DNA of 60,718 bases, counting the filler, from Sphacelaria rigidula (Eukaryota), in NCBI GenBank assembly GCA_964200075.2. It is 8 parts of 8 records of this genome, joined end to end, with 100 filler letters (N's around TTAATTAATTAA, not from the genome) between each part and the next. Parts side by side here need not be neighbours in the genome. Positions count along the whole stretch, not along the records: positions 15,207 to 22,708 come from CAXNAA020014617.1; 7 more parts are not named here. The stretch is one strand, 5' to 3'. Positions 1 through 60,718 of the stretch are shown one piece after another. The position numbers and the translations under genes are program-made. The stretch's first letter is position 1. The number at the start of each line of letters is the position of its first letter. Below the pieces are notes generated by a model. The model saw only the letters and a list, made by a program, of their open reading frames with translations, did not search any database and was not told where the DNA came from.

Positions 1-1363
1 CTTCTCCGGCCCCCCATTTGTGTTGTACCCGCCTGTGAAAGTCTTTCCTTGTTCGTCGATACCTGGCTGGAGGACAGGGAAGCTACCCTCCCTAAGGTTT
101 TGGGAACAGTTTTCATTTGGTGCATGCAGCTGATAAAAATCTAACTCTCTACGTAGGTTTCACAGGTCTTGCGAGTTCGATGCAGTTGGTTACCGTGACC
201 ACTTGGTGACCACGTTCTCCTGACATCGGAATAATTATTACTTATGGGAAGCTATTTCTCCTACTGTAACTACTGCGGTCATGTGGGGGGAAGATGGCTT
301 CGCTAGGTCGCTAGTGTTCCGGGTCTTCCGTGCAAGAGAGAAATGCCACTTCAACCCCATTTTAGAGATCAGCCCCGAATTTTAAAATCGGCTGTTATTT
401 GTTTTCCCGTGTGGATGGGTCATGAGCTATTCATGATGGGTCCGTCGGCTCATGTTTCGAGTGCATTTTCGGAAATCCGATGCGGTTGGCGAGAGTCACT
501 GGCAAAATCGATTTGCTGCAGCTCATAGACGGGAGGCGCTCCATCGGCTTCGTGCAAGAGAATTTGTTATGATCTGCTGCCATCGAGGGTGAGATCATGG
601 AACAGAATCCAGGTTCCCACCACGTTTTGCGAATTTTCTCGGCACGAAAAGGCGGGATATCAGCAGTCATATCACACGCGATGACTTGCGCTTTCAAAAA
701 CAACGACGGAAACTGCGGCGAAATTGTTGAACAGAAACGTGATTTCAAGATATCCACGAGCCCCAAGTCCACACGAATGGTGACATCAACTGCATTTGCG
801 AATTAATTCGGGCACAACCTGGCTAAATCGTATCTTTTACTCGAACCGTACGACTCACACTACTTTGGAGACATCTTGAACGGTGCATTTTTGCACAAAT
901 GCGCGCCTGTGGGCCAGCGCGCAACATTGTCCAACATTTTCCTGCCATTCCAATATGGCAACGGGTGGCAGGAATGTTCCAGCATGCTACACATGTAAAC
1001 GTTTCGTCTCATTATCGGAACCAGCGCAGCGAGACATGTTATGAATAAAACCTCACTCTCAATCGTACTTTCAACGCTCGATTTCACGGAAACATTGTTA
1101 GGTTTGCCGGCAGGATTTTGCACCAATGTGCGGCGTAAGCGTTTTGTCCATTAATGATGCAGACACACCCGGCCGCTGAAAGCCGTGAAAAGCCTGCTCT
1201 CTTTCGTATCGTAGATTCTCAATCTCACGAAAACATTGTCAATTGTGATATACCTGACATGATTCATGAAGAAAAGAAATGATTTCATGATCGACGAGGG
1301 ACAGGGAGTGCTGAACCCATCTCTCGGTGAAAAAGATAAGGCAAGCATCGCAGAAGGGGGAGA

Positions 1364-1820
1364 GAGCAATGCTAGGGTAGGGGTACACAAAATGTTTCTG
1401 GGTAGGTATACCGGATGGAGACTAGAGTAATGCCGCGATAACCCCCTTCCCCCCAAAAAATATATAGGCATGAACTGGGCTGGATCGGAGGTGTGTGCGA
1501 TACTCTGCGACCAAGTATGTGCGGTTCATGAGATATGTCACCGGTTGTAATGCGTTAGAGGACCGCGTGCTTAGAGGACCGCATCAAGGTTCGAAACACC
1601 TCAAGATCGAGGCTTTTCAACACCAATCGAGTTAGTCCCCGCCCCTGATCCTAACCCCAACACTAACCCTAACCCTAACCCTAACCATGGGGATGTTCAA
1701 ACTCCGATGCCGTCCTCTAAGCACGCGGTCCTCTCACGCATTACACCGGTCCAAAAACACAGCGAGGGAGGGCCTCGGACAAGATTTCGCGAAAAAGTGC
1801 ATCCTACCGTAGCATTGCTC
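1364..1820. mobile_element. Sola2-like MITE (GAG termini, 4-bp TSD GAGA), hosting a nested Ginger-like MITE
   Basis: Left end GAGCAATGCTAGGGTAGGGGTACAC; right end reverse complement GAGCAATGCTACGGTAGGATGCAC. GAGA at 1360-1363 and 1821-1824. GRG termini with a non-specific 4-bp TSD is the Sola2 signature. Confidence 0.75.
1546..1745. mobile_element. Ginger-like MITE with 40-bp TIRs, TGT...ACA termini, TSD CCGGT and an internal (CCCTAA)n tract
   Basis: TIRs 1546-1585 and 1706-1745 match at 38/40. CCGGT at 1541-1545 and 1746-1750. CTAACC repeats at about 1651-1686. Confidence 0.75.
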
Positions 1821-1853
1821 GAGAACTCAAACACATAAAAAGGATAAGAACCC

Positions 1854-1929
1854 CTGTGTTGGCCTTCCTCCTGTGTTACCCCGCCGGTGCCCCCACATAT
1901 ATCACAAGATTAAGACTGGCGTGCGGAAT
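1854..1929 (+). mobile_element. 3' fragment of tRNA-derived SINE family B
   Basis: CTGTGTTGGCCTTCCTCCTGTGTTACCCC...CCCACATATA...AGACTGGCGT matches the reverse complement of about 43215-43297. Confidence 0.6.
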
Positions 1930-2133
1930 AGATTGGATGACAACACACACACACAGTCATTCGGCGACACGCGACCCTTACATCAGGGCTTTCGACCGCG
2001 GGTACGGAGTATGTACTTCGAACTAGAATAATACAAAACGGGAGCAGCTGCTGGTTTTGGAGGTGAGCTAACCTTGCCTGCGCTTGCTACAGACAGTGCC
2101 GCGCAAATTCGTGCGCCGGCCATAAAGCATGTA

Positions 2134-2168
<35 letters not shown>
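2134..2168. repeat. (TG)n(AG)n compound microsatellite
   Basis: Seen directly in the sequence. Confidence 0.9.
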
Positions 2169-2560
2169 AAAGAGAGAATGAAGGAGGGACATACAGACAG
2201 AGAGACTGACAGAAAAATATCGTACTAGCTGCGCAGCTTTCTCGATCCCGGTGGAGGCGGCGCAATGAGCCCGAGACTGTCCTGAGTGTAAAGTGCGTAC
2301 GACGTCGGTCACATGTGCAGTTAGTTCCTCCGGGTCTGTCGATCAGGAGCAGAGGTGACGTGTCGCTACATGCGTGGTTCCAGATACTGTGGTTCCTGTG
2401 CGAAAGAACTATTGTGATCACAGCAAAAGATGCGAGAACAACACCGCACCACCTGCCCACATGCCATAAATTTCCGAGAATTATCTTCATCCTACCAAGC
2501 GGTAAATATTACTGCCAAATGGTCGCGTGTGTAGTGATTGTGGCTTTTGGGTTTCAAGTG

Positions 2561-2908
2561 ATTCCGATTGGTTGTGAGTTGATGCCAGGTTATAGCCTCC
2601 CCCAAAATACTCGGGGAAAATCTGCTAAAGAAGCGAAAGAGACACGATACTGTAGTCAGACCAGCGCCGTATCAAACACCCATAGACGGTCAACGACTCC
2701 ATCTTGAGCAACGTTTGTTGCACAAACATGGCCAGCCCTCTTCCAATGCCAAATAGATTGCCGTGAACCAACGAGCACTGTGCATGGATGAGCAAGAGAT
2801 AGTACCAGGTGTGCTGCACTTGTGCCGTGGCGGATGTCTGTGCGTGTCTGCTCGAGCTGTGCTGTGACGCGGTGTAACGTGGTTCAGTCGTGTGTGTTTC
2901 AATGACCC
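2561..2908 (+). repeat. Dispersed repeat, copy 1 (uninterrupted; holds the empty site for the MULE-like insertion)
   Basis: Aligns with 4338-4399 plus 4906-5183; shared blocks include TTGTTGCACAAACATGGCCAGCCC and GATTGCCGTGAACCAACGAGCACTGTGCATGGAT. Confidence 0.85.
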
Positions 2909-4133
2909 CCGTTGAGCACTGTGAACAAACGAGCGCCCAGTGCGGAAAGAATCACCTCTCGTCCCAGAAAGCCAGTTTTGTGAATCTTCGTTCTGACCGA
3001 AGGTGGTTCGATTTGACCGCAGGAGGTTTTCGTGCGCAGGCAAACTGTAGAGCTTTGTTCCTTTTCCTGCTTCTTATTTTTTTCGATGCGGGTAGTCCAG
3101 ACACTTTTTCCAAGTGAAATTGATGCCGATCCAGCAGGCGACCTACCCTAATCACGGTCAAAGGGGTAATTATACCTCATCCAGCCATCTATATTGAATA
3201 CTTCCTCACTACTCGAGCCAAGGATATACTTTACCGTACTTACAGTGATCGCTATCGCGTTTACGAACTGTTTCTGCTGTGATGGCGATAACAATACTTC
3301 GATACGATGTCATGTAGGCACTTTCGATATCGATACGATATCCAACACTAGCGGTAAAAAAAGACCCCTCGGTGACGGGAAAAACGGAACAGATTCAGGG
3401 GCCCCCAAAGCAACCATAATTTCTTGTATTCCCGTCAACCATTTTTCACGACCGCCGGTACCCTCTACTTCAGAGGAGACGGAGCACTGTGAACAAACGA
3501 GCGCCCAACCGCAAAACACATCAGCGTGTCTGACACAAGACCAAACAAAAAAATACTTGGAAGAAAAGCTGTCGGCGGTACCAGCCGCGCATGATCAACT
3601 GAAGAGTATTTGATCTCCAGGCCGAGCATCATAGCACTAGAACGGATCAGGTGAGCTTAGAAACAACGCGAGGTGAAATTCGGCTGCGGGCACACTAAAA
3701 GCAGAGGGCCTGCCAGGGCCAGCTGGCCATATTTTGGGGATGAGAGCTGATATAGGCATTGGCCATGGAACCGAAGTCCTCCGCATCGAGGGCCGGCAGG
3801 CATTGAGGTGTAGGGTGTATTGATCATCGCCGGTTGGACAGAGAAGTTGAGTCGGGGACTCTGTACATGGGGTTCGTGAGGAGCAGTGTGGTGGGCTCCA
3901 GGACTCTGCGGAGCAATTTCCGATTTTGAAGATCGACGCTGGTTTCGATATTATTGTACGGGCGTAGACGGGGGTCCACGGTCGCCTTGCTTACCTGCGG
4001 TCACAGACAACCCGCCCCACTACTGGCACGTTAGGAACCCCCCCCCCCTTAACGAGTAGCAACCAAAACGACCGAAATATGGCTAAAGGATGGGTCGGTT
4101 TGACGCAAAACGCCATGCATGGTCGTACTCGTG

Positions 4134-4330
4134 TGTAACGCACGGGAGAATCGCATGCTTGTTGGACCGCATACTAGTAGAAGTTCGAAACATCCCAGAA
4201 TCGGCGTTTTTCGACACCAGTCGGGCCAGTCTCCACGGGGACCGCCCCCCAGACCCTAACCCCGACACTGACCCTAACCTTAACCTTAACCCTAACCGTT
4301 ACTATATGGGGGTTTGAACTCCGGAGCTGT
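4134..4330. mobile_element. Diverged, right-truncated second copy of the Ginger-like telomere-repeat MITE
   Basis: TGTAACGC...GGACCGCAT...GTTCGAAACA...ACACCA.TCG...CCTAACC repeats...GAACTCCG is collinear with 1546-1710. Confidence 0.65.
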
Positions 4331-4337
4331 TCAAAAA

Positions 4338-5183
4338 TTCCGATTGGATGTGAGTCAATGCCAGATTCTCGTTTCCCCCGAAAAACTCGGGGAAAATCCT
4401 AGGGTCTGTCGAGGGAATATCTTCGGACACGCCTCCCCCCCTCCCGTAGGACAACTTTTCGAAAATTGTCATGATTGTGAAAATTGTCTGGTGATTTTTC
4501 TTTGTGATTCTTTTAGCTTTTTTTGTAGAAATTGTTGAAAGAAATTGATCAACAAATACTGACAAAAACAATGAATCTCGCGGACTTTGAGCGGTTCGTA
4601 TATTTACTTCTGCTCCTTGCCCGGATTACAAGTGGTAAGTAGTCGAGGCACACGACACGGAACATGATCCCATATCTGTAATCATGGTGGGTGATGGGCT
4701 TGGAGGGGTGGTGTGTCCGAAATCTCAGCTGCCTCCATGCCAAGGATCTCTACACGCGGCAGCTGACCGCATCCGCGAACGCCTCGGCAATAAACTAGGG
4801 GACAGCAGGCTGGGTGTTCCCCCCCCTCCCCCTCAAGAACTCGAACCTTCGATCTTGGCGCCTACGTGTTCCGAAATATATTTTTGATAGACCCTTGAAA
4901 AATCTTTTGAAAAAACGACAAAACGAAAGAGACACGATGACCGGCGCCGTATCAAACACCCACAAACGCTCAACGACTCCATCTTGAGTAATGCTTGTTG
5001 CACAAACATGGCCAGCCCAATTCCAATGTCAAACAGATTGCCGTGAACCAACGAGCACTGTGCATGGATACGCGAAAGCTAGCACCAGATGTGCTGCACT
5101 TGTGCCGTGGCAGATGTCTGTGCGTGTCTGCTCGAGCTGTGCTGTGACGGTGTAACTTGGTTCAGTCGTGTGTTTGAATGACC
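4338..5183 (+). repeat. Dispersed repeat, copy 2, split by a MULE-like insertion
   Basis: Both flanks of 4400-4896 align to the contiguous copy at 2561-2908. Confidence 0.8.
4400..4896. mobile_element. Mutator (MULE)-like MITE, ~30-bp imperfect TIRs, 9-bp TSD
   Basis: Left AGGGTCTGTCGAGGGAATATCTTCGGACACG; right reverse complement AGGGTCTATCAAAAATATATTTCGGAACACG. Flanks GGAAAATCC (4391-4399) and GAAAAATCT (4897-4905) are each one mismatch from the empty-site GGAAAATCT at 2615-2623. Confidence 0.7.
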
Positions 5184-5603
5184 AAGGGCTGTTCACCAAA
5201 TGGTCGGAAAAAAATGGTTGACATGACACGAATAATGAGGTCCCGACAGCAGACGTCGGCATAGTTGTCCAACCATATGATGATGAAACGATTGGATGGC
5301 TTTTTCGTGTCTAGCAATCGACTCCTGGTGGCAACAGGCCGATCATTGCGCAGGTACGACGGTACCGCTATGGTGGGGAGTGCAATGAGTTGGTTCCTAA
5401 CCAAAACAAAGATAAACTATAACGAGAATTTTGATAATGATACAGTACACCGCACCGCGGCAGGGTCCCTGCGTTCGCTAGTGCGACTCCACCCATGTTG
5501 TCCGGCATGGTATGTTTGCACACGCACAAAATGCCTTGCACACGCACCCAGGTTTTTTATCGCGACCGTAAAGCCACCGCAGTTTGAAAAGATCACTCGG
5601 ACC

Positions 5604-5733
5604 TGTGACGGTTAAAAGAGATAACCAACTAGACTACTGACCAGTCAGCGCTTACTGGTCAGTAGTCTAGTTGGTTATCTCAGTCAGCGCTGACTGGTCA
5701 GTAGGCTGGTTGGTTGTCCCTCAAACCGTCACA
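5604..5733. repeat. Fold-back element: near-perfect 64-bp palindrome plus a duplicated arm, TGT...ACA ends
   Basis: 5618-5681 has a 28-bp perfect stem (GAGATAACCAACTAGACTACTGACCAGT and its reverse complement). The right arm repeats at 5681-5733 and the terminus recurs at 6045-6071. Confidence 0.85.
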
Positions 5734-6491
5734 AAAGTCAGTCGCTGGTTCGACTCCCGTCGGACGCACTTTCTTTGAAGAAAAAAGAGGAGAGAAAACC
5801 TCTGTGAACAAATTGGCCCAAAAAGAAAGAAGAGTGGGGTATAGCCTGGTGGCTATGTTTGGAGTTGACTGCTAGGGACCCTAGTGCACACACTCTGGAA
5901 ACGAGTGGGGGAGACGAGTAACTCAAAGTCACGGTGCGACGTGACATCACTAGAAGAGCCTGAAGGTAGTCGATAGAGCGCTGACAAGAGGACTCGCCCT
6001 CCTCGGAGTGAAAGGGACGGGGAGCGGACCCCGCGTCTGTCTGTTGTGACGGTTTGAAGAGATAACCAACTGGGGCGTGCGTAGGTTAATATCACGGACA
6101 TGTCCAAGATCAATGGTGGTTTCGCGATTTTCACATTGTTTGGCCCATTTTTCGCGATTTTTCGTGTTCCCGGGTCTATCATGCTTTCCTGGGAAAACGA
6201 GCGAAAACTGACCGTTTCTGGACCGACCTACTTTTTCTCGGCCGCGCGGCTGTATGGTTCAAGCCCGAGCTGCAGATTTTAAACACATTTTTTTGTTCCA
6301 AAAAACACCGTAGAATTCACATTAACAAAAAAAACGATCGGACATCATTGAGGGCCCGTACAAATCTAGGTAGCTTTACTTATGGGACAGAGGAAGTAGT
6401 ACAGTACCACTACAACAGCCGTACACAAGCACCTACTGTATGTTACTGCCTTCACATTAGGCCTTCTGTTCGGACCCGTGGCCAAACGCCA

Positions 6492-6738
6492 GAGTCATGC
6501 TACGATAGGGGGTGTGGGTGTTCGATTCCACGAACAAATTGGCTCATAGGTGCGTCAGATGACCCCGCACACTCGCCGCTTGTATTTGGATAAAAGCGAT
6601 GTCAAACAGTATAAATGAGCGTTATAAATCGGAAGCAAGCGCGTTCGAACTACCGTTGCTGCTATCAACGACGATTGTAAGTAGAACTTCGTGGAAGAAA
6701 GCGGCCCAGAATACCCCCCCCCTATCGTAGCGTGACTC
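6492..6738. mobile_element. Sola2-like MITE (TSD GCCA)
   Basis: TIR GAGTCATGCTACGATAGGGGG versus CCCCCTATCGTAGCGTGACTC (20/21). GCCA at 6488-6491 and 6739-6742. Internal sequence recurs inverted at about 55775-55960. Confidence 0.8.
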
Positions 6739-7375
6739 GCCAGTTTCGCGGGCAGCGAAATCGCCTCACTTGTGTGGTGCTGACGCACAGACAAGCCGTG
6801 GATAGTGAAGTCATTGACACATTGTGCGTACTGGCAAAGAAACGGGGAAAAGAAGACTCACTCGGCGTATTTTCATCACTACCGATCGAAGGGGAGATCC
6901 CGATATACTTCAGTACCCTAGCACACAATACAGTACCGTACAGGTGACAGGATGTTTTTCTTAGTTCGACGGTTGCAGGGTCAGGAAGCACCTGCTCGCA
7001 CACTCAAATTCATGGCCGATTAGTACAAAACAGTGCAGTACAGTACCGCTACAGACAGTCAGTCGTGATTACACGCGAGTACGTGTTTTCACATCAGCCG
7101 TTTCATTCAGACCCGCGGCCGAATGGTAAATCCGAAGGCAGCAAAAACTCGTCATTTTTTAGCTGCTCACGTACAACAGGTGGGTCGTGGGCGGTGAACG
7201 TATTGCTCTGTTGTGCGTACCGTTCAAGGAACAGGAAAAGGAACTTTTATTCAAGGTACTTCCCCATTATCGAGAGGCGGGGGTGTGCTGGGTACCGGCC
7301 TGAAGTTGACAAAGTCCCTTCCTTGAAAGTATTGGTTTGATAGATTTATCACACAATAACAAATTGTGCGAATTG

Positions 7376-7480
7376 AGGTTTAACTTTGAGATGAGGTTCA
7401 AGCCCGGAACAGTGCTTTCCTCACACTTTCAGCGGTGGTGCCCAATGACGTTTTTGTCGGCCTAATGTCCCCCGATCGCG
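7376..7480 (+). repeat. Unclassified dispersed repeat (also at about 38340-38444)
   Basis: ATGAGGTTCAAGCCC..AACAGTGCTTTCC.CACACTT.CAG....GTGCCCAATGACGTT.TTGTCGGCCTAATG occurs in both contigs. Confidence 0.8.
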
Positions 7481-7503
7481 GCGCTACTTTTTTTGTGCCG
7501 TTG

Positions 7504-7603
7504 NNNNNNNNNNNNNNNNNNNNNNNNNNNNNNNNNNNNNNNNNNNNTTAATTAATTAANNNNNNNNNNNNNNNNNNNNNNNNNNNNNNNNNNNNNNNNN
7601 NNN
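7504..7603. other. Artificial contig linker N44-TTAATTAATTAA-N44
   Basis: Identical 100-nt spacer with stop codons in all six frames. Confidence 0.98.
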
Positions 7604-7659
7604 ATGCGAGGTCAATGGTCTGATGACTATGGCATGCATGATCATGAGTACCCCCCCCC
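7604..7659 (+). mobile_element. Non-LTR retroelement 3' end, family F2, poly(C) tail
   Basis: ATGCGAGGTCAATGGTCTGATGACTATGGCATGCATGATCATGAGTAC followed by a C run; same as 22635-22708, 37140-37246 and 48285-48406. Confidence 0.65.
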
Positions 7660-8432
7660 ATCCCCGGATGATGCCTGTTTCGCCAGCTCGACAAGTCAGG
7701 GAAAATGGACCCTTCAATTGCCCAGTATATATCCTTTATCAATATGTCCCCTCAAACTTTTTATAACATGTACATTCACTTACATCGCTTTCAGCGGTGT
7801 AGCCGCAAGAAGCAGGTTGGCCGGGCAATTTACCGGGGCAACTGAGTTTGAAATTCTCATCACACGTGGGTAATGTACATATAGTCCGTCACCTCATGTA
7901 GGGTAGTACTTCGCCTATGCAGCCCCTTTGACCATGTTTTTTTCAGGAGGTCGGCCTGAAAAGTGTCCAGGTATGGAAACGTTTGACGCACGGGTGTGAG
8001 ACCGCGAGCCACGGGTAGGGCTGTGCAGTAGGATCCCCGATTCAGTACGGTATAGCGTGGGCTTGTTTCGACCGCGTTGAGGTGGAACGCCGCGTTGATC
8101 TATTGCTGTGCATATTCTCGATTACGCAGCTTGTTATCGTAGTCAGGTAGAGAGCCCGCACTACAAGGTATCACCCTTCAACAAGACCCCGTAACTCCGA
8201 AACTGTGAACTGTCGAGCGGTAACTGTCACTGTTTTTGTTTTCGTTGTATGGCCTGACCTGTTGCGCTGTGTTGATCGTCGCTGCACGCAATTGTGAGTG
8301 CTCACGTGCTGGAAGCAGTGAGTACCGTGGAAGCAAAATTATTGCGTGGAGCTATCTGACGCAGGTCCACACACATCAACAAGGGCACAACGAAATGAAC
8401 CATTCAACCCACCAACCGATGGTTGTTGTACT

Positions 8433-8709
8433 AAGTGATGCTTCTGTAGGGGTTGCAATCTTGTAGCGAAAATGTTTCTCGGGGCTGCACGGGGTGTTGA
8501 ACGGGTCATTTTGTGGATCGGCATCATTTGTACTTGAAAAGGATGGAAAATAATGCCGATTCTCGAAAAGGGCCCTGAGCGGAAACACCATGTTTGTGAG
8601 AGTTCGGTCCCCCGAGATGAGGGTTACACGGTAAGCCCCATACATTTTCGCTCCTACAAGAAGGAGAACCCCAGAAACGAAAAGTGCAACCCCTACCGTA
8701 GCGTTGCTC
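8433..8709. mobile_element. Sola2-like MITE (TSD TACT), in the intron upstream of the first visible BTB exon
   Basis: Left AAGTGATGCTTCTGTAGGGGTTGCA; right reverse complement GAGCAACGCTACGGTAGGGGTTGCAC. TACT at 8429-8432 and 8710-8713. Confidence 0.7.
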
Positions 8710-8830
8710 TACTGTTACGCGTAAGTTGTGCCGTGCGCTTTCAAAAGTACTACAGGCACAGCACTCACACTCTGTGTACTTCCCAACTTTTTTTTTTTTC
8801 ATCGTTTGACGTGCGTGCGGCTTGTCATAG

Positions 8831-11135
8831 GCATGAGGGAGACCTTCGCGACGGAGGCGTTGGTGAAGGACATCCGCGCCCCCGTGTTCTCGGCATTGTT
8901 GACGTACCTCTACACCGACACGCTGCAGCTGGAAAGGCCGGAAGATATCATGGAACTCCTCGTTGTCGCAAATCAGGTACTGTACAGTAAGTTGGCCGGC
9001 CCTCTGTAAGGTGCCCCAATTCACGGTGTTGGTATCCTTAGGTATGATATTGCTGGATACAAGACGACTGTTGGGCGACGACTTGCTTCATGGTTTGTCA
9101 TGTGCGGGCTTCATCATGCATCCCTATGATGCCTACTTTTTCACTATTCAAGGGTACCGTTCTTCGTTTTGTCACCAGGTTACATCGTATAGAGCCACAT
9201 TATATGTACACTTTTGTCTCACACATACAGGGTGTGTCCCGTGTGATATGAACGTATAGCCGAAGTGTACGTGACGATTTGCGAGATGAACATAATCGAA
9301 GCAAGCGTACGAATGCCCCCCGTGTAGGCTTAGCTGTTACCCAACGCGATACATTCAGCATGAAATACGTCGATGAAGGAAGAGTGGTGGTTGCGTCTCA
9401 AACACAGGGGGTTTGGGTCAGGGTTGAGTGAATATACGCAGTTTTTTTTCTTTCGAACAGAGATTTAAGCCGGGTACACCGCCGTCCGCTGTCGCACTGT
9501 CGCACTGTCGCAGTACACGCTCAACGAGCTGGTGTCATTGTGTGAGGGTTTCCTTCAGGGAGTGCTGGACACCGAAAACGCTGCACACCTCTACCACTAT
9601 GCGGACGCGCTTGGCATGCACACGTTTGAGCACAGGTTGCTAACGTTTGTGATCCAGCACTGGGGCAAAATATCCAGGTACTATGATAGAACCATTTTGC
9701 TTGAAGAACTCATGCACTCGTCTGAGCACAGTAGGGTGTGCCAACTTTCGCCTGATCAGTGCCGGGGCAAAATACCCAGGTGGGCGGGGGAAGATGGGGC
9801 ACGTGTTTGATTTCTTCTCGAGCCCTCCCCCTTCTGTTTTTGGATGGGGAGCAAGATGACTTTTTCTGTTGACAATTGTTTTTCAGCTTGTATGACTCAA
9901 AAATCGATATTTGAGGTTTGAAAAATTCGTTCGCCTAAGATCTAGAACAGCGCGCAGCGGCGTCCCTTACAGAGAGCTGAAGCACCGGCTAGCAAGTATG
10001 ATAGCACCGGATGGTACCGTACGGCCAAAAATTTCAGCCCGATCATTTTGCTTCTTCGGGATAGTAACGCGTTTTTTTCCCGGTATTGTGGATAATAGTA
10101 CAGTAACATGCGCCGTTCCCGCCCTGTTGGATAGGGGGAGGTGCTGAAGAAGCAGGGGGAACCGGGAATAAGTCACCGTTTTGTTTGGCACCTCCTCTCC
10201 ACTTCTTCAATTCCGAAGATTTTATGTTGAGCATTCATGACCGAAATGTTGAAGATTGTCGACCCATGAGCATACAGTAACTCGTACGTTCAATTTTTTA
10301 TTGGAAATGTTTAATGTTGGGGCTGTTCGCCTCCGCACTTCTGTCACGAACCCTAACCCGCCGAGCGTATCCCATCACAAGAATACTACTACTCCAGGTG
10401 CTGATGTCTCTTTGGCCATTGAGTAATGTATGCTTCGCACACCATGGACAACTAATAACATGGGCAAAAAGTGTACTGCTGACAGTATCGAATCTTATGT
10501 ATATTTGCGATAGACGATAGATTCAATAATGTACACGCCACACCCGATGTCAATGCTGTTCATCATCCAGGGCGTAATTAATGCCTTGGTTTAACTGCAT
10601 TCTGCGAGTTCGAGCGGGCGATGTTTCCCGCGGGATCTGGTTCGTACGCTACTCAACAAACATACTGGTACAAGACTCGTAGAAAAACGCCCACTAAGTA
10701 ACACTCGCTTCACCTGCGAGCGTAGGACCAAGTGCTCTCGAAATCTATCTCACAGCGTACAACGTACTTTGGGTCACGGAAATCCTCAAGAGTGTGGGGT
10801 AGTATATTTTCCAGCGAGGCACTGTCTGCCCATGACAACGTTTGTGGCGTGCTTGATACTGATCTTTGTGCGCGAATGCTTTCGCTGCGGTAAGTTATCC
10901 CGAGTGCTTCGCGAGTCAAAGAAGCGGGTCACGATACTGTAACCAAGGTACTTTACGGGCCTTTTGAAGTTCTTGTTTCGTTTCGTTCCCACTGCTGTGC
11001 GTTTGTTGTGACCTGACCCGCTCGTACGACACCGATTGCAGTCTGGAAGACTGGAAGCTCCTTCCTGAAGAACTAAAAGAGAGGGCCAATACGTTTAGAA
11101 CCACTCGCGTACACCTCTTCATGCTGGGGCAGCAG
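8831..11135 (+). CDS. BTB/POZ + BACK domain protein, partial; exons 8831-8976, 9514-9677, 11042-11135 (possible last exon 11294-11344)
   Basis: All introns are GT-AG and phase-compatible. Joined translation: GMRETFATEALVKDIRAPVFSALLTYLYTDTLQLERPEDIMELLVVANQ|YTLNELVSLCEGFLQGVLDTENAAHLYHYADALGMHTFEHRLLTFVIQHWGKIS(S)|LEDWKLLPEELKER, a typical BTB C-terminal half followed by BACK. The 5' exons were not identified. Confidence 0.9.
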
Positions 11136-12933
11136 GTGCGTACAGTGAGGATCCCTCAAAGTGCGATGCGTTGCCGCTGTTAGTTTTCTTCTTCTTTTTT
11201 GGGGGGGGAGAGGGATCTAGATCGCTTCAAAAAGTACAGTGCGATGCAGCATCGCATTGATGGTAGAAATGACTGTTTTCTCTATGCTTTCAGAACTTGA
11301 AACGTGACTTCACTAATAGCTGGCGCCTGATGGACTCGACTTGATCCCAACTTTCAAAACCTGAAGCTTAACTTTTCGTACTGGTAATTATACGTGTGTA
11401 TCCTTCAAATTGAGAATATTCCGCCGGCCTTTCGTTGAAGAGCACAGAAGCTAAAGGCTGAAGGGGCACTGTAGTGACTGCTTTTCGATGCCTCCCTTGT
11501 GTCATCACGCGGTGGATGCGGCACCGCGCTCTTCGCACTTTGTCGATCATGTTGTCAGGTGTCACGGTGGCATGATACGTTCCCGCTGAAGAACTGATGT
11601 CGCGTAAAACGCAATTGCTTCAATTCTACCGCATGCTGTACCAAATTTCCCCCCACAAGTCGTACACGAACGAGGAGAAAGAAAAAAAAATGGCCCATTC
11701 CCGCCGAAAATTGAATGACCGACCCCGCCCATCGGTGGATTTTTAACTGTCGTCATAAAGACGACCCACCTGGTGTACGATCGTACACATGTAGTGCGAT
11801 CAAGATCGCGTCAGTCCGACCCCCTATACTAGTGCTTTCACGTGAGAACACAACATATCCCGGCAGAGTGTGGGATCAACCCGCCGTACTGCCGGGCCGG
11901 GACCCCGGCAGACTGTTGGTGGAAACCCCAAGCAGAGGACAAACAGCAGAGTACCTTGACTCGTACGAAATATGTTGGGATCGCTTACGGGTTTTTCAGC
12001 ACCGGAAATATTCCAGTGTTGTGTAGTGATCGTCCGTGTACGGTAGCAAATACAATGCGCCCGTGTGTCGGTGTTTTGGTCATCGCTGTATTGCTGTTGT
12101 ACTTCAGTATGTGCACAGTATGAGGCGATGCTACGTCTGCGGCGTTGGTCGATATTCGTTCACGTGTCATGTGTGAGGGTGTACATGTTTTTCAATGGTT
12201 CCTAAGTCGGCAAGTACGTTGCCCGTCCGAGTGCTGCGTATGGCTTTTCTTTGCGTAACACACGAATCTACCGTTCATTTGGTTACCGCCTGAAACTACA
12301 GAATTTGAACTTTTTTTTTCGATCGATTAATTTATTTTCATATTTGTCGTCCTCGCAAACACGCTTCGTTCCTCGAAACGAGCAGATGAAAGTCTCTCGT
12401 CGAAGCGTCCGTGATGGAAGAAGAAGTGCACGGTTAATGAGTATTGATATTCATCTTTGGACCATTTGTAATGAACCATCTGAATTAAAAAAAAGACGAT
12501 GAAGGCCAAAGCGCCCCAACCACACCGGCAAACCATCACGGTCACGTCATCTGTGCTCCAAATTCCATTTGAACGTGTCATGCTAGGACCACGTGGCCTG
12601 GAAAACAAAAGGAAGGGAAATGGCGCCGTGGGTATATGAGCGGACGTGGGCTGAACCCGCCGACACCGAGCTCTCTTGGCCACGTGATGTAAGTGTCTTC
12701 GATTTTTGCACGGAACCGTGACGTATGATTTAATCACAAACCATAATAGCGAAAGCCATTCGGGTGCTGTCTGTGGGATGGAAAACGGAACTGCCGGTTC
12801 ATTTGCAGGGTGGACGAGTGTCGTCGAAAGCTCGATTCGTCAAGAGAGTCGGTCAAATGAAAGAAAGTCAGATGGATGGATGGATGGCGTTTTCGGTTAG
12901 CGTCTGTTGCTGTGATTCCAATTTTTGTGCCGA

Positions 12934-13064
12934 TTAACCCTTGCGGAACCCATTGACGAATTTCGTTTTTGTGAAAAGGCGTCGGTCGGTTTCAGTCATT
13001 TTCAAGTCAAAATGATGCCGATTCACAAAAAACAAAAATCGTCGATGACTTATAGAAGGGTTAA
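12934..13064. mobile_element. piggyBac-like MITE (TTAA TSD, CCCTT termini)
   Basis: TTAA-CCCTTGCGGAACCCATTGACGAATTT versus reverse complement TTAA-CCCTTCTATAAGTCATCGACGATTTT. Confidence 0.65.
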
Positions 13065-14579
13065 CATGCTGTGACCCTTGTGACCACTGTCGGTCCTGCT
13101 CCACCGGTTGACCGAAGTGATGCCCGATGGCTGATAGCCGGCTGCCGTTGCAAGAACAGTCGGGGAAGAAGCGGGGGATATGCTGATGTTGTCAGGGGAC
13201 GGCCGCCCTCACCTTCGCTCTCCGTTTCACTACAACACTTGACGAACGTGCTGCATACTTACTGTCAGACGGCCTTAGTCACAAATCGGCTTCAACGAAT
13301 GGGTCATACAGGATTTGCCCGTGACCGATGGTGTAAGCAGTAACACGCGTACGATCGGCATACTTGTGGAGGTGCCAACTGGTGGTAAGCTGTCACGCCT
13401 GCATCCAACCGGCTTGTTCACTGCGTCAGATGTCAGCCGCGAAACCCCATTTGTTCATGTCGTCGAGCCGGTCACATACTTGGAACGTTGCACACCGGGA
13501 AGCTATCAAGACGAACACCCCGATTTCACCGCTGATCCTCCCCCGAAATAGTGTTCGTATGGTGCTCTCGATTGAGGTCATCTGTTGGTGCATGTCGTCC
13601 TTGAATCTAGCGGAAAGACCCGTAGATCAGAAAGTTGGGTTTCTGATGCTGCGCTAGTTGACCGTTCAGCTGTGCAAGGGTCAACTTATTCTTTGTTGGT
13701 AGACTTTTCGGTGGTATTCTCGAAGGTCTGCACTTGTGTGATGTGGGGACTACCCCTAATGTACTCAACTCGTGAAGGGTTTTCGTCAATATTTTATTCG
13801 TTTTCATCGCAACTTTCGTTAGGGCAGCCAGTAGTTTATTCGCACGACGGACCTGGATCCTAAGACGTTTAGTGCAGTAGACACCTACCGTACGTGACGC
13901 CTAGAGTATCACCCACGCGCGGCGATTATAAATTTAACCAACCTCGAATTTTTGTTCAGGCAAGAAAGAGCCTGCATTGCAGTATGATCTCGCTTACCGT
14001 AAGCTGTGACGTACATGTTTCTAACGACACACGTTATCACAAATGATGTTCTTTCTTTTTTTCTTCGCCGCGGATAATGCGCACAGCGATACAATCGATG
14101 TACTCCGTATAACACCCTTTGCGATACCGCTCTCGATATACTGCAATGTTTCTCACAACGTCGTGATGAACTCGCTCTCAATAAGGTCCTCCGTAACTTG
14201 GGGAAAATAAATAGGCGTATATGAAGAATGAGGAGAGTGACAATGATACATACACGAAGCTGACGGAGGAGTCAAGAACCTGCGAAGAGAGGTCGCAGGG
14301 TGCGAACGGAACAGCCGGCCAGAGAATGGTAGTGGACGGAGACGAAGACTGGATGACAGCTTCGGAGGGAGAGTCTGAAGGAGAAGTGCAAGAAGCTATG
14401 GCTGTGGCGGGAATGTCGGATGAAGACACTGGCGCCGCACCCGCTGTGTTCTTCAGTCCTCAGGGTAGTCAGTCGGCGGGAAGCGATTATTGAGAAATAG
14501 AAAGAGCCGACCCCGTCCCCGAGCCCTGCCATGGCGCTAGCAAGGCGTGTTCGTGTGTGCTGGAACATAGTTAAGCCGG

Positions 14580-14630
14580 GTGACGCCGGAGCGGTAGCGA
14601 AGTGACGCCGGAGCGGTAGCGAAGTGACGC
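14580..14630. repeat. 22-bp tandem repeat (GTGACGCCGGAGCGGTAGCGAA x2 plus a partial unit)
   Basis: Exact tandem duplication. Confidence 0.9.
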
Positions 14631-15053
14631 AAACGTTTAGTGTGTTCTCCATAGGGGTTCGGGTTCTTGTGTCGATGGTTGGGGTGGGGTAGAGTGGAGG
14701 CGGTGCATTTATTCATTGACAACTTGAGGGCTAAATTATCTCGCAGAGCTGTTGAAGTGGTAGCCTTTTGGTACATTCAGCTCCCTTCCCCTCCGGCTGA
14801 ATGATGAAAGCGAGGTGTATTTCAAGCTCTGGTGGGTGAGGTGTACCCTAGGTGTAACGTCAGTAGTCACAACGTCAGACTCGCGGCGGCGTACTTGTGC
14901 ACGTTGTAGGAAGTTTCTTGAAGGGGGACAGGCAGAGAAGAGGGGATGTCGAGACAAGTGCGAAATACGAGCGTGTGGGAATTCCCTTGTAGTGCGTGAG
15001 TCAATGTTTGGACAAGTTGGGGGGGGGGGGGGGGGGGGTACCCCCGACAAGTT

Positions 15054-15106
15054 GGGGGGGGGGGGGGCGTACTTATTTTTTTTTTGCTTTAGTGTTTTTG
15101 TCATTG
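15054..15106 (-). mobile_element. Degraded or low-quality copy of non-LTR 3'-end family F1 at the contig end
   Basis: G run then CGTACTTATTT...TTGC.TTAGT...CATTG resembles the reverse complement of F1. Confidence 0.5.
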
Positions 15107-15206
15107 NNNNNNNNNNNNNNNNNNNNNNNNNNNNNNNNNNNNNNNNNNNNTTAATTAATTAANNNNNNNNNNNNNNNNNNNNNNNNNNNNNNNNNNNNNN
15201 NNNNNN
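15107..15206. other. Artificial contig linker
   Basis: N44-TTAATTAATTAA-N44. Confidence 0.98.
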
Positions 15207-15416
15207 AATCACAAAACGAGGGGGGGCGGAAGTTGTGGGGCGGGCGCCGAGGGGCGGGGGGGTGGGCCCCCCCCCCCCCCCCCCCCCCACCCACTCCCGT
15301 CGGGACACGACGGCTTCTGACGATACTCACCGCTCCCCGGTCCCCGGTCACCCCATCTGCGCATTGCACGCCTACCCCCGGTGCGTACACCAGAATACTT
15401 AACGGCCGCAACGGGG

Positions 15417-17680
15417 ATGGACGCACTGGGGGACAAGGACGAACAGGTCACTGAAGAGAATCTGTACGCCGACTTGATGGCTGAAACACCGGACGGGTTA
15501 AATGCAACAAGGGAGGCGCAGCTCGGTTGTGGGGATGCTGAAACGCGCACAGGCCTTGGTGGTCCTGCAACCGACCGATCCACGTCGACCGAGGCGCTCC
15601 CGACTCGGTCGGCAGCAGCGGAAATAAGTGAAGCTCCGAACAAAGCCAAGGGCAATCGTGAGGTGAACAGACATATGGGTCGATGATTCAGGCGTCTGTT
15701 CATCTGCTCTCCGCAGGGCTGGGATTATGTCCCGCATTTGTGTGTTTGGTTTCGTCCGCGGCTTTTTCTCCGCGTTTTTGTGGGCATACGTTTACATTTG
15801 TTTTCGCCTGTTTTGTCGACCCGCCAACGTGACAATTATACCTGGCGCTATTCTCGTGCATCATATCTCGCCGATGGGGTCGACTGTGCCGGCGCCGGAA
15901 CTCATGGGCTTCCTGTTTAATCCCTAGCACACACTGCTGTTACGCTATCGCAGAAGTTTCAGTCTATCATCCGCAAGAGTATTCGGAACCTGCCTGTCGT
16001 CAGCCGAGTTGCTGACGCGGTGAAGAGGAAGGTGCTGAACCGTTGTAAGGAGGAAGCGGAGTGGTTGGTACCTCTAGCGAAAGCCGTGATGGTCCTTGCC
16101 GAGTCTCGTGTAGAGCTTGAACGCATCTGGCTGAAACTCATCGCAGTACTGCAGGCCGTCATGACGGGTCCCGCCAACTCCACGCGAGCTTCGAGGTTCA
16201 CAAAGTTTCGCCAAGAGGGACGTCATCAAGATATATTGAAGTCCGTCACTCAGTCGGCCGTGGAGGCCGCGGCGTCAGCCCACGTCCATCACTTCGGCGC
16301 TGACGGCCCAAGCCCCAGAGCGAAGCGCCCCTCGCGGCCTGCTATCTCTTCGTCGAGCAGGCAAGATCCCATTACTGTGCTCGTCCCCCGCCACTGCCAT
16401 CCCGCGCGCCGACGGTGGTGTGTCAGTACGACAATTTTTCTCCCTGGCGACCTTATTTCTGCCTAATATCTGCGCTGTCCCCATTGTATGCCTTTCCCGT
16501 CTTTGCGTGTTCAAACACTAACGGTGTGCCCCCCTCATCCCTTTCCCACGGTGGTACCGTGCCGTGGTTTTTTGTCTTCCAGGCCACGCACGACAGGCTG
16601 CAAACCGCCATCGAGGACGTCAACATGGTCAAGTTCAGGTACCCCAGGGGTGCGTTGGAATTGCTCCCCGATCGCGCCGCTGTGTTGTGCATGGTCTCCG
16701 GCTGGTTACTCAGCAGCGGATTCACGTACGTGCGCCGGAATCGCCACGATGGTCACTTGTTTTTACCTTTGTTGAATGCTCAGAAGTATGATAACAAAGC
16801 AGATTTTGACCGCCGTGCGCCGGGCAACTTGCGTGGATTAGAGACGGAAGTGGTACGTCGCAACGAGGTGTATCAGGACAAGAGTCTGTTGTTCGTAACC
16901 GCTGAATTTTTCAGGCTGGTACAGCGTTGGGAGGCCGGGTATCGCCATGCTCTCTCCAAACCGTATCTTTCAGGCATTTTGGGGGGAAATCTTCCTGAAG
17001 AAATGAAAAGGGTTGTCGGAGGGGCAGAGGCGGTGCAAAAGCAGTGGCAGCAGTGCGTTCGTGCGGCGTCGGGGTGGGCCTCCGACCCACATGCTGAGGG
17101 AGCAGCGTACGAGTTCCTGCTGCAGAAATTCCACAACGTGCGGTTCGTCGAGTATTGCTGGCGACTGGGAATGGTTGCCGAACTTTTCAGGACGGAGAAA
17201 GCCACGCAACAGGCCCTGCGTGCAACGTTGAACGCCGCCCGCGCCGCCGCGAAGCCAGAAGCGCCGCCTGCCCGTAAAGGTAGCGATGGTGCTGCGCCTG
17301 GAGCGGGGGACAGTCACGAGCGTGCGAGGGCAGCTCTGATGGCACTGAAATTGACGGAGGTGTCCTTCGAAAGATTCACAGTCAGACAGATGAAGGAACA
17401 CATCGTGGGGATGGGCGGCAACCTGAAGGGGCAGAGTAGGGCCCCGAAACAAATCCTGCACGCGCAGCTGAGGCAACTGGTGCCGGGAATTATTGCCACT
17501 GGGGAGGACAGGGAACGATTGGACGATTTCCACGTCCGGGCGGCATCGGCGATAGAAGCCGCAGCTGTCGAAGAAGATTCCCAATCCTGTACCAAAGCCA
17601 GTGCCCTCCAGCATAATTTGTGTTTTGCGGTAGGATGGGTAGCGCGGAGATGTTGGGGTGGCCCGCTTTATGGTGAATGA
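15417..17680 (+). CDS. Spliced gene, probably transposon-associated (P-element C-terminal-domain-like motifs plus SAP-like motif); exons about 15417-15662, 15954-16360, 16583-17680; one probable frameshift
   Basis: ATG at 15417; the GT-AG intron 15663-15953 joins in frame. Exon 3 is open for about 365 codons after TTTTTTGTCTTCCAG. The likely exon 2 donor is CAG|GCAAG (GC-AG), which needs a 1-nt frameshift. Motifs: VLCMVSGWLL, DKSLLFVTAEFFRLVQRWE, FLLQKFHNVRF, QALRATL; SAP-like FTVRQMKEHIVGMGGNLKG...KQILHAQL at about 17363-17482. Confidence 0.6.
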
Positions 17681-20223
17681 CATGCGGCAAAGTTGAAGTC
17701 TCCCTCGTAAAAGGCACGCTAGTCCACGGCGAAGTTACGAATCTGCGGCATACGTCATATCAGCTGGTTGTGTGATGAAAGCCCCCGAGACCTCTGCGTA
17801 TGGGTTGCTGTGGGGTAGGAGCATGGTAAGAACCGCCTACCCATGCAGTGTCGGTAAGTCGGAGCTCGTAGCGGTTGGTACGGTACGCGTTCAGGTTGGG
17901 AACTGCCGTGTGCAGGAAATGCCCAAAGAATCCTGCCGGGATTGCACATGTGTGCATGTCAACACCAGTGCAAAGTTTTACTGCAATATCTAGAAAATGG
18001 CGTTCATCCTGGATGCGATAAATACGCGCATGGTGCATCGTGTGAAGCCTGCCTGTTTTCATTTTATTCCTTCTCTATCTCCAGCAAAGGAGCACATCAC
18101 TCTCCCCACTACAACCCTTACGCGGTGGATAGGCAACGTGTATGCAAGCCATGTCGATTACGCGGTTCATTTCTAAGGAGTAGTACTCTAAACGTTGCAC
18201 TTAAATAACGGCACCAGCTGGGTCAGCCGTAAATCCCGCTTTTGCACGTCACACCATGACTCATGAAGTTTGCCAAACCAGCCGGACTTGTGATCTGCAG
18301 ACCAACGTGGTGACACACGGGACCGCCGCTGAATGAAAAAGAAATGCGAAATGTACTGCATAATGTACCGCGTAAGTGACGGGAAAATAAATGTGTCTGC
18401 TGGGATGCGATCTCGTGACTTCCACTACTGAAGTCGCCTGTATCATTTGCATTAAAGGAGCGCAGCCGTGCAACACGGGGAGTCTAATGCTGCACCAAAT
18501 TTGTGGAATTATTTCCCGGAACTACTCAAGGATCTCCTCCACACAAGGACGCACAACTACACTGGGGATGCACACGGGTGTCTATATTTTCACCAAGTCG
18601 CAGCACTTGTTTAATTTTTGCAGAAACTTCAAATATCTTTATTTTTATGTAGGGTTGGGCTTCCCGGATAAGTCTGCGCCCGGTGGTCATGAAAATGTCA
18701 GGTCCAAATTTGAGCGCCCGACGGTTCGAGTTACCCACCGCCCGGCCGGAATTCATTTTCAATCACTGCCAGCTGGCCCACCTCGTACACCTACTAATTA
18801 TCACCGTGGTCCATTGTACTCCTTTCGAATCATGACTTTCGATACATTCTTCGAATTATTTAGCACCTGGCTTTCAAGTTACGCCTGAAATTACGACTTC
18901 GGTTGGGCGCAGTTGTTGTACCTTGGCTCAATTTCTCGTGTCGTTATATCGACAATTGATGTGAAAATTGCCGTGGAGAATCGTAGAGGCATCGTGATAA
19001 TAACAATTACTTCGCCTTCATTTGGTTTCTGTGGGAGAGGAGGCGATGGTGAAAGAATTGATATTAGACGCAGTGATTCATCCGTGACTCGTCACTGTAA
19101 TATATGGAGATAACAACATGCGCGTCAACCGTTCATGTTGTACATTTGTTATCAGTTGGCGATTTTCTCGGGCTCTTCCTCTCGCCACGGGTCATCACAT
19201 CGAGGGTCTGAGTTAAGAGCGGATGCTCCACGGAATAAAGTGAAAAAATCATATTTGCTCTCCGCTGAGTGTCTCACGGCCTGAGCAATCATCGGAGGTC
19301 CTCCCACGCGTTATCCCTCAGGTTCTGAGCGCTTGGTATTTTCGGTCAAAAGGGCTTGTCCCGCTTGTATTTGCAAATAAATATGCAGGATTGTAGTTTC
19401 AAACTATATGTGGTCATTTTCCTACAGCCGCAGACCTGTGTTTCACGGCCAATACCACCCTCCTGACAAACGGAGTGTCTACTCGTATGGCCCCACGAAA
19501 TAATCCAACACTAACGTGGGCAATGTCCTTTGGGAACATCATAATTCCGTTTACAAAATTCTGCCGCCGCCAGTTTTGAGAGTGGGGAGATATCCGTAAC
19601 GTAAAAAGATCATTACGGAACACGATGTTCAACTGAGTGAGAGTTGGTGTCACCGGGCGATACGAGCACATACCCGGTGATTATGAGGGTGTTACTGACG
19701 GTGGCACGCTGTTTTGTAGCTGTAGTGTAATGATTAAATCAAATTCACCACAAGAGGCGAGCCTTTGCATTGGCAGATAACGATTCGCATCACGCGATCA
19801 AATAAGGTGAAGAATCAAAGTCCAACGGCGAAACGACTACCACAACAGGCTGTACGCAACGTGCTCCTGCTCGCGCAGTCGCCGACGGGATACGAACCAG
19901 GAAACGGACATCGGGGTACCGCCGACGGGACCGCATCCTATACACCAATAAATCATCAAAAGTCACTCGCAACTCCCCATAGACTCTTCCTATCCCGCAA
20001 TCACTATACGCTCTGCTTGCGCAACTCAGGGCTGATCAGCGGCTGCAGGCGTGATACCTCATCACACCAGTACGCACCCCAACTACGGCATCATGAAGCG
20101 ACAAGAAAAAATGGAATCGGCGACGCAGCAGAGACAGGCCAATATTAGCCCACGCATCGTTGTGATCTCTGCTCGAAGTCCACCCCTGTCCAAACGTACG
20201 TTCCGGCCAAGATCCCTTCTCCA

Positions 20224-22572
20224 TCACAAGTTGCCAATATCTTCCATCCGCGGGGACAGGCGTGTGTGATCCGGCCTGGTCCAATCTACAGCCCAGGGCT
20301 CAAGCATATGGGCCACACAGTCCCATGCCGGAGATCTAACCGGCATTTTTATCTCGACAGCGTTTGCTGGCAACACCACTACCGCTGCCGTCCCTCCGAG
20401 ATCTATGAGGAAGTCGATATTCCCTCGCTTTGGATCAGCGTTCCGTCGCTGTCCTCCATGGAATGAGCGCGCCTTCGTGGGGTGCCGGATTGAACCCACC
20501 CCGCCTCGGATGTGCGCGAAGCGGTGCCCAAGAACATCCTGGGATTCGGGCAAAAAGAGGAAAAACATGGCATGAGTGAACGACAGTAACAGTTCAATCC
20601 CGCTCGCGTGCACCCACACGCGTCGGCGAGCGTGGTACAAGATCATGCACACAGACGCGCCGAAAAGAGTTTCCGACCTGACTGAATACCCGAGGGTGAA
20701 GAAAGCGCCGCTTCGATCCCTCTTGCACCCAATTTTGATGTTTGAAAATGTATCGGCACATGGCAGTGAACCCGAGTATAGTTAGGCAGATGTCGAACCA
20801 AGACTGGTGGGTGATGAAGGCGGCGCTCGCGGATTCCGGGCACAAGGCATCAAGATCCTCTTTCCATTCACCGAAAAACTGCAGAATCTCAAGCAGCCTG
20901 TCGAGATGGGCGCTCTTGTTGGCGAAGATGTAACCGGCATATTCCCTCTCCCCCTTCTTCCTGTCGAGCTCGGAGGTTACCGCAACGGCATCAATGATTA
21001 GCGTAGAGTCGTCACTTCATAAATGTGGATCCTGGTAACGACCAGGTTGGGTCCTACACGCAGAAGCAATGTGGGGGAAATTAGGTGATCCGATCAGACC
21101 GCCGGAATTCTTGAAAGGTTGGCATTTCACCTGGGATCCCAACAACTCGGTTATCGAAATGTACGCTTATATAGCGCGTAGTATTTATCAACGGCCCCCA
21201 TGTTTAGGATATGCGGTGCGGATACGGAGATGTGAATTATCCGGGAATCTCACCCTGAACAAAAATCCGTCCCCAATTAGTAAAACATTGTAAGAAATAA
21301 CAGACGGCTGTGGAGCGAACAGTAAATCCATATATTCACCATTGAAAACGTCGCTGAAGTCGTTCACATTTGCCGCTAGTGCGGCGTAGCATCGCTGAGG
21401 ACCGTTGACCTCCGTCTGGCGCCGCGGAGCAGACTCCTGCATCGGCACAGCGGATCGCGACATGCACTGCGAGATGCAAACACACGAGTCGGACGTTGTT
21501 CTTCTCAGGTGTTTTCACCAGGCGGGGGCAGGACGCAAGCCACCTCCCACGCGTGATCGCGCTCGGCGCCAATTCCTGATTGCAATCGACCACGCACCTT
21601 GTTAGCCAGGCCGACGTTTATGCAGTTGTGACTGTTTCTCGAAAACTGCTCGGGGGTGAGACTCCGAAATCTCGTCCACTCCGCGACTTGGTCCTCAGGA
21701 CGAGTACTGCCCAATCCCAGCTCTTCATGGTTGTACACTTCCGCGAGTTTTCTAAGGGAAAACTCGCTGTACTCCCCCTCACCGGTGGCGGGGTGAGCCC
21801 ACCACATTCCAAGGCGATGTTGTTTGCCATCAATGTCGCTGTGCGATAAAGCGTTCACAAGTTTCTTCACTACGTGCTACGGGTCGGAGAGGTTGAAAAT
21901 CGGTTTGTCATGATATGGATGACGGAAAGCGACGGGGAAGTCGGCGAACGTAGTCTCGAGGTCACTCGATGCATGTGCCCACTGCCCGAACGATTCCGTG
22001 GCGAACGATGAATGGAACCTTCGGCTGCAGGATCGCGATCACACTTCAAATTCGTGCGCAGACAGAGGGAGGGGGGGTTACGACACGCGAGCATGATATA
22101 TCACGTTTGCACACGGGAGTATGCGGCAATCATACAACCCCGCTAGACTAGCGCGGAGGTTCGCTACTGTGTGATCAATGGCAAGGCGCGAACGACGGAT
22201 ATTAATTCCTGTCACAATCGAATCGGTCTTTTGATCAGAGCAATAACAATCAATCATGGCCCAGGTTCGTACTGCCGAAACGATGGGCGTTCGCCCGTAA
22301 ACAAGACGCCACTCGACGGCGCAGTAACGCGTTGAGTGATATTTGGCAATATTCGGGGAAGACGGAGGCGACAGGATCACCTGCACTGACTGCTCTGAAG
22401 CGCCGTCGCCGCACGTGGCAATCACGTCGAACATCGTGTCCTCGTGAGCAACGATGAGCGAGATGAGAATCTTCTCCAACATTGTCGCTATGTAGTCGTG
22501 ACTGAGGGACACGACAGTCTCGCGAAACACGACAAAGCGATAGTCGGGCTTGCCGATGCTAACGAAGAACAC
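20224..22572 (-). pseudogene. P-element/THAP9-superfamily DDE transposase, 5'-partial and inactivated; exons 22572-22391, 22024-21598, 21466-21340, ~21031-20678, 20538-20224
   Basis: The GT-AG spliced translation gives P-transposase motifs in order: VFFVSIGKPDYRFVVF, VIATCGDGASEH|RRF (second catalytic D), FRHP...IFNLSDP*HVVKKLVNAL (D(2)H), HNCINVGLANK|CMSRSA, NVNDFSDVFN, LEILQFFGEW, FITHQSWFDICLTILGF, FLHPRVFSQ|DVLGHRFAHIRGGVGSIRHPT. TAG at 21877-21879; GGG at 20527-20529 where the catalytic Glu is expected; probable frameshift near the start of exon 4. Confidence 0.85.
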
Positions 22573-22634
22573 CTGTATGACCAACAGTAGTTCCGAATAA
22601 AACCTTCCGTGTGTGAATACGACTATATCACCAA

Positions 22635-22708
22635 GGGGAGGGGGGGTGCACTCGTGATCATGCATGCCATAGTCATAAGACCATCGACCTCGCATCCCTA
22701 CAAAGCCG
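22635..22708 (-). mobile_element. Non-LTR 3'-end family F2, in a probable transposase intron
   Basis: Reverse complement CGGCTTTGTAGGGATGCGAGGTCGATGGTCTTATGACTATGGCATGCATGATCACGAGTGCA followed by a C run. Confidence 0.7.
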
Positions 22709-22808
22709 NNNNNNNNNNNNNNNNNNNNNNNNNNNNNNNNNNNNNNNNNNNNTTAATTAATTAANNNNNNNNNNNNNNNNNNNNNNNNNNNNNNNNNNNN
22801 NNNNNNNN
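22709..22808. other. Artificial contig linker
   Basis: N44-TTAATTAATTAA-N44. Confidence 0.98.
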
Positions 22809-22899
22809 CTCTCTGGTGATATCGTCATCGACACGCGTGTACACCGCATTTCGTTGGGTGCACCTAGCCGGAGTTGCTTAACCCTCGGACCGCGGTGCC

Positions 22900-22970
22900 C
22901 GTAGTCCATCTGGACCACGCGTGTACTTTTTCCAAGCGAATTTTGATGCCGATTCAGCAGGTGACCTACT
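22900..22970 (+). repeat. Unclassified dispersed repeat (also at about 3090-3148)
   Basis: ACTTTTTCCAAG.GAA.TT(T)GATGCCGAT.CAGCAGG.GACCTAC is shared. Confidence 0.65.
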
Positions 22971-23029
22971 CTCGCGGTCTGACGGTCAAGTCCTCCTGCG
23001 GAGTTTTGGGGGGGAAGATACTTTCGCTC

Positions 23030-23075
<46 letters not shown>
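23030..23075. repeat. (TTG)n microsatellite, about 15 units
   Basis: Seen directly in the sequence. Confidence 0.95.
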
Positions 23076-26000
23076 CTTCACATCTGTGTTACTCTTTCGT
23101 ATCTTCCCTGCAATAGAGAAATGCGACTTCAGCCCCATTTTTGTGTTGAACCCCGAAATTTGAAATCGGCGGTTCGCTAGCAATTCTTCACATCCGATTT
23201 CAAACACAACTCTCAATACTGAGCTGCAAACCCGCCTGCTACCTAAAACTCCGTTTCTAGGCTGGTCCAGCTCGCGTATGATATTTGTGTGTCATGCACA
23301 GCAACGCAGTTAAAACACTTGATTGATTCATTTGATTGTCACACAGGATCTGATCCTCCAGGGACCCATAGGCGTAACCAAGGTATACAATACGAAAACG
23401 TTAGTTGAAAAAATATACAAACGCGGGAGAACAAAAAGATGGGAAAAAACAGAGTACACTGAAACACAAAGACAAAACAAAACAAGTATGAAAACAAGAA
23501 CGAAACAAGTACAAAATGGCAAAGGAAAGGGAAAGAGAAGAGCTCGAACAAAATCGGTCCTGGTGAAAGCAAAATAGATACAAGAAGAGAAGTAAAGCAA
23601 CAAGACTAACAATGGCCGGCCCCTGTAGTATGGCTACAGCTGAGAAAAGGACGTGCGCAAAAACACATGCACCCATACCGTACGCGACACATGCTACGCG
23701 ACTCCTGCTTGGGTGAGGATCGCTTCTCGTTTCCTCTCTGATGTCGACAAAATGCTCGAATCCAATTTCTCATTATGCGAAGAGGTGTAAAACGCTCAGT
23801 TCATCATTGAAATTCAAATTCTTGTTCTGGCAAAGGCGTTCAGTGCGATATATTATACTTTAGCGGTAGTCAACAATGCTTTTCTCCCACATAACATGTC
23901 CCAATACTAACCCACAAGATGTTGCTCAGAAGTGATGCTGTTCAGGACGGCAGGAGGACTCGAAGTTCGTCGTGCCGCACCGTCAACGACCCCTGTACCA
24001 TACAACCGTAGCACTGTACCGTATAGCCATGACATCTATCCAATCGACACGGTCTACACTACACACATTGGGCGTTAATGCTTCCCCCCTGCTACTGACT
24101 GCCAGTTTTTCTCCACCTGCTTCTGGATCTCCCCGCTGACTGTTCTCCCCCCCCGCCCCCTCTCCGGCTGCACCCCCAGTCTCCCTCTGTGTCATTAGGC
24201 TTTAGAAAAACCCACCTACTCACCGCCACGCTTGTTCTCCGTGCTTCACGCATGTTACGGTAGCTTCATGCCACGCATACTGTGATCTTGTTCGAGATGC
24301 ACAGGGGAGTCGTACGCTTCTGTTGTGCGCCCCTTGCTCTTCCGAGTGATGAGGCCACCGCATCGACAAGAAAAGCAGAAAGAACGGTGTTGCTATATTC
24401 ATGTTGATGCTTGCTTGCAGAGGGGAACGAAACGTTTTGGCAATTTTACTCTTCAAATAATGAACGTCACCTGGAAGGACCGTTTTGGATAGGAGAGAGG
24501 CAACTTGCTCGGAGTCTGATGTGGCCTTGGGGGATGTTTGGGCAGTTTCTGATCATTCTGGTGTACAGTGCATTCAAACAGATTCAAACCGGCCGACCCT
24601 TCGCACTTCCCGGTTTTCAATTGTTGCTCTTCCCCGAGGTTAGCACAGACGCTCACCTCTAGATTCCTAAATTTCAATAAATCTCAGCTTGGCATCCCTA
24701 ACCACGAGATCTCCAGCACGTGTTGCGTACTGTACACGCGAGGAAACAAAAGGTCGAGAGCGCAGATTGCGGTCCATCTACTTCGGACCATATTGTTCGG
24801 ACATGATGGGCTTGCTCTTACTCATCCATGAGCCCGACGGAAGCAAGGCACTGAAGTACTACTATATAGCACTGAGATGAAACAATCAACGAGAGATAAA
24901 AAAAGATTGAAACGGAGAACAGAAGCATACGGGAGCGATGAAGCCCTGGGGCAGCGTAGTGCTTGTACAGGGGGCACAACCAGGACCATCACCAGGCCGC
25001 AAGTCACGGACAAGTCAACAACTTGCTAGAGGAGACAGGGGTGAATCGGCTCCGTGTTGACCTCGCTTTCCCCACTTATCCCTAGTCGGGTACAAAACGG
25101 GCCCCTCTCTCAGCCGTTTTCACTCTAGATTCCTCACGAGGTTTTTTCTGCTGTTGTGTCAGCGGTGGCGGCTCTCTGATTGGCCGCTCCTGATGCAGCA
25201 GCCTCCTGCTTATGGCGAAGGCCCGGATGGCTTCTGTCTCCGCGAAACGTTGTGCACCATATTCCAACTTCTGAACGATTCAGACCGTTTCCTCTCAACC
25301 CAGGCCGCGCACATGGATGTACCCATTGCATAATACACTTGCTAGCACATCGCCACTTCCTTCATGATGAGCACGACTCGCGAACACCACTACATTGATA
25401 TAGAGCCAGTGAAAGTTGCTACGGGCATAGCTTGGCCACAAGAACAACATCATCACGGTTACGTGCAGTACTTCAAGACCTGCCCCGAATGACTTCGACT
25501 TTTAGGCTTGATATATGTAACAACCCTAGACATAGTCCTAACCCTAACTTCACGCGTATACCTCTGGTGCTTTTTTCGTCCATCGGCCATGTCCCGGTTG
25601 TCTACTTTCGACGATCTGTCATACCAATATCTTCTCCCGTAAAATCACCATCCCAACCATGCTCCCGTACACAGCAAGCCTAGCAACAACCATGGCATGG
25701 GACGGGATGCTGACTGTGGCCGCTGCGGTGTGGATGGACTGGTCAAGGGTACTACAGGCCTTCAAGTCCATACTGGCTGCAGGGCAATGGGTCTTGCTTC
25801 TACCGAGGTGCACTCTTTCGCGCAGCATTAATACGTAGTGCTGCCGTCGGACGTTGAGAAGTGAAACATGCATAACCCCGAAGACCCGTCTGTAGTCAGA
25901 GTTGCCAACAAGTCTATTGGTGAGTACTGTCACCTGGTTCGTGAATGTATCGTACAATCATATTTGCACGAGGGACTACACTCTCGAGGTCCATGTGTTG

Positions 26001-26496
26001 GGTGCTCGACCCCAATTTTGCTAATTATTCGTCGGTGTTGGTGCGTGAGTCCAGAAGATGGGCTCGCTTGAGATGGCGGGTCACTCCGTGGTGGCGGAAC
26101 CAAGGCTGGTGTTCACAGCGCTGTAGATCAGTCGTTTGTTCGCACCTGCTACCTGTCATTGTGAAGGATCCCTTGGCCTTCCGTTTGGAGAGGGTGGAGA
26201 AGTTCATACCTTCATGTTCGTATAAAAACTACGTGAACTTCGCCCTGCAATTGGATAGTCTAGTTTACTGAGTACGCGGTAAGGCACCTGGTGCTATACG
26301 TTTAAGTGCAAGCAACATCCGTCGGGGGAATATTCGTCACGAGCACTTTGCGTAGGAGCACAGTACGTCTGAACTCGAACGTGCTTCACAGAACAAAAGA
26401 CCGTGCATGATAGCCACAGAGCCTTCATGCCAACGATTATGCCTTGTGTTCACTAACTTCATCCTTCCCACTTTTGCCCTACCCCCGTTGTTGCAG

Positions 26497-29394
26497 GCGT
26501 GTACTCGAGCGCGTTACAGGCAAGATTACGAGGTACGTGCGTACAACAACACCAAGGAGTTCTGCGTGCATTCTTTTTTCACCACACGGCGGCCCACACG
26601 TTGTTGATGTGTTTCTCGATCGAACGATAGCCGCTCTGATATGTTTGGTCGTCCTTGCGCGACACTGTTTGGCGAGTGGTCAACATGACGTGCGGTGTCG
26701 ACGATAAATATTCGTGGGCCAAACCTGCAGGACAGCAAGCTCGACATCCCCCGAAGCGACATCACGCTTGTCGGTCTTTCCCGGCCTCCTCCTGGTGTTT
26801 TCTGGCTAACTTATCAGTAGAGCTTACGTATATAACGTTTGATGGTTCCACACATTCCAGTGGTGCTTGCGTTAGCAGGCACGAGGCACCATCAAAAGAG
26901 ACAGCCTTGGTTGAGCCGATGAACAGTTTGGCTTCTCCTCCGCGATGCTTTTTCAACGTAACATGTATACACGGATGATGGTTTGAGGACACGCAAAATT
27001 GCACCACTTCTGCGACACTGGAATTCGTGCGGATGGTGTTTCAAAGACATGCAATTTTACACCAGTCGATACAGTTGGGGTAGAAAGAAGAGAGGTAGAG
27101 CCGAAACCACAGGTTAAATTCCGAGGATATTTGTGCGTTCAATTCGATTGGTTGGATATACCGTACGCCCGGCATGTTTGACGATGGTCCATGCATAAGA
27201 ATGTCATTTTCCTGTGATGATGTCGTCTGAGTAGCTGACACGGATTCGCAACCCGTACGAAGTGTTACCTTCGAATTGTAACACTCCGGAGAAAGACATA
27301 ACGGGAAGACTTTGATTGCAGTGAGCTTCAGCGCGGAGTACGGCTCCAACAAGTAGCGCTTGAAATTACCCTACTCCGTTGGTTGCAACGTGCGCGGGGG
27401 AAGGACTGTCTTCTCCATCAGGCCACGCTGCCTCTTGATGCACACTCCGTCGATGCTGCCGATAAAAATATTACAGTTGTGTTCGAAATTGGTACGATGC
27501 ATAACACTACAGCAGAACTGTAAAATACGGGAACTTGCACGTGTAACGGGGTGGAGGTACGGGACGAAGACGAGGCGACATCCTTGCGTACAGTCATACG
27601 GTACACTTGACGTTCTTGCTTACATACTTTAATCTCGGGCACGTGTATCGTGTGACCGCGGCTGAGCCCTGGGATATCAATTGAAGCGCGACAATCAACT
27701 GATCAATCATGATGATGATCATCATGATCATCATCGTCATCATGATCATCATGATCATCATCAGCATCATCAGCATAATCATCATCATCATCATCATCAC
27801 AGGAAAACATATTCAATACGACACCCGTCTGTTATGCCACGATTGAAACCTCGTGGAATTGGAAACCTATCGGGGGACAGTCATAACCGTCCCTTTACGA
27901 ACGTATACGACCCTTGAGCCTTGGCAGTGGGTTCTGTATACTTCGCCAGAACGGTGGCACAAGCGCCAAGAGTAGACACCCGTGAACGGACCCGACACAA
28001 AGATATGCCGCCTTGGTCAAATTTAAGGTGTTAATCTCTTGTGAGCTGCTACGACTCCCCGTCAACCCACAAGCTTTCACTGGTCGGTTGAACACATTTC
28101 GTTCATATTTTGGATATGGAACAACACGGAAGGAGGTCACCGTGTCGCTCTGTGAAGTCTGAGAACTGAGAGTCCGGCGTTGGTCTGCTGCGATGCAGTG
28201 GATCTGTCAAACTGGCTGGGGGTTCATGCGTGTCAAAAGTTGGAAAAACTAGACGTGCGTAGAGCCCATGTTGGTAGTGTGTGCGCAGGATCATGGGTGT
28301 CAAAGAAAAGCTGTTCATTACCGCGTGTTTCGTTAAATTGGTATCACCTTCCTGTCATGACTCTGTTTTTCATTTCACATCTTCGGGTTGTGTATGTAGC
28401 ATCCGTGTCGAAGGACGAATGGGATTCTTAGAAATAGTAGGCGTGGATATTCTGCTACTGTTTCCGACTTTTGCTATTGGCTGAGTGAACGTACCTTCTT
28501 TTCTCAGCGGCATTTTCTATACGCAGTACGAGACCCATTCCGCGTTTCTTGAGTCCTCATTTATGTTACCAGAGCTATCAGGGGAAAGGCACCGAAATCA
28601 TGACTATACGTTGGTGCTCATGTCTCCGTGTGATCTGTCCGCATGTTGCACCCGATGATGTTCCGCCCTCTTCCCTCACTCCGTTATTTGATGTATTTTC
28701 CCACCAAAACCCTAGAATCGGTGACCAGCGTGCCGACGTTCAGCAGCTGATCGAAAACGGCGAAGTCCTGTTCATTGACAACAACAGCAAAACCATCTAC
28801 GTTGACCCTAGCCGCAACAGCGGCGACGGCAGCGGCGACGACGATGATGGCAACAACAACAACGACAACAACACCAACACCGACATCAAGGAGAGAAGCA
28901 AAGAGAAGGCTCTCGTGCGCCGGCAATGGCCGTGGCAGAGGCGTAATCAGCGTGTCTGCACGGCTGACGACTCCGAGCAGCAGATGGGCGTGGCTGGTGA
29001 TGGCCGAGCGATGATTGTTTCGCCGTCACCCTCGATAGATCCTCGCCACGTGTCGCAACCAGTATGCATGGCCCACTACCAATCTCTTGGTACAACGGTC
29101 GTAGATGCTTCGCCCCCGCCGTCTATTCGGCAGGACTCGGCTTACATGTTTGTGGTCGGTACGGTCGTGCTCTTGGCATGTACGTTTTTATGGTGCAAGA
29201 GACGATTGAACCGGCGGCAGGCAGGGGCTCCAGGGGAGGAGGAAGCGCCTCCGTTTCTGTCTCAAGGTCAGAGCCCTCCGGCTCCCGTATTACTAGGGAA
29301 ATATGATCATAAAAGCTGTCTTGTAGTTGCCGAGTTTCGGGCTGTCTCAAATATGGATAAGTACGAAGCACTATTCGCTTCAAGAGGACACTGA
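26497..29394 (+). CDS. 3' part of an unknown protein with a C-terminal transmembrane helix; exons 26497-26532 and 28716-29394
   Basis: The micro-exon TTGCAG|...|GTACGT joins the terminal exon in phase: RVLERVTGKITR|IGDQRADVQQLIENGEVLFID..., then a D/N-rich linker, then AYMFVVGTVVLLACTFLWC followed by the basic stop-transfer KRRLNRR. Confidence 0.6.
27703..27800. repeat. Imperfect (CAT/GAT)n microsatellite
   Basis: Seen directly in the sequence. Confidence 0.9.
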
Positions 29395-30310
29395 AGCACG
29401 CGCTACTATTAAGGCCCATAAATGATCGACACTGCTTTTTCGGATATCTCCGGAATTGTCGGGACTGGTAAAGTACCTGGTGGTTCTCGAATGCTTGCGA
29501 CCGCCACGGCATATTCACAGAGCAGCTCTCCGAAATGCTGCGTTGCAGTCCAAACTTTTCGGACTTGTCCAAAAATGGAGCTTCGGAGGAAAAATCACGC
29601 CGCTTCATTTTCGGAAACGTCCGAACGCAGAGTCCGCAAACTCTGAAAAGATGGTGAAATCTCTGACAAAAGCAGTGCCGAAAATAATGGACCTTACATA
29701 GTAAACTGTGCCTTCCCAACGCTTCAGACCTGGTCTTGTACCCTACGGTTGGTTTTCGAGATCGCTTCATAGTACGGGGGATACGACTCGTTGCTCGGAA
29801 CAAGGAGTCTCGTGGGTGTGACGTTCAACCACCCGCTTCTGTGCGTACGTTTTCATGGTACGGTATAGAGCTCCGTCGAGATATCGCGAATATCGATATC
29901 AAGGTCGTTCCAATTACACTTTACTGTCGGCCTCAGGCCAAGTCTCGCAATAACTTCACTGGCAAACGTTCAATCGAAGCATCTCCTGCCACCCACGTTG
30001 GGGATAGCTCGATCGTGAAATGTGTCTCCACGCTCACTATAATATAGGCGTGCACTTGTATCGAAGCGATATGGTGATTTTTCGACAATATGCGCGTGTC
30101 GTGGTGGGGTAACACCGATACGTCTTTCGAATTGTGGCCTGTTTTTCAGAAGTACCAGGGACTGCCAGGATGCTTGACCCGCCATATCATCGTTCCATTG
30201 ACTACAGCACAAGATAAGCATGCTCACGCCAAGGTAAAAACTTCTACCATGCACCATTTGGTTGCCATCCCTTACCAATACAGGAGCCTTATTCTACCGC
30301 GAGTGGGATG

Positions 30311-30410
30311 NNNNNNNNNNNNNNNNNNNNNNNNNNNNNNNNNNNNNNNNNNNNTTAATTAATTAANNNNNNNNNNNNNNNNNNNNNNNNNNNNNNNNNN
30401 NNNNNNNNNN
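30311..30410. other. Artificial contig linker
   Basis: N44-TTAATTAATTAA-N44. Confidence 0.98.
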
Positions 30411-31933
30411 AAAAAAAAGAACAAGTGGAATAAAAAAATGACTACCTCAAAGCGAATGACCAAAGCCACTCTCAATCGTATCATCTACTCTCAATCTCAC
30501 GAAAACACTGTTGCATAAGAAACAAAGGTCTAAAAGGGGTGTGTGTGAAAGGTATCGTCAAAGCATCGACACCCTCACCATGTACCCCTAGGGTAGTCAG
30601 GAGCCCCACCGTTCATTTGCGACTGGAGAGAGTGGTTAATATGATCCCTGGGGATGGCTACTTTCCTATCTTTGGGAAAACCATTGGCCCAACCTCCATT
30701 TGAGATATCACATCATAGACCCAAAAGTCCTGGCCGGGGGTGTGATGTGACCTACGGGAACTCTGAAATCATTGATTTTACAGCCGATGGCGCCTCTACG
30801 ATGGAAAACAACTTGTTCTTCTCCGCGATACACTCCGCAGTCAAGTGACTACGGTTGCACTTCCTCGCTAGCTGGGGTAGTGTCGAGACGCGTTGGTGTC
30901 TGCATCGACATGATGAGGAGAATATGTGAGTCATGAGCTGAAGTGAAAAACCTCGAACATGGCTGCGCCTGCGTTGTCATCGAGATCCTACGTAGAGAGC
31001 AGTCTGTGTACATTGAGTTCTGACTCGATCACCTCAACCACACTTGTGTCTACCATCTCTGGTATGTGAGTTTGCAACAGGGTGGGTACCGACCCTCAAT
31101 TTGATTCAGTTTGTGTAATACACCGTACTGTCTAGAGGAGGAGAGTGTAGTATAGAACCTCGTGGTCGTATATAATACCGTGCCGCATCACAGTGCACAT
31201 ACATGACTCCGGCTCGAATCATTGCCTGCAACAACCCGCTTGTAACTACGCCTGCCAGCCCGTCGTCTGTTAGCTTAGTACTCATGATCCTGTTTGACCC
31301 GTATCTCACGGACTTTGCTCCGCTGCGATTTAGCCCGTTGCTTCGTCTACGATACTACTGTACTATCACGATTGTCATGCCAGCCATGTGCTGCTACTTG
31401 TATGCGTCATTTTGGATGAGAGAAACCGTGCCGTTACGCCGCGATAACCAGCTGTCTAGGCAGCTAATTCTAGTAGGACAAGCTTAGATTTGACGGGTTC
31501 GGTTTCGCAGGGTAAAGGGGTTGCTAGAATGTTTCAATCTGCTGCGTCTTGATGTCACATCTCAGTGCTGATATTTGACCGGTCAGGTCCATCAACGGCC
31601 GGATATCGTATGTGTATGCGCAATCAATAGAATTTGCATCATGGCTCAGGAGCCCACGACGCGTGTGTGTACCCCCTGCACACATCTATCTACAACACTT
31701 GTAAAAGCAGTACAGGCAGTAGAGTGCAAGCCAGCACGGCAAAGGTAGAAGATAGCGACCCATATTTGCAACACATGATACTATTGACTACAGCTTTGTG
31801 TTGAAGCCGCTGAAAAAATCGGTATGGTACAACAACTGCTGCTAGAATGCTACCCTGTGCCCTGTTCCTTCTTTTTTTCGTCTCCACTTCAACTTCGATG
31901 GCGACCAAACAACCACTTACAATGTGGTTCCAG

Positions 31934-32252
31934 CCGCCGGTGGTTTCCGCAACGGCCAGCAGCAGCAGCAACAGCAACAACAACAACAACAACAACAACA
32001 ACGACAGCGGCAAGAGGACAGGCCGTCGTCAGACTCGGACGTTGAACCCGATCGTAGGCACTGCGATAATAATGACGGCGAGGAGGAGGAGGAGGATGTT
32101 TGTATGGATTTCGGGGACGACGGCATCTACAAGGGAAAGGGGAGCAAAAGTAGCAGAAGCAGTAGCAGGACGAGCAAGAAAGCCAGGCAGGAGGAACAGA
32201 AGGAGCAGCCGGGAACGGCCGCCATCGATGCAGTCATTGTCCGTGCTTGCAG
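31934..32252 (+). CDS. Probable internal exon encoding a poly-Gln / acidic / Ser-Lys low-complexity segment
   Basis: TTCCAG acceptor and CAG|GTACAA donor; open frame ...NG(Q)14RQRQEDRPSSDSD...EEEEED...KKARQEEQKEQPGTAAIDAVIVRAC. Partner exons not found. Confidence 0.45.
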
Positions 32253-34510
32253 GTACAAACGAGTACTCGTACAGTGAATTAGGTCACGACTGTAACCCCT
32301 CTACGATGTATACCACCCCCTTCCGCTCGAGCAGACATCTCCAGCGAATCTTTTCCGGTTCTCAAAACACTCCCATCACGGAGGAGTGTACTGCTTTACC
32401 GTAGATGACCCCCTAGTGTTCAGGCTTCTTCGCCGGGTTTATCGTGGTTCAGGGTTCCTTTTCCCGAATTGGATATTTTTTCGATAACTCCCATTTTCCT
32501 ACATGACGACCCCCTCTGTTATTGCATACCGCCGTGTCATCTAGCCCACATCCTCACTGCCTAGACCTCCCGACACAGAGCAACGACTGGAGTCAGCTTC
32601 CTTGATAGTACATGAAGGTACCGACACAACTACCAGAGCAGTACTCTGTACCGAAGCCTCGGGGCATGGAATGGGCCGTATCCGTCTTTCATGCTGTTCC
32701 CGGTGGTACCCGTGACATTTTTTCGCGTCGTTTGTTCCCTGGCTTGGTACTAATCGAAAGGTTGGCTTGCGTTTGCTTTCCCTGTTGAAGCAAGTCGTAT
32801 ACTAACGCACCCAAAAAAATGCACAGGAACCACGTGTAAGCAAATCCTGCATCCAAATCACAGGACGTTGACTCGGCGGGTGTTTAAACTTGACGGGGGA
32901 AAGGGAACTGCAAAATGCCCCGTCGCTGCCACAAAGTTTATCCGCCTCAAAAAAATTGATCCTCGTTTCCAATTTGTTGTGCGCTGCAGGTGACTTGATC
33001 CGATTGCGCACGCAACATGTACCCTTTGGTCGCCCACGTTGGGGCGAATGCTACTCTAATCCGAATTCAAAAAGAAAGTGTTGCAGGTCTTGCCTCATGC
33101 GAAGTGTTTCGCAGTACGCAGACTGTCTGTGGATTGATCAACATGGTGAGAGCGTACAAGAACAATTTTTGGATCTCCTCACCTGGGTCTTGAAAATATG
33201 TTCGTTTTTCGACTGAAAATAATGCCCACTCCAACACATCACTCAACCCGGCGATCGGAGGGCTCAACCTCAATGAGCGCCAGGGGCTGCTTTTCGGAAC
33301 AATATTATCAATTGGCCTTCAACGGTGGTAACCACAACGACGCCGTATCTATCTGAGCATCTAGTGTCTTCTATCTGTGCGCGAGCATCACCCCCGATGA
33401 CTGGATAACTCGCGCGCTCGGCGTGCTCGGCCGTCGCCGTAACAATGCTCAACTAATTTATTCGTAACATTTTGCTGTGATCCGCCTAGCGTCTCATTGA
33501 GGGCAATTGATGCCAAATGGATATTTAGCATGGTCAAGCAGCGCCTTTGGGTGCCTTACTGCCTCCTTGAGGCACCGCAGCTCAGAGCCGGCGCGAATCT
33601 CGCAGGGTGATTATTATTATTTTTCGTGTCGCACGTTTCCCCCCTCCTTGGAACGACTTCGCTAACGTGGTGTCGAAAGGATCAATGCACCTACCCCCCC
33701 CCCCCCCCCCATGAGTAATGATGACCGCATAGCCGTATCAGGCAATGCCCACGACGCTTCCACCCGCTTCGTTCGCGGAAGTACATCTCACGCACCTCCC
33801 ACCCAACCACGCGAACTGCGCTGTCCCCAACTCTGCTTCGGTCGTTTGGGCCCACTGCTACTTCTTACACCAAAAAATGCTACGTGCTGACCGAATCTGC
33901 TCGCTATTCAGTTTTCGGTTCGTGCCCCGCTATCGTAGTATACGTCATCGCACGCTGAGACTCACCCCGCATCGCGCTCATTTGCCTCAACACATCCTCG
34001 CAACGTACGCTTAATCTTCCCCGTGGTACCATAGGCATTTAATGCCCCTTGTTTCCCGTTCTGCACTGCCCCAAATTGCTCTCGCAAGGTTTGCTACCTG
34101 CAGGCACCCCCCCCCAGTCTAGAACGGACATGATTTTATTCCGCTGCTGTAATCCCGCGCCCTTCAGCACACCAAATATCGCTTGCCTGTTTTCTGCGCG
34201 CTGCGCTCTGCCTTTCTTCTCCGCGCCACACACTGCTACCCGCACGAGCACTTCTCCATTGCTACTTTGCCCGTCAACTGGTCAATTCCTCATTTTGTGT
34301 CGGGACCCTCAAACCCTGCTATCACGGTGGGTGAAAATACACACACACCTATATACATATAGATATAGACCTATATACCTTGGTCCGATGTGGTGAATAA
34401 TTTTGTGTGCAATAGCTTATATATGTCAACCTGGTCAACTCATGGTTGTCACACCGTATTCATTGACTTTGCAATACAGGCTGGGCCGCCCAAGACGCGG
34501 ACAGGGATGT

Positions 34511-35160
34511 GAACACGCGATTCAGCAGCTCAATTTTGGGTCTTTTCCTATGAAATTTTGACTCAAAGTACAGGACATATGTACGAAGACTCCATCACCT
34601 CTCCCCTACATTTTTTTTTGGGAGGGGGGGGGGGGTACTCATTTGTTGCTTGCCTTAGTCGTTTGACCATTGACCACGCATCCGGGTGGAGTTATTCACG
34701 ATTCTGTTCCGAAATAAACTGTCGTGAAGTGTTTGGTCGCCGATAACTCACGCAGAAAAAAAAATGTAGGGGGAAGACGGTGGAGTCTTCGCACATACAT
34801 CCTGTACATCGAGTCACAATTTCATAGAAAACGACCTAAAATTGAGCTGCTGAATCGCGTGTTCGTGTCTACGACTGGTTCCTATGTGGAGATGGACCAG
34901 CCACGAAAAACGAAAACGCGGTTGTGCTGTTCAATTGCAAGTATTGTCCCCCCTTAATTTTTTTTTAATTTTTTTGTAGTGAGTGGTCGAGGCTTTTGTA
35001 CCAAGAAAAAGTGTTCCGAAATCTATTTCACCAATAACTCACGAGGAAATAAATAAATAGGGGGACAAACGGTAGGAGCTTCACATATAGCTCATGTATA
35101 TCGTGTCGAAAATTCATGGAAAACGACTGGAAATTGAGCAGTGAAATCGCGTTTTTCTGT
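34511..35160. repeat. Alternating inverted/direct (fold-back) array of a ~110-150 bp unit
   Basis: 34511-34620 is the reverse complement of about 34755-34864. 35030-35160 is a diverged direct copy of 34740-34865, and 34940-34990 is another inverted partial copy. Confidence 0.75.
34624..34683 (-). mobile_element. Non-LTR 3'-end family F1, poly(C) tail
   Basis: G run then TACTCATTTGTTGCTTGCCTTAGTCGTTTGACCATTGACCACGCATCC. Confidence 0.75.
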
Positions 35161-35621
35161 CGAGAACCGGTTCACTTGCTTTTAGAGTTAATAACCTCAG
35201 CCATAACTTCGACGTTTTCTACAAGCGCGACGCCTTGGCGCGCTGGATGTCTCGTCTGCGTGCCATCTCAGACACTGGGCGCCTACAGTACAACATACCT
35301 TGTTGTACAACCACAACCACTGCAGCACCATCACTTTGCGGCCGCGGCACAATCGACTGTGACTGTAAATGCGATTTCAGCCGTTTTTTCCCCCCTAATT
35401 CTGCCGCACATGTCACTCTCACTTCTCTACACTTCGCAGCTGACTACAGTGTGGTGTGTAGTTTGATGGGAACTTGTCGGATCGCAGTGCAACGTGAAGT
35501 GAAAGACGCGCGTTGATTTGCAGATTACCACGATGTGTCATAGCAGGCACAACTCGCGATAGACCGTCAGCTAGAACCGGCTGAAGGAAAGTTCGCTTCT
35601 TAGACGGCCCAGCCTGTGTAT

Positions 35622-35693
35622 GGGGGGCGTACTCATTTGTTGCTTGCCTTAGTCATTTGACCATTGACCACGCATCCCTTTCGAGACGGAGCA
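35622..35693 (-). mobile_element. Non-LTR 3'-end family F1
   Basis: GGGGGGCGTACTCATTTGTTGCTTGCCTTAGTCATTTGACCATTGACCACGCATCCCTTTCGAGACGGAGCA. Confidence 0.75.
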
Positions 35694-37139
35694 TGGGGGG
35701 GAGCGGTCACATTCAGGTACTCGTGAACACTTTTGGAACAATTTCAGGTACAGCACCGGGAAGCTGAATTGAAAAAAACTGCCCCGAAGACGGCCATATA
35801 ATTGTCCAGAGAGGGCAAGATGGCTACGTACCTCATCATTACTGTGAAAACAACAGGTGTACCTGAGATTGTCCATTTTTGTTCCCCTCCCTTATCTGTA
35901 CCCGAACCTCGAACTGTACCCGGAAGAAGCGAGCGACAAGTATCGGAGGTTCGCTCGACAAAGACAACGGCAAACTCCGCAGAAACAAAAAGCCATCCCC
36001 CCTGTTTCTTTGCCTTGCAAGTGTCGTACTACTCCGGGAAACGCAGCAGCTACGGAGTTTCGCATCACAACTTATTTGGCGATGAACCCCGAAGGTTAAC
36101 AAAGACAGCAGATTCCTACCACCTAGGCTATGTATGTATATATATACATATACATGGACTCAGTGTAAGAGTTACCTCTCTGATTACCTAAAAATGAATT
36201 GGTGGGATAGACCACGCTTCAGCACTATTTTTTTTCATTTTTTTTTTTTGGGGGGGGGGGTCACGCAGGTACAACCCTTCGCCATGGAGCAAGCGCCAAA
36301 AGCGAACTTCAGCCAATACAGCGGACATGCTCCGAGCCAGGAGTGAAGGTCTCAATACCAGGTGGGCTGCGCTGTTTCTGTGTACGATTCAGCGGCAGAG
36401 CGCACTGTTTTTTTCTTGTTTCCCTTTTTTTGTCGGTGTAGTGTGTATCATGGGATTTCTCACTCGAATTTCGTCATCAGATTATTTGACGGTGTCGCTG
36501 CCGCCCCCGTAAGCTCGAGCGAATGTACTCGCATATACATGGTACTGTAGGCAAGATACATACCTGGAAGTGCTTGCGTGCAACCATTATAAGGGGGTGG
36601 GGGGAGTCGTGTAGAGAGTCTCTCGAGACACTGAAAGCTTCCTCGTCTGTCTGCAGATGAAAACCTGTGTCTCGTCTGCAGATCCTGGGACTAAAGAGAA
36701 TCCAGACACTTTTTTTTTTTCATCTTGTCCTGTCTTGGTTATTCAAACCCAAGTTCCGAGGGAGGGCAAGACTGGCTTACCGTGAGTGAAGGCTGTGCTC
36801 GTGCTGTAGCTGTAGAGCTTTGCGATTGATTGATAGTCGCAAATCAGGATCAACTGATCCCCGAAGGACCCAGACGTGGTCATCATCCGTAAGATAGACG
36901 TTCTCAAGGTATAGACAACGAATTATCGGTCCGTGGATGTAGTTTGGAGTGCACAGGTTAAATGGTTGTCATGGATACAGGACAGCTTGCTCCAGTAGCT
37001 GTCTGGTCTTGGGAAATAATTCTCGTGGATGCGGTCTGGGGGACCGGGAACACGAGATCCCGTGAACTTCTGTAGTGTGCTCTCCGCACTGTCCGTCATA
37101 CTTTTAGCCCCCCACCCCCTGCGCTTGGTGCGGGATTGG

Positions 37140-37376
37140 GAGCCTGGCCCGGCGGAAACCCGATGTGCTCCGTACCGGTTATGTAGGGATGCGAGGTCAA
37201 TGGTCTTGTGACTACGGCATGTATGATGATGAATACACCACCTCCCACGTCCGTCTCGAAGGGATGCGTGGTCAATGGGCACACGACTAAGGCAGGCAAC
37301 AAATGAGTACGCCCCCCCCCCCCCGGTGGTCAATGGTCAAACGACTAAGGCAAGCAACAAATGAGTACGCCCCCCC
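37140..37376 (+). mobile_element. Head-to-tail stack of three non-LTR 3' ends (F2 ~37140-37246, F1 37250-37324, F1 37326-37376)
   Basis: Each copy begins within a few bases of the C-rich tail of the previous one. Confidence 0.75.
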
Positions 37377-37831
37377 TCTTCCCCCCGCACGCGCACGCTG
37401 TCCCGGTGGAGCGACTCATGTTTCGTCTGGTGCGTGGCTATTGAAATAATATGGGACATGGTATCGTCACTCGTCGCCCCTCGACTTCTGAGCACGTTTT
37501 GTTGTGCTTGCATTGACGACAATCATGTTGTGTTCCTAGAATAAATGAAGATATTCTCATTGTCGTTGTCATCATCATCACCTCACCTGTCGGGATTTCG
37601 AACCGGCACAAATTCGCCCCGAAGCGGCTGCTGGTATACCTGGTTGACCAGAGGAGGGTGGGGATACTGTATTATACGACAGCACTGTTGGCAATTGAGT
37701 TATTGATGTATTGGTTTTGTTGATCGACTGGTTCTCGTACCTTAACCGATCCACGAGACCTAGTCATGGTCATTATCCACAAGATAGACTCCGCCGAAGG
37801 AAATCGAATAAAAACGCTCACTAAAGAGTGC

Positions 37832-37912
37832 GGGGGGAGGGGGGGGGGGGCGTACTCATTTGTTGGCGGCCTTAGGCATTTGAGCAGTTTCCCCGCGGCC
37901 CTTGCGGGACGG
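37832..37912 (-). mobile_element. Degraded or low-quality F1 copy at the contig end
   Basis: G run then CGTACTCATTTGTTG....CCTTAG.CATTTGA. Confidence 0.6.
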
Positions 37913-38012
37913 NNNNNNNNNNNNNNNNNNNNNNNNNNNNNNNNNNNNNNNNNNNNTTAATTAATTAANNNNNNNNNNNNNNNNNNNNNNNNNNNNNNNN
38001 NNNNNNNNNNNN
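37913..38012. other. Artificial contig linker
   Basis: N44-TTAATTAATTAA-N44. Confidence 0.98.
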
Positions 38013-39664
38013 TCTATCGGCTCCCACTTTCCTCTCTATCCGCCGCACGAGTCCTCCTGTCTCCCCCCCCCCCCCCCCCCCTTCCCCCCCACTCCCCCAG
38101 CGCGCTCGTGCGTGGAGGCGCTGAGCATGTACAATATCGCGCGGACAGTCGGGGAACACTTTCGTTCCATCCCCTATTTCTGTCCGCACAACCCCAATAC
38201 GTGATCGGGCCCGGCTGAATTGTCTCTAGTGGAAATGCATGCATGTGGTGGATGGTTGGTAACAATCTTGCGTTTGGCGATTTTCACCAGCGAACAACAA
38301 CAACAACAACAACGGCGACGACACACGATTCTATCAAATGAGGTTGTACACTAAAATGAGGTTCAAGCCCAAAACAGTGCTTTCCCCACACTTACAGTGA
38401 CAGTGCCCAATGACGTTCTTGTCGGCCTAATGCCCCCCCATCGAGTACATACGTTTCAGCGCATTTTACCGACTCTATGAGCTTACAGCTCTGAGCGAAA
38501 CCTCCATTTTCCCCTGATAACGCCCCCCCCCATCGCGCTAGATCTCACCCCGTGCTCGCTCAGTTGCAGTCTATGCGAGGGCCGCTTTCCGGTCTCCGTC
38601 TCCTGTGTTCCTCTGGACGACTGAAACGCCGAAGAACCACCTCCCGCGGACGACTTCAAGCCAACCACTCCAACATCAGAGGTATTCCTGCTGGGTCCCC
38701 AAGACGAAGTCAAGCCTTCCCGCCCGACGTGAAACACCGACCTGAAAACGGCCACAGAATTTGGAAAGGGTGAGGAAGAAGGGGAGTGAGGGATAATACA
38801 TCCTGGCGTAGGGTGGGAATGAATGTCTCCTTATCTCTGTGCTATTATTACATGTTTTTGTGTTCCATCTTCATTTATCGGCTAAGTGCGTGGGTGAGTG
38901 GTGTCACGGAGATCACCCACTTTGGCATAATTGGTCTATGCTTGTGGATGGCGTTTTGCATTTTAACAGTGCGCCCGATACTCAAAGCTGCGACACGAGG
39001 CCACACAATCACGCCCGTGCTGAGGGTGTCGGACTGCATATCGCCTAACAAGTGGCACGGCAAACCGACACAGAAACACCAGGTCGAAGCCACATTTGCA
39101 CTGGTCGCCGAAGCCGGCGGCGGAGGCGGCGGCGGCTAAGCGAGGGAACTGGAAGTGATACAAGCCAGACCCGACGTGACCGACGAGCCCGTCGACAAGA
39201 TCAGCGGTCACAAATGACCCCTCTCAGCTCGCTCACGGCAGAAACGCCGCTCAGTCCGAAGTATGAGCAACATTACGTATATATGCTTCAGTGGGGGTAT
39301 GCATCGGGGTTTCAGGATGTACAAACAACATATCTTGCAACAGGTCGACAATGATGACAGGGAACACGACCATATATACGGAGTCATCACATCAGGGGGC
39401 GGTTTTCGAACATGGTCCACATTCCGAAGTACGCCCACGCTGATCCCACCGATGAAGCAAAAACAAGTGCCCGCCACCTGCAGTTTCCTCGAGATTTACG
39501 GGTACAGCTATACACATACACTGAACACGTCTGCCTGGTAACGGCAAGACTAAACACGAAACCACAACCGGATCTGAGCTGCGAGTACTCTCATTGAAAT
39601 GGACAAAGTGCAGGGGTTTCATGTCGAGTCGGGGGGAAAATCTGTCGTGTTCGGAATATTACAC

Positions 39665-39930
39665 GGGTCGGACGAATCAATGGTTCGTCTGGAAATTACT
39701 TGCTTTTAGTGTAATTGGTTCGTACCGTATGAATCAATCCTAAGGCCTTGTATTCAGCGTTGCGTGCCAGGTACGCGCAACCCAGGCACGTGAAATGGCG
39801 CGAACACTGCGTGGAGAACGTTTTGACCAGTGGTCAACTTTTTTCTATCGTTCGAGCAACCAGGCCCGAAAATTCGTGCATGTGGTGATCCGAACCGGCG
39901 ATGATTCATCCGAACCGTGAAATATTTGAC
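39665..39930 (+). repeat. Dispersed repeat; inverted copy at about 43880-44160, partial copy at about 45615-45710
   Basis: TTCGTCTGGAAATTACTTG, GAATCAATCCT and AACC.GCGATGATTC.TC..AACCGTG are shared. Confidence 0.75.
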
Positions 39931-40208
39931 TTCATATCTGCCAGTTGTGTCTCCGCGGGTATTTGTCATCATGATTTCAAATGTCACACAACTTCTGTGC
40001 AGGAACCATGAAGAGCTTTTCACAGCTGTTAGTTCGGTATCTGTGACTCACTCTATTCTCTGTCCCTCTGTCTCAGGATTCTGTGTGTCTGTGCGTCTGT
40101 CGGACTGTGTGTCCGTATGCCTGTCTCGTTGTGTCTGCCTTTGTCTCTCTACTTACCGTCATGTTCCGAACCCGTCCCCTTTCTCAGGGCGACTCCGTGT
40201 TCTCCAGG

Positions 40209-40462
40209 GATCAACAACGATGGCTATACTAGGAGATAGATGGTGGCCAGAGACGGCGAAACAGGATGGGGATAAGATATGTAAGAGGTTCTTGTGTAAT
40301 GTTTGGAAGAAACGTAATGAGCTACGGAAGGAACGTAATGAGCGCCAGAATGTTGGATGTGCCTCTATTAGGAGTAGGGACAGACGGTGCTCCGTCTCGA
40401 AAGGGATGCGTGGTCAATGGTCGAACGACTAAAGCAAGCAACAAATGAGTACGCCCCCCCCC
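40209..40462 (+). mobile_element. 5'-truncated non-LTR (LINE) fragment: ORF2 C-terminus, F1 3' UTR and poly(C)
   Basis: Translates MAILGDRWWPETAKQDGDKICKRFLCNVWKKRNE (FL..W..RN-type LINE ORF2 end) and runs directly into the F1 terminal sequence and C run. Confidence 0.7.
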
Positions 40463-40589
40463 GTACATGCCCAACTTTTCGTTCTGTGTCGCAGAATGAA
40501 TCAAGACTTCCCGCATGGCGTCGACTTTCTCTAATTTTTCCTCGCCCCTCACATCTTCACCTTTTCAGCGAAAGAAATCAAAAACACCA

Positions 40590-40682
40590 AAAAAAAAAAA
40601 AAACACGTATCTCCTGGGATTCGGATCCTTGTCAGAGCTCTAGCCATCAAAGTTACCCGTTTAGCCACGGGGGCGCGGTACT
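40590..40682 (-). mobile_element. tRNA-like (Pol III A/B box) SINE head
   Basis: Reverse complement contains TGGCTAAACGG (A-box-like) and GATCCGAATCC (B-box-like). Confidence 0.4.
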
Positions 40683-40774
40683 CTGAACTCGGTATATTCA
40701 TATCAGAGGCATTCAGCGATTTCAGGACGTGTCCCACATCCTAAGCGGCGAAATATCTTGGCACTTTTATTCCA

Positions 40775-41090
40775 TTTTTTTTTTATTTGTCGCACTTTGA
40801 ACCTCTCCCCTTCCTTAAGACGAGTCCGTGGTCTCAAGGGATCAACCCATCTCTCCCCCGGTACACGCCTTGCATTTTGGTCTCGCGGATTGGGTCATGA
40901 CTACCAGCACTCCCGCACCGCGTCAACTCACGTCAACCAAACTCAGTTGATTACTTTGTATCTCACGTTCTCACGCTTTCCACGGTGGAAATCAGACACT
41001 ACGAAGAAAAACCCCAACGCATCTGGAATCGAACCCTCGTTTCTCTCCACCCTAACGGCGATAATCGGTCCAAAAACACCACCAGGTGGC
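40775..41090 (-). mobile_element. tRNA-derived SINE family A
   Basis: B box GGTTCGATTCC on the minus strand at about 41025-41035. The body recurs at 45290-45514 (same strand) and about 46850-47100 (opposite strand). Confidence 0.6.
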
Positions 41091-41499
41091 GGCAAAGGCA
41101 CTAGAGGTAAAAATAGGAAATGAAAACTTTTCTCCGTTGGCTGGATTTCCTGTGCAAACAAGTGCGTAAAGTCTCACCATGCCGAAATTCGTGAAACTCG
41201 CGGGTGAAAATGTTGGTGTAAACAAATGCATAGTTTCTCTTGGACAATCTCCGAAACGTTGTTTTTCTTCTGTAAATGGGGAAATATCATGTGGAATATC
41301 ATATTACGTGAGTGCATTCACAGTGGCAATATCGTGACTGTTGCGCGTTGCGATGTTGGCCAATGTCCATTTTCCACGTCTGGATAAGAGGAAAATTAAA
41401 ATACACCGACAATCCGGGGGCTCGCCCAACGCCTCCTCATGTTGCCGTGCACCAGTACTCGCAGCAGTTACCAGCTGAGAGAGAGGATTGTTGTGACGT

Positions 41500-42040
41500 T
41501 TTTGATAGTCGATGATTTTCGATATTTTTCGCGTATCACCGCTCATACCAGGGAACGTTTGATCCCGCGGTTTGGGCATCCGGATATACTAGGTATCCGC
41601 TCCACGTTCCGAAACGGAGAATCATATTCGCGCTCAAATATTGAACGATTTTTTACGGACTGAATTGAATTGACGGGGGTGTCATTGACTGTCTTTGGTC
41701 CAAAACACAATTCATTTTGGCTCAGGCGCAATGAACAAGTGCAAATGAAATCTTGGGATCGGTAAAAATGTTCACAAGAGCGATTGGGATTGATCAACTC
41801 TCCCCTCCCTGCACCATACATAGATCTGTTGGACAATTTTCGTGGTTGGGCATTCTTCTGAACTTGCTCGTATAGTATTTTCCCCCAACACTCGAAAGTC
41901 CTGGCGTCGATAGATACTGGGAAAACGATGTGGAGCGGATGCCTAGCATCTCCCGATACCCGAAACTTTGGGATCAGACGTTCACTGGGATGAGCGGTTG
42001 TACGCGGAAAAACTGTTGAAAAATCACCAACTTCGAAAAC
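41500..42040. mobile_element. Fold-back/MITE-like element with ~110-bp inverted arms (41500-41608 and 41928-42040)
   Basis: CGCGTA.(C)ACCGCTCAT.CCAG.GAACGT.TGATCCC...GTTT.GG.ATC.GGA.AT.CTAGG.ATCCGCTCCAC in both arms. No TSD found. Confidence 0.65.
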
Positions 42041-42417
42041 AAAATATTGTACAAAAATACCCTGGTTCGGCCGGAAACTCCTATCCAGCACATTTCTCCA
42101 ACAACTATATTTTTGTGCCAGAAGATGACCCCCACCGTCACACTACCACGACGATATTCACGCATTTTGTGAGATGCGCATACATTTTTTACGGTAGTTT
42201 TTGACCGGTATCCAACAGCAAATTGAAAAGTTTAGGCGGGACACAAAAAATGGCCCAGGTATTTCTTCACCACAGTGGTGCTACTACAGTAGGGGTACAC
42301 GAGAAAAAAATCCGAGATTCTATGGTTTAGTACACAACAGTAGAATACCGCCAGAGGGTTATGAGCCCTCGCCTCTCTGAGACAGCAGAGTGCTCTGTCG
42401 ATTAAGCTATGACGGTG

Positions 42418-42881
42418 CGTTGAGGACGGGACAATGCTCAGAAGAGCTGACAGTGAAGATCCCAGAAGTGGACTGGGAAGTGAAGTGAAGTGAGATACGG
42501 GGGGCGAGCGGTACAGGCTCGCACCGTGTCTCGGACAAAAGACAAGCCACAAGCCAGTCAAATTCAAAAGACAAGCCAGTCGGACAAAAAACATGCTTGT
42601 GGTGTAGTGTACAGTCAAGCTCACATAAAGTGAGCTTGATGGCATCGTGTACGTTGGCTTAGAGCTTGGAGCATACACATTGCTCCGTGGCTCCCAAGGT
42701 ACACGGACAGTTCGACAAGTCTCCTAAGGTGATATAGCCGACGCTCGAGGAATCTTCCTCGTGGCTAGAAGTTCCCAATGAACAAGACCCGTAGGTCTGG
42801 TTCTACATAGAACCATAAGTCATGTTGTGTTCGCATAGCTGGGACCCACAGTTCGAGCTGTTATTTGGGGAGCCCTCAACA
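42418..42881. mobile_element. Possible solo LTR
   Basis: Ends CGTTGAGG...CCTCAACA resemble TGTTG...CAACA LTR termini. No TSD found. Confidence 0.25.
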
Positions 42882-42894
42882 GCATCCAACAAAG

Positions 42895-43106
42895 CAGGAT
42901 TCTTTACGTTACACGTCACAACTTAACGTTACACGTCACAAACTTCGTTACACGCGGAGCCCTTTGTAGAGTCAAGTCAAATCAAATAAGGCGTCGGGCC
43001 TGGGTAGTACTACGGTGGGGGACCACGTGGGCCCCCACCGTAGTACCACCCTGGCTTAACTTGTGACGAGTAGCGAGCGTTGTTACGTGTAACGTAAAGA
43101 GCCCTG
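42895..43106. mobile_element. hAT-like MITE containing a 5S rRNA-derived fold-back
   Basis: TIR CAGGATTCTTTACGTTACACGTCACAAC versus reverse complement CAGGGCTCTTTACGTTACACGTAACAAC (25/28). 8-bp flanks CAACAAAG and CAAAAAAC (6/8). Subterminal CGTTACACG repeats. Confidence 0.7.
42990..43062. pseudogene. 5S rRNA-derived fragments in inverted arrangement (forward 42990-43031, reverse 43032-43062)
   Basis: GGCGTCGGGCCTGGGTAGTACTACGGTGGGGGACCACGTGGG matches the 3'-central part of eukaryotic 5S rRNA. The reverse part reads AAGTTAAGC-CAGGGTGGTACTACGGTGGGGG, which includes the 5S box-A AAGTTAAGC. Confidence 0.8.
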
Positions 43107-43209
43107 CAAAAAACGACTTACCAAAACATGCGAGAGGGCGCGACGATTAGCATTCCAGTGGGCTAGGGTTATCCCGAATGAATTTGAAAAGCGTAATCTG
43201 TGGTCATTT

Positions 43210-43567
43210 CATCAATTCTGGACGCCAGTCTACACTTTTTCGGTATATGTGGGCTCACCAGCTGGGGTCACACAGGAGGAGGAAGGCCAACACAGTAGTT
43301 TTCTCCTGTTTTTTTTATTTCAATTTGTTTTCGTTCTACACCTTCCTCCTGCAGTGCTTGCTTTTTTTTTTTTATCGCGAGAGCGGTTCAACAATCCTTT
43401 TTCCCTCGTCGACCATCAACAAGTAGAATATTGTGTAATCACGATGCAGTCGCTCTTCACTGTTGGGCATTGTGTGAGAAAAAAAATCGCAGATCGCTTC
43501 GAGATTCGAACCCACGATCCACCCATCAGGAGAGTTTGACGTTAACAACTGAGCCACCGAGGCGACC
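43210..43567 (-). mobile_element. tRNA-derived SINE family B, apparently near full length
   Basis: Reverse-complement head GGTCGCCTCGGTGGCTCAGTTG (A box)...GGGTTCGAATCTC (B box). The tail is homologous to 1854-1929. Confidence 0.7.
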
Positions 43568-45289
43568 GGCTCCGGTAATGTCTTCACCCCATATTCTTGT
43601 GCAGCTACTGACTTTTGGAGCCCCTAAATGAGAAAGAGCTGGGCCAAAATGTGCAATCCCTATCGTAGCATGAATCACCAGTTGCTACATTGGTAGAGAG
43701 AGCGTAGCGAGCGGTATCTGGTATGTCTCAATCGCTCAAGGGCAAATATCCGTAAAAAAAATGGAGCCTTTACCCGTAAGTCGTATTTTGTAGAGACGTG
43801 ATGAGAGTACTAAAGACACGCCTCAACGTCGTGGACCCGTAGTAGAGTACAAGTGCGAATTCCGAGTGTTCTCTTTCTTATCTTCCACGGTTCAGACGAA
43901 TCATCGCTGGTTTTGAATCATGACTGAATCCTACGCGATTTTTTCAGGCGTGATTTTGCTCGGAAGAGAGGAGAATTGTTTTTGACCGCTACGGTCGTCA
44001 AAAAGGTCTCCGCGCAATTTTTGCGCCATTCCACGTCCCTGGGCCGCGCGTGCGTGGGTTGTAACGCTGAAAACAAAGCTTGAGGATTGATTCGTACCCG
44101 TACGAATCAATCACACTATAATCAAGTAATTTCCAGACGAATCATTCATTCCTCTGACCTTCATTATTTCCCCTTTCTACAGTTATTGGGGTGAATGAAG
44201 GCCCTGCCGACCAAAAATCCGCTTCCCACAAAAAATCAAATGAATGCGGAGGGATATTGAAGACGTATTGAAGACGTCATGGACTGTTCGGACCTGTGCC
44301 GAACCTGTGCCGAGCATAACACACGCTCCATCCCAAGTTACCTAGGTTGAGTATGCGACAGCTGTAATTTTTTAATCTCAATTATCTTGAGACATGAAGT
44401 ACAGCGGCCTCTGGAACTTTACAGCCTCCCGCACACACACTAGACCTTTTCATTGTTGTAAGTGGATTTGCTGAATTCGCCACAGTGGATCCGAAAAGCC
44501 CCAGAACGTTGCAGGAAACGCGTTTCCAGTACATTTCGTGTTTGGTGCAGTGGTTTGCGAAGTGCTGCGGCCTCCGCGGCACGCCTTACGGAAACCTGCT
44601 CGCAACACTCGATAGTTCTGGTGTGTGGGAAGCGCATGCATCAAACCGCAGTCCAATCCTCTGCTTCGTTGCCGAGAAAGTAGAGACGGAAGAAAAGCAC
44701 AACAACATACTGCAACAAGAGGGGCACGACAACAACACGAGCAGCAGCTTCTATCCTCCTGTTCTTTTAACCCTGTGTACAGGTGTACAGCAACGCCAGT
44801 CATAGGTGTGCTGTAGAATGTACTATAGCAATAGTACATTTTGCATGAGCGTCGTCGTCATTTCGAGTGACGCGTGTACTTGTGATTGATACTAATTGGC
44901 TCATTTAGGTTCATTTCTTCTGCACTCAACTGACTGTGGAGTTGGTCGGTCCATTTTCCAGGTATGTAGTGCCCAAAATCGGGCCCCAATCGCCCCCATA
45001 ACAGTCTCGTTTCGCGGACATTTCCGTTTTCTTTTTTCTCCTCGGGTATGACCATGTGGCGACCGAGTACGGCTGGATTAATATCGGATTACTTCATGTG
45101 GCACAACCATACTTCCATCTAAGAGGAGGTACCTTTGCACAGGGTTGGGGCTTTTTCTACGCGGCCTTTTTTTTCCTTTTTCCCCGTGTTGTACGTTCCA
45201 AGGCCGTCGCCTGCGCGTTGACAGCACTGGCAGGTTTTTTCCCGCTCTCGGCACACCCGACTAAAGTCATCAACATCCCAGCACGCTTG

Positions 45290-45514
45290 TATTTTTTTGT
45301 TTTCCTCACACTTTGAACCCCTCCCCTTCCTCGGGATGAGTCCGTGGTCTCAAGGGATCAACCGATTTCTCCCCCGGCACGTGCCTTTCATTTTGGTCTT
45401 GCGGATTGGGTTATGACTATCAGCACTCCGCACCGCGTCAACTCACGTCACAGAAACCCAGTCGACGACTTTGCTTATTCACGTTCTCACGCTTTCAACG
45501 ATAGAAATCATAAA
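45290..45514 (-). mobile_element. SINE family A, truncated by the contig end
   Basis: GAGTCCGTGGTCTCAAGGGATCAACC and CCGCACCGCGTCAACTCACGTCA are identical to blocks in 40821-40934. Confidence 0.7.
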
Positions 45515-45614
45515 NNNNNNNNNNNNNNNNNNNNNNNNNNNNNNNNNNNNNNNNNNNNTTAATTAATTAANNNNNNNNNNNNNNNNNNNNNNNNNNNNNN
45601 NNNNNNNNNNNNNN
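45515..45614. other. Artificial contig linker
   Basis: N44-TTAATTAATTAA-N44. Confidence 0.98.
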
Positions 45615-46814
45615 ACTTTTTTCGCCCTTTTGGGCAATCAGGCCGAAGAAATCGTGGATTTGGTGATTCGAACCGGCGATGATTCGTCCTAACCGTGAAA
45701 ATATTCGACGTTCCTGTTGTGGTTTCGATGACTCCCCGGCGGATTACCGACATGTCCTTGCGGGTACCACATAACAGATCATCCTTAGAAATAATATGCT
45801 GAGTGAGATGCGCACTGAACATAATGATATGTCCGGTGCAGGTAAAAAAATGCTGATGTGCTACTATCTGGTGTGAATGAGCTTGATTCTTTGATGTGCC
45901 GGTTTTGTTGCTTGAGCCGCGTGTGATAGGTTTTGCCGTCTTTGCCCTACAACACCCGACACCAGTCTAGTGATGTGGCGGTACACCTGCACCAAATTCT
46001 GTTTCAAAGTCGCAAGATCTTGGTATTTAACTCAAACGGTCACGCTCGTAGCTGTCGAATTTCTTTCATCGTTATTTGCTCGTTGATTTCAGTGGTCGAC
46101 GGTAGCGTTCCTCCTCCTAAATTTTTGTATTTTGTTCTTCAACCTCTAGAATCCCACGGGTCTCCACCTCTCGAATAGGTACAACGCTTGGTTGACAAAT
46201 GACTGCGATGCGTAGCTGTCCGTCTCTGGCCGCTCAAATAGTTCATTAATCACAGCTGATAAAAGTACGCACATTTCTTGTTGACGGGGTCGTGCATCGG
46301 TGGACATATCACCCATGTTTCGAATCGCTATGATAGAGCATATCATGTCGGAGGTTTGCATCGATGTCGTCACTGCGGGTATGAAGTGCGTCATGAAGGT
46401 GATACCATGTTCAAGAGGTATTCTGTACCGGCGACTATCAAAAACGGATCCCGGAGCACTACAGGGGTCCCACTAAGAACGGAGCAAGTGGTAGTCCGGT
46501 ACTGCTTCTAACCTTTTTCAGGTTATTCTTGGAATTGCTGGCAACTCAAGGCACACTTGCTGCGTTTTCGATCGTCTTTAGGCCATTTGCTTTCTCGGCC
46601 AATGATATGGCCGCATTTGAGGCAATTCACGCTGTCACGGAGCTGTACCGAAACTGTCTCAAGAGTGCTGAGGTATGCAATAACGGGACCTTTTCTCTTC
46701 AATGTATCACCCGCAATATTCATGTATGTGATACTCGGAGTATATTATTACGCCATGACATGGAATGGAATAGGACCTATCATGCCACCGCGCCGTGCTG
46801 TTCAAAATTGTGAT

Positions 46815-47100
46815 GGTACACCCGTAGTCATTAGCCAGTGAGGGCAAAAGGTCGCGGCCTTGAATCCGTGCAGAAGTGTTTTTTTCGGGAAAAATCTACC
46901 ATCTGTTGTTGAACGCGTGAGCACGCGAGGAGCCTTCATGAATTCGATGAGAGTGGATGTGATGCAGAAGTGTTGGTCATGATCCAATCCGCGAAACCAG
47001 AATGGCGGGCACGTCCAGTACCGGAGAGGAGATGGATTGATCGTTTGGATTACAAACTCCTTCCGACGTTCCGACGTTCCCAGGAAGAGGAGGGGTAGAA
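46815..47100 (+). mobile_element. SINE family A, diverged copy
   Basis: GTCATGA.CCAATCCGCGA.ACCA.AATG and neighbouring blocks match the reverse complement of 40840-40980. Confidence 0.55.
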
Positions 47101-47544
47101 AGGATGGAAAAGAAAGGAAGAATGGGAGTAAGAAAGAAACAGATGCAAAGGAGCAGGAACATAATCGGGACTGACAGGAATACAGGGGGCGCTTAGAGAC
47201 AAGGGTCAACTTTGTGACACCGACAGGCCTGAACATGAAAGCATGCCGGGAAGGACGCGGGCAGTCACTCACAGAGGTCTTGCCCAAGAGTCAGGTCGCA
47301 CGGAGGTTACGATATCATGTGAAGCATCGGTATCAGTCTCAAGGACAACGATCACGCCACGAGTCAGTTCACACAATGGTGACAGCATTGTAAAAACGGC
47401 AGCAGCAGCATCATCAATACCATCAATCATGATCATGCAACGAGCGAATTCGAAGAAGGGTCACAGCACGGGAAAGACACAAATACAAGCACGCAAGTTG
47501 GCCGAATGAAGAACGAAGCCCGATTCTGTGTGGTGTGTTTACAG

Positions 47545-47662
47545 GTTGCTGTCGCGGACGTCACAGGTGGCGATGACCTGGAATTGTTGTTCGGCGACGT
47601 GTCCGGATTGCTGGTGTGCCTGAAGCCTGACGGGACAGAGGCCTGGACTTCTCGACTCGAAG
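47545..47662 (+). CDS. Single exon encoding an FG-GAP-type beta-propeller blade (DEX1-like)
   Basis: TTTACAG acceptor. VAVADVTGGDDLELLFGDVSGLLVCLKPDGTEAWTSRLE matches the 'AD(I/V)xxDxxxEL...D..G......G.E.W' pattern of DEX1/FG-GAP proteins. The donor (AG|GTGTTC) is weak and no other exon was found in the contig. Confidence 0.65.
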
Positions 47663-48284
47663 GTGTTCAGTACTGTAGTGCCGTAGTCCTGTAGTACCGC
47701 AGCGCAATACTGCCCTTTACGCGTCGAAAAAATGGACTTGGGTTGTTGTTATTTCATTCAGAAGAAAAAGCCGAGAAAAATGAACTGATACTCTAGATCT
47801 TGACTTGACATATGCTCTGCAATGCCGGGGCGTACAGCGTTTTGTCCACGCTTGTCGTACCGCAGCGTACAGTTGATTGAGTGTTTTGTCCCCCCCCCCC
47901 CTCCCCCGCCCCATCTCCTCTCACGAGCGCGCTGTAAAACACGCCACTCACTGCGTACGCTAGTCAAACAGGCAATCGTTTTTGTTTCTGCTCGCATTTT
48001 TTTGCGGAAACCATGATGCTGGTCAAGTTAGATCATGTTGTGCGGGGTGGAGAACCTGAACTCCGCGCGAGGGGGATGTTCGTAATGCCTAGTGTTAGAA
48101 TGGTGAGATACCCACGAGGCAGTGTATCCCGTGGCTGCCCCTGGAATTGACGATACCAGAAAATGAACCAACATATTTTAGGCCATTATCCATATGCAAG
48201 ATAAGTGGTACGTTTCGGGCCGAACAGTCTTTGGTAGGATGCAGCTCACCCGTCATTCTACTCGCCGGACACATCACGGTACTT

Positions 48285-48406
48285 CGCGCTTGGAGATTGC
48301 GAGCTTGGTCAGTGGAAAATCCGGAGTGCTCCATCCCGGCTTTGTAGGGTTGCGAGGTCAATAGTCTTATGACTACGGCATGCAGAATCAACACTACACC
48401 CTCCTC
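48285..48406 (+). mobile_element. Non-LTR 3'-end family F2
   Basis: CCCGGCTTTGTAGGGTTGCGAGGTCAATAGTCTTATGACTACGGCATGCA followed by a degenerate C-rich tail. Confidence 0.65.
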
Positions 48407-48424
48407 GTTATAATTAGGGAAATA

Positions 48425-49987
48425 TTCACACCCTGGACAATACAATATGTAATACATATCGCCCGCTCAATATATCGAGGCGTCGGGTGGTCAATATATA
48501 TTGGGCGAGCAATATGATGACACGAGAGAGGGTCAATATATATTGTGCCATCAATATATCAAGGCTCGCGACATGCAATATATATCGACCGAACAATATA
48601 TCACGACACGCGCCACCTCAATATATATTGGTGCGAGAAGGCACCAATATTTATTTATCGAGTAATATACTCGCTGCCACCCGAGGTCAATATATATACT
48701 GACGACTCAATACACTCGACACCCGAAGTGCCAATGTATATTGGATGGACAATACACGAGGGAACCGACGGTCACAATACATGTTGATGTAGCAAAATAT
48801 ATTGATTTTCAACATATAGATTGAAACGTGTATTGAAATTAGTATTTTGGGCAGTTCTTTGTTCGCGGGCGCCATTCAAAGACGTATTTTACATGCCGAA
48901 AATGCTCGATGTATTCCTCCGCAAGCGTGTTCAATATATATTGGCTGCTCGACAGCTATCCGATCAGCGTGCGCAATCTATATATATTGGAAAAACAATA
49001 CTTCTGCATGGTTTGCGTTCAATATCTATCATGGTAACAATATGCTACGCATTGCCTCGACTCAATATATATTGACACTTCAATACATACACGGCCGGCA
49101 TGCACAATACATATTGACATACATTACTTCATGATCATGACAAGAGCAATATATGTTGTTGCCTCAATATCTCCGAGGACATCTCAACACAATATATATT
49201 GAAATGACGAAGTATTGGTATCATATTGGAACATACTATTTTGTCCAGGGTGTAAGCAACACAGCTCCGGTGACCACAGGGGTACCGAAAGGCGCATATC
49301 GACCCGCGGTTTCTGTCGTTGTGATGTTCAGCCAAGATAATTACATTACATGCTGGAAAGGGGATGGGCGGCCCCGTACCGGTGGCCAGATAGGTATCAG
49401 GAGGCATATATACCGGGTCGCCTCCTGTATACACGATACTTACAATATCTGTCACCATATTTTCTAACCAGTATACATATATATATATATATATATATAT
49501 CGAACGCATTTGACAACTTTCCGCAGTATTGCACGCGAACTTCTGTGGCTCCCTTAAAAGCTTTTCCCAATCTGCATGGGCTCCGGCATCCATCGCGTCT
49601 GGATCTCTCCTAGAGCGTACACGATACTTACAATATCTGATATATATTGACCGGCCGATACATTGTCACCCACGCAGACCCAATAAACATTGACTGGCCA
49701 ATGTGTTCTCATCAATGCGACCCTGATATATTGGTCGTGCAATATGTTGTCGCCCACGCTGCCCCAATATATTTCGATGGGACAATATGTGTTCAACCCA
49801 ATATTACCAATATATATATTGGGCGGGCAATGCGTATGCAGTCCCACGACATCAATATATATATTGGGCGCGCAATACATGTGCAGTCTGAGGGTAGCAA
49901 TATATATTACACCGGCAATATATCGCAAAATTTCAATATGATCGACTAATATATATTGGGAACATATTGTTTTGTCCAGGGTGTGAA
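48425..49987. mobile_element. Non-autonomous TIR element (CACTA/CMC-like) with dense CAATAT(AT)/(AT)ATATTG subterminal repeats and an extra internal terminus
   Basis: TIR TTCACACCCTGGACAA(T/A)ACAATATGT, 25/26, at 48425-48450 and 49962-49987. A third terminus lies at 49231-49253. Dozens of CAATAT motifs occur in both orientations. Confidence 0.75.
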
Positions 49988-52900
49988 AGTACTACAGCTA
50001 CAAGATTTGCTGTCATCGCTTCGACGCACACTCCGTCTACATGGCACCATGTAGCACGAGAACGCCAAGACACACTATAGGGACGCGGATCATGCATTGA
50101 TACCGGCTGGATGAGGTCCAGCAGTTGCACGCCGGCGTGCGAAGGCAACTGCGGATACATGGTCCAGGCCATGTCCTTCTCGTCATTTTCCTGCTGGGTA
50201 TTGCTCGTTGCACAAAATAGAAGCAGTGTCCCGAACATCGTCGGCAATGTATTCCAGCTTACACAGCACCCCAGGTCAAGACGGCAACTCCCAGATGCAC
50301 TATCGCAACACGGTCTGTGCATCGGAGGTGAGGTGTTTTCAAAAGGCTTGTCAGCTACGCGCCGTCATGGAAAGGAAGCTTTCACTCCCCGAAACTTGAT
50401 TTGTTTCTGGTGCTTGTACTGGATCAACATGACATCTGATCGCATGTAAGACAGGCTCCACAAGAGGTTGTATACGCAAAGGCACCGGATTGACATCATT
50501 GTAATGGTACCACTGAGCCGTTGTGCTGTGTTCTGCCGTGGCTGCCGCTGGTGTTCCTAAGCCACAGTGGTGAGCCTATACATACGACGCCGCATGAGTC
50601 GTGCTTGATGGGGTACTCTGTGGTGTCGACGCATGGAAACTGCGCTCGCCGTGATTTCATAGGCGACGGTACAGTGTGGCGCAAGGCAGCAAGTCCTGTG
50701 CACACACGGCTTACAAGTGTGCAGATAGCACGCTGCACACCACCCGGATAGGGTTTAGTGACCCCGTGTACGGTTGTCCAGCGTGAATAAGCTACACAAG
50801 ATGCGAGGGCGACCCTGTACAGCTGTTCTTGCATAGGTGCAAGCACGTGAGGGTTACTTCAACAAAACACCGTATAAGAAAGAAAGAGGTCCACTCGTGA
50901 ATGAAAGATGAACTCACGACAGGCAACGGTGTACATCTTCGCCTGCTGCAGGACTATCGACACATATACACAATGATGTATGAAGCACATATTTCAGCAA
51001 TCCTAGCGTATACTAAAAGCTATCCTGGGCACATACTACACGCTCTGTTGGGGGTCTCAGCAGAGTTCGGTGGATCGAAGGCCTGGATCACCGCGCTATG
51101 GTTGGCCCCTTGACTGTGATGGTAAAGCAGAGCCACTTTCAGTCGTCTAGCGGATCGGAAATATAACAAATAGGACAAGTAATTTTGACTGCACTATGGT
51201 GGGATTCCCACTGCAAGAAGTAATACAGAGCAAACCTATCGAGCAACAGGACAGGATTATTCGTTTGTTTTCAGGAAATAAATTGTCGTTCTCGATGGGA
51301 TTCATGAATGATCAAACTTACCTGCACAGAGCACGTCCTTTTCACAGTCACCTATGAGGGAGAGTATATCAACACACCACGAAGCGCTCGCCAGCATGAC
51401 ATAGAAGCAATGTCAACTGTCGCTTTGAAGAGGGTGCATGCAACACCAAACCAAAGTCCCCCAACCCAAGTAATGTGCGACGTGATAGCATGTACGATGT
51501 GAGACGCGTATACGTTCAATCTTCGGAAATGTAAGACGCTTGCACAAACAATTTGCATCTAAGTTGCGTCCAGTGTTCACAACCGGCGTTGCACAAAGTG
51601 ACTGCACTGTTGAGCATACCCACCATGTATCACCATGCGGTACGGTAGTCACAAAGAGCAGCGCACGCTGCCTGTTCGGCAAGCGCGAAACCGAATGACA
51701 TGTACCAATCACCTCGACGCGTTGCAGTATTGATGGTCGGGTGGGCGGCACTGCATTGGTCGCGTTTACTGTTGACGCGTGTGCTCCCTTTAGTTTACAA
51801 AGCAAGCGAGAGAAACGAACAGGCTTGTTCCTGCCGCATGAACAATCAACACTTTCGACTGATCAAAAATATTCCCCTGCTCCAGATATCTGATGTGAAG
51901 CATGTCACGTTTCCCTGGAATAAACGATCTTCCAACCTCTGAGAATAATACGCAAGACTCGCGAAAAATCACGCAGCAATAAAAAAAGCTGCTTCAAACT
52001 CACATAATACCTGCAAACGTCGGAGAACGCTGTCCTCAACTGGTATGTATCTAGGAACGTCCATATCTGTCCTGACAATGTTCCCCCCGATCGCTAAAAA
52101 TGGAAAACGGGTATCCCGTGTGCTGGACGGCGATTCATCCGGCGGTCGGGAGCCAGTGATTTATTTTCCTCGTACAGGAGGCGGCCAGTGTACTTGAAGA
52201 GGAACACAACGATATCTGCCGAATCTCATTGAGAGCACGCGCATACGTCGACATCTATATAGGAATAGTGATCAAATATCTTCAGCTTTCTGTCGCACTT
52301 GTGTACTTGTTTACATTCAATAAGTAAAGCCTAATGCCCGCCAGTCAGTTGTACAACAACAGAGAAATATGGTGGGAGTTGTGGGATCGATTTGACAGAG
52401 AAAACGGGGTCACCTAGCGTGTGCTGATAATGGTATGTCTTGGATATTCTTATCTATATCAAGAATACATGTACATGAACTCACAGACATCTCATATCGT
52501 TCGAAAAATATTTATATGAACTCCCAGATAGTCTGACAATACTCTGACGAAGTCACTCTCAACTCACGGAGATCTGAAAACGTTCCAAAGAGTCGTACCG
52601 AGAGAAGAAACTACTTGTATTTGTTTGAAGGGGCCGTCTCTGGGGTGAACAGTTGTTCCACGTGTGCTGGGCCCAATCCTTCTAGAAAAACAGGTGTTCT
52701 ACCCATATCGGCCACATGTTTTTTACTATAGATCAATCGCTCACGTAGGCCGCTCGCACCGGTTACAAACGAACAGGTAGATACTCACCGCGTGTCACAC
52801 CCGTATGTTTCAAAGTAGACACGTGTTCCGCGTACGCTCGGCAGATGCGTTCTAAAGTGAACCGATGTTCCATGTATCGTACACGTGAAAAACTAATGCA

Positions 52901-53116
52901 TTCGTACGTGTTCCGATTCGGGCATTTACTGCATATTCAGTGCAGATAGTATAATAATGGTATAACCATGTGCTGCAACTCACTGTCTGTACGGCGCGGT
53001 GCCCTTTGCATAGAAGGGCGTGGGAACGCCGCAGTAGGGGGGGGGGGGGGGCGGCCTAATTTCCCCCCCCCCCCGAGGGGGGGTGCGCCTCGCCGGGGGG
53101 TGGCTGGTGGGGGGAA

Positions 53117-53216
53117 NNNNNNNNNNNNNNNNNNNNNNNNNNNNNNNNNNNNNNNNNNNNTTAATTAATTAANNNNNNNNNNNNNNNNNNNNNNNNNNNN
53201 NNNNNNNNNNNNNNNN
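53117..53216. other. Artificial contig linker
   Basis: N44-TTAATTAATTAA-N44. Confidence 0.98.
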
Positions 53217-54350
53217 AGCGTGATCGGCTCCGACCACTCGCCATGGACCTGTCCACGTGGACATCAACTTTGGCGTCACACCTTGTCTACGAACACGGGC
53301 ATACAGTACGAAATCTCCTACCGCAAACTTGGGCAACACAGCCTGGCCCTGAGCAAGTTTGCGTTTGGTTTCGCGAGACACCGCGACAGCAGCTTGCACT
53401 TCGTTACGAAACCTCACTTGCTCGTCAACCACGCCTCGAACCTTGTCACGCAACGAATCAGCATCCATGACATCGACGTTCCACTCGCCGCCAGAGAAAG
53501 AAGCCAGCGCGGAAAACGCCTTGCGTGGCGCACGCCCTTACATTACACAATGCGGAGTGTTACGGTAGCGTTCACAAAAAGAAGTATTCAATGCCCACTG
53601 AGCGGCTGGCAAAACATCAATCCATCCAGACACCGGCCGTCGTTGTTCTGACAAAATAGACCGCAACGCATGAATAACCTCTTTTACCATGCGTTCACCA
53701 GCACCATTCGACCAAGGGGTATACGCAGCAACAACAAATTGGTGTTGCACCTTGAGCGCGTCGCTCAGCTGCGCGATCACTCGATTCTTGAAGTGAGTGG
53801 CGGTATCACTGACCCAAACACGCGGCATCGCCAAAGTCTTGCACCAATGAAGAAAGTGCTTAGCCGCAACCTCGGCGGTGCAAGCCTTGGTCGGCTCGAA
53901 GCAAAAACAATTGGAAAAATCATCCATCATCACCTCCTCAGGCAGAATATTAGCACCTTCAGGTCCGCTACTTCCGACGTACAGAAAATCAAAGTGAACA
54001 ATTTCACCTGGCGCAATACCATGCACAGTATCGCCATACGGGCGAGGTACAATCTCACCAGCATGAGTGTCTACACAATGCAAACACCGTCGAACGAACT
54101 CGCGAACGTGGGAACCTATGTGAGGCCACACACAGTATTCTTTGTAACGAAACAGAGTCGGCGCCACACCATGGTGACCAGCCGACCGTATGTGAGCGCA
54201 CACCATCAAGCGAATTTGTAGAGCGTTATCATCCGACGGAATCCACAAAACATCACTTCTGCCAACACGCACGCGAAACAAACCATCGTCAGCCATAGTA
54301 GCTTGACCGAAAATCGTAGGAAAATAATGAACACCGTCGCCGACTGTTTT
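53217..54350 (-). mobile_element. Ty3/Gypsy LTR-retrotransposon pol remnant (integrase), frameshifted
   Basis: HHCC zinc finger (AHIRSAGHHG...WP...CLHC), core HFDF...VSDTATHF...YTPWSNGAGER (DDE), then in a second frame FAVGDFVL...KLMSTWTGPWRV (GPY/F module). Confidence 0.92.
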
Positions 54351-55438
54351 GCGCTGCGCGGTACGAATATAGCGTCTGCCAGACGATCTGGACAACAGGA
54401 CTATCCACGAGGGACTCCTCCAGTAGCACTGGCCTCATGCTCGACAAGCCTTTTTCACTTGTTATATTCACGGAGTGATCCAGAAATAGACCACATCACG
54501 AGCCAGACAGCAAGGGGCCATACAGACAAGGGTAATCAATCCTGGATCCCCTGTCCCCTGCTACTGCTCCAATCATGCATGCGATCGTACTGAAACCTAC
54601 GGCTTGGTCTCATTTGGCTACATCCTGTAGTAAGCGATTCGCCTGTGCGCAGCTGATGACAACAAGTTCCACTTCCATCAGTGCTGTCAACAGGCTGGGT
54701 GTGTTGTCATGCGATTTATGGTTGGAGCCAATCTACACCTTTGGAGATGGTGTGGGAAAACCCCCGTATCTTCACCGGGGCGAATGGCCACTGCTGTGTT
54801 TTGTTGAATCCTGTCAACCGTGTGAAACGTTCAAACCGGTACCCAACAGTTTCGTAAAACGATTGTTACCGGTACCATCCTACCCCTGGTTGACAAGTTG
54901 TAAGGCCTGTGAGCCTCCCATAACCTCAACCCGGGTTCAACCGTATACTCTTGTGCGTATATTCGATCCAGGCAGAGTACGGATACATGTCCGGGGCAGG
55001 TAAACATTTAGACTAAGTCCCTACTTTTGTTCTGATAACTCGCACTTGTTCCCCAACCTCCATCAATCAAACCCCCCTGGTATTCAAATCCATACATCTT
55101 TCACAACAATGTTTTGAAGTTTGGTACACAGACGGTTCACGGGTACAGCCGAGGAGGAAGCGAGACATGGAACGCAACGCAGACCGTTGGGGTGGACCAT
55201 TCCTAGACACGAGTAATGGATCGAGTGGGGGACCTTCATCTGCGCCATCATCGGTACCAACTAACAGGGTGCAGGTCATCGAATCATGGTGTTTAACCCT
55301 GTTTTGTCAAGGGGTCGGTTTGTTAAATACACCCGTGTATCTTCACGGATATTACCCCTCTCCGACAGTTTGGTGACGTCTGTAAGACTTTCATCGGGCT
55401 ACCCGATGTTTGTCGTGAATTCTGTAAGACTTTTATTG

Positions 55439-55575
55439 CCCTACTCAATAGCTCTATCACTTCAGTAACACTTGCACACCCCTACTCGATAGATCTGTGA
55501 CCCCAGTAACGTCTCCCTAGTCCCACTCAATAGTTCTGTGACTTGTTGTAGACTCTCCTACCGGTCCACGATAGT
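55439..55575. repeat. Imperfect ~40-bp tandem repeat (CCCTACTC(A/G)ATAG..CTGTGAC..CAGTAAC)
   Basis: Units start near 55439, 55480 and 55522; a further copy lies near 55749. Confidence 0.65.
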
Positions 55576-55774
55576 TCAATGACGGTTGTGACCCCCCTAT
55601 ACCCTAACCCGACTGTTCTGTATTTTCTGTACACAAGGTTCACTCCTGTACCCTTGTACAAATATCCGGGTGACTGTTCAATTTTCTATGCAACCTTCTT
55701 TCATCACCCGATAACTTCTAGATTCTTTGTAAGCCTCCTATCAACATACCTACTCGATAGGTTCTGTAACCTTT

Positions 55775-55960
55775 GAGGCATCCTACGATAGGGGGGGGGG
55801 GGTATTTTGGGTCACATCTCGCACGAAATTCCGAGGCAAATCGTAGTTGAAAGCAGCAACGGTTGTTCGAACGAGCTTGTTGAGGATTAATAACGCTCAT
55901 CCATACTGCCTGACACCGTTTGAAACCAAATACAAGCGCAACGCAAGTGTGGCAGGTCGT
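55775..55960. mobile_element. Partial inverted copy of the 6492-6738 Sola2-like MITE
   Basis: Terminus GAGGCATCCTACGATAGGGGG. Reverse-complement body CTTGTATTTGG...ATGAGCGTTAT...CGTTCGAAC.ACCGTTGCTGCT.TCAAC.ACGATT matches 6580-6677. Confidence 0.75.
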
Positions 55961-56872
55961 TTTTTTCGCGGCTTTACATATCTGCTACATCACTTCGAGG
56001 TGTAGTGGGTATGTCCTGCATCATGTTCAGAACGCTCTTTATGCAATTGACAATCAGGGTTTGGCGTTCGGCACTTCCGCATCAAACGTCCCACCATAAC
56101 TAAGTCACATTTCTTCATTCCTTTGTTTTCCTCATTCGACTGACCAACCGTCGACCAACCCGCTGTCGTCGATAGATAAAAGCCGCAGAACAACTAGGCA
56201 CCAACAAAGTTTGTGGTACCTGTACTGCTGTAGACTGCAAACTTTAATCCCACAGTCTAATATTATAAATTGTTTCTTTGTTATTAACTCCGCATAATAA
56301 AAGTAACATAAAAGTACTTGGTAACGATAAGCGGCACAACGCCTCCAGATGAACTGGACAACTGGCGCTCTTGTGGCCATTTCCACTCTAACTCCCGTTA
56401 CAATGAAGATATACAGTATAAAGTGTATTTGGTGTACTTTCCCACAGGAGTTGTTATCACCCATTTTCAGCCAACGATTCAACACACATGGGAAACGGTG
56501 CGCTAGAAGGAGGACCTCCCACCTTCTTTGTGCCAACGCAATACAACACACTCCCACATGTTGTACTTACGTTTATAGAATGTCACAGTTACCAACAGGC
56601 CGGGGGTTTTCTCACTCTCAGTTTATCGAGGAGTAACCTGATTACCGAAAGCAGCCTATTAAACCACTTCCTTTCTTTTCCACTCGCTTGACATCGTTGC
56701 GTTCAACACCCGTTCGCCACGCATTCGTTCACGGTACAACTATGTTATCTTCCGTACTTCCCTCGCTAAAGGTTTAAAGTTTCCTCATCCGTCCCGTCAT
56801 CCTTGTCCCGATCCGTTCGATATCGACAGGTGCTCCGTGTGCACTACCCACGTGTCTGTATCCCAGGAGACA

Positions 56873-57412
56873 ATGCCAGTTCTGAAGGGTGCCGGGAAAC
56901 AGGTCCCCTTCCTCTGCCTTGCGTGTGGCGTGGACATCGGGGTCAGCACTTCATTTCACCGCATGGCAGAGGAAGACAGGGTATACGCCCACGCGGACGG
57001 CCGCACCTGCTCAAAGACCGTCGTCGAAGCGAACGAGAACAGTTCTCACCCTTGGGACGCATACAGAGCCACCCCTGCCAAAAAAAACTCTGTGACCTGT
57101 CGGCGGGGGATCAGGACCCACAATTTCTAAAGTGTCATGACTGCTTCCACGACACCCGTGCCGAGCTCCTGTCGGATTTCCAACATCACTTGTTGCAGGA
57201 GCAAGAGGCGTTTGCCTCGAGAAACGACTACTCCTCACCTCAGAAAGTACCGCGGGTCAAAACTTATTCCCTCTCTCCTCCCGGAGGCGACCCCGTGAGG
57301 CCACCAAGCAAAACCGACACTCCACTCGAAAAGAAGAAACCTCATCCTATCCGACGGGATACCCGACCCACGGCCAGCAGGAGCGGAGCCGGAAACCAAA
57401 GCACCGCTTACG
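56873..57412 (+). pseudogene. Possible frameshifted first exon of a Cys-rich (zinc-finger-like) protein, perhaps of transposon origin
   Basis: MPVLKGAGKQVPFLCLACGVD... continues after a frame change near the A run (~57080-57088) as ...LCDLSAGDQDPQFLKCHDCFHD... and ends at a G|GTAAGT donor. Confidence 0.3.
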
Positions 57413-59159
57413 GTAAGTACCACAACTACACATTCCTTTTTCCCCGTTCGACCCCCTCTCCACCATGTAGAGTCCCATTTTCATCCTGCCCTCTCCCACC
57501 TTCAATGCTTGTTTCCATCGATGACAGCCTTTTTGTTTACTTTCAACATGCCTCAGTGCAATCTCCAGCCTGCACGCTTGTTCACGTCTCTTCGTTCCTT
57601 TACTTTGCCTTTTGCCTACCTTCATTCTACCGTGATGCGTTCCAAACCCAGATGCCTACACTCGGAACGTGACGGACTTCGTCACATCCGACATCATCCA
57701 TGTCAGCTTCCGGCAGCGTTTGTGACGTTTTAGAGGCATCGTCTCCTCTCATTTTGGGCTCCGGTTCTCCCGGCGTTGTGTCGTCTTCTGTACAGTAACG
57801 TGGTCAAATGAACTTCTTCTCGGTACTTTTGGGGGCCACGATGCGGGAGGATCAGGAGTATTCTAAGTTCTATATGGCCTTAGTTTTGAATTACTTCCTA
57901 CACACGACAAAGTTTCTGCTTCAAGGGCAGGAAGATGTGAGTTTATCGAACGTGGGTGGGCTCTGGGTAGTTACACCACACTAGTAATGGGGTGATCAAC
58001 TCACTTGATGTTGATGTTGAGCCAAGTCAGTTGATGCTTCGGTGATGAGGCTAGTTCCTCGTATCTTATGTTTTTCCAATTTTACTAGATCTATTACGAG
58101 ATGATTCTCGCTGCCGGAGACATGTCCATTCCTCTCTTTGCTGTTTCTACACGTATATGCAGTAAGCAGTAGGTGGTAATTTGGTCGTCTAGATCGCACG
58201 CCGGTAGTTTGTCAGCTTGCAGTGTGTTCCTTGTGGTTCGATCGGTTTTTGCTGGCTCAAGTCTTTCGTGTACCGTTGTTGTGTAAAGGAGTCCTCTGTC
58301 TACTCTTGGTTTTATGGTCATGGGTGGTGGGCTCCTTGCACCCCGTGACCACGGGTTGGAGAGAGCAAATATTATTATCAAGGAATTGAGCTCATATGAC
58401 GTAAGCTCTAAAATAGCAGATGGCAATATACCCCGCCGGTGGTGGTTGAGGTGCAACGTGCCCGTGCCATGTCTTTTGCGCACGAATTACACCCGTGCCG
58501 TGCCTTTCCCGCCTTTCCGTATAAAAACGAATCCTCAAAGGACGAGCACGGCGCCTAAACTAGTCGCGGTGCTATCAATAATTACGAATTTCAAGCCAAA
58601 TTTTCACCCAATCTCCACATGCTTCAAATCGTAGTGACCGTCATCGGCTCGGAAATCCGGCGAAAAAAGTATTTGAAAGCGGTAACCGCGGGGGTCGAAT
58701 AATACCCGAAACCGTGATGTTTCGGTGATGTCGTGTGTTGGCGTCGTCTAATATCCACCAATGAGACACACGAAAGACCCTGGGAGCCTCGTGACGGTGT
58801 ACCCTATATCTGTTATAGAAAAGCTCAGATCGCCCTCAAACTTGGAAGTTCTGTAAATATTGATGCTCCAAATAAAAACATCTGTTCTTGACATTATTTC
58901 AATTTCTCTCCGTTATCTACCGGCTCCTGGGGGTCCCAGTACGAAGGCCCCCGGAAGGCGGTGTAGAATGCCCCAGAAGAACAACAAATACAATTATGTG
59001 TCCCGGGATAGGCCAAGGAACACATGTACGAAGTTTGGTGGAGAAACTCTGGAACCTCATACAGTTTTTCTTGCCTTGACGTGAAATTCGCTCAAAAAGA
59101 CGTCTCCATACTAAAACCAAATATTGAGGAGTTGCACAGTTCAAGCCCGCGTCCTCCAC

Positions 59160-59842
59160 AAACGCGCAAATCTTTACGCCGTTATGAAGAGTTAGACCCT
59201 AAGACTGTGCACGAATATGCTATGTTTCATTACGCAACTTTCAATGGACGATGATTTTTCACTTCTTGAGTTGTTACCGTTTCTCGAGGGTCCGACGGGA
59301 GCCAAGTCGTTTCTCGAGGTAGTGTCCATTCTGGGACCCCGGAAAACCGGCACTATGATATATTTTTTTCATTTGTTCGCTAACGAGCTGTCGCCGCATA
59401 ACCGGAGGAGGTGCTCCATAAACCTTTGGCGCAAAACTCGATCAACTGATGTTTGAATTTTCATGTTCACGTGAAAGAAGACCCAAAATGCCGGTTTGGA
59501 ACTAAAATCAAGTAGCTTACGCTTTCACCACAGCACGGCAAAGTTTATCGCACGAAAGCGAAAACCTTCACGCCGTTTCAAGGAATGAGACCCTGAAATA
59601 TTTCACAACTGTGCTGTGGGTCATTACGCAACTTTGAATGAACGAGGTTGTATGAGTTTGCTTTCTTTCACCGTTTTACGGGGGTCTGATTGGATCGATG
59701 TTTCTCAAACACCTGGGACCCCCGAAAAACGGCGAGAAGAATTAAAAAATAGAAAACTCTCGACCCTTGAAAAGTTGCGTAATGCTCCATAGAACATCTG
59801 TGCAAATTTTCAGGATCTAACTCCTTGAAACGGCGTGAGGTT
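59160..59842. repeat. Direct plus inverted array of a ~85-bp unit (about 59170-59250 +, 59566-59645 +, 59761-59840 -)
   Basis: ACGCCGTT..AAG.A.T.AGA.CCT.A...CATTACGCAACTTT in all three copies; the two direct copies also share downstream CTGGGACCCC.GAAAA.CGGC. Confidence 0.75.
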
Positions 59843-60183
59843 TGGCTGATGAGTGTTTTCTGGGTGATAGGCGTAAACCAGCACGTGACAATTCGAGATA
59901 AACGAGAATATGGGTCAGGGTGTCCTCTTTCGCAAATTCATTCGGGACATCCCTAGCAAATTGGAAAAAGGGCAAACGTCACGGTAGGGCATACCATGGT
60001 GCATTGGCGACAAACCTGGGTACCCTCTTTGTTTGGAAGAGAAATGAGAGCAGCTGATCGGCCAACAACCATTTTCACCCGGCGGCGGCGGTAGACGGCC
60101 ACGGTATACCCTGCTGTGACTACGTTTCTTCTAATTGTACCCTTTTCGTTTTATAACTGTACCCACATGTAACGGGAAATCAA

Positions 60184-60413
60184 TCTCTTCCATCGGCCAT
60201 CTTCGACGCAATCGCTTCCCGCCCCCAGCAAAGGGCCCCGAAATACAGATCTTACCGCTGCAAACAACCATGCAGCCCGTGCAGAATATCGTGACCACGG
60301 ATCTTCCATCGGCCAAATCACTTCCCCCTCCCAGCAAAGGGCCCCAAGATAGAGATCTTACCGTTGCGAACAACCGCGGCACCCCGCTCAATGCCGTTGG
60401 CACGGATCTTCCA
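60184..60413. repeat. Imperfect ~105-115-bp tandem repeat (2 units plus the start of a third)
   Basis: TCTTCCATCGGCCA...CCCAGCAAAGGGCCCC...AGATCTTACCG.TGC.AACAACC occurs twice. Confidence 0.8.
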
Positions 60414-60718
60414 CTCCTTTCTCAATACACCACATATCACATACTGCACCCGCTGCTTGCTGTACACAGCTTGCTGTACACAACACCGCCGTATGAAGTA
60501 AGGAGGAGTGATGTCCACGGGGCATTCACGGTATATAGCGTCGTGTGTCCTGCTGCGATAGTACTACTACTGCTGTACACGCTATGTGGAGTATCATTAA
60601 GGAGTGACGTGTGTAAGACGCTTCGTTATACGTAGCTGTATATTTTCAGAGAGGTATATAGACTGCAGTGCTTGCTGTGACAACAGCAGGTCTCTTTTTC
60701 TCTCTTTCAAGCAATCAG

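Follow-up and report, generated by a model that had tools for sequence, protein, structure and literature searches.

A possible two-gene P-like transposase in the brown alga Sphacelaria rigidula, with the C-terminal domain on a separate convergent gene

In a genomic window of Sphacelaria rigidula we found a decayed P-like transposase gene and, converging on it from the opposite strand, a three-exon partner gene whose third exon is predicted to fold as the Drosophila P element transposase does in its C-terminal domain (CTD). Since this domain is missing from the adjacent transposase, two proteins may together make up the enzyme. The reading we favor, to which we give slightly less than an even chance, is that both genes belong to a family of brown-algal transposons resembling the P superfamily, that the transposase CTD resides on a separate gene, and that both copies seen here are dead.

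Results

Arrangement of the two genes

The window analyzed (60,718 nucleotides) was put together from eight pieces of 7502 nt with N spacers between them, and both genes lie in the piece 15207-22708. The partner gene (plus strand) and the transposase (minus strand) are arranged tail to tail with a stop-to-stop gap of 2.54 kb (17683 to 20224), which agrees with an earlier note on this DNA that had placed a convergent, spliced plus-strand partner about 2.5 kb from the transposase. The remaining pieces of the window contained no relative of the partner or of the transposase, and a single linked pair was seen.

Structure and transcript of the partner gene

The partner gene (15417..17683, plus strand) comprises exon 1 (15417-15662), intron 1 (15663-15953, GT..AG), exon 2 (15954-16360), intron 2 (16361-16582, GC..AG) and exon 3 (16583-17683, stop included), with splice-site letters and frames checked. 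A 1596-nt contig present in both X8 and X10, which are probable RNA runs although none is on record as RNA, joins 15383-15660, 15952-16328 and 16580-17239 and is about 93% identical to the window copy. Neither of its splice joints was present in the DNA runs X1 and X4. Both junctions proposed from the genomic letters are therefore borne out by the spliced contig of a paralog. The partner has its own ATG, and the paralog transcript is spliced from the same three exons; it is an independent gene, neither a stray nor an inverted 3' exon.

Compared with the transcribed paralog and with a DNA variant, the window copy has a frame break at 16328..16329 (plus strand), where one base is missing. The variant, found in X4, carries a G inserted behind 16328, and the RNA contig has 30 letters before CAG, versus 29 in the window. 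Because of this missing base the spliced frame ends at codon 282, and the spliced coding sequence (1754 nt) is not a multiple of 3.

In one plus-strand frame, exon 3 encodes VLCMVSGWLL (from 16682), DKSLLFVTAEFF (from 16877) and FLLQKFHNVR (from 17114); these motifs had been pointed out before, and all of them proved to be present and conserved across a real protein family. An exhaustive HMMER search with exon 3 gave 66 proteins at E<=0.001, 45 of them at E<=1e-10, the 66 being representatives at the 50% clustering level; P0052 is unrelated, which leaves 65 hits. The family had no Pfam match. A transposase-like part was found in none of the 65 hits, including proteins of 717, 521 and 431 residues, and the two members named as brown-algal, CAM9461927.1 and CAM9340953.1, are both CTD-only models. 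Frameshifted family members also occur in other assemblies.

Two further regions of the partner are conserved. The N-terminal region 15954..16328 (plus strand), here called domain X, was identified by phmmer with the exon 2 translation, which matched P0007 (8.5e-10), P0011 (8.7e-5) and P0005 (8.5e-4); in these three proteins no RNase H part precedes the exon 2 region, and domain X had no Pfam match. Behind the three motifs lies a helix-extended-helix motif of the HeH/SAP kind ('FTVRQMKEHIVGMGGNLKGQSRAPKQILHAQLRQLVPGI', 17309..17482, plus strand), a conserved block in the family alignment that corresponds to helices 243-299 of the model. Of the 48 family members, 2 matched Pfam HeH (PF12949; best E 1.5e-5) and one matched SAP (PF02037) at E 0.16; P0011 gave HeH at E 0.098. 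At the level of the family the SAP-like motif described earlier is probably HeH/SAP-like; the window's own copy gives no Pfam match for it.

Predicted fold of the partner protein

The AlphaFold model of exon 3, built from an alignment of 48 sequences, reached a pLDDT of 80.6, and most of residues 21-230 scored above 90. Residues 25-202 (16655..17188, plus strand) form an all-helical region resembling the CTD of P transposase. When the model was compared with 48,161 solved chains by VIA-align, the best match was 6p5a_B residues 617-734, the CTD of the Drosophila P element transposase, with rmsd 2.4 Å, 118 of 118 residues aligned, 12% identity in the structural alignment, and Z 10.9, which lies below about 13, the level that the tool treats as safe for helical bundles; the next chain had Z 7.0. 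A second comparison with 989 chains again ranked 6p5a_B first at Z 10.9, followed by a chain at 5.3. The P transposase CTD had been named as the match before the structure comparison.

Other methods did not recover this likeness. Foldseek of the partner model against the PDB found nothing at E<=0.001 (best E 0.51), and the partner's score in the ESM Atlas look-up, 0.80, was no better than chance. PF12596 (Tnp_P_element_C) was matched neither by the window protein nor by any of 23 family hits or 48 alignment members, and the partner-family profile run against PDB sequences did not bring up P transposase at E<=10. The resemblance to the missing domain, formerly seen by eye, has thus gained a top-ranked structural match in VIA-align, while Foldseek did not support it. 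Because the AlphaFold model of exon 3 best matches the P CTD, the homology that had been guessed between the two probably holds.

The minus-strand transposase pseudogene

From frames, motifs and homologs, a spliced P-like transposase pseudogene was delimited at 20224..22557 (minus strand), its 5' part lying beyond the end of the piece at 22708. Its coding blocks are 22557-22390, 21996-21595, about 20938-20678 and 20544-20224. The canonical motif forms of P-type transposases are GDGAS, DPxHxxKxxxN, SQDxL..F..IR....PT and QDxLE, and E531 of the fly enzyme is one that we take to lie in QDxLE. The pseudogene contains 'ATCGDGASEQ' (22419-22390), 'FNLSDP', TAG and 'HVVKKLVNAL' in succession (21897-21847), 'RVFSQ' (20692-20678) and 'SQDVLGH..IRHPTKARSF' (20544-20461), all on the minus strand. 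At the place of the QDxLE motif it has 'SQDVLGH' (20524..20544, minus strand), with G where E is expected. In the fly P transposase the catalytic residues are D230, D303 and E531, as given in the available part of PMC7776569. By eye, 'GDGAS' at 22419-22390 and SQDVLGH with its G for E may correspond to catalytic positions, and the first D is outside the piece or was not identified.

The TAG between 'FNLSDP' and 'HVVKKLVNAL' (21877..21879, minus strand) is a premature stop according to the homolog alignment, in which its column holds Q in P0076, P0077 and P0079, and G in P0078. Four proteins are homologous to block 21996-21595 (68-72% identity); a search with the first transposase block, set to longer lengths, found none. 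With this TAG in the transposase and the base lost after 16328 in the partner, the decay of both genes noticed earlier was confirmed.

The open reading frame runs 106 residues from the S of SQDVLGH to the stop at 20226-20224. Behind it we found no CTD: the partner-family profile matched nothing except the partner itself in any frame of the window, and by eye the minus-strand open reading frames of 17700-20227 in this one decayed copy held nothing CTD-like. The X8 and X10 contigs leave most of the transposase uncovered, which has no bearing on its expression.

The P-type identity of the minus-strand gene is suggested by motifs read by eye together with language-model neighbours, and no HMM match accompanies them. 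The Pfam families of P transposase (PF21787 RNaseH_N, PF21788 GBD, PF21789 RNaseH_C and PF12017) were not matched at E<=1 or E<=10 by any exon or by P0076-P0078, the HMMER filters discarding most matches above about 0.1. No P transposase came up when PDB sequences were searched with the partner, two transposase exons, the partner-family profile A2 or the transposase profile A3, and the best hits (E 0.12 to 1) were to unrelated proteins. In P superfamily transposases a helical, GTP-binding domain is inserted between beta5 and alpha4. In the ESM Atlas, residues 60-202 of homolog P0076 scored 0.96 with 20 of 30 matches in the PF21788 TNP-like_GBD set, a family present on only 18% of the cluster members; the closest language-model clusters of the transposase homolog were those of PF21788 and PF21787. 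The transposase exon yielded no usable AlphaFold model (6 sequences in alignment A4, pLDDT 37.8). Of the earlier description of a P-type transposase that stops about 100 codons past SQDxLE and lacks a CTD, the position of the stop and the missing CTD were upheld, but the motif reads SQDVLG and the P-type label finds no support in Pfam or PDB searches.

Copy number and surroundings

In X1, the partner's summed depth was about 2- to 9-fold that of single-copy contigs, and extra copies of the partner at >=90% identity cover 15458-17967. Single-copy depth was found over the transposase 5' part (21733-22485) and over two bins of the spacer, 17968-18218 and 19725-19975. Because depth is uneven along the locus, the closest partner paralog does not visibly carry the whole pair. 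With its 66 representatives, raised depth and frameshifted members, the partner family looks mobile. Metagenome contigs (queries P0016 and A3) and viral contigs (A3 and A1) contained neither gene.

A high-copy repeat (18219..18720, no strand assigned) is inserted in the 2.5-kb spacer, with a summed contig depth in X1 of 27,035 and 4,241, where single-copy contigs have about 62-73. Joints in DNA contigs, for example 18641 to 22661, were considered as deletion derivatives and rejected, their sides being only 21-28 letters long and touching hyper-abundant repeats.

The fly P element has 31-bp terminal inverted repeats and an 8-bp target-site duplication. An inverted-repeat search of 15207-22708 found neither terminal inverted repeats nor target-site duplications, only two weak pairs (75% and 82% complementary), both inside genes. 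The earlier note had already described the termini as not visible. What it called a contig is one of the 7502-nt pieces joined to make the window, so termini cannot be seen and may fall outside that piece.

Discussion

A split enzyme and its alternatives

If the two genes do form one element, a more specific picture can be proposed, in which we place a little less trust: a brown-algal P transposase split into a catalytic body and a DNA-contacting CTD on convergent genes, with an HeH/SAP-like motif gained and a hetero-oligomeric transpososome. In the favored reading, gene 1 (minus strand) would encode the catalytic body, with an RNase H-like fold and an insertion domain, ending about 100 residues past the last catalytic motif, and intact copies of it would likewise have no CTD. 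Gene 2 (plus strand) would encode a protein of about 585 residues with an acidic N-terminus, a conserved region, the P-CTD-like helical domain, a long basic helix and the HeH/SAP-like DNA-binding motif. A flexible, disordered linker is all that connects the Drosophila CTD to the RNase H domain, and this CTD is positioned against the other subunit (PMC7776569, available part). Because only such a linker joins the fly CTD, one supplied in trans could fill the same place, giving a heteromeric transpososome to which the HeH/SAP motif would add DNA binding. The two proteins would then bind each other, and both genes would sit within one set of termini.

A different origin of the partner, rather doubtful in our opinion but a real contender, is a stand-alone family descended from the P CTD, either domesticated host genes or cargo of another element, that lies beside the pseudogene as a relic or by chance and is no enzyme subunit. 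The correctly spliced transcript of the paralog, about 93% identical, also fits a domesticated gene, and the copies at >=90% identity cover 15458-17967 but are missing from both the adjacent spacer bin (17968-18218) and the transposase 5' part. The same reading accounts for the 65 family hits, none of which has a transposase-like part, and for the CTD-only brown-algal models CAM9461927.1 and CAM9340953.1. However, 66 clusters at the 50% level and frameshifted members are unlike a conserved host gene, and a CTD-only gene 2.5 kb from a CTD-less transposase is unlikely to be there by chance, given tens of copies per family in hundreds of megabases (an estimate, not a computed value). The convergent orientation, the decay of both genes and the repeats inserted between them could also be read as an ordinary single-gene P-like element with its 3' end inverted, or with the tail of a second copy beside it. 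We consider this highly improbable, and it is already largely refuted: the partner begins with a start codon of its own and has two exons ahead of exon 3, a paralog transcript has all three exons, and P0007, P0011 and P0005 keep exon 2 with no RNase H part ahead of it. The exon 2 profile also misses the transposase tail, so the two genes have no detectable overlap. Domain X had been tried as a repeat of the '..PT..F..R' segment behind the catalytic motif of the transposase, and this was dropped, as a three-sequence profile missed the tail and the best other open reading frames gave E of about 1.

The fold match itself might reflect a common helical arrangement. The partner would then be unrelated to P transposases, the transposase might belong to another [C/D]xxH cut-and-paste superfamily, and nothing would be split. 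No sequence-profile method ties either gene to P transposases, Foldseek and the chance-level ESM Atlas score for the partner point the same way, a Z below about 13 may arise by chance for helical models, and the curated table of Ectocarpus transposable elements in the available part of PMC12477816 has no P superfamily. We nevertheless regard coincidence as unlikely, given that the top match among 48,161 chains was the predicted target, covered over its whole chain at rmsd 2.4 Å and about 4 Z above the next, and that, independently, the closest language-model clusters of the transposase are P-type (PF21788 and PF21787).

Should the split-enzyme reading be true, a P-type transposase with two components would be on record for the first time, a natural experiment would have shown the P CTD to work in trans, and excision with one or both proteins would be a direct test of the CTD as a separate protein. 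A P-type case would join the few two-protein cut-and-paste systems of eukaryotes, and P-like elements would be placed in brown algae, where the curated Ectocarpus table lists none (PMC12477816, available part). Even if the partner family stands alone, a transcribed family that combines P-CTD-like and HeH/SAP-like parts and has no Pfam match is a new object, perhaps a domesticated fragment of a transposase, perhaps a protein that regulates transposition. Our literature search returned nothing on brown-algal P-like elements or a two-gene P element; within the portion of PMC12477816 available, the main text never uses 'P element' or 'THAP', and these terms and 'Tnp_P_element', among others, are absent from 4 text supplements.

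Comparison with known systems

Like the Drosophila P transposase and THAP9, the partner has a predicted all-helical, CTD-like domain followed by a basic helix, as described for the fly CTD (PMC7776569, available part). Unlike the P element and THAP9, this CTD would lie on a separate convergent gene of three exons, which also supplies an extra N-terminal region and an HeH/SAP-like motif. To our knowledge, P element transposase and THAP9 occur as single polypeptides only. The minus-strand gene has GDGAS, DPxHxxKxxxN and SQDxL..F..IR....PT motifs placed similarly to the canonical P-type forms. With 12% identity in the structural alignment, the partner's CTD-like domain is too distant in sequence from the fly CTD to be picked up by HMM searches of Pfam or the PDB. 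No THAP domain, terminal inverted repeats or target-site duplication were seen in the 7502-nt piece, which ends before the 5' part of the transposase.

Transposition is split over two element-encoded proteins in ProtoRAG (RAG1-like and RAG2-like, convergent and tail to tail), Tn7 (TnsA/TnsB) and CACTA (TnpA/TnpD). These families are unrelated to the present pair, and their second protein, unlike the partner in the proposed reading, is no former C-terminal domain of the catalytic subunit. PIF/Harbinger elements are two-gene cut-and-paste transposons in which a second, Myb/SANT-like, DNA-binding protein is required alongside the transposase (PMC2836001, available part), and in Ectocarpus Harbinger elements the two genes lie tail to tail (PMC12477816, available part). 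The present pair, putatively of one element, resembles them by analogy only, as a tail-to-tail gene pair with a transposase; the Harbinger transposase superfamily is unrelated, and its second protein is no detached transposase domain, unlike the partner proposed here.

Structure and decay of the partner gene

The three motifs that the earlier note had assigned to the partner gene do lie in one plus-strand frame (starts at 16682, 16877 and 17114), and the stop-to-stop frame around them extends over 16304–17680. Runs X8 and X10, whose RNA nature was guessed, each contain a 1596-nt contig that aligns to 15383–15660, 15952–16328 and 16580–17239 and differs by about 7%. In this contig the first joint is GT..AG, and both joints are absent from the DNA runs X1 and X4, which indicates that a paralog of the partner gene is transcribed and spliced. 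Based on the contig joints and the DNA, three plus-strand exons were placed at 15417–15662, 15954–16360 and 16583–17683; intron 2 (16361–16582, plus strand) has a GC..AG splice pair, and its junction is backed by the spliced X8/X10 contig. One extra base (G) follows 16328 in the RNA contig and in an X4 DNA variant compared with the window copy, and without that G the spliced frame of the window copy reaches a stop at codon 282. Thus, the partner copy in the window, which shows one frameshift, is a pseudogene; its product would comprise about 585 residues if read with a break at the frameshift.

The partner gene family

A word-based search returned one homolog (P0001, 53% identity), and a two-sequence profile run against 1.84 billion representatives matched 66 proteins at E ≤ 0.001; at the stricter cutoffs of 1e-10 and 1e-30, 45 and 14 of these remained. 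P0052, among the 66, was rejected as unrelated, being a repeat protein that carries AIR9 Ig domains. When 20 matches were looked up, the two named ones were CAM9461927.1 (Scytosiphon promiscuus) and CAM9340953.1 (Sphacelaria rigidula, 76% identical to exon 3 of the window), both unnamed products, and the remaining 18 came from Logan, ENA and JGI assemblies. The family alignment A2 comprises the window protein and 47 of the 66 matches, the 19 omitted (P0017, P0036, P0040, P0045, P0048, P0052 and P0054–P0066) being short, weak, multi-stretch or unrelated. Its conserved blocks, “VLYfiAGWLLS”, “RN....G.gLlF....FF.FV..lE.GY”, “LGDLP.E...VV”, “F.F...KwHN.R” and, C-terminally, “l....l...i...GG......K..L...Lr.l.PGI”, are the very blocks previously spotted in the single sequence. 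Conservation of exon 2 extends to P0007 (E 8.5e-10), P0011 and P0005, which indicates that the partner is a gene family in its own right and not a loose 3′ exon. In addition, the predicted proteins P0030, P0034, P0045 and P0046 match the exon 3 region (16467–17274) in its other two frames (E 1.2e-5, 5.5e-11, 0.002 and 2e-7, respectively), so partner copies in other assemblies are frameshifted too.

Predicted fold of the partner protein

Apart from the C-terminal motif described below, no Pfam family was found in the window protein or in the family members searched, neither the protein nor the family profile had a PDB sequence match, and the ESM Atlas score was at chance level. AlphaFold modeling on A2 gave an all-helical structure (mean pLDDT 80.6, pTM 0.65; blocks 21–230 mostly above 90). 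Foldseek returned nothing significant with this model (best E 0.51). A Foldseek-independent structure search of 48,161 representative chains ranked first residues 617–734 of 6p5a_B, the Drosophila P element transposase in its strand-transfer complex. Model residues 25–202 aligned with all 118 of its 118 residues (Z 10.9, rmsd 2.4 Å, 12% identity), a Z value to be read with the caveat that helical models may reach such values by chance; Z falls to 7.0 for the second-ranked chain and to 4.6 at rank 50. In a re-comparison with the best 989 chains of Foldseek, 6p5a_B was again first, and the next chain scored Z 5.3. A chance match is argued against by the facts that this was the sole target named beforehand, that the whole target chain is covered and that it stands about 4 Z units above the rest. 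The resemblance to the domain lacking in the transposase, previously judged by eye, is thereby borne out by structure, and the predicted model argues that residues 25–202 form a P-CTD-like domain. Residues 617–734 are the C-terminal domain (CTD) of the fly enzyme. According to the review PMC7776569, this domain consists of alpha helices only, and a flexible, disordered linker connects it to the RNase H domain. In 6P5A, the CTD sits between the RNase H domain of one subunit and the other subunit's insertion domain.

C-terminal to the CTD-like domain, the model shows a 55-residue helix (169–223) and then short helices (243–299) that coincide with a motif formerly called SAP-like. Pfam HeH was detected (best E 1.5e-5) in 2 of the 48 family members and SAP in one (E 0.16), but the window's own copy matched neither.

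The minus-strand transposase

The transposase coding blocks fall in different frames of the minus strand: “IGKPDYRF...ATCGDGASEQ” at 22557–22390, “ESFGQW...FNLSDP-TAG-HVVKKLVNAL...NVGLANKV” at 21996–21595, “...RVFSQ” ending at 20678, and “SQDVLGHRFAHIRGGVGSIRHPTKARSF...” from 20544 onward. The stop at 20226–20224 lies 106 residues past the S of the SQDVLG motif, whose G occupies the glutamate position of the P-type motif. The second block, with X at the TAG, has four homologs with 68–72% identity, and these carry Q, Q, G and Q at that position, which identifies the TAG as a nonsense mutation. No Pfam family or PDB sequence match was found for any block or homolog, and AlphaFold modeling of the exon that holds the second block failed (pLDDT 37.8). 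In the ESM Atlas, residues 60–202 of the homolog P0076 gave a best score of 0.96, with 20 of 30 matches in the PF21788 TNP-like_GBD set, an annotation found on 18% of that cluster's members; an additional cluster near P0076 carries PF21788 and PF21787. The Atlas is the one tool behind the “P-type” label. With the partner-family profile, no CTD was found downstream of the transposase stop on the minus strand or elsewhere in the window.

Only about 50 nt of this gene, 20491–20541, are covered in X8 and X10 (depth 130–335, loose ends on both sides). The best-conserved motif of the transposase, “LGHRFAHIRGGVGSIR”, is encoded in this segment, and transcripts from diverged paralogs of the transposase may account for the coverage.

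Repeats, copy number and linkage

Eight pieces of 7502 nt, joined through N44-TTAATTAATTAA-N44, make up the window, with the N runs recurring every 7602 nt (7504–7603, 15107–15206, 22709–22808 and so on). What had been taken for a contig is therefore a cut piece with arbitrary ends, and the view of both genes is confined to this third piece (15207–22708, 7.5 kb), in which a repeat search found no convincing inverted repeats. Scans of metagenome and viral contigs yielded no further locus with either gene. No relatives of either gene occur in the other seven pieces. The only sequence shared with them is a repeat some 70 nt long at 22635–22708, present at 84–90% identity in pieces 2 (7604–7665), 5 (about 37176–37242) and 7 (about 48337–48404); with a summed contig depth of about 3 million in X1 and G-rich loose ends, it is a hyper-abundant short repeat outside the transposase frame.

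Single-copy contigs in X1 have a depth of about 62–73. The partner region (15458–17967) has a summed depth of 122–607, which points to extra partner copies at 90% identity or more, and the transposase region (19976–21732) about 128–284, repeat spikes aside. Raised depth over both genes implies at least one close extra copy of each; the bins 17968–18218, 19725–19975 and 21733–22485 are at single-copy depth. Within the 2.5-kb spacer between the genes lie a high-copy repeat at 18219–18720, whose summed depth reaches 27,035, and a second repeat at 19223–19724 (about 450–900, versus about 65 for single copy), probably later insertions that drove the two genes apart. Contigs from all runs break in a G/C-homopolymer-rich tract (15248–15303) just 5′ of the partner start, which hides where the repeated unit ends on its 5′ side.

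Origin of the gene pair and comparison with known systems

A distance of 2.5 kb thus separates a stand-alone P-CTD-like gene from a P-like transposase without exactly that domain, an arrangement hard to ascribe to chance. We tentatively favor, with slightly less than even confidence, a two-gene P-like element to which both genes belong. Given the fly enzyme structure (PMC7776569), a CTD supplied in trans is physically plausible, and the many divergent and frameshifted family members are more in keeping with a mobile-element gene than with a host gene. Against such an element, only a single linked pair was seen and a partner paralog is expressed; intact transposase copies might also carry their own CTD exon.

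That the partner belongs to an independent CTD-derived gene family is a real if lesser possibility, with the expressed paralog on its side and the CTD-less neighbor and frameshifted relatives against it. A chance resemblance of the fold, which can occur with helical models, is unlikely in view of the preselected, fully covered target. A rearranged single-gene element is very improbable beside an exon 2 conserved in relatives.

For the favored two-gene element, our literature search found no report of brown-algal P-like elements or of a two-gene P element. In PMC12477816, the P superfamily is not among the entries of the curated Ectocarpus transposable element table, and “P element” and “THAP” are absent from the main text and four text supplement files. 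The review PMC7776569 portrays the canonical transposases of the P element and THAP9 as single six-domain polypeptides, whereas here the CTD-like domain is on a separate gene. Two-gene cut-and-paste elements are found in other superfamilies, such as the Ectocarpus Harbinger with its two tail-to-tail genes (PMC12477816).
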